NCBI GenBank assembly: GCA_001724265.1
Contig: MEDY01000277.1
Coordinates: 1 to 41,622, forward strand
DNA length: 41,622 bases
Origin: Rhizaria sp. SCN 62-66
Taxonomy: Eukaryota
Reading direction: 5' to 3'
The notes beneath the pieces are model-generated. The model had not been told where the DNA came from and made no database searches. It saw only the letters and a list, made by a program, of their open reading frames with translations. Shown piece after piece: positions 1 to 41,622 of the stretch; the first letter of the stretch is position 1, and each line of letters begins with the position of its first letter. The position numbers and the translations under genes were made by a program.

Positions 1-1
1 G

Positions 2-3000
2 GGTCGCGGCGGCCGCGGTGGACACGGCAGCTACAGCGCGGCCAACACGCGCGTGTTCGCAGAGCACGAGCTGGGCGAGCTACACAGCGCCGAGGTCCGC
101 TGGGACCCGCTCGGCCAGGCCAAGAAGCGCCGCGCGGCCGCCGTCGCCGCCGCCGCCGCCGCGAAGCTGGTCGCCCAGACTGACGACTCGGCGGCAGCCG
201 CGGTGCTGGAGCTGACAGCGGCCGAAGTCGAGGCCGCCGAGGTGGAGGCGATGGGCGAGATCGTGCGTGACCTTGTGCTGCTGCTGAACAAGCTCGCGCG
301 GGGCAACTTCGACTCGCTGGCGCCGCAGACGCTGGCCGTGGCGAGCCGCATCCGCTCGCTGCGCTGTCTGCGCGGCGTCGTGCGCGTGCTTTTCGAGAAG
401 GCCATCGCCGAGCAGGCCTTCTCGGATCTTTACGCGAAGCTCTGCGCATACCTAAACACGCACTCGGACGGCGTTGTGAATGCTGCCGACGCGAGCGCGA
501 ACGCAAGCGGAAGCCTTGCCAGCAACACAAGCGGCAGCAGCGGCAGCAGCAGCAGTACCAGTACCACGACCTCGCCGACGATCACATCGTCCAACTCCGC
601 GAACGGCAAGAGCGCTGCGAGTCCGCACCGCATCGCGTGCTACGATGACACGGATGGCATGGACCGCCTTATTGCCCGCGCGCGCGCCCGCGGCTCGCGC
701 CGGACGCCGAACCCGCCGCCGCCGCTGACATTCCTGCGCTGCCTGCTGGACGAGACATACAAGCAGCTCGTCGGCGAGCCCACCAGTACGCTGCCCGCGG
801 GCGTGCCGCTGGCTTTCGCACCGCCCGCCGACGGCGAGAGCGCCGAGGAACAGGCCGACCGCCTGCGCAAACGCGTGCGCGGCGCGATCCAGTTCGTCGG
901 CGCGCTCTTCAAGCACGAGCTCGTGCCCGCGCACGTCATCTACTTCTGCGCCAACATGCTCCTCACAGATCCCCACGCTCAGCAGCAGCAACACGGTCAC
1001 AGCGGCGACAGCAGCGCCTCTGCGCTGCCCGCGCTCCCTGTCGCTACTGCGACCGTGAGCGCCGGCGCCGCCGCCCGCCGCGCGGCCGCGCGCCAGGAGG
1101 AGATCGGCCAGGCCGTGACGCTACTGACCACGGTCGGCCCCGCGCTCGACGCCGCCGTCGCCAAGGCCTCGGCCAAGCGCTCCGCGCGCGCCGCCTCGCG
1201 CGCCGCCTCGCGCATCGGCTCGCCCGCGCTGCGCCCCGGCGCCGCCAGCGCCGCAGCCCACGGCCACCTTGCCGGCGCCGCGCACCAGGGCGTCTCGGCG
1301 GGCCGCTACGGCGGCGGCTTCGTGGCTGCCGGTGCCGGTGCCGCTGCGAAGAGTGGCAATGGCAACGGCAACGGCGCCGTGGTCGGCGAGGGCGTGCTGA
1401 TCCTCCCGGGCTCTTTTGATGCGGGCAACGCGAACGGCGCGGCCAACGGTAGAAGCAGCAACGCCGTGCGTGTGGCTGCGACCCAGCAACAGCAGCAGCA
1501 GCAGCAGCAGCAGCAAGGCGGCCGGTCCCCAGTGACGGCGATTGCGGGCACCCTACCCCAGTCGGCCACGCTGGGTGCTAGCAACGCGACCGGCAACGGC
1601 CAGTTGGCGGGCCCTATTGTGCCCGCCGGCGTCCTGGCGAGCAGCGCCTCGCTCCCTAACGGCAACGGCAACGGCAACGGTGGCGTCATGAGTCCGGCGA
1701 GCCCGCACAACGCCAGCAACAGCGCCAACACGAGCCTGCGCGCAGGCGCGGGCGCGGGCGCGGCCGCGGGCGTGGCCGCGAGCGACGACGACGATGACGA
1801 CGCCGCCGCCTCGGCCGCGGCCGCCGCCATCGCCATCGCCATCGCCTCGGCGTCGCCCACTGCTGCGGGCGCGGGCGGCGCACTGGTCAACAGCAACAGC
1901 GGGTCCTCCTTCTTCCTCTCCGCCCGCACCCCCGCGGCCGCCACCGCCAGCGCCAACTACAACGGCGCGGCTGCGAACAACGTCAGCGCGAGCGCGAGCG
2001 TCGCGGACAGCGACAACGCGCACTACCTGCTGCCGCTGCCGGGCCTGCCCGGGCTGCCGACGCTGCCCGCCAGTGCCGCGGGCGGCGCGGTGTTCCCGTT
2101 GCCGCTGCCGCTCTCGTCGCCGCCGCGCGCGGACCACGGCGGCGTGCACAGCCCGCTCACCGGCGTCGCCGCTGCGGTCGGCGGAGTGGGCGTGGAGCTC
2201 TACGGCGCCGGCGCGGAGCTGTCCCCTGGGCTGTCGCCGCTGCTGGCGCCGCTGGAGGACCTCACGCCGTCGCCGCTTGTGCGCGCCTTTACCAGCAAGG
2301 CCGCCGGCGGCGAGCGGCCCGCTTTCGCCTCGCACCTCTCGCTCTCGGGCGAAGCCTCGCACTTGACCGATGGCTCCGCAGCAACGACCGCTGCGGCCGC
2401 GGTCTCCGTCGCCGCCGCCGCAGCGGCCCAGAATGCCGGTGGCGACGGACTGGGCTCGCTCTCCCTTTCGAACCAGAACACTGTAGCCAGCAACGCAAGC
2501 GTGCTCAGCAGTCTGAGCGGCGGCAGCTTCGGCCTCAGCTCTGGCGCGACAGCGACTGCGGCTGGGGAAATCCAGGGCATGGTCATGCCCGTGTCGGTGG
2601 GCTCGCTGCCCCCGAACACGCTGACGCCGTCGCCGTCGCTGGTGCTCGCGTCCCCGTCGGCGCTGCTGCACGCGCCGTCGTTGGGCCAGCCCTCGGCATC
2701 GTTTATCTCCTCGCTCGCGTCGCTGTCTTCGCCGGCCTCACCTAGCACCAACACGGCTGATCCGCTTGCGGGCGCCGCCGCCGACGCGCAGCCGGGTGCG
2801 TTCCCCGCCGCGGCGGGCGCGCACGGCGGCGCCGTCGGCACGGTCACGACCAAGCGGCTGCGCGGCGCCACGCTTGAGCAGATCGCCGACAGCATCGACG
2901 AGCTCTACAGCAAGCTCGAGTCCCTCAGCAACCCCCCGGCCAGCTCCGCCCCGGCCCCAGCCCCGGCTGCGGCTGCGGCTGCGGCCTCGAGTGGTAGCAC

Positions 3001-4579
3001 GATGACTGTGGTCTCCTCCAAGCTCCGCTTTGACATTAAGGACCTCCTCGCGTCGCGCAAGAGCGCCTGGCGCAACAGCGTGAACAACGTCAACAACAAC
3101 GGCATTGGCGCTGGCAACAAGCGCGCCGGCGGCGCGGCTGCGGCGAACGATGGACCCATCCAGTACGGTTCGAAGCTTCCAGGCAGCGCGCGCAACACCG
3201 CGACTGCTAATTTCAGCTCGAGTAGTTCGAGTAGCTCTAGTGCGAGCTCCAGCTCGATGTTGTTCGGCAACCAAGACGTGCGCAGCGGCGTCCCCAAAAT
3301 CACGAGCTCGACCGCGACGCAGGCTAAGAGCGCTGCGACTGCGGATGCCTCGTCGGCGTCGTCCTTCGTCAAGAGCGTGGGCCCGATCGTGGACGATGAC
3401 GGGTTTACGCTCGTCACGGGCAACAGTGGCCGCGGCCGCAAGGGTGCGTCAAGCGCAGCCACGGTCTCGCCCAGCAAGGCCGGCGGCGGCGGCGCGGGCG
3501 CTAGAGCGAAGGACGGCAAGGGCAGGAGCGAGAGAGGCAAGGCCTCCACCGCCGCCACCGCCGCCGCCACCGCGGGTGCTGTTGCGAGTAGCAAAAACAG
3601 CCCCGGCGCTGTCTCCGCCGCGGACCCCGAAAGTAGTGCGGTTGTTGCAGCTGATTCCACTGCGGACAACACTGCTGCCGCGGCGTCCGCGCCCGCCGCG
3701 CTGCCCGTCATCGTGACCATCGCGGCCGCCGACGCGTGGCTGCTGTCTTCCCCATCCGGCGCCGACGCGAGCGCCGCGGCCGCCTTCCCCGGCCCGTCGG
3801 ACGCGCTGGTGTGTTCCGCCGAGGCTGCGGCCGTGGAGCTGCTGGTCGAGACGCAGGACCTTGCCACCTTCGCGCGCACCGTCGCGGCCATCGCCGCCGC
3901 CGCGGTCGCCGAGGCCGAGGCCGAGTGCGGGGCTGACGATGAGGAAGGCCCCGAGGCCGGCGCCGCGGTCGTGGCCGACGCCGTCGCAGTGGCTGTGGGC
4001 TCCGTCTCCCGCGCCGTGGCCGCCGCGCTGCTCTCAACCGCGCTGAACCAGTGCGGCGTCGACGCGGCCGCCGCGCTCGCCGCCGCCGTGCTCGCCGCCG
4101 CCGCGCTCACGCAGGCCGTCGCCGCTGCCACAACCGCCGTGGGCAGCCTCAGCAGCGCGTATGGTGGCGTCGGCGCGGTCGCCGCGGCGGGCGCGGCGGG
4201 CGGCGTATGTGACGTGCTGCTGCTGCTCGACGACATCGCCATGGAGGCGCCGCATGCACCCGCCGCCGTCGCGCGCCTGCTCACGGTCCTCGCGGGCGCC
4301 GCGGCCGAGGGTGGTGAGGCGGACGCCGAGGCTGTGGCAGCTGCGGCGGCCGCGCTGGCCGGCGCGTTTGCCGCGAGCGCGCTGACGGCCGCGCTGACCG
4401 TCGCTGCGGGCGACCTCGACGCCGCGCTGGCCGCGATCACCGCTGGCGCTGACGGCGCTGCTGTGGCTACGTGGCTCGAGGACAAGGAGGACTGGGAGGT
4501 CGAGGCGATGAAGCTCTCGGTCAAGCGTGCTCTCAAGGCTGTCGCTGACGCCCTGGCTGCTGCGAACACCAGCGCGTAA
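2..4579 (+). CDS. EIF4G: eIF4G-like translation initiation factor (MIF4G domain plus degenerate C-terminal MA3 domain); 5' end lies outside the window
   Basis: Frame is open from base 2 (RGGRGG, then LHSAEVRWDP). MIF4G motifs: LLNKLARGNFDSL, VRVLFEKAIAEQAFSDLYAKLC, GAIQFVGALFK, LLTTVGPALD, SSKLRFDIKDLLASRKSAW. Also a DDDGFTLV motif and MA3-like LLDDIAMEAPHAP. Ends TAA 4577-4579. Confidence 0.85.
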   Translation, partial: GRGGRGGHGSYSAANTRVFAEHELGELHSAEVRWDPLGQAKKRRAAAVAAAAAAKLVAQTDDSAAAAVLELTAAEVEAAEVEAMGEIVRDLVLLLNKLARGNFDSLAPQTLAVASRIRSLRCLRGVVRVLFEKAIAEQAFSDLYAKLCAYLNTHSDGVVNAADASANASGSLASNTSGSSGSSSSTSTTTSPTITSSNSANGKSAASPHRIACYDDTDGMDRLIARARARGSRRTPNPPPPLTFLRCLLDETYKQLVGEPTSTLPAGVPLAFAPPADGESAEEQADRLRKRVRGAIQFVGALFKHELVPAHVIYFCANMLLTDPHAQQQQHGHSGDSSASALPALPVATATVSAGAAARRAAARQEEIGQAVTLLTTVGPALDAAVAKASAKRSARAASRAASRIGSPALRPGAASAAAHGHLAGAAHQGVSAGRYGGGFVAAGAGAAAKSGNGNGNGAVVGEGVLILPGSFDAGNANGAANGRSSNAVRVAATQQQQQQQQQQQGGRSPVTAIAGTLPQSATLGASNATGNGQLAGPIVPAGVLASSASLPNGNGNGNGGVMSPASPHNASNSANTSLRAGAGAGAAAGVAASDDDDDDAAASAAAAAIAIAIASASPTAAGAGGALVNSNSGSSFFLSARTPAAATASANYNGAAANNVSASASVADSDNAHYLLPLPGLPGLPTLPASAAGGAVFPLPLPLSSPPRADHGGVHSPLTGVAAAVGGVGVELYGAGAELSPGLSPLLAPLEDLTPSPLVRAFTSKAAGGERPAFASHLSLSGEASHLTDGSAATTAAAAVSVAAAAAAQNAGGDGLGSLSLSNQNTVASNASVLSSLSGGSFGLSSGATATAAGEIQGMVMPVSVGSLPPNTLTPSPSLVLASPSALLHAPSLGQPSASFISSLASLSSPASPSTNTADPLAGAAADAQPGAFPAAAGAHGGAVGTVTTKRLRGATLEQIADSIDELYSKLESLSNPPASSAPAPAPAAAAAAASSGSTMTVVSSKLRFDIKDLLASRKSAWRNSVNNVNNNGIGAGNKRAGGAAAANDGPIQYGSKLPGSARNTATANFSSSSSSSSSASSSSMLFGNQDVRSGVPKITSSTATQAKSAATADASSASSFVKSVGPIVDDDGFTLVTGNSGRGRKGASSAATVSPSKAGGGGAGARAKDGKGRSERGKASTAATAAATAGAVASSKNSPGAVSAADPESSAVVAADSTADNTAAAASAPAALPVIVTIAAADAWLLSSPSGADASAAAAFPGPSDALVCSAEAAAVELLVETQDLATFARTVAAIAAAAVAEAEAECGADDEEGPEAGAAVVADAVAVAVGSVSRAVAAALLSTALNQCGVDAAAALAAAVLAAAALTQAVAAATTAVGSLSSAYGGVGAVAAAGAAGGVCDVLLLLDDIAMEAPHAPAAVARLLTVLAGAAAEGGEADAEAVAAAAAALAGAFAASALTAALTVAAGDLDAALAAITAGADGAAVATWLEDKEDWEVEAMKLSVKRALKAVADALAAANTSA
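1484..1516 (+). repeat. (CAG/CAA) poly-Gln tract inside the eIF4G-like CDS
   Basis: cagcaacagcagcag... encoding Q11. Confidence 0.9.
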
Positions 4580-4779
4580 GCCTTGTTCGCATGCCCAAAT
4601 AGTTTATTTTAGTGGTTTTGTTTCCATGTCTGTTATTGGTCTGTACTAATTATACGTATTATTGAAATGAAAAGTGATAGCTTATTGATATTGTATTGAA
4701 AAAATACGCTTTGTGTTGAACAAATTTGGTTTTATGGCCCAAAGCTGCCAAAACGCAGTCCTTCGTTTGTGGCACCAGG

Positions 4780-4838
4780 CGACGCGGCCGCGTCGGTCAA
4801 TTGCACGCGCTTTTAGAACCCACTTCTCTCCTATAAAA
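4780..4838 (+). promoter_or_regulatory. Candidate promoter: 16-bp GC palindrome followed by a TATA-like box upstream of the phosphatase gene
   Basis: Perfect palindrome cgacgcggccgcgtcg at 4780-4795 in AT-rich intergenic DNA; tataaaa at 4832-4838. Confidence 0.25.
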
Positions 4839-5152
4839 ATCCGTTAATATCGATCTACTCACTTTATTCGTTATCTATTGAATCTCTTGTCTCTGCTCAT
4901 TAAATGACAATTTAACTCGAGATGATCATGTCCTACAAAATGTCAATTCCGTGTGACTCGCCCTGAGGTTGTTGTTCTGATGGAATGCATGGCTGTTTTC
5001 TGCCTGCCACTGAAGACAGTCGTCCCTTAATTGTCTGTGAACGATTGTTTAACATGGTGTTGTGTGTTTGCTGCGTGTATCCTTTTCTCACTTTCCTTGG
5101 TAACTCTTTCTTGCTTTGATACATGTTTTCTCCTGGTACATGCGCACAGGTC

Positions 5153-8094
5153 ATGACTGCGAAGCGCGCGCAGTCATGCATCACGCCTGCACTGAGCGTC
5201 ATCACGCTCATAGCTATCAGCATTGTCGTCACGGTATGTCCCCGTCTATATTCAATTGCATCTTGATGTTCCGGCTTCCCTTATCACGATTGTATCTTTT
5301 GTATAACTCTCGTTAAGAACGCTTGCGCCCTCTCACCTTGGTTTTCATTCCCCTTTCACGATACTATTCTTCCACGTCGGAACATTAACTCCTGACAAAT
5401 CTGCATTCATCGGATATACTTCCTTGTTTTTTTATATGGTGATATTCTCGCATCACAGCTATGGCGACAAGAAACACTATTCTACCGTTTTCTAGCTGTC
5501 CTCGGAGCCCAAGGAGTACGTCTTTCTTCCCTCCCCTCGCTCACATGATCTTCAAACTCTCGCAATGTCCGCAATCCCACCTGTCAACGTCAGTGGTGGT
5601 GCTTATTTGCATGAGCTGCGTGTCTCAATTTGCACCTTAATGCAACGTTCTTATACTGTTTGTTTTTCCACTCATCCGCTTGCTGACTCACGCTCCTCAC
5701 CCTATCACCGCCCTCGTCCCTTTGTAGGCGTTCTCGACCTTCCTTGTCGCCGTCGCAAACTACTTCCGCGCCACGGCCATCTTCGGCAAGTCTCCTAACG
5801 GCGCACTGGCGCTGCGCGCGTACATCTTCCTGTGGCCGTACATGGTGCTCTACTGCGGCATCATCTTCCTCCACCGCAATGCGCGCCAGTACGAGCCTGT
5901 GGCGTCGAAGATCTTTCCCGGGTTCTACCTCTCGGGCTGGGTCAACGACCTGCAGCACATCCGCAACGCCGGCTCCGCCCACGGCGCGCAGTTAGCCATC
6001 CTCGACCTCACGTGCGAGCTGCCGCGCATGGTCTTCCACACGCCCACAGCCGCAAACACGCTCGCGCCGGTCCAAAAGAACGACGACAATAGTAACAGCA
6101 GCCGTATGAATACCGATACGAGTGGCAGTTGCAAGACTGGGAGTCAGAAGAGTCGCTCAGGACAAAAAAATGGCGACAACACTCCGAACGGCGCTGCTGT
6201 TGCAGAGACCGACGACGAAGGCCCCGCCGACACGGTCCCGATTCTCGCCAACGCGGGAATCAACACAACTCACGCGGGCAAGAGCTCTGACGCGGACGCT
6301 GCGGCCGGCGCCGCGGACGCGCCCTTCTGGGACCGCCGGCCGGACAACAGCGCGCACGTGATCCCCCTCAAGAGCACCGACGTGACGGACCCGGCGATGT
6401 TCCGCCCGTCGCACTATCTGTGCCTGCCAACATTCGACCGGCTGTGCCCGAACCCCGAGGTGCTGCACGCGGCCGTGCTGTGGGGACTCGCGCAGCGCCA
6501 TGCGGGCCGCGATCTGGTGGTGCACTGCGCCTTCGGCCACGGGCGCTCGGCGACGGTGCTGCTGGCCGTGCTGCTGGCGGACCGGCGCGTGCGCGACGTG
6601 GCCGAGGGCGAGGCCGTGCTGCAGTCGCACCGCCCGCACGTCAAACTCACCAGCGACCAGCGCATCGTGCTCGAGTGGTGGGCCGAGCACCGGCTGCCCG
6701 CGCTGCTGGGCCGCGGCGGCCAGGGCGTCGTCGCGGCCTTCGCGGCGTTGGGGCCTGTTCCGCTCGCCGCCGCGCAGGCCATGGCCAGCAGCTACTCACA
6801 GTCTCACACTAGCACGGGCGAGGTCATCACCAAGAGCGGCAGTCACGGTCACAGCCATGGGCACGGCCACAGCAACGACGCGCGGTCGCAAGCACGCGGA
6901 CACAGCCGCAGTCGCGGTCACAACGGGCACTTGCGGTGCCACGGCGGCGACGACTTGACCCTGTGCAGCGCCGACTGCGAGCACGCGCTGGCGGAGAAGC
7001 ACGCCGATATGGCCGCCGCAGCCGCCGCAGCCGCGGTTGCGATTGCGCTGGGCGGGGGCACGCCCCAGCAGCAGCTGCTACAGCAGCAGGCGATGACCGC
7101 GGCGGCTGAGGGCACGTTGCCCGTGGTGCCGGCCACAATGCTGATGTCGGAGCCAGAGTCGCCGTCCCAGCCGCTGACGCTGTCGCTAAGTGCCGGCGAG
7201 TTCACGAAAGAGCTCGGCATGGTCTCCACCAAGCACGGCAAGACTGTTAGCGACAGTGACTCTGAGGACGGCGGCCTCAACGCCAGTCCCAGTGACGACG
7301 ACGACGATTCATGTCTGGTTCTCAACGCCACTGCGGCGACGACAGCGACGGCGTTGGCCTCCGCCACCGCGAGCGCGGGCCGCACGCGCGGCAATGGTCT
7401 CAAAACCACGACGGTCCCGACGGCATCTATCGTGCCGCAGCATCTATTGCCGCTGCCGCCGAGGTCGGGCAGCAACAGCAACCTCGCGGCCCTCGGTACC
7501 AGCGGATCTGCGACTGTTGGCGTCGACGGTGGCAGCGGCGGGATGCTGAGTCGTGGCAGCATTGTGCGCTCGCGCTCGTCTTCCTCCGCCGCCGCCATTG
7601 CGGGCCCCGCTGGCGCGAGCTCCGGCGCGGGCGCGCTCGCCAGCGGCCGCCCGCCCGCGTCCCCGGGCCTCCACGCGGCTGTGCCGTTCGCGAGCAGGCC
7701 CCCAGCGTCCCCCGGGCTCTCTTTCGCGGCGAAGCCCCCCGTGTCGCCCAGTCTGGCCCCGGCCGCGATCGGCGCGACAGCCGCGGGACTGGGCAACGTG
7801 CTCGGCGGGCTGCTAGGGCTCAACGGCGCCATCGGCGGTGCAGGCGGCGCCGGGAGCGGCGCGGGTGGCGCCAACAGCGTGACTGTGGCAGGCGGCGCGA
7901 GGACGCCGATCGGCAAGGGACGCAAGCTCGCTCCGGCTCTGACCCAGGCTAACTCGAACGCTGTGGGCGTTATCAAGACTAGCAGCAATATCAACGACAC
8001 GAGTATTCCTCGTCCGAATAACAATAGCTCTGACAACGACGCAATGTTGATGACTACTGCGATTGGGCGTCTCCGTTCGCCAAGTGTTGTCTAA
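5153..8094 (+). CDS. Membrane-anchored dual-specificity/PTP-fold phosphatase, YnbD-like; exons 5153-5233, 5459-5515, 5728-8094
   Basis: Catalytic HCX5R loop VVHCAFGHGRSATV; DLTCELPR and YLCLPTFD motifs. The N-terminal hydrophobic helices and IFGKSPNG..LWPY are typical of YnbD-like DSPs. Two GT-AG introns join in frame. Ends TAA. Confidence 0.8.
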
Positions 8095-9412
8095 GCCTCA
8101 GTCGAGGTCAAAGCTTCGGTGTCTGACCCAACAACACTGTTTGGTGATCTTTTGTAGAACCATGAAACAGTCATATTTCAACCGCTTACGCGTAACACTG
8201 AAGTGTTTGATGACGTGTGTTTGCTGAATGTCATGCTGCCTACGTGGCGTTATGATGTGTGTTGGATTCGAAAAGCTCCTGAGTTTCTAAGTTCTTTTTT
8301 TCAATCATATGTTTGTAGCTGTTTGTTGTACTATGATTTCATCGTTTGCACTGCCTGCTTGGAAACAGTGTTGGACACACTATGTTTGTTTGCTGTGCAC
8401 GTATGTTTTCGTTTCTGCTTTTGCTTGATTGTTGTTGTTTTTTACTGCTGGTGTTTCACTGGACTCACGCATCAATCCTCTTAACTTCATTATCTTTACC
8501 AAAATGGTGGGTGTCTCATGGCCACGCACGTTTGGTTCCTATACTCATCTATATCGCTTCTGCGTCTCTTTATATGATATGTTTTATATAGTTCTCTTTC
8601 CTTCCTTCTTTATACCCATTACTACACCCTAATCCAGGCACCCAACTTAGTCACGCAGGATATGATGATGCTGGGTCATTTATTTTCTGTTGATTGTCAC
8701 CTACGGCATGTTTTTTTCTCTGAACCGCTTGTTGCAAGGACTTGAAACATAAGTATAACCGCATTATCGTTTATATTAACGCGTACCTCTTTTTGTCAGC
8801 AGAGTATTTACTCCGCTCGTAAACGAGCTCCTTCACTTAATAATTCCTCTCTGTTACGAGTCATGCGTAACTTGGTACAACGCTCACCGTGCCTTTGCTG
8901 ATAAGATGCCTGTCGACGGCACGCTGACGCGTATAGTTACTGTGTACTCGGTACAACACTCCGCTCACTTCCTAGCGGCGTTTGGTGAGTGACAGTCTTT
9001 GTGTGTGGCGTCGTCGCCAACGACATGCAACTTGGCGGGGCACTAGCGACACCAGACAATACTCGAGCAAGACCTTGAAACAATGGAGATACGCGATATA
9101 TAGTATAATGTATTATCAATACACATATATTTAAAATTCAAGTTGCTATGGTCCTGTTCAAGTCGGTTACAACTTGGTTTTGTTATGAAAAGCAGCTTGT
9201 GGTCAGCTTGGCCTGGCCTATTCCGGAACAGTTCAATTGCGAGCAGTTACTGCTGATCGGAGCAGGCCATATCTCCGCGAAAGTCCGTGATATAGCAATG
9301 TTAATTTGATTGTGGGGTTTTTTGTATGTTTTATGTCATTATCTCTTTTTATTTCTTCTCAAATCTTCTTCGCCCTGTGTATCCTATAATTCCTTTAGAG
9401 CTCTTCACCCCA

Positions 9413-12243
9413 ATGGCCAGGTACGCCTTCCCTCTCTCTCCCACCTCCATATACATGTCTCAAGTCGAATAGTTTCAAATCTAGGCGGATTACTGTGTTT
9501 CTCACGTTGTATTCGTTTCTTTGGCTTGTTTTTGTTTCTTGTGTAGCTCTTTCCGCGACGCTGTCGGTGGTCCGCTATCTGTCTGGGAAGCTGAGCACCT
9601 CATCGACTCCTTACGTTCATTCCCTCTGCCAGACCTCGGCGCCGAGGCCTGGACGCAGCAGCACGTCACCCTCGAGCGCATCAACATTCAGGCGCACCAC
9701 AGCGCGCAGAGCAAGCACGATGAGTTTATTGTTGAGGCCTTCGCGCAGCGCCCTGAGAAGTGCAACCTGCTTGTGCAAGACCTGCTCACGGTGGAGCTGT
9801 GGCGCGAGGCCATACTCCCCCGCCTGCTCGCCACCGAAGGGTTCGCTGAGAAGCACGGGCTCAAGGCATATATGATCGTACGTAACAGCATTGTACACAC
9901 GTGGCATCTCTTGATACTGTTGACTTGTGATTCTGTTTGCAGGCTCCGCTGATCAACGCGCCCGCATTGCTCTCAGCCAGATATTGCGGAATCATGCTGA
10001 TTATGTGTTATCGCAGTCAAATGATATTGAATTTATAGTGTTCGCTAAATATTAGCCATGATATTGATTTGTTCGTGTTGTTCTTGCTCCCTTCGTAGCT
10101 TTTCCACGAGGCCAACGTCGTCAACCTGCTCGAAGTCCTCCTCTACCACGGCTCCATCGCCGAGGCCCTTTCCGACGACGCGCGCACTGAGCTCATCGAC
10201 TACATTGCGCGCCGTGTTGCCGCCCTCGCTGCTGGCGCCCTTTCCACAGAGCCCCCCGCGGCGACGCAAAGTCTCGCTTCGGCCTCGGGGGGGCCCAGTC
10301 TGGAGACGCTCGTCAAACAGCTCGAGGCCGTGCGCCTCGCGAACAAGCCCGCCGCGGCCGCCGACTCCGCGGCGACTGCGAAGGACGGCACCGGCGCCGG
10401 GGAGCCGAGCGAGGCCGAGAAGGCCGCCGTCGCGGCCGTGGTGGCCGCGGCCAAGGCCAGCATCCAGGCCTCGCTCGCCGCCGAGACCAGCACCAGCGGG
10501 GTCAAGTCTGGAGATAGCAAGGCTGCTGCAGGCGGCGTCGAGGACGCCAAGGTGGCCAAGCTGGTGCGGCAGACGAAGGAAGTGGGCTTCAGCGTGGCCA
10601 CGGCGTGCGTCGCGCTGCTGCGCTTTTTCACGAACCACCTCACGCGGCTGCCGCACTCGTCTGTGTCGCGCCTCGTAGTCACGCACGACGCCGCCGCGCT
10701 GCTCGTTCGTGTGCAGGAGCAGGCGCCTTGGATGCGCAGTGTCATTAAGGAGCCCACAGCGGGCGAGATTGCTCGTGCCGCAATGGACCGCAAGCGTACG
10801 TTGCTGCTCCGCACTGCTCACGACACATCTCGAAATGAGATCCCGCATTGGATTGAAGTTGAATAATGCGAAAATGCATGTATATTTTGAACAGATTTAT
10901 TATTGGTTAACATTTAAACATCATTAACATCTAAACATCGACAACTCTCATAATATGAAACATCTCTGATTTCCAATCTCTACTTTTATAACGTGATCAA
11001 TGCGTGGCGTACAGCGATTCCTAAGGCGACGCGCGTGACTGAGCACTACATCAACCAGCGTTGGACCCCCGTAGCGGCCTCCGAGGTCTCCCGCCTGTCC
11101 CCGCCGCTGGCCCAGCTCTGGCTTGCGCTCTACACGCTGCTGCTCTCGCCGCTGGCGCGCGAGCTGTACACGTTCACTGCCGAGCGCCGTGACGCGCTGC
11201 TGTACCTGCGGCGCCCGCTGGCGGCCGAGGCGCTGCTGGACCAGCTGCCGCCGCTGCAGCACCTGCGCCGGTTCGTTGAGGAGATCGCGCTGGCGCCGCC
11301 CCCGCCCGGCGGCGCCAAGGCGCTGGCTGTGGTGCAGACGCTGCCCTCGGTGCGCCGCGGCGTCATCGCCCGCGCCGCGCAGCTCGCGCGCAGGGCGCTC
11401 TCGGCCCGCACGGCCGCCAACAAGAGCAACAACAACAAAGCGGACAGTAAGGCGGCTAAGAGTGCGAGCGCGGGTGGCAAGCAGCGCGAGATGCTCGGCG
11501 GCGACGGTGACAAGATCAGCGCTGGCAAGAGCCCTGCCAATGCGAGCAACAACAGTGACGACGACGACGGCGACGACGAGGGCGCGGGCGCAGCGTCGGC
11601 CTTCGATGTGAACGCTGCGGACGCGGCCGCGATCGACTCTGCGCTGGCGGCGGACGACGTGGCGACGGCGGCGGATTGGGGCGAGATCACGCGGCTGCAC
11701 CTGCGGCGCGCCTTCGCTCACGCGGACCCCGCGGCGACGGCGCGCGCCATGGCCGCGGCGTACAACCTGGACGCGCTCGAGGCCGTGATGGAGACGCCCC
11801 AGTGCGCCGGCTGCGGCGGCGAGGCCGCGATGCGCTGCTCGCGGTGCCGGCACGAGTGGTATTGCGGCCGTGAGTGCCAGGTCAAGGCCTGGGGCCGCCA
11901 CAAGACCGTCTGTGCGGCGCTCGCGGCGGCCGCGGCAGAGAAGGACAAGGAAAAGGAAGCCGCGGAGGCTGCAGCGGCTGCGGCTAAGGCCGAGGCCGAC
12001 GCGCGGGCTGCAAGTGCAGCGGGCACCGCGGGTGCAGAGAGTGGTGAGAGCAAGTGGAGTAAGAAGAAGGCGAAGCTTGTCGAGATGATGGACAGTGATG
12101 ACGAGCTCGGCGCAGACAGCAAAAGCTCGGCCACTGCAACCTCTGCTGCTGCGACCGTTGCTGCAGCTGGCAACATCAGTCGGAACACCAGTGAGGCTAA
12201 GAAGAGCCCTGTGGTGATTGAGGTTGTGGAGGACGATGAGTGA
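9413..12243 (+). CDS. ZMYND10: ZMYND10/BLU axonemal dynein assembly factor; exons 9413-9420, 9547-9877, 10099-10795, 11015-12243
   Basis: EAEHLIDSLRSFPL..WTQQHVTLERINIQAH..DEFIVEAF, LFHEANVVNLLEVLLYH, LLDQLPPL, and a MYND finger CAGCG..RCSRCRHEWYCGRECQVKAWGRHK. Three frame-preserving GT-AG introns. Ends TGA. Confidence 0.93.
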
Positions 12244-12890
12244 GCGTTTCATCATAAGCTAAAAAATATCTTTTGCGTTCAATGTTTTATTGATAGCGCA
12301 CATCGTGCCATGGGGTTGGCCGATGAAGCGAATCATAAAAGCATTATTTAGTCCAATACATGTCACTGCTGTGAGTCAGATGAACGCCTCCCGCACGCGC
12401 ACTTTGCGCCGCGCATCCCGCATACTCGTCTTGAGTGGGCAAGAAATAGGTTTCCACGCTGTTGCGTACGCACTAACATGAGTATGCATCTTAGACGCGG
12501 TGTCAGTAACCACATTGAAGCACACACCGCAAAAGCGGTGGCAACCAGTCAATGATTAGGTGCCTGCAAGAGTAGCGAATCCTGTTGTTATATCAGAAGC
12601 TTATCAATAAACCTAATGGATTAACTCTTTTTTGACGAAGGCACTCTGTCTATCCATAGCTGGAGCTGATGATTGAATACATTCGCGTCAGACTTCAAAT
12701 TTTCGATTGACATGAAAGTTGAGTTATACGATATAAAAAACATTAAACGAAGACAGTTCTGAATAGAAACACGTAGATTTAAACACATTAAAATATAAAA
12801 ACACACATATTCACTTGTATTTCTGTTTAAAACCACAGCTAAGACATACAGAACAACAAATAACATCATGATGACTGGCGCTCTCGCGCG

Positions 12891-13871
12891 TCACTGGGCC
12901 ACGACGCGATCAAGCTCGGCGGCGACGAGCGCAAGCGTCTCCGCCCTGGCCGCCGCGGCCGCGCGGTCCACGGCGCGGTGGTCGCGGTCCACGGCGCCCG
13001 GGAGCACCCAGAGCCACTGCGGCGCCTGCCCGGGGACGGTGTAGACCAGCGGCAGGTCGCAGCCGCGGCAGTGGTACCGCACGTGGGCCTCCGCCCTGGC
13101 CTCCTGTCCCTGTCCCGGACCCGGCTCCCGGTCCTGCGGCGGCGCAGCCGGGCCGCGCCCACCGGCGCCGGGGCTGGCGCTGGAGTCCGTGTCGGTCATC
13201 GCGCTCCCGGTCTGCTGCTGCTGCTGCGCGCCCGAGCTCGAGCTCGGCTGGCTGGAGGGACTGGGGGCGTCTGCGGGGGGCAGCTGCACGTGGTACAGCC
13301 GGCCCGCGGGCTTGGTAAAGCGTTGCACCCGGGCCTCGGCCACGGGCACGCCGCGGGCGCCGTCCCACCGCGCCGCGCCCGCGCCCACGGCGGCGCCCGC
13401 ACTCGCGGCAGAGCTAGTGGCGCTGCAGCCGCTGCTGTCGCCGAGAGGGAGAGTGGTGACGTCGACGGCGGCGGCGAACGCGGGCGTGCCGCAATGCGCA
13501 CACAAGTGCACACGGGGCTCACCGGGGGCGGCAACGGCGCCATCAACATCGCCGCTCGCGCTGGTCGCAGCGGCGGCGGCCGCAGCAGCGGCGGCGGAGG
13601 CCTCGGCGGCGGCGGCGCGGGCGGCGGCAAGCTGTCGCTGCAGTTGCTTTGTGTGTGCCTCGATCTCGAGCTCCTGCAGACGGCGCACCGCGGCCACAGG
13701 GTCTGTCGGCATGGGGGGCGCGGCCGGGCGCGATGGCGCGGGCTGCGGCGCGGGGGCCGGTGCGCGCAGGGCCGGGGCGGGGGCGCTGTCAGCGGCGAGC
13801 TGGGCTTCGATTTGGCGCTCCTGCGCGGCCGCTGCCAGGAGCATGGCCGCGACGGAGGAGGATGAGGACAT
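12891..13871 (-). CDS. STEEP1: STEEP1/CXorf56 (UPF0428)-like zinc-binding protein
   Basis: VHLCAHCGTP..VTTLPL..RWDGARGV and RYHCRGCDLPLVY..WLWVLPGAV match the recalled CXorf56 family pattern (two Cys pairs, LP-R-D, CxxCxLPLxY, GAV). ATG 13871; ends TGA. Confidence 0.65.
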   Translation of the reverse strand: MSSSSSVAAMLLAAAAQERQIEAQLAADSAPAPALRAPAPAPQPAPSRPAAPPMPTDPVAAVRRLQELEIEAHTKQLQRQLAAARAAAAEASAAAAAAAAAATSASGDVDGAVAAPGEPRVHLCAHCGTPAFAAAVDVTTLPLGDSSGCSATSSAASAGAAVGAGAARWDGARGVPVAEARVQRFTKPAGRLYHVQLPPADAPSPSSQPSSSSGAQQQQQTGSAMTDTDSSASPGAGGRGPAAPPQDREPGPGQGQEARAEAHVRYHCRGCDLPLVYTVPGQAPQWLWVLPGAVDRDHRAVDRAAAAARAETLALVAAELDRVVAQ

Positions 13872-14454
13872 GCTAAACAAAAGATTAGTGTTGATTCTAC
13901 TGAAATGTAAAGGGGCTGTGGAAAAGAAGCACATGGAAATGCTAGGGGTGAGAAAGAGATGGTTTGTGGTCGGGGCCAGCCGTTGCACTGGTTGAGCTGT
14001 GGCACGAACTGTAATATCTTTAACAGCGTGATATGTCCATCAATGCAACTGAGATTTTGGAACCAAACATAATGCACGCATTTGGCTATTATGTTTAAAT
14101 TATCAGTCTTAAGCATACGATTCGCGCTCCATATATCGTCTTGCGTATTTTGTGACTTGGCTGTGTACTTGAATCGGGGTTTGGAGCTCATAAAATATCT
14201 CGATATGCACGATCTAAACAGGCCTAAATAAGACACCCTTCTGGTATCAATTGATATGAACTGGTTTATATTAGGTGTTGTGTTATTTTAGCTAAGAACC
14301 TTTATGACAACTGGTAAATCTACGCTGTTGTGATCTCACTGCAATCGCCCAAATCACGTGCTTGCTTTACTCTCCGTGTAGCTTCCTTTCGTACATACAC
14401 AACAACTCCGCGAACCCACACTGCGTTGCTCGCTGCTGACTGCCTGTCAACAAC

Positions 14455-16197
14455 ATGTTCTACAGCCGTCCGCTCCACGCGTCGTCGCTGCTGTGCGCCG
14501 CACTGCTCGCCCTGTCGGTTCTCAGCGGTTTCCACCTCACCCCAGCCGCCGCCATCCCCACAGTCCGGCACAACCACGCGCCCGGGTACGTTTTTCGCGA
14601 TTAAACAATGCAACGCGTTGCTCCATTAATATAATTACCACATTTCTTGAAGAATTCTTGCGCTCGCACCTTAAATTTTGCATACTCACGCCACAACCAT
14701 CATAACTAACTCCGTCATCCGTTAACCTGTATCTCTCGATCTCTCGCCATCATTCCCTCCACAGCGACCCGATCGTGCGGTCGTACTCGTCGGTGCTGCC
14801 GCCCGAACTGTTGACCGCGCTGACGGCCGAGTGCCACGCCGTGGCGGACCACGACTCGCAGCTGCCGCCGCTGGCCAACGGCAAGTACCGCACGCACTGG
14901 CTACCGCGCGGCCGGCGCCCGCGCTTCGCGGTCGAGGAAGCAATCCACCACCTGCTCAAGCTCGTGCGGCCGCCCGCGGCGACGGTGGGCGCGGAGTGGT
15001 GGGTGCAGCGCGTGGCGCGCGGCGACCGGCGCGCGACGCCGATCGGCTGGCACGTCGACAAGGACGAGGCCGTGGCGAGCCACGACCACTACCTGTTGCA
15101 TCCCGCGCTGGGCAGTATCATGTACCTCACGGACGAGGGCGGGCCCACCGTCATCACCGACCAGTGGTCGCCCCACGGCTCGGGCTACACGCCTGAGCGG
15201 CCGCGTGAGGGCGCCGTGTCGTTCCCGCAGCGCAACAAGTACACCGTCTTCCACGGCGAGCTGCTCCACGGCGTCCTCGCCGCAGACACGCCCGCCGTCG
15301 ACCGCAGCACCGTCTACGCCCACCCGCCCATCGGCGCCTCTGCCGGCAGCGGCGAGGCGGTGGCGACGCGAGGCGCCGCGCAGACGCACCTGGAGGCCGG
15401 CGACGGGACGCGGCTGACCTTCCTAGTCAACTGGTGGAGCGTCAAGCCGCGCGAGCCCAACTGCGTGGAGCTGGACCCGGCCGCCGTGCGCGGGCTTCCC
15501 GTGTGGTCCCGCGCGCAGCTCGCGCAGTTCCGCGCCTCTCTCACGCACCCGCTGCGTCCCGCCGTGGCCCACACGGCCGCCGCCGACAGCCACAACCACG
15601 ACAGCACCGCAGTGAGCGCACGTGCCGCTGCAGGGGGAGTCCCGGCCCCGCTGGCGACGCTGTACAACGACGGCGGCGCCGAGCACGAGATGCGCTACCT
15701 AGACCGCGAGATTGCGCTTGACAGCAGCAGCGCCTCTGAGGGCAATGGCGCGGGCAGCGCGCGGGGCGTCGTGGCGGGAGCGCGCAGGGGCGCGGGCATC
15801 GTGGGCGGAGACGACGTCTTCACGTACTATTTTAAGTACGTTGCGTTTCCGCACCTATCGCAACGTAATCATTTGTATCGTAGCTGTAGCTCACATGTGT
15901 AATGCTATAATCCAATCTCTTATCCTATGTTGTGACTTCGACGTTTCGCGCGCGCTCACCCCTGCATTCCCCCCTTCTGTGTGTCGTTTGCGTTCGTGCG
16001 CTAGACTGCCCGGCGGCATGGCGAGCAGCCTGGTGCTGCCCCGTGGATCACCTGCGGGCTCTACCGTGCGCGTCTTCTGGGACCCCGCGGCCGCGGATGC
16101 CGTCATGGGCCCGCCCCATGCGCGCGCCATCGCCGCGTCCGCTGCGTCCACTGCGGCTGCGGCTGCAAGTCGGGACAGTGGCAAGGAGGAGCTGTGA
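14455..16197 (+). CDS. Secreted/ER-lumenal 2OG-Fe(II) dioxygenase-like protein; exons 14455-14585, 14765-15835, 16005-16197
   Basis: Signal-peptide-like N-terminus (MFYSRPLHASSLLCAALLALSVLSGFHLTPAAA); GAEWWVQ; HxD in IGWHVDKDE; SIMYL; distal His in GELLHGVL; RLTFLVNWW; C-terminus KEEL-TGA. Confidence 0.75.
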
Positions 16198-16969
16198 AGT
16201 GCGCGCAGTGCAGTTGGATGAGATGCGTGCACAACACAGTTCACGGAATGTTGACATATTGAAGTTTATTAAAGCTTATTATCGATTGTTTGTATGCTAT
16301 GAGCCTTGTTTGGCACCGTGCTTTAGTTTGCGATAGCAGTGGCTGCAGTGAAGCGTTACGACTCGTACGTTTGTCGAAGGGATTCACACAGCAAGTAACT
16401 GATGCAAATTAGATTGGGATGCGAACGTGATCTAATATGTATTTTGAAGTGTATTTTATGGAGCTCCATCTACTACCATGCAGGTCGGTGCAGCGACAAT
16501 GCGATTCATTGTAAGTCGGGCCAATGATGCATGTAGTGCCACAAGTAAGAATACACACACGACTTGTTTTCTGTGTCCGCATGAGTTTGTTGGTTAACAC
16601 TCATCAAACTTCTTAAGTATCAGTAAACAAGCATTGTATCGCTATCATTTGTTGTGCTGCTGAGGTGATTAGAAAGTGTTGTTTTGTATTTAAATTTACT
16701 GTTTAGTGCATGTTGCATTTGGGTCGCAGAAAATCCTCAGTAGTTTTTCCTTGTACATGTACATGTAATTACCAAAAGAAAATTTCAGGCTGACAACAAA
16801 CACAAATCCTAAGCTGGCCCTGGACAAAGCGTCACACAGTGCCAACTTGTGGCCAACGCACTTCAGTCACATCACAGCTCTACGTCCACGCCCCGTGCTC
16901 ACAGATGTCAGTCAGCACGCGCCCCGCCAGTCAGTCAGACAGTCCGTCAGTCCCTAGGCGGTTTCGTGC

Positions 16970-17725
16970 TCAGCAGTTGCACCAGCCGCCCGCCTCGGCT
17001 GTCTCGATGGTGACCGCGGGCGGCGCCGTCACGTCGATGGTGGCGCCCCGCTCGCCGCGGCCGCCCGACGGCGGGTTCGCCACCAGCGTCTCGGCCACGT
17101 ATTGGAACAGCGGCTTGACTTCGTCGCCCGTCTTAGCCGACGTCTCGAAGTACTCGAGCTTGTACTTAGCGGCGAGCGCGAGAGCCTCGCTGGTGGGGAC
17201 CATGCGGCGTGACTCGACCGCGCCGTCCTCCGAGGCCTCGGCCAGATCCGCCTTGTTGCCCACCAGCACGATCAGCACGTTGTCGTCGCGCCCGCGGCGC
17301 ACGTCGTCGATCCACTTGGTCACGCTCGCGAACGACTTGCGGTTCGTCAGGTCGAAGATGAGCAGCGCAGCCGCGGCGTCGCGTGTATAGAGCGGGATGA
17401 GGCTGCGGAAACGCTCCTGCCCCGCCGTGTCCCACACCTGGAGCCGCACCACACGGTCGTCCAGGTACAGGTTCTTGCTCGCAAAGTCGATGCCGATGGT
17501 GACGTTGTAGGTGGACTCGAACGAGTCGTACATGAAGCGCGTGATGACGCTCGTCTTGCCCACGGACTCGTCGCCGACCACGACGAGCTTGAACTTGTCG
17601 CGCTGGTCGAACGCCGCGGGGGCCGCAGACGACGCAGAGGCGGCAGAGCCGGAGGCCGCGGCGGCGGAGGCCAGGGCCACGGACGAGACGGGGGCGCCGG
17701 AGCGGGCGGCGGCGGCGGCGTCCAT
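16970..17725 (-). CDS. RAB6: Rab6-family small GTPase, intronless
   Basis: [50 protein letters not shown]-terminal CXC prenylation motif (WCNC); ends TGA. Confidence 0.9.
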
Positions 17726-18613
17726 AGCTTGATAATTGAGAGCAAGCGGGCGGGGAGTCAACTCAGGACGGGAGGAAGATGCGCAGGGCAGGGGTGTTTT
17801 GGCGGCGCGGGGTAGATGCTTGCAAGTGCAAGGGTGCGGCGCGGTGGGATGTGAGAAGAGATATGCGTGACAAGGGCGGGCGAGAGAGACGGAGAGACGA
17901 GGAGTTGTGAGATGGAGAGATCGAGATGAGTGACACAAGCAGGCGTTTAGGAGACGCCGGTCAAAATTTGTAGAAGCCTATCAGCTATTTTCAAAAAGCA
18001 AACACGAATGATATATACGGGGTCCACTTGGTTCACCAACAGATCTCGAATGTGATGTGCAGCAGGAGATATGACGTGGGTGAAGTTATGGATGACCGTT
18101 TGAGTGATGGGTGGTCTGTGCAGAACCTAGAAGATAACGAATACAGGGGGCATAGAAGTGTCCGTTCACCAAAAGCAATGTTTGACCGCGATCTTTTCCA
18201 GGGTTGCACCACATGCACTTCAGAAGGATCCGAGATCGCAAACTATCCTACTGATTTAGGATCGTCGGCGTCGTTTTGTTGTCGGCGCAAGGACCGAAAA
18301 AAATGTGGTGGCGAGCCCGCAGATTTCGTCACACCTCTCTACAGACATCTAGCGCTATGAACCCTCCGTGTCTTTTCGTGCTTGGACTTGTTTGGATTAG
18401 AAACATGGCGCGTGTATATGATATTTGTTATTTGGCTTCAGTCGCTGCTATATGCAGTTTTTCTCAAGCGTTTCAGATTGATGCGTCGCGATCTCCTTTA
18501 CCGCTCTCCCTCCTTCTACTGTTCTCACTTCTTACACTATGTATGCGTTTTGACTGCTTCTTTCTGTGGCGTTTTTACGATTAACACACCTCTTTGTATC
18601 CGCGAGTAGCGCT

Positions 18614-21297
18614 ATGTTTTCGGTATCACGCCGCTTCGCGACCCTGCGCAAGGCCAGCATCGTCGGCAAGTACGCGCCCCCGCCCTCCGCGCCCGCCGCG
18701 GCCGCCACCGCGGCCCTGGCCTCGGCCAAATGGGACGCCGTCATCGTCGGCGCGGGCCACAACGGGCTTATTGCCGCCAACTACCTCGCTGACGCCGGAC
18801 AGAAGGTGCTCGTGCTGGAGCGCCGACACGTCGTCGGCGGCGCCGCCGTCACGGAGGAGCTCGTCCCCGGGTTCAAGTTCTCGCGCGCGTCCTACCTCGC
18901 CGGCCTGCTGCGCCCGCAGATCATCAAGGACTTTGAGCTCGAGAAATACGGGTATGTTATCGCTCTCATTTCTTCCGACTCACTTTATCGCCATTGTTCA
19001 TTCCGCCATCCCTCGTGACTCGCTCTGCCAACAATCTCATATTCTCGTTCTCATCTTGCTTGTTCACACCACGTATGACGATCACAACATCACGTTACAT
19101 GGTTTAGCTTTGAGTACCTCATCCGCGACCCGTCGTCCTTCACCCCCACGCTGCCCGACTCGCCCTCGAAGGGCAAGTACCTGCTCTTGGGCTCGGACGA
19201 CACCGCCACGGCCGCGAGCATCGCTCAGTTCTCTCCCAAGGACGCCGCGGCGTACCCGCGCTACGAGGCCTTTCTGGGCCAGGTCCGCGAGCTCGTGCAA
19301 CCGCTGCTTGACGCGCCGCTCGTCGCGCCCTGGGCTGAGAACCGAAAGGACCGCGCCGTTGCGATGAGGACGGCGCTCACGCTGGCCAAGCTCGCCATCA
19401 AGAACAGGAAAGTGCTCGTGCCGTTCTACGAGCTCCTCACCGCGCCCGCCGCGCAGATTCTCGATCGGTACGCGCAAACTTGCACGCGTTTTGAATCTCT
19501 CCATCACCCCTGTTGTCTCCAAGTGAGACGTGATGTTAGCATGTGATGCATATATAATACCGCTCTACTTCAAATCTCCTTTGCTACATGTTACTCACAT
19601 TTCGAGCTGTTCCTTGTTTCTGTTGTGCTGCTGCCGCAGGTGGTTCGAGGGCGACGTGCTTAAGGCGACGCTGGCGACGGACGCGGTGATCGGCGCGGCC
19701 ATCAGCCCCAAGCACGGCGGCTCCGCCTACGTGCTCCTGCACCACGTCATGGGCGAGGCTGCCGGTCGCAAGGGCGTCTGGGCCTACGTGCGCGGCGGTA
19801 TGGGCGCGGTCACGCAGGCCCTCGCCGCGCGCGCGCGTGAGAAGGGCGTCACCGTTGTCGAGAACGCTGTTGTCGACGAGATCAACTTCAAGTACGTCTT
19901 GCTGGCAAAAAAACTCAAATCTTTCGTTGCATTATTTGTTTTAAGCCTATGTCGTTTTGTCTAATGCTCATCTTGCTATTGTTTTGTTTCTACTTTGACT
20001 TGACCTTATAGCACGACTGCGCCGCGCTTCTATGCGGACCAGGTGTCCCGCGTTGAGGGCGTCACGCTCGCCGACGGCACCAGTACGTTGGACAACATAT
20101 CACACCCACTCTTCGTACATGTGCACTTAGGACTGATAGCAATCCAAACTTATGTTCTAATCATTCAACCAATCTATTACTCTATTATTTACTGTCTTTC
20201 TCGATTTACGCAGAGATCAAGGCCCCCCGCGTGTTGTCCAACGCCAATCCCTACCACACCTTCCTCGAGCTCATGCCGTCCCACCCCTTCCCGGCCGCCG
20301 CCGCCGCCGCCTCCGCGTCCGCGCCCGAGAGCGACAGCGCCCCGCTGCCGACCGAGTTCGTGGACCACGTGCGCCACACCGACTACGCATGTGGCGCGTT
20401 CAAGATCAACTGCGCAGTCGACAAGGTACGTTTGACGCAGTCGCATCAAGCGCCGTTTCCGTGATATATCTTCACCCTATCAACCACTCACACGATTGCT
20501 CGTTTTTGTTGCTTTATGATCTCTTTTCAATTTGTCATCACAGCTGCCGAACTTCTTCTGTCTGCCCAACACGCCCGACGGGCTCCCTGGCCCGCAGCAC
20601 CGCGGCACGGTTCACTTCGAGGACACGATGGAGGACATCGACGCAGCGTACCGCGAGACGCTGCAGGGCAAGCCTGCGTCGCGGCCTGTGATCGAGATGA
20701 CCATCCCGTCCGCGCTCGACAATACGCTCGCGCCGCCCGGCAAGCACGTTGTGCAGCTGTTCATCCAGTACGCGCCGTACGAGCTCACGCAGGGCTCGTG
20801 GGAGGATGAGCAGTTCAAGCAGGCCTACGCAGACTCCATCTTCAAGATCATTGACAAGTACTGGTACGTCAACGTTGTTTATCTTTTCATGTGGCATTTA
20901 TCTTTCTTGTTACACCATTAATTATCCGTAGATCTCTCGAAAACCCAAGTGAATATTGATGTGCTTACATAACACCATAATATCTATTGCCTTCCACTGT
21001 AACTTGTACCCTCGCAGCGATGGCTTCTCCAAGTCAGTCATCGGCCGCGACGTGCTGTCCCCGCGCGATCTGGAGCGCATCTTCGGCCTGCACAAGGGCA
21101 ACATCATGCACGGCGCGCTGTCGCTGTCGCAGCTCGCCGTCGCTCGGCCGGTGCCCGGCTTCGCGGACCACCGCACACCCGTCGCTGGGCTCTACCTCTG
21201 CGGCGCCGGCGCGCACCCTGGCGGTGGCGTCATGGGCGCCGCGGGCCGCAATTGCGCCACCATCGTCCAGAACGACGACAAGTTCTTCGCTAAGTAA
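18614..21297 (+). CDS. PYROXD2: PYROXD2-like FAD oxidoreductase (phytoene dehydrogenase family), probably mitochondrial; exons 18614-18951, 19108-19467, 19640-19891, 20012-20082, 20214-20425, 20544-20863, 21018-21297
   Basis: [82 protein letters not shown]. Arg-rich presequence-like N-terminus. Six frame-preserving introns. Ends TAA. Confidence 0.93.
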
Positions 21298-22110
21298 GCG
21301 CGCGCCGTGCCGCAGAACGTTCGCTTAGCCATAGCGTCGGTTTGTCTCGGAGCTGTTGTTGTGCTCGTCTTCTTGTTTCTTCTTCGTGTTTTGTTTTTAT
21401 TATCTAACCTATCGTGATTTTCGTTTGTTGCTACCTGTTTTGTTTGTTTCGACACATCTTTATCACAATCTTCTCTTGATATGATACTTTATGACGTGTC
21501 TTGTTCGCTTAATACTATTTTATATGTCTTTTTCTCTCTGTACTTCGTCTTGTGCTGTCCACGTGAACGTGTATGTACAACTGTTTGTACTTTTGTGTGG
21601 TTTCCTCTACCCACGCATGCATAGCTTGTGTCCCGTTTCTGTTTCCATCATCTAACCGGACTACAAAAGATGTGTTGACACATTCGCCTGCGCTTTTAAC
21701 ACGCCGTCATACGCATTATTGCAGACGCATGCAAACGCGGGCGCACATAGGGAAGGTGACCACACTCTGCACACGCGCGTGGGCGACATCGTTTTAACGT
21801 TGTTTTGCGCGTTTTTAGTCCAGTCGGTCCAGCTGGAGTCGGTAACATTTCCAATACATTCATGCTTTAGCCTCCGTCAGGGTACGACAATTGATATTGC
21901 GAAATAAACGAAATTCGTAGTAACTATGATTTGTATTGAACTTTACACTGGTGCAATGGTAGCGTCGCATCGTATCATTGTGATGATCGTGTGCAAAAGG
22001 AGAGAACAGAATCATCGCGACAAAAGCAAACACCTACTAATCGCAGGCCTTCAGCTGTTCACGTCGACTGCAGTGGGGGAGCTGCAGACTTTTCAAGGAT
22101 AACACTGCAT

Positions 22111-23172
22111 TCACGCGGTCTTGGCCTTAAGGCGGTCGGTGAGGCCGAGGGTCTTGGCAACGTAGACCTTGACGACCTCGACGACGTTGCCGACCCACAG
22201 CTTGTACTGGTCGTTGGTCATCGTGACCTGTAGCGGAAACAAGAGAGGATATACAAGGAGATATGAGTTTTTGCACCTGAAAAAAACTGAGGACATACAC
22301 ATTAGATTGAATCGTATTACATTTAAAAAATACAGATGAGAGTCATGATTGCAATTATGATATCTGCGTGAAGCGACGCAACGTACCTGGTCGCCGTTGA
22401 GGCGGTTGAGAAGGGTGGTGCAGATGACGCCGCCCTTGATGCCGAGCTCCTGACAGAAGGAGCCGAACATAAGAGACTCCATCTCAATGTTGCGCACACC
22501 GGCCTCGTGCGCCTTGGCCAGGAAGGCGAGCTTCTCGGCGTTGTCGTAGTGGCAGATGGCGCCATCGAGGCGGCCCTGGCCCTCGTAGAAGCAGTCGACC
22601 GACATGGTGGTGCCCGAGGTGACGGGCAGGTTGAGCGACTCAGCGGCGGCAATAAGCCCGTCGTGAACCGAGGCGTCAAGCACCGAGGGGCGGCGGATGA
22701 CCTTGCCCAGCGAGGGGATCTCGTAGTAGGGCTCAAGCAGGCCAGAGACGGAGTTCTTGGTGACGACGACGCTGCCGCCCTCGACGCCGACACCACCCGA
22801 GGTGCCGATGCGGATCATGGTGACGTCCTTGGCGCCCGCGGCGGCGAGCAGCTTGGCCGTCTCGTGGAGCATGATGGAGAAGGTGGGCATGCCCATGCCG
22901 TGGGCGAAGAAGAGGATGGGGCCCACCTTAAACATGTGGTAGCGGGTGGTCGAGCCGATCGGGGTGATGGACTGGCCAAGGGGAAGGGGGAAGAACGAGT
23001 CCGAGAAGGCCTTGGCGATCGACAGCATGCGGTCGTTGGAGCCACCAAAGAGAACGAAGCGCACGTCACCGAAGAGCTCCTTGATGGGCATCGAGGTGTC
23101 GAAGCCGAGGTGGTAGAGGTGGTCCACCTCAAGCTCGGCCACGTGGGGGTTCTTAATCTGAATCGCAGACAT
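22111..23172 (-). CDS. UPP: Eukaryotic-type uridine phosphorylase; exons 23172-22387, 22227-22111
   Basis: DHLYHLG, FGDVRFV, HGMGMP, RIGTSGG, FYEGQGRLDGA, NIEMES, LLNRLNGDQ; one phase-0 intron; ends TGA. Confidence 0.93.
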   Translation of the reverse strand: MSAIQIKNPHVAELEVDHLYHLGFDTSMPIKELFGDVRFVLFGGSNDRMLSIAKAFSDSFFPLPLGQSITPIGSTTRYHMFKVGPILFFAHGMGMPTFSIMLHETAKLLAAAGAKDVTMIRIGTSGGVGVEGGSVVVTKNSVSGLLEPYYEIPSLGKVIRRPSVLDASVHDGLIAAAESLNLPVTSGTTMSVDCFYEGQGRLDGAICHYDNAEKLAFLAKAHEAGVRNIEMESLMFGSFCQELGIKGGVICTTLLNRLNGDQVRCVASRRYHNCNHDSHLYFLNVIRFNLMCMSSVFFRCKNSYLLVYPLLFPLQVTMTNDQYKLWVGNVVEVVKVYVAKTLGLTDRLKAKTA

Positions 23173-23868
23173 GCGGAAAAAAAAACTAGATTGTCGCAGT
23201 AGTGCAGAATGCAATAACGGGTGGTTAGCGCGGCGGTGAAAGCGTGGACGGAGAGAACGAATAGGATATGACGGAGTGACACGTCGACCTCAACGACGTC
23301 GGTTGCGGGGTTGGGTCATATTTTCGCCGATAGGCGTGTTTGGTGAAGTGCTGGAATTGTCAAAAAAATATGAAAATTCAACTCGCGGCGTATAGTTCGG
23401 GAAACACTCTTCACAGCCTTTAGTGTTGCCCATTTCGACGACGTAAAATGGGAAAGAAATAATCTCGCTCTCTCAACGTCACCCTTCCGTCCGGCCAGTC
23501 GTGCGCTTAGCACCGGCCCTTAGTGGCGAGTGATGCAGTTGGTCGGTGTCGATCGAGAGCACCTACCAACGGGTAAAACAGCACGCGCTCGTTCGGGCAT
23601 GAAAATAGGAACCAGTTCGTCGTAGTGAGACGATAGTATAAGGTTATTTGGTATAATGCGATATATTCCGTCTACTTTGCATTTTAGTTTACCACGAAGT
23701 GTCGTTTCATGTGCGGTATGGAGCTCTGAAGTTCGGCTTGGTTTCATGACTAAGCAACGGCTCTGAAGCCTGCCACCACTATCCGACCCGTTTCACCCAT
23801 GGTCCGCGGACAACTCACGATATGAGAATCATTTTTATATATGCGCACTTCTTCTTCATAGAAACTCG

Positions 23869-26702
23869 ATGGCCGATTTCCAGCGTCCGAACGAGTACGA
23901 CCCTAACCTGATCAAGCAGGAGCAGGCGGCCGCGCTTTCGCAGAAGGCGCTCGCGAACGACATGGACGACCTTTCGTTCGACAACGACCTGCAGAACGAC
24001 AACGGCGCCGGCGCCTCGGGCGCTGCCGTGGACCCTTCTCTCTTCGTGCCCAGCTCCGAGTTCGAGGCCGTCAAGGAGCAGCTCAAGACGGCGAACCAGT
24101 CGCGCGTCAAGGCAGACTACGCGACGCGCAAGGCGGAGGAGCGCATCGAGCAGCTCACGAGCATGCACAAGTCGACGCAGTCGATCCTGGCGCGCCGCCA
24201 CAAGGTGCAGCTTAAGGCACTGCGCACGGAGCTGGATGAGACCAAGGCTCTGCTGAGCAAGGACGAAGACATGATCGCCGCGCTGCAACGCAAGGCGGCC
24301 GGCGCGGCGCCCGAGGCCGGCGACGCGGCCGCGCTCGCCGTTAAGGAGTCCACCGCGCTGCAGCTCGAGCTGGCCGCCGTCAAGGCGCAGCTGGAGGATG
24401 CCGCGGGCCGCGCGCAGGCGTGCGAGGACGAGGCCGCCGAGTACAAGCGCATCGCCGAGGAGGCGCAGCAGCGCCTCACGGCTGCCGAGGCCGCGGGTGG
24501 GTCGTCGTTGGAGCTGGCGCAGCTGCTCAAGCTGCAGGCGCAGATCGACGCCGCCGCGTTCGACCGCAACACGGCGCTGGGCGGCGACGACGACGACGCC
24601 GCCGCGGCCGCCACGAGCGCCGACGACGTAACCGGCAGCGACGCGGCTGGTGCGCAGCTCGCCGTGTCGGTGTTGGCCGAGCTCGACACGCTGCGCCGCC
24701 ACAAGGCCGAGCAGGACGCCCTCATCGCGCGCTTGCGCGCGGCCGCGGGCGGCGCCACGGGCGAGGAGGCCGACGACGAGTCCGCGGCCGCCGCGGGCGG
24801 GTCCTCGGCCGCCAACGCCGCCGCGCTGGTTGAGGCGGAGAAGAAGATCAAGGAGCTCACCGAAGAGCTCACGGTCATGGCGCAGTCGATGGCGACGCTC
24901 TCGGTGGCGCCCGGCGCGTCGGCCGAGCTGGGCACGCTCGGCGTCGAGCTCGCCTCGGCCAAGGCCGCGCTGCGCGCCGCGCAGGCCGACGCGGGCAACA
25001 AAGACGAGGCCGTCAAGAAGTCTGACGCGCTGCTCAAGAAGCGCGAGGAGCAGCTCAAGATGCTCAAGGAGAACGCGCAGGCGAAGCTGAACGAGGCCTC
25101 CGGCTCGATCAAGAAGCTGCGCGCCGAGTACGGGAATCTGCGCGAGGCGTACCAGGCGCTCAAGACGCAGTCCGAGGACAAGGTGCGCAAGCTGCACGAG
25201 CAGATGGTCAAGAACCGCTCGCAATCTGTAGCGGCGCGCAAGAAGGTGCTCGAGGCTATGGCGGGGCAGGTGGCCGCGCTCAAGGCTGAGATGGCCGAGG
25301 TGCGCGGCGGGGTCACCGCGCTGGCGGGCGACAACGCCGGCATTGGCCACGCCATCGTGAAGCAGATCAAGGCACAGACGGGCGCGCAGACGCAGTACTT
25401 GGCGACGCTGCGCGAGAACTACGAGAAGGAGCTCAAACTGCGCAAGAAGCTCTTCAATCAGATCCAGGAGCTCAAGGGCAACATCCGCGTCTACGCGCGC
25501 GCGCGTCCTGTGGCGGAGCGCGAGCGCGCGGCCATGGGCCCCTCGCCCGTGATCAACTTCCCGCGCGAGGGCGAGATCCGCGTCGACAACGGGCCCAAGA
25601 AGCAGTCTCACAACTTCGAGTTCGACCACGTGTTCCCGCCCTCGGCGACGCAGGAGGATGTGTTCGAGGAGGTCCAGGACCTCGTCACCTCGGTGCTCGA
25701 CGGCTACAACGTCTGCATCTTCGCCTACGGCCAGACGGGCTCCGGCAAGACGCACACCATGGAGGGCCCCAAGGACAACCCCGGTGTCAACACGCGCGCG
25801 CTCGACAAGCTCTTCAACGAGGCCGGCGAGAAGAGCGACCAGTGGGAGTTTAACCTCCGCATCACGCTGCTCGAGATCTACAACGAGAAGATCATGGACC
25901 TGCTCTCCGACACTCAGGTATGTCAGACTCCCACGCGTGTCACTTGTTTTCTTCACTTTTCAATGACTCAATGGCGTAAATATCGATTTTCCTTTGCGAA
26001 TTTTTGCTAATTTTGTGTTTAATTCGTTCATATTTTTTTTTTCTCTGCTTTCATTAGGACGTGACGCTCAAGGTCGTGCAGGGCAAGGACGGCATGGAGG
26101 TGCTGGGTCTGACCCAGGTCGAGGTGTCCTCCGCCGACGACGTGCAGCGCAACCTCGCCAAGGGCAAACGCAACCGCCACGTGGCGCGCACAGACATGAA
26201 CGACTACTCGTCGCGCTCGCACCTCATTCTCTCCGTGTACGCCCGCGGCCGCAACCGCATCACGAACCAGACGTGCATGGGCAAGCTGCACCTCATCGAC
26301 CTGGCCGGCTCCGAGCGCATCTCGCGCTCCGGCGTTACGGGCGAGGCGCTCAAGGAGGCACAGAAGATCAACTACTCGCTCTCGGCGCTCGGCAACGTCA
26401 TCTCTGCGCGCGCCAACAAGAACGAGCACATCCCGTACCGCAACTCGATGCTGACGTACCTGCTGCAGGACTCGCTGGAGAAGAACTCCAAGACGCTCAT
26501 GTTCGTCCAGCTGTCGCCCACGCTCGAGTCGGTGACGGAGACGCTGTGCTCGCTGCGCTTCGCCGAGCGCGTGCGCAAGGTCGAGCTCGGCAAGGCCGGC
26601 AAGAACGTCGCGGGCTCGGCCGGCGGTGCCTTCTCCGCGCCCACGTCGCCCGTCGACTACAATGACGACGAGGACGTCGACCCCGACCAGGGCGAGCTCT
26701 AA
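23869..26702 (+). CDS. Kinesin-14 (C-terminal motor, minus-end-directed class) with long coiled coil; exons 23869-25917, 26058-26702
   Basis: Neck RKKLFNQIQELKGNIRV, P-loop FAYGQTGSGKT, switch I NDYSSRSH, switch II DLAGSER, HIPYRNS; ends TAA. Confidence 0.95.
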
Positions 26703-27208
26703 GCGGGCTGCCTTGCGGCGTTGCAGACGACATTGCAGCTGCAATTCATCGCAGTAAAAGAGCGGTGTAAGATATGATATCGAGACTGTACAATGAGCGA
26801 TGCTGCAGTGTCGTGCAGATGGATCTAAGCTTCCTTCTCTCTGCTGTGTGCTCGAAACTCTGCCCGATTTCATTTTTCCTCTTCTGTATCCGACGCAAAT
26901 TTTCTTGTCTATAGTAACGGTGACAGTGACAACATGCGTGTCATGTTGTTGTGTTCGTTTGACTTGTTTTATGATAGGTTGTTTCTGTTTCTTTTCTACT
27001 ACGTCTATAAGCTTCATTTCTCGAAGATGTCGACCATAACAATACACAGTTTGTTTCATTCTATCGCTCTTTTTTGTCATGCTGATTTAATCAACGTTTC
27101 TTTATTGCCGATCTTGCTAGATAAATTTCAAATCTAGGTAACACTCCTTGCCATAACGTTTTTACTTTCGTTGTCGGATTCACACAGGTTTCACACCAAG
27201 GTTTTTAA

Positions 27209-30200
27209 TCATCGTCCATTGTAGCCCACATTGCGTAGTGTGAGATACTCGTACAGCTTCGTCGCCGCTGGTGTCGGCAGCTGAACACGCCACACCCTCA
27301 CAGCCCCTTCACCGCCTGCAGCAGAACTACCACCCGAGCCTGCGCCATTGCTCGCGCCGTTTGTCGCGTTACCGCGGCCGAACACTGCAACGAGCGCCGA
27401 CATCGGCACTTGCAACGTACTATCGTTGTTGTTCAAACTACTCATGTTGACGTTGGGCGACGTCGTGTAGTGCGGGGGCAAAGTCGTGACAACAACGTCA
27501 ATGACATCCTCAACGCGCTCCACCGCAATGACCGCCGTGCGCCGCGCGCCAGAGACAACGACGGAGCTATTGCCTCCAGTCAGTGCGTTCTGCGCGGCAA
27601 CACCGAGATCCTCCCTGCACAGCAGCACCGCACCAGCAAGAGCTACCACAGTGCACTCGACTTCAACCGCGGCGGACAGAGACGTCAGCGCCGGCGTGGA
27701 GCTTGCAAACGCTGTGGTAACTGAGGGCGCAGCTGCAATAAACGGCGAGTGCAAGACTGATAGCAACGGGTTCGAGTGGTGCATCGGCAACAATAACAGA
27801 TCGCGGCCATTAGCAATCTCGCCACTCGAACTCGCACTTGCGTTTGAGCTTACGATTTGGCTCGGATTAGGCGCTAACTCGGCTGCGGCAGCCGCGACTG
27901 CAGCGGCTGCAGATGCCGTCACTGACGCACGGAGACGGCCAAGGTCGACAACAGCTTCCACCGCAGCGGCAACGGCGCGGGAATACAGCCTGACAGAGCC
28001 GCCGCCCACCGCGAGCGCTCCAGCGCTGCCAGCATGGTGTGCGAGCTGAGGCATCACATCCGTCAGCGCGGCGGAGTTCGCGTTGCTGTTGCTGGATACA
28101 TTGCGACCGCCACGGCGCTGGCGCGCGCGCAACGTGGCCGCAGCAGCAGCTGCTGCAATTATGGTAGGGTCGGGGTAGTACGCACCACCACCGCTCTCGG
28201 CAACGCAGCTGCCGCCGGCAGAGGTGACGGTAGGCGCGGATGCAGCGCTAGCGGCTGCGAGCGCAACGAGCGAGTGCAGCACCGGCGCGACGTCTGCTTG
28301 CGCGCTCGACAGAGCGTCGTCTACGGCCGCGACGGCGGGCTTCTGCACAGGCAGCAGCGACGACGCGAGGCGGGTCAGCGCGTGAGTTAACACACGGTCG
28401 CCGGCGACGACAGTAAGGGATGACACGCGCGGCTGCTGCTGCTGTTGCTGCTGTGCTGCCGCGGAGCTGGGGTTCGTTGATAGAGGCGGAAGCCGCGGGC
28501 CGGGAGACTCCGTGAAGTCGATGCGGACAGACTGCAAAGCACCACCGACAACCATGCGGTTGAGTGCCTTGACTGGCAATGCGGAGACAAATACGAGCCG
28601 CTCACGATCGCCCGAAGTGATGTCATTCGTCGACTGCTGAGATGGTCGTTGTTGCTGCTGAGTAGAAACAGTGATGCGACGAAAGACAAATATGTCATAC
28701 TCCGTCGCAAGCAGAAGTGCAGGATACGTTGTAGTCAGTGCGTGCTGAGTAACATCTGCAGCTGCACCAGCTGACGCGGCGGAGCGCCGCCAATCACAGT
28801 CGAAGAACACACATCCCTTATCTTCACGATTCGTTTTTTTGCCACCAGCTGTCGCACTCCTGCCTTGAATTGAGCTATCAAGACTCGGATCACTCTTAGA
28901 AGCAATCATCACATTAGTTACTGCAGTAGCAGCGCAAGCAAACGCAAAAGCAGTGAGTGCGGGTACTGGCTCCGATGGTTCCTCCGCAGCCCTCAGCCCT
29001 TGCGTCACAGGATGCACCGCAGCGTGCTGATGCATCATGACATCACCATAAAGTACGCCACCAACATCCACGTTGTTCACAGCAAGCCCAGCCGCGCTGG
29101 CCATGGAACTAGCGCCGACAGATTGCGGGTACGCAAGACCGTGTGCACCAGCAGTGCCGGGAGGCAACGTGAGTCCCGCTGCGGCGGCGGCCTGAGCCAT
29201 TGCAATTGCGTCCTCCTCGGCTGCTGCGGCAGCGGCTGCTGCCACCGAGACCGCTGATGACGCAGTGGTGTTGCCGGTGGTTGCGGCAAGGTTGTTAGGA
29301 TCAAGACCAGATGTTGAACCACGCCTGCTGCCGCCGCGACTACCCGGTCGGCTACTGCTCGCAGCCACATTAGAGCCTGTAGCGTTGATGCTGCTCTTGC
29401 TAGTGTTGTCCTTTTCTTTGTCCTTGTCTTTGTTGCTAGTGCTGCTGTGAGCAGCCATTGCAAGGCGCAGACGGGCTGAGGCTAGAGCGAGAGGGTCCTC
29501 TGCCAGCCTGCACCGCAGGGCTAACAAAACCCTCTCACCAAACAGAGTCGGCAGCACAACTGGCGCTGCACTAGCGGCGTCTCGCTCACTACTGCTATGA
29601 GCGGCTGCGATGGCGGTTGCAGCAGTCCACCATTCTGCAGCACGCGCAGCTGGATTGTAGGCGAACCAGCGGTAGTTGCGCGCACCACCAAGGCCGTCGG
29701 CGTCTGAGCGACTAGATTCAAAACGCAGGTGAGACGATCGCAAATTAGATGCTTCGTTAACACGAGGGAGCTCATTATTCACACTGTTTGAAGCTGGAGG
29801 AGAAACAAATGGAAGCCACGGAAACAAAGCAGTGGGCGCACTGGCAGCGGCTGCATCGGCTTCAGCTGCAATCTCGAGCTCGACTTCGGCAGTTGGGCGC
29901 GGTGTAGGTAACATCGGTTGCAGCAGCGGACCATGCGGTCGTAGTGATTGAGAGATTGCATTAGTCGGCCCAACTGACGCCACAGCGGACTGAACCGACT
30001 CGCTGTTCATGCTGTTGTAGAGGGACTGAACCCACTCGGTAGTGTAGGTCTGCTGCTTGACTTTGGGGATGACTCTCCCCATTCCACAATTGTTTCTACG
30101 AATGGCATCATGCCTTTCAGTGATACTACCGTTTCGTTTAGCCTTGGCTTGCTGATTTTTATCCGTCGCAGCGACTAATTTCGTCAACATCTGCGCAATC

Positions 30201-33200
30201 GCAGTAGCTTGCGTCCGCGAGAGCGACACTAGTTGTTTCTGATTCCCACTCGCACCTACGCTCCCAGATACACCACTGTTGATGGCGCACGTGCTGATGT
30301 TACCACTGGCTCCATTGTTGCAGTTACCAGCAAGCGCTGCCCATGAGTCGCGCAGCGCATCGACTGCGATCTCGGCCGCTACAATGGCGCGCGACGCCGC
30401 CACAGCTGGGGTGGACGGGTAGCCATTCGGGGCAGGGCCTACCCACGAATATACAGAGTTCGTGGTGTCGTAAGCAGAATAGCACGAGTTCTTTGTAACA
30501 GCAGAGAGTGAGGAAAGGAGTAACGACTCTGCAAACCCGCGCCCAACGCGCATGCGCACGCCGCTGCCCAGTTCCGCAGCGCGTGCAATTGCCGTCGCGG
30601 TCTCCACTGCACACGCGCGCGCCGCTGCAAGAGCAGTGGCGCGGGAAGCCGCTGCAGAAAGCGCAGCAGCGGCGGTGCGGCGGCGCGATACTGCAGCAAC
30701 AGAAGTCACTGTTGCAGAGTTATTGCTCATACTCGCGAGGCTGGGGCTCGGACTGCGGCTGGGGCTTGCACTAGCACTGGAGCAGGTGATTGCACCCATG
30801 CGGGGGCTGGGACACGGACTTGGACTTGCACTCGGGGCAGCGCTCGTGCTATGCTGGGCTAATGGTGCAGTAGTCGTTTCAGGCACTGACACAGCGAGGT
30901 CAACAAATGCAGGGATATCCGGGATAGCCGTTCCATTCAGCGAGGACAGGTTGAGGCGCAGCCGCAAAACAAGACGCGTAATCATATTCGCCACATTCTT
31001 TGGGCACGTTGCAACCTCAGTTCCAATAGCCAATGATGCTGGCGCTTTTGAATGCAAAGCACTCACAAAGCCAGTCTTGAAAGATACAGGTGCAGCACCT
31101 GAGAATCCAGAAGGGTTGCCAGTCACGAGTTGAGTTTCCTCAGGGTCAAACGACGTGTTGCCGTCATTGTTATCAGTAGTGATCGTCACTGTTTCGACGC
31201 TGACTCCAGTCACGGGCAACATCACAACAGGTGTTGCATTCTCCTGACCGTTTGCGCTGGCGCTCGCATTGGCTCCAGCGGGTCCACTACCCCAGTGCTC
31301 GGTTGCACCAGGATATGATGCAGCGACAATGCTCAGCACACCGCGCTCTAACATTGCAATACCACCGGTGCCATAAACACTTGGAACAGTGGTAGGAGGT
31401 GGATCCAATGGGAGTTCGGCAGAAAGTAACGCAGCCTCCGCTACAGCACGATCGACAGAGCCAAGACGAGCCGCAACACCGCCAATACTTAGACCTCCGT
31501 TCGTGTTACTAGTCAAATCTGCGTTAGCTGCAGTTGACGCTGTCGCAGCATATGCGCGAAGTACGGCCGCAATAGGATCCTCAAGGTGGCCGTGGCCGTT
31601 GGAGGACGTCGCGGTGCTCTCAGAGTCAGCAGCAACAGTGCCAAGAGTAGGAGCAACCGATGCTTGGGAAAGAGAGAATGATGTCGCGCGTGATGTTGAC
31701 AAAGACGAGGCACGTGACCGTGGCATTGCGTCAAACGCACCCATCGGCAATACATCATCATCGATAGTACCACTATCATCGCCGTCACCATCAGTTTCAC
31801 CGCCGCGCCACCTATTCTCACCATTACCGTGACTGCTGGTGACCGTGTCGCGCCGCCTCGCGCGCTTTCTAGCCGTTGCAGCAAGCGCGACAGCGGCGGC
31901 GTCGGCTTGGAGCGCAGCGACCGTGGCAGATGCCGCTGTGAGCAGAGACGCCGCTGCAACAGCAGCCGCGCCCGCGCCTGCACCAGGGCCGTACTCAGCT
32001 GCAGCAAGCCATCGGTCGAAAGCAATGTCCGGGTCCCGCGCCGCTGCTGCGGCAGCAGCAGCAGCAGCGGCCGCAGCAACACTAGAGCCCACGCCGGATG
32101 TACCAGAGCTTTGCACATTCGAGAACTGTGCAATGTAGGCGTCGACCTAAGCGTCAGTCGGAACTGGGACTGAGAGATATGCGCAGTAAGGAACATTGCC
32201 ATCATGACCCTCTGAAGTCTTGCTGTCATCACCCATCTTCGCAGAATGGGTGTTATTGTTAGCAGCCGCAGCAACGTTGTTCTGGGCGAAGCTTGTGTCT
32301 GCAGTGCTACTGCTGCGCAAGAGAGTACCCGTGCCAGCAGTTGTGACAGGCCCTGTCACGGGAGACATGGTGACAGCAGATGCAGACTTGCGATGAGTTG
32401 CTTTACTCGCACTCGCGTTTACACTGCGATTAGCTGCAGTAGCGTCACCACCAGCTGCCACGCCTGGTGTCTGCTGCTGCAGTTGCTGTTTAGGTTTGCG
32501 TCTAGGAGTCGCCGGTGGCGTCGTAAACGGGTTCACGCCTTCATGCACTGTGCTCACAACATCGCCTGTCGTGCCTGCATTCGCTTCAAGACCGGATTCA
32601 GGGGCGTTGATGATCGCCGTGGGTGCCGCACCTTCGATCGTCGCAAGTCGAGAGCGACGGGGCTTTGAGCGCACTGCACTGCCAACGCCAGGACTTGCAG
32701 CGACTAATCCTGGCTGGGATACTGACGACACTGCTGCCCCAGAAACCGCTGGAGTAGCGTTGAGGCGAGAACGAGGGTGCTTGGGAGGAGGCGAATTGAA
32801 TCCAGCAGGGTGCGCTGCGGCGGCAACAGAAAGTGGAAGCGCCGATATGTCACCTGCGTGGAGATCAGAGACTTCAAGAACCGTGCCACGCGCTGTCATT
32901 GTCTCAAGACATTGCTATGCAGTCCCCTTGTAATTGTTGTAGGCATCTACAGTGCTTGCATCAGAAAATGACGGCATGGTTGAGCCAAGAAGACATGCGC
33001 GAAACGCATTGGCAGCGGCAGCAGCAGCGGATGCAAGCGCTGGTGCTTGCGCACGCAATGTTGCAGTATCCTCAGGAAGCTCCGGCCACCAGACTAGCGA
33101 CGCTGGTGGCGATAGGGCTGTTGCAATAACCGTACTGATGCTGGCATTGCTCGAACCGTTTGTGTCCGGAGTCGGTGCGGTCAACTTGAGGCCCTGTGCT

Positions 33201-35869
33201 TCGAATGCAAGCGCCAGTGCGCGAGTTGCAGCAGGCGCGGACACACCCGCCACGGACGTAACACCGCTAGCATGTTTGCCGGTGCCGGAGACTACAGAGA
33301 TAGGCGTTGGCCATGCTGTTGTTGCCATGCCACCTCCAGCTGCCTCTGCTGCAGCCGCTGTCACACGCCACCACACACCGTCGCTGCTTGCAGTCGCAGC
33401 GTGCGCGGTGGGGTGTGCTGCGTTCGCTGACTGCGTGGTCATACTTGCTGCGTGGTGCACACGCACGCGCACGCGTCCCAGCGCGATGCGGAGCGAGGAA
33501 GCTACAAGAGCAGCAGCGCGCAGCTCACCCGCTGTCGCAGCAACACCGTCCAACACAAAGACGGGGCGCGGGCGACGGCCGGCAACGGTGACCAGAGGTA
33601 CCGAGGCTGAATTAGCACCCGTTGTGACGCCGCAGCAGCATAGTTGAGAGAGCTCGACAGCGTGAGTGGCCGCGTTCGCAGCAGTATTGATGTTATTGTA
33701 GCGGACAGCATTGCTGCGGCGACGCTCACAGCCGTTGTTGACAACCGTACTGATCGGTACAACAACGTAGTTAACGGTATCAGACAGATCTGTGTTTTCG
33801 TTGTCATGTGCGTTGAGACACCGCCCGCAGTCACACCCACAGCACGCTTTCGACAATGTGCGCGCAGTCTCCGTGCTGAACATCAGAGGCGCTGCGTTTG
33901 CGTCACTTGTGGCTACCAAGGTCTCGTTGTCGTCACACCCGTCATCGTTGCAGTCGGAGTCATCGTCATCATCATTACCGCTGGCATTCTCGATATGAGT
34001 AGAAGAGACGGCAATGCGCGATGCTTGAGCGTTAGCCGCCGCAGATTTGTTCATTCCAGCAGCGCCCACGTTTGAGGTCGCGCCGAGGCCAGTTGACACC
34101 GAAACTGCAGGCCACCACCCTGCATCGTCGCCGCCCGTACCAGCGCCGCCGTTGTCGTCGCCGTCGGAGCCAAACCAGAACGCGGCCTCTCCACTGTTGC
34201 CGTGGTCATACTTGCCACTACCGTAGCCATCATCGTCATCGTCACCGTCGTCATCGTTGTTGCTCGAGGTGGGGCCGGACCAGCCGCGCCATCCAGCACC
34301 GCTGCTGCCGCTGTTTCTCCGAGTCCCAGCAGCCTTACTGGCGGCGGCAGCAGCGGCGGCTGCTGCAGCGGAGAGCCGGAACAGCGGCGCACCGGTACCC
34401 TGTTGCCCCTGCGCCAACAGCCTCATCTGCGGACCGGCGCCCGCAGCGCCCGCGGCAGCGCTGGCAAGCGCCTCCGCCTCGCCCGTGCCGGTAGCCGCGG
34501 CCGCGGTGGCGGCGGCGAGGTGTCGCGCCCACGCGTCGTGGCACAGCGCCAGCACGTGGACGCGGTAGTGGCGTCCCTCGCTCACGGTCACCGGGCAGCC
34601 AAGGAGGCTCAGTGAGCGCAGACGGCGGCAGAGACGGAGGGGCCACAGGGACTCGAGCCGGGCGATTGGGTTGTCGGACAAGTTAAGCCGCCGGAGGTGC
34701 GGAAGAGCCCAGAGCCCATGCGCGGAAGTAAGCCCACACGACGCAAGCGACAGAGAGCGCAGGCGAGGAAAAAGAGACGCCAGAGGCGTTGGCAGCGGGG
34801 CGGGAACCGGAAAGCCCCCGAAAGCTTCTAGCGCATCAGTAACAGCAACATTATGGTTGTCTTCGATTCCGTTGGTTTTAGAGTTCGTGTTCGACTTCGT
34901 GACCGATGGCGAAGAAGCTAGCACCGTCGACGTCGCCGGTCCCAGTGGCAACGGCAGCCGCGTGTGCGACAGGTCGATCGCGGTCAAGTGCGGGAGCGTG
35001 ACGAGCCCCTGCGCGAACGCGAGCCCCGCGCCGCGCAGGCAGAGCCGCCGCAGCGCAGGCAACAGCGCGCCGACAGTGGGCGGGAGCGCGGTAACCCCAG
35101 TTGCCGCGGTCAGAGTGAGCGAGCGCAGCACGGGCCAGGGGGTGAACGCGCCGCCCCCGCTCCGGCTGCGCGCGCCGAGGCCGTGGCTGGAGCTGATGAT
35201 GCTGTTGCTATTGATAGTGTCAGCGGCGTCGTAGTCGTCGTCGCCACCGGGCGGGACAGTGAGCAGCGCCTCCAACGCCGCCGCGCCGGTCGCAGCGGCA
35301 CCGCTGCCGACGCCGTGGGAGAACGAAAGCGGAACGGAGAGCACGAGGGCACGGAGCCGCGGCCGCAGCGGAGCGAGATGAGACAGAAGTGAGATGTCAC
35401 CTGATCGCAGCGAGAGCCGCAATAGGCGAGGAAACAAGGCAAGAGGGACCGGAGCAACCGTGCCTGCAGCCACAGGTGCAAGCGCATCAGACGGTGTAAC
35501 GAGGAGTGCTGCTGCGTGAGCTTGGAGCAGCCGCAGGAGGGTGAGGAGCGCGGCCGTGTCGGGGTCGGCGACGGACGTGGCGGGGGGCAGCGCCGCGAGC
35601 TCTGTGGCCGAGGGTACACGGCCTAACAGTGCGCGACAGTGCAGTGTAAGGATGGATAATGTGCGCGCAGAGAGAGCGACCGACAAGGCGTGGGCTGTAG
35701 AACGTGTCGCTGATGTGTTCGTGAGGTTTAAGTATGAGGACGACGTCGACGTCGAACTAGTCTCAGCAACTGCAATGCTTCGAGTCAGCGCCGTATTGAT
35801 GAGCTCAACAAGCTCCACCGCGCTGACAGATGCACCCAAAGACGCAACACGCGGTGGGGCGCTACTCAT
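27209..35869 (-). CDS. STK11IP: STK11IP (LIP1)/nischarin-like LRR protein; single 2887-codon frame containing two in-frame TAG codons (32917-32915, 32149-32147)
   Basis: N-terminal LALFPRLLRLSL..PWPVLRSL, LRRs (LTAIDLSHTRL, LRSLSLASCGL, LRRLNLSDNPI, LRSLSLLGCPV..HYRVHV) and FVLDG. C-terminal LLLATEYDIFVFR..LNRMVVGGALQSVRIDF..GDRVLTHAL resembles the STK11IP C-terminal PH-like region. The three ORF-track ORFs are all in the same frame. Ends TGA. Confidence 0.7.
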
Positions 35870-36600
35870 ACCGCGCCGGTGAAAACACGCGCTCTGACGC
35901 GGTAGGGCGGTCGTGATTGAGGGAGGGGTGTCAACTCTGGTCGAGCGTAAGTTAAGCGGTCTAAAAGAGAGGATTAACAAACAGCACAGAAAATAATATC
36001 AAAACACGACACGTTTAGGAAACATTTGATGCTATTGCAGACACATACACTCAATTTGTCGATCGGAGTTTTGAGATATCTTGAGTTCCGATTTAGGCCC
36101 CGAACGGCTCGTACTGCCTCGACGCCAAGCCGCACATCTTTTTTGACTGCAGATCTCTTGAACTCAACAAAATCGGTGTTGATGATGCCATCATTGAAGT
36201 ATCACATTAAGTTAACTTGAAGTTAATATTTCGTAGACTGGTTTGTTTCATAAGCCTTCATACACCCTCTCTGCCGCAGTCTGGTAAGGGTATGCAACTT
36301 TTTCATCAGCATATCACTGCATCTTGAGGTGGTACCCACAACTAAAGCTTGATTCTGCAAGGATGTTACACGAATATGTGATGACAGATATCGTACTGTA
36401 CGCGTCGCACACCTGCGTTCAAACGTACTTGGTGCCCACAAGCGCTTGTCGTCGCCGAGGAAGCGCAACCCTTCCATCCACAAGAAACATGTTAAATTCT
36501 CGGTAATCTATTTGCAAAGAAGAAACCTGTTCAATCTCTACGTGAAGTGCATGCGCATTTATTAGATTACCTGATTAATTTTATGTTCGCTACTTTATAG

Positions 36601-37116
36601 ATGACATCAAGCGGGTCGAACCGACTTGAAGTCGTCAGTCATGACATTACCCGCACGTCGTTTTCTGTGCTCCTGGCGTTTCTTCTATTCGCGTGTTCGT
36701 TTCTATTTTTGCTTCCATCAGCAGCACTCGCTCAACGCCCATCACGCCGTGCGCCTATTATGACAGCTGACGTTGTGTACTTATACAGCATCTTCGGCCG
36801 ACGCATGCGCCGTCAGTTAACTCCAGAGCAGTTCAAGGAGTTCACATATCTTCGCAACACCCTTTCGTGCCGAGACTTCGAGTGCGCTCCTGCATGCGAG
36901 GCCCACGCAGTCAATTTTGGATGCCCACGCTGCATTGCTGAGTGCGCCAAGGATCGGGTTCACGCAAGGAACGTGGAGAGGCTGCGCGCTTACGTACGTG
37001 AGGAGAAAGAGGCGGCTGCACGGGCTGCACAGGCTGCAGCAGAGGCGGCCGCGGCACGCGCAGCGGCAAACACTACAGCAACATCACCAGTCACATCCCA
37101 TCATACACACGCGTGA
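36601..37116 (+). CDS. Small hypothetical Cys-rich protein, probably secreted or membrane-anchored
   Basis: 171-aa ORF with a hydrophobic stretch (FSVLLAFLLFACSFLFLLPSAALA), a six-Cys cluster and an Ala/Glu-rich helical tail; ends TGA. Confidence 0.6.
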   Translation: MTSSGSNRLEVVSHDITRTSFSVLLAFLLFACSFLFLLPSAALAQRPSRRAPIMTADVVYLYSIFGRRMRRQLTPEQFKEFTYLRNTLSCRDFECAPACEAHAVNFGCPRCIAECAKDRVHARNVERLRAYVREEKEAAARAAQAAAEAAAARAAANTTATSPVTSHHTHA

Positions 37117-37584
37117 TAAAATTCTGTTATAACGTCTGCTGCTCGTCGGAATGCAATGTTTAATTGTGTTGTTACCTGGTTGGGATTTTAAAGTGATGAT
37201 TTGTGCACAGGAGTGACGCCATATACACGCGTTCAAGTTATATTACATACAAATTGAATGTTTACAAACTGTAACCCCGCTTGCCCCGATGTGCTCTTTG
37301 TTTATACAAGTGAGCTATCGAATTGCATTCTGACCACAAGCTGTTGCGAACCGAACGACTCTGGGTCGGCCGAGTGCGAGGTGTTTAGTGGCCAGTTCGG
37401 CAAAGCTATTTGGATGCATATCTACTGTATTTTAGTCGATCTTACACGACCACGCGAGTATATATGTATATTAGAATGTGGTGTTTCATTTCATTTTCTC
37501 ACCAGTTGCTTTTGTTGACATTATTCGGAACCCTTAGCACAGGCTGCTTTTGTGGTGATCCGCCTCTCGCCCACAGCACGCACC

Positions 37585-40500
37585 ATGGCTGATTCCGCTT
37601 CTGAAGCGGCACCTATGCCTACCAACGCTGCGCCTGCCCCTGTGACCGCTCCTGCCACCGCAACTTCTGCGGCCCCGCTCGAGCTGCTTTGCGTTGAACC
37701 TGACGACTCGGTCCCGGCGCGCCGCCGCCTGCCCGGCGACAACGACTCCGCGTCCAAAGACTCTGTTCCTACTGCGAATAAAAGCAACAAGGCCGCGGGT
37801 TCTCGGAGTGCTGCGGCGGGTGATGATAGCGATGACAGCGACCACAGTGGCGACGATGATGATCACGATGACGAGGCCCGCGATAAGGTTGGCGAAGCTG
37901 GCGTCGACATTGCCACTTCCACTAAGGGGTACGTATCTCGCTCGGACTGACGCCCCTACAGAGGTTACCTTGACATGATCATTGCTAACATGTATTTCTA
38001 ACGCAAATCTTCTATCCCTATATTTTCTCTCTGTTTCCTTAGCCAACCCGGCCGTCGCCGCTCGCACAACGTCGAGGCCCGCCTGGCCAAGAAGGAGCGC
38101 AAGCGCCTCATCGGCCGCATCAACGCCAACACAGCGTCTAAGTCCGAGTACTACTCTGTCTTCGGCAACGAGGCGCACGCGACGCTGGAGCTCTGCGCGC
38201 CGCCGGGCATCAAGAACCAGCCGCGGCCGCGCACGTCGCTCAAGATGCGCGACCTGCACTCGCTCGTCTTCTGGACCGCGGCCGAGACAGTGCGGCCCTC
38301 ATGGGCGTTCCTCAAGCACAAGCCGCTGGTGGAACGTGTGCTGGTGGTGATAATCGACGGCATCAGCAAGTACGGGTACCTGCGGCACCCCGAGGCGATG
38401 CCGACGGCCAACGCGCTGACGTTGCCGCTGCCCGACAACAACGCGCCGGGTCCGCTAGACCTGCACGTGCCCTGCTCGCTCTTCTCCACGGCCACGGTGC
38501 TGCAGCATTTCCTCTGCTGTACCGTCGAAAAGATGGCGCAGGTCGGCGTTAAGGACAAGGATGGCAGCGCGAGCAATGGCAAAGACCCCGCTGCTGCCGC
38601 GACTGAGTCGGGCACCGGCAAGCCCACCGCGAGCCCCGCCGCCGGCGACTGGAAGGAGAAACAGCAGCAGAACCCGTCGCAGAAGCAGCTGCGCATGCAG
38701 CGGCTCGCTGCTGAGAGGGCCGCTGCCGAGGCCCCCGGCGCGGCCGGTCAGGCCGCCGCTGGCGCTGGGACTGAGGCCGAGGTGAATGCAAGTGCTGCTA
38801 CTGTTAAGAGTGCGAGGCCTTCTGCGCCGACGGCGATGACTGACGGCGAGACCAAGTGCCAATCTACCGCTGCGCCCACCGTTGCTGATGCTGTGGCCGC
38901 TACTTTGGCTGCCACTGCGGAGCCTGCTGCTGTTGCTGCTGAGACGACCGCTGCCGCAGAACCTGCGACTGCTCAAGCGGCTGCTCATGCTGTTAAGACT
39001 GCCGCACCCTCTGCTAACTCTATCCCCACCGTCACTGCGTCTGCGGAAGAGTCTTCCGCCACAGACTCGAACTCGAACGCGACCAACACACTCGACGTCG
39101 CCGCCGCCCCCGTTGCCGCCGCCGCCGCCGCGGCCACCGCCACCGCGGCCGACGAGGGCGCCCCGTTCCGGCTGCCCGCGGCTTTCCCTGCGCTACCTAA
39201 CGTCGACGCGTCGTCGCTGGCGCCGCTGCGGAGCTACTTCGCGACCGAGCCCGAGCTCGTGGCCGCCGGCTTCCCCCCCGAGGCCTCGGCCGCAGCCCGC
39301 GCGCGCGCCGCCGTCGCGGGCGCGGCCCGGGGCACTACGGTGCCCGCCGTCGTGGTTCCCGCAGGCGCGCGCTCCCTGTGGGCGGGTTTTGTGCAGACGT
39401 GTCCGGTCGAGTTCGGCGGCGATGACGGCGCGCAGCGCGAGGTCGCACCGCCGCAGCCCTACGACTTCGACCACCTGGTACGCAGCGATGAGATTTCTGC
39501 TAACATACCTGACATTCTAATATCGATGGCAATGTTTTCTTCTCACACGTCACTAATCTCCTTGTCATTTTTGTTTTATTTGTTCTTTGTTTTCTTCCGT
39601 AGGTCAACATGCAGAAACTGTTGGGCACCGGCTCCAACAGCCGCCCGCGCTTTTCCTCCCCGCAGGACGCCGCCGAGCCCGCCCAGTCCCCCAGCGGCGC
39701 CGTCGCTGAGGCCCTCGCTGCCTCTGTTCCCGCTGTAGAGGAGGAGGAGATTATTGAGGACGCCGGCGAGATGCCTCCCCCGCCCGCGCTGTCGCCCGCG
39801 GCCGCAGCGGCGACGGCCGCGCTCGCGCAGTCTGTCGCGGCTTCGGAGCTCTCGTGGTCGGACCCCGCGCTGCTGCGTGCCGTCGATTGCGAGATGGTGC
39901 TCTGCGGCGAGGGCTTCTATGCGCTCGCGCGGCTCACGGTTACCGACGGCGCGGGCGCAGTGCTGGTGGACGCGCTGGTTAAGCCGCCGCGTGCCGTGTC
40001 CGACTACCTCACGCAGTGGTCCGGCATCACGGCTGAGCTGCTGGCCACGGCCACGGTGACCTTCGACGAGGCGCGCCTGCTGCTGTTGCGCGCCGTGCGC
40101 GCGCACCACGTGCTGGTGGGGCACTCGCTCGAGAACGACCTTAAGGCGCTGAAGGTCTCGCACAGCCGCGTCTTGGACACGGGGATCCTGTATCCGCATC
40201 CACGCGGCGCGAGTTTCCGCTCCTCGCTTAAGTACCTCGCGCTCAAGCACCTGGGTGCGGCGGTCCAGACCGGAGCGCAGGGCCACGACTCGGTGCAGGA
40301 CGCGCTCGTCGCACTCGCGCTCGCGCGGCTCAAGCTCAGCCGCGGCGCCGACTACGGTTCGCTCGCGGCCGCGCCCTCGGAGTCGGTGCTGGACATCGTC
40401 GCCAAGGTGCAGCACGCGCCGCGCTTTATCGCGCCGTCGTACGTGCTGCGGCGCTACGCCTCCGCGGCCGTGCACGCCATCCCGGCCATGAACGACGAAG

Positions 40501-41072
40501 AGGCCGTCGACAAGGCCATCCGCGAGATGTCGCAGCAGGTTCCGCCCGTGCCCTCGGCCGCGCCGGGCACGCCGGGCCGCGAGACGCCCGTGAAGCTGGC
40601 CGTGCTGTACTTGCCGGGTCCGCTGGCCAAGGTTGAGGCCACCGCGATCGCGGACTCGCACGGCGACGCGGGCGTCATGGCGAGTCTGTCGACCATCTAC
40701 GGGGCCAACCCCGGCGTGCCGGCCGGCGCGCGCGGCGAGAGCGTCGAGGAGAAGGAGAGGCGCGACCCGTTTATGACGGCGACGACGATGGCGGAGCTGC
40801 CGCCTGTGCCGGCCGAGCCCAGCCAGCTGGACGCGCTCGCCGCGGCCGACGCGATGATCAAGCGCATCTGGGACGCCGTCCCGCGCAACACGCTCGTGGC
40901 CTTCATCGGCGGCCAGAGCTGCGTGGTGCGCGAGCGCGTCATGAGCAAGCGCGCCGTGGCCATGCGCCGCATCAAGGACGCGCCGGCCAACGCCGTGGAG
41001 CAGACGGAGGCGCTCGTCAAGGCCTCGGTGCAGGACAAGAACCAGGGCCTCATGTTCGTCAATATCAAGTGA
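37585..41072 (+). CDS. DEDDh 3'-5' RNA exonuclease (Rex1/REXO5/SDN5-like); exons 37585-37928, 38043-39477, 39603-41072
   Basis: ExoI AVDCEMV, ExoII LVGHSLENDLKAL, VLDTGILYPH, ExoIII GHDSVQDA. N-terminal DLHSLVFW..PSWAFLKHKPLVERVLVVIIDGI resembles Rex1/SDN5. Two frame-preserving introns. Ends TGA. Confidence 0.88.
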
Positions 41073-41544
41073 GCAAGCACCTAGTTTATCCACCGAAATG
41101 ACCATGAATCAACCGACATGGAATATCGCTTGCATGAATGCGTATCATATCTTCTTACTTTAATCTCTTTTATCATTTTGTGCGTTAAATTCGTCCGAGA
41201 ATACACACGGCCATGTTCCTTAGCTTACCTGAATCAGTAACGTACGACATGGTCCACACAACAATGATGCGCTTACCCAGCACGATATTGTAAATATAGC
41301 ATGTATTGGAACATAAGACTGTGTATCGACGCTCGACCACAAGCTGCTGCGTTGTGTCACACTTTGGCATAGTGACAATATACTTTCAGAAAAAACAAGG
41401 TTTTTTCTAGTTGAGGGTTTAACTCGCCCGGCGTTTTCCCTATATATCGCAGTAGTACGTCATACAAAAAATGTATGAAGACCATTACGTGCAGGGTGAT
41501 TGGATCATTAATTGATAGTGAGGAACATTTGGTTTGAAGAAAAA

Positions 41545-41559
41545 ACACACACACACAAA

Positions 41560-41622
<63 letters not shown>
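41545..41622. repeat. (AC)n microsatellite running to the window end
   Basis: Interrupted acacac tract, perfect from about 41567 to 41622. Confidence 0.97.

Follow-up and report, generated by a model that had tools for sequence, protein, structure and literature searches.

Two in-frame TAG codons in a giant gene of a wastewater protist: recent nonsense mutations or decoded UAG?

A very long gene on the minus strand of the DNA analysed here (41,622 nt, referred to as the window) is interrupted by two in-frame TAG triplets, which raises the question of whether these codons end translation or are read through as amino acids. The source is a GC-rich eukaryote with introns, found in wastewater and bioreactor metagenomes, and the best matches of its kinesin are 62–66% identical. 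Several public runs contain the organism at useful depth. The features on which the analysis turns are the following.

27209..35869, minus strand: entire reading frame of the giant gene (GC3 0.57, against 0.76–0.96 for its neighbours)
32915..32917, minus strand: first TAG (TAG1), codon 985, in the context ACT GCA TAG CAA TGT, with an ATG 5 codons further on
32147..32149, minus strand: second TAG (TAG2), codon 1241, in the context GAC GCT TAG GTC GAC
34550..34768, minus strand: best-scoring LRR stretch, with an LRR cap (aa 368–440 of the N-terminal ORF; Pfam LRR_4, E=1.8e-10, and LRR_8)
32150..32914, minus strand: inter-TAG segment of 255 codons (GC3 0.46; GC1 and GC2 the same as in the flanks)
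27212..29680, minus strand: conserved C-terminal region, 3' of both TAGs, which aligns with the orthologue fragment P0002 (771 aa)
32938..32950, minus strand: copy 1 of a 13-nt direct repeat, encoding VDAY, 21 nt upstream of TAG1
32134..32146, minus strand: copy 2 of the repeat, also encoding VDAY, immediately after TAG2

Three stop-to-stop ORFs on the minus strand (27209..32146, 1645 aa; 32147..32914, 255 aa; 32915..35998, 1027 aa) were found to share one common frame, and translation of 27209–35998 with TAG written as X gave 2930 codons, of which 1028 and 1284 are X and a single TGA closes the frame. Over this whole frame there is no TAA, no TGA besides the terminal one and no frameshift. 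Counted from the ATG at 35869 to the TGA at 27211–27209, the gene comprises 2887 codons, the stop and the two TAGs included. An earlier reading made from the letters alone (the sequence-only reading) had described the three collinear ORFs interrupted by the two TAGs alone, the 2887-codon length and both codon contexts, and all of these were reproduced here as printed from the sequence. Read in its other two frames, this stretch contains 76 and 143 stop triplets, and about 42 in-frame stops would be predicted from the gene's own position-specific base composition, so the open frame lies far beyond chance.

The GC1/GC2 values of the three ORF pieces are 0.65/0.61, 0.64/0.61 and 0.63/0.60. No AT-rich spacer was found at either TAG, around which local GC is 0.53–0.55, whereas all other gene boundaries in the window drop to 0.31–0.49 GC. 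When the last 1100 aa were searched with HMMER against 1.84 billion representative proteins, one match was returned, the unnamed metagenome fragment P0002, a C-terminal fragment that covers neither TAG site and whose conservation with the giant gene runs to the last residues. The sequence 3' of both TAGs is genuine coding sequence, and the C-terminal motifs which the sequence-only reading had placed at 28730–28375 lie inside the conserved blocks. Its proposal of one gene across both TAGs also held: the same frame, the equal GC1/GC2, the missing spacer and the conserved C-terminal part support a single gene which spans both TAGs now, or did so until recently. The results demonstrate that the giant gene was one continuous coding unit. 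The inter-TAG segment appears to be disordered, with many S, T, P, K and R residues, and it gave no family match.

The proposed identity of the protein fared less well. Pfam hmmscan of four protein pieces (E<=10) returned generic LRR families and one chance DUF only, with no STK11IP-specific family, and the sequence searches, including the one against 1.84 billion representatives, yielded no annotated or named homologue. Accordingly, neither the label "STK11IP-like" nor membership of the STK11IP/LIP1 family is supported. The PDB matches of the LRR stretch at 34550–34768 are the LRRs of ANP32, U2A' and DRC3, and its local GC3 of 0.8–0.9 is comparable to that of the neighbouring genes. An AlphaFold model of the C-terminal region was unusable (mean pLDDT 31.4).

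Both TAGs are real DNA and not assembly errors. In run X3, from a different study, a 1927-nt contig covering 31443–33369 bridges both TAGs with 0 differences. A contig from run X4 covers 32123–33040, likewise with 0 differences, and bridges TAG1; it was not counted as bridging TAG2, because only 24 letters lie beyond that codon. The exact 984-aa ORF ending at TAG1 is present on 7 contigs (JGI/IMG, Logan, ENA), as is the exact 250-aa ORF ending at TAG2 (7 contigs, same sources), the longest contig with these ORF records measuring 207,920 nt, and a 137-aa JGI gene call has the identical end at TAG1. At least three studies, dated 2015–2025, have assemblies in which both TAGs recur. No intact allele was seen in those assemblies, in which contigs can hide rare variants. 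RNA-library contigs were found on either side of the TAGs, which points to probable continued transcription of the locus, and nothing more.

How the window treats TAG elsewhere was assessed from its gene models and codons. None of the 13 gene models ends in TAG (5 TAA, 8 TGA; two of the ends are backed by the C-terminal motifs Rab "CNC" and "...KEEL"), so that within the window UAG is never a terminator, as in a UAG-only code. The probability of this outcome is 0.055 if TAG makes up 20% of terminators and 0.12 if it makes up 15%; the tally was picked after the TAGs had been found, and its outcome could have contradicted UAG decoding. Thirteen terminators are a small sample. Ten neighbouring genes or exons, with 5606 codons in all, contain no in-frame TAG, and in-frame UAG in many genes at conserved positions, which such a code would also display, was not found in the window: only 2 in-frame UAGs occur in its approximately 8500 codons, both in the giant gene. 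There, 2 TAGs were observed against 19.7 expected, 0 TAAs against 10.9 and 0 TGAs against 11.7, which makes TAG approximately 10-fold depleted. The strong in-frame avoidance of all three triplets implies that TAG was selected against like a stop through the gene's history. If nonsense mutations struck this gene twice at random, the probability that both would give TAG is approximately 0.22, and the "TAG only" pattern is therefore weak evidence for anything special. Both codons sit in low-complexity, non-conserved linkers, outside the cover of the single orthologue fragment.

The giant gene does have the weakest GC3 in the window, as had been claimed (non-coding GC is 0.43). The accompanying argument, that this weak bias is what makes a rare TAG visible, was found to be weak, since TAG has G as its last base and GC3 bias alone would not keep it rare. 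Neither tRNA genes (ARAGORN) nor Rfam families were found in the 41.6-kb window, and the gene for eRF1 does not lie in it.

The explanation we prefer, tentatively and with a little less than even confidence, is a standard code in which both TAGs arose by recent nonsense mutation; we infer both that they are recent and that translation ends at them. Two nonsense mutations would have been fixed in a nearly clonal population. The gene affected is very long and lineage-specific, apparently disordered for the most part and expressed at a low level, and it consists of an N-terminal LRR part and a conserved C-terminal region with long linkers. With translation ending at codon 985, the product would be an LRR fragment of at most 984 aa, and the 1900 codons past TAG1 would be a very young remnant, so far free of TAA, TGA and frameshifts. 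Counted for nonsense mutations were the avoidance of TAG, its absence from the neighbours' 5606 codons, the position of both TAGs in non-conserved linkers, the P of 0.22 and the far heavier UAG use of established UAG-only codes (PMC5304391). The gene is also of a kind likely to be lost: its GC3 is near the non-coding GC, it has one relative in 1.84 billion proteins, and apart from LRR it matches no Pfam family. In this gene the X4 strain has at least 4 differences from the window, and the 4 listed all lie 3' of TAG2, 3 of them non-synonymous, a weak hint of relaxed constraint.

Counted against nonsense mutations were the lack of TAG among the 13 terminators of the window, the stability of the TAGs over at least three studies and 7 contigs with no intact allele seen, and the RNA-library contigs on both sides of them. 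Moreover, two nonsense hits with no frameshift, TAA or TGA in 8.66 kb require a very young event, and the combination of low GC3 with an intact frame points to an ORF that was maintained long-term and not to long decay, which also counts against this explanation. If the TAGs are nonsense mutations, the locus is an ordinary dying gene of an uncultured protist.

A second explanation, possible but held with clearly less than even confidence, is that UAG is decoded as an amino acid organism-wide, fully or partly, through a suppressor tRNA with a CUA anticodon and/or an eRF1 with poor recognition of UAG. The codon would then be costly and very rare, tolerated in weakly selected genes only and purged from gene ends, and the full 2886-aa protein would be made. 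This would account for the absence of TAG from the terminators, for a frame of 2887 codons that nothing but TAG interrupts and that a relative shares in its conserved C-terminal part, and for identical TAGs in independent assemblies from several studies; in addition, intron signals fit neither TAG site, and the lineage is unplaced, with the kinesin matches given above. UAG terminators are likewise missing from the known UAG-only codes, in one of which UAG is least used where codon bias is strong (PMC5304391). Against decoding stand the mere 2 UAGs of the window, confined to a single gene and to non-conserved sites, and the depletion of TAG although the gene's synonymous sites are otherwise near mutational equilibrium. 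The window also lacks any tRNA gene, the terminator sample is small, and a reassigned UAG this rare is not known from any nuclear code (PMC5304391). With the same reservations, the organism might be at an early, "nearly unassigned" stage, in which UAG is decoded or efficiently suppressed genome-wide, gone from gene ends and almost absent within genes. If so, this would be a new, independent UAG-only nuclear code change outside ciliates, one of very few, and an organism widespread in wastewater reactors would be a living intermediate of codon reassignment. A UAG that is nearly absent both as stop and as sense codon is the intermediate predicted by codon-capture and ambiguous-intermediate models, and it is rarely seen.

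Explanations other than nonsense mutations or organism-wide decoding are, taken jointly, unlikely. Some of them concern splicing. The 12 modelled introns of the window all start with GTAYGY, are AT-rich (approximately 0.34–0.46 GC) and have a 3' YAG; most measure 118–170 nt, one in gene C' is about 220 nt long, and a spliced cDNA contig confirms one of the 12. The giant gene has a single GTAYGY donor, at 27420, and none in the vicinity of the TAGs. The sequence around either TAG, with a local GC of 0.53–0.55, does not resemble these introns.

It is very improbable that the 804 nt between the direct repeats are skipped, either as an atypical GT..AG intron or "exitron" (GTAGAT...TTAG) or by DNA excision, with the loss of both TAGs. 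Skipping would rejoin ...DAST|VDAYIAQF... in frame; the repeat (family D7) is identical at 11 of its 13 positions with a spacing of exactly 804 = 3 x 268, and the protein contains "VDAY" at just two places, 8 residues ahead of TAG1 and right after TAG2. The segment also starts with GT and ends with TAG, as 4 of the 12 modelled introns do. However, 9 direct-repeat families of similar size occur within the same 1 kb, so the repeat may be chance, and the GTAGAT start, the length and the GC of approximately 0.57 differ from those of the introns. The 255 codons are open and keep coding periodicity, and no such joint is among the 15 of 66 joints listed, RNA cover being thin there.

Equally slim is the chance of a standard code with leakiness at both UAGs of this mRNA, whereby some full-length protein is made beside the 984-aa product. 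TAG1 is followed by CAA, and UAG-CAA is a classic leaky context in tobacco mosaic virus and yeast, but TAG2 is followed by GTC, which is not known as such a context. The 120 nt 3' of TAG2 are more stably folded than shuffled sequence (z = -2.43), a signal that comes from a self-complementary GCN poly-alanine run, while the 118 nt 3' of TAG1 have no structure (z = 0.25). Losses would also multiply over two successive stops; the sequence-only reading had argued against simple readthrough from the need for two leaky stops in a row, the second in a non-leaky TAG-G context, and the argument is reasonable. Least probable of all, and largely refuted already, are artefact or mis-joining, that is, sequencing or assembly errors in what is a metagenome contig, or three separate neighbour genes that share a frame by accident, as the ATG 5 codons after TAG1 might suggest, since both TAGs recur in independent contigs and gene calls, the AT-rich spacer of all other boundaries is missing and codon-position base composition is identical in all three pieces.

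Compared with known systems, the giant gene resembles STK11IP/LIP1 in its N-terminal LRRs and cap, long linker and conserved C-terminal region, and differs in the lack of an STK11IP-specific Pfam family (E<=10). Leaky UAGs of the tobacco mosaic virus type share the CAA after TAG1; here, in contrast, the full CAR-YYA motif is absent (CAA TGT), the context of TAG2 differs, there is no consistent downstream structure and the extension would run for 1900 codons over two stops. The UAG-only nuclear codes described in PMC5304391 are those of the rhizarian exLh (UAG=Leu; 384 UAGs in 71 genes) and Iotanema spirale (UAG=Gln; 204 UAGs in 126 genes), in which many UAGs lie at conserved Leu or Gln positions; in exLh, UAG is rarest in genes with strong codon bias. 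As in both, the in-frame stops here are UAG only, UAA and UGA terminate and no UAG terminator was seen; unlike in both, there are 2 UAGs in 13 genes, in one gene, at non-conserved positions and depleted approximately 10-fold. Unlike young unitary pseudogenes, the gene combines two nonsense hits with no frameshift or further stop across 8.66 kb, in surroundings entirely without TAG terminators. Like such pseudogenes and premature-stop alleles, it carries its nonsense codons in a long, fast-evolving, weakly expressed and lineage-specific frame that is otherwise intact, with the mutations apparently fixed in a near-clonal population.

The giant gene on the minus strand (27209-35869) comprises 2887 codons counted from the ATG at 35869 and extends over three stop-to-stop open reading frames:

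32915..35998, minus strand, stop-to-stop open reading frame, same frame as the other two
32147..32914, minus strand, stop-to-stop open reading frame, same frame as the other two
27209..32146, minus strand, stop-to-stop open reading frame, same frame as the other two

The sequence-only reading had described these as one frame interrupted by TAG alone, and translation with TAG written as X confirmed this: over the 2930 steps between 35998 and 27209 there were two X and a single TGA at the end, with no TAA, no frameshift and no other TGA. The two codons are TAG1 at 32917-32915 (ACT GCA TAG CAA TGT) and TAG2 at 32149-32147 (GAC GCT TAG GTC GAC). About 42 in-frame stops were predicted from the gene's own position-specific base composition, and the two alternative frames of the stretch hold 76 and 143 stop triplets; the far smaller number observed indicates that the frame is maintained open, or was until very recently. 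That a single gene runs across both TAGs also stood up, since the pieces share a frame, their GC1/GC2 values are alike (0.65/0.61, 0.64/0.61 and 0.63/0.60), and the AT-rich spacer present at every other gene boundary in the window is absent between them. The presence of two in-frame TAGs in one open frame is confirmed and well controlled.

The window stems from a bioreactor or wastewater metagenome, and Logan contigs from four public sequencing runs were compared with positions 23500-36500. A contig from run X3, which belongs to a different study, covers 31443-33369 with no differences and contains both TAGs. An X4 contig (32123-33040, no differences) bridges TAG1; it reaches 24 letters past TAG2, which was therefore not counted. 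By exact look-up (JGI/IMG, Logan, ENA), the 984-aa ORF ending at TAG1 and the 250-aa ORF ending at TAG2 were each found on seven contigs, the longest contig carrying the exact ORFs measuring 207,920 nt, and a JGI gene call of 137 aa has the same end at TAG1. No alternative base at either TAG was seen among the differences listed, contigs being prone to drop rare variants. Both TAGs are real DNA and not an assembly error, as the X3 contig and the seven contigs for each ORF attest. Among the RNA contigs listed, none crosses either TAG, the cover there being thin (X6 bins 0.36-1.46) and limited to contigs.

Evidence on the organism included the gene adjoining the giant gene:

23869-26702, plus strand, kinesin-14 (C-terminal-motor kinesin), ending in TAA
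25916-26057, plus strand, kinesin intron of 140 nt, AT-rich, GTATGT...TTAG

A 1997-nt contig from X8 omits exactly this intron with no differences, so that X8, though labelled 'probably DNA', includes cDNA of this organism, which is thereby shown to be a conventionally splicing eukaryote. The contig continues for 264 nt beyond the kinesin TAA, which sets a minimum 3'UTR length. Eleven further introns were modelled, in the six-intron gene (18615-21297) and in genes C', E, H and K; all 12 start with GTAYGY, end with YAG and have a GC content of about 0.34-0.46, and their lengths are mostly 118-170 nt, with about 220 nt in gene C'. Exon GC3 is 0.76-0.96, and non-coding DNA has 0.43 GC. The best kinesin matches are metagenome proteins (62-66% identical), followed among named organisms by Mesostigma (58%), Trypanosoma brucei (54%) and Hondaea (49%), none of these being closer than fishes; lacking a close named relative, the organism was left unplaced. 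A trypanosomatid or Blastocrithidia-like origin was rejected in view of the frequent conventional introns. Kinesin exon 1 gave no match against genome contigs or viral contigs. Contigs from X4 and X6 are about 90-95% identical to the kinesin at 24183-24540 and 26102-26345 (plus strand), and their differences are mostly spaced by multiples of three and hence look synonymous; these contigs suggest that the same reactors house a sister strain or species.

Several features of the other genes were recorded in passing. The six-intron gene (plus strand) appeared by eye to be FAD/NAD-binding oxidoreductase-like, judged from a 10-residue stretch near its start, and three of its single exons had no Pfam match at E<=0.01. 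Gene E (15836-16197, plus strand) has a 169-nt intron (GTACGT...GCTAG); the unspliced ORF would seemingly stop at a TAA at 15902, and the spliced protein ends in ...GKEEL, which we take to resemble an ER-retrieval signal. A small Cys-rich protein (36601-37116, plus strand; 171 aa, GC3 0.49) had no Pfam match, and its TGA is followed immediately by TAA; in P0128, a JGI variant of 172 aa, W replaces the TGA and a stop follows, a stop-codon polymorphism with a tandem stop behind it. Upstream of the giant-gene ATG, 35962-36428 (minus strand) is a likely 5'UTR intron, with GTACGT at 36428 and an acceptor ...TTTTAG at about 35962, preceded by a 21-codon upstream ORF starting at 36490.

The N-terminal part of the giant protein consists of generic leucine-rich repeats and a cap (Pfam LRR_4, E = 1.8e-10), the nearest PDB sequences being ANP32, U2A' and DRC3. 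Beyond the repeats, Pfam gave nothing even at E<=10, a separate Pfam search of the middle segment gave no match either, and the earlier designation of the gene as STK11IP-like found no support in any test. When the last 1100 aa were compared by HMMER with 1.84 billion representative proteins, one match resulted, P0002 (E = 5.9e-43), a 771-aa fragment from a 3699-nt JGI contig. It aligned block by block up to the protein's last residues, with the shared blocks ...EPSEPVPA..., ...FFD.DW..., ...PALLLA..., ...LTVV..DR.L.HALTR..., ...GRDLLLL... and ...RVWR..LP..., which marks the region after both TAGs as genuine conserved coding sequence belonging to a rare lineage-specific family. Homologue searches within the near length range, with the whole protein or its N-terminal 560 aa, gave nothing, the N-terminal search being able to miss even its own query, whose 90%-cluster representative is a 137-aa fragment outside the range. 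The target protein and the P0002 alignment retrieved no further DNA from the organism or its relatives in the scanned metagenome contigs, which seem to be a subset, as P0002 and the 250-aa ORF are both recorded from JGI/IMG. The protein atlas gave a best score of 0.76, under any useful level; AlphaFold2, given a 2-row alignment for the C-terminal 830 aa, produced an unusable model (mean pLDDT 31.4), and a PDB profile search with the C-terminal region gave a chance match only (E = 0.15).

The codon usage of the gene is distinctive. The three pieces have GC3 values of 0.65, 0.46 and 0.55, and 0.8-0.9 is reached only in the leucine-rich part (34350-35250), whereas exon 2 of the kinesin gene, at a distance of only about 500 bp, has 0.96; such gene-specific usage is beyond explanation by regional base composition. 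A fall in GC3 from about 0.9 to about 0.5 requires many substitutions, and with the frame still open this argues that the low GC3 is old and due to weak codon selection rather than to long decay. TAG occurs twice against 19.7 expected, TAA not at all against 10.9 and TGA not at all against 11.7, while TAC, TGG and GAG were near expectation and CAG, TTG and AAG within twofold. TAG is thus depleted almost as strictly as TAA and TGA and is no freely used codon. No in-frame TAG was found in 5606 codons of ten other window genes or exons.

Terminators of the 13 gene models in the window (end position, gene, terminator)
4579, A, TAA
8094, B, TAA
10866, C', TAA
21297, plus strand, six-intron gene, TAA
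26702, plus strand, kinesin, TAA
12243, C, TGA
12891, D, TGA
16197, plus strand, E, TGA after splicing, protein ending ...KEEL
16970, F, Rab-like, TGA, protein ending ...CNC
22111, H, TGA
27209, minus strand, giant gene, TGA
37116, plus strand, small Cys-rich protein, TGA
41072, K, TGA

The models thus end in five TAA, eight TGA and no TAG. The chance of such an absence is 0.12 if TAG has a 15% share of terminators, 0.055 at 20% and 0.01 at 30%; this tally of 13 window gene models was able to speak against a code change and did not. The two letters after the terminator are GC in seven of the 13 models, four with TAA and three with TGA, a pattern suggestive of a favoured context for termination; the letters after TAG1 are CA and those after TAG2 are GT. 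Neither tRNA genes nor Rfam families were detected within the 41.6-kb window.

Loss of function under the standard code, through recent nonsense mutations, comes close to an even chance in our estimation. It would account for the rarity and depletion of TAG, the non-conserved positions of the two codons and their absence elsewhere, and would have to take as chance both the lack of TAG among 13 terminators and the occurrence of two nonsense mutations with no frameshift in 8.66 kb. Given the codons of the gene, two random nonsense mutations would both be TAG with a probability of 0.22. The differences listed between X4 and the window within the gene are at 27913, 28891, 28895 and 31675, each of them in a poorly conserved stretch downstream of TAG2. 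Three alter an amino acid and the fourth is silent, a small set (n = 4) that fits relaxed constraint.

Organism-wide decoding of UAG as an amino acid, the proposal of the sequence-only reading, is a tentative alternative that may be true but that we would not expect to be. It would explain why the frame is intact, why the C-terminus is conserved and why no gene model ends in TAG, but must assume a codon so disfavoured as to be nearly unassigned, for which no nuclear genome is known to offer a precedent. The remaining readings, namely readthrough, an atypical 804-nt skip, a hidden intact allele or an artefact, are improbable even taken jointly. These gradings are rough judgements, not computed values, and follow from a prior of about 10:1 for a nonsense allele over a 'nascent' code change, a weight of about 8-18 fold towards a code change from the terminator test, and about 2-3 fold back from the strain differences.

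That both TAGs are read through in this gene specifically is possible but has poor support. CAA after UAG is a leaky stop context, and TAG1 is followed by CAA, but TAG2 is followed by GTC. The 118 nt downstream of TAG1 fold no better than shuffled sequences (z = 0.25), and the z of -2.43 for the 120 nt downstream of TAG2 is produced by a run of GCN that is self-complementary. That splicing removes the TAGs is unlikely; there is no GTAYGY donor near either TAG, the sole one in the gene lying at 27420. The skipping of an 804-nt segment with both TAGs (GTAGAT...TTAG), joining ...DAST|VDAYIAQF... in frame, has a low probability. A 13-nt direct repeat (32938-32950 and 32134-32146, 11 of 13 identical) brackets exactly 804 nt and encodes the protein's only two 'VDAY', just before TAG1 and just after TAG2; however, the same 1 kb holds nine repeat families of comparable size, so the repeat may be chance and was downgraded as a signal. 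Moreover, the donor departs from the consensus, the segment greatly exceeds the other modelled introns in length and has a higher GC content, and coding periodicity is kept across its 255 open codons. The joint was not among the 15 listed of 66, RNA cover being thin there. Tiny in-frame introns ending at the TAGs (36 nt; 18-24 nt) were rejected, as their donors GTAGAT, GTTCCG and GTCCCA are not GTAYGY and known introns are at least 118 nt.

With regard to a code change, the evidence in the window amounts to neither proof nor refutation. According to the description of UAG-only codes (PMC5304391), in-frame UAG codons number 384 in 71 genes of the rhizarian exLh, where they are rarest in ribosomal-protein genes, and 204 in 126 genes of Iotanema, both organisms being without UAG terminators. 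Compared with these accounts, the window does not match the frequency of in-frame UAG, but it resembles both organisms in that UAG terminators are missing.
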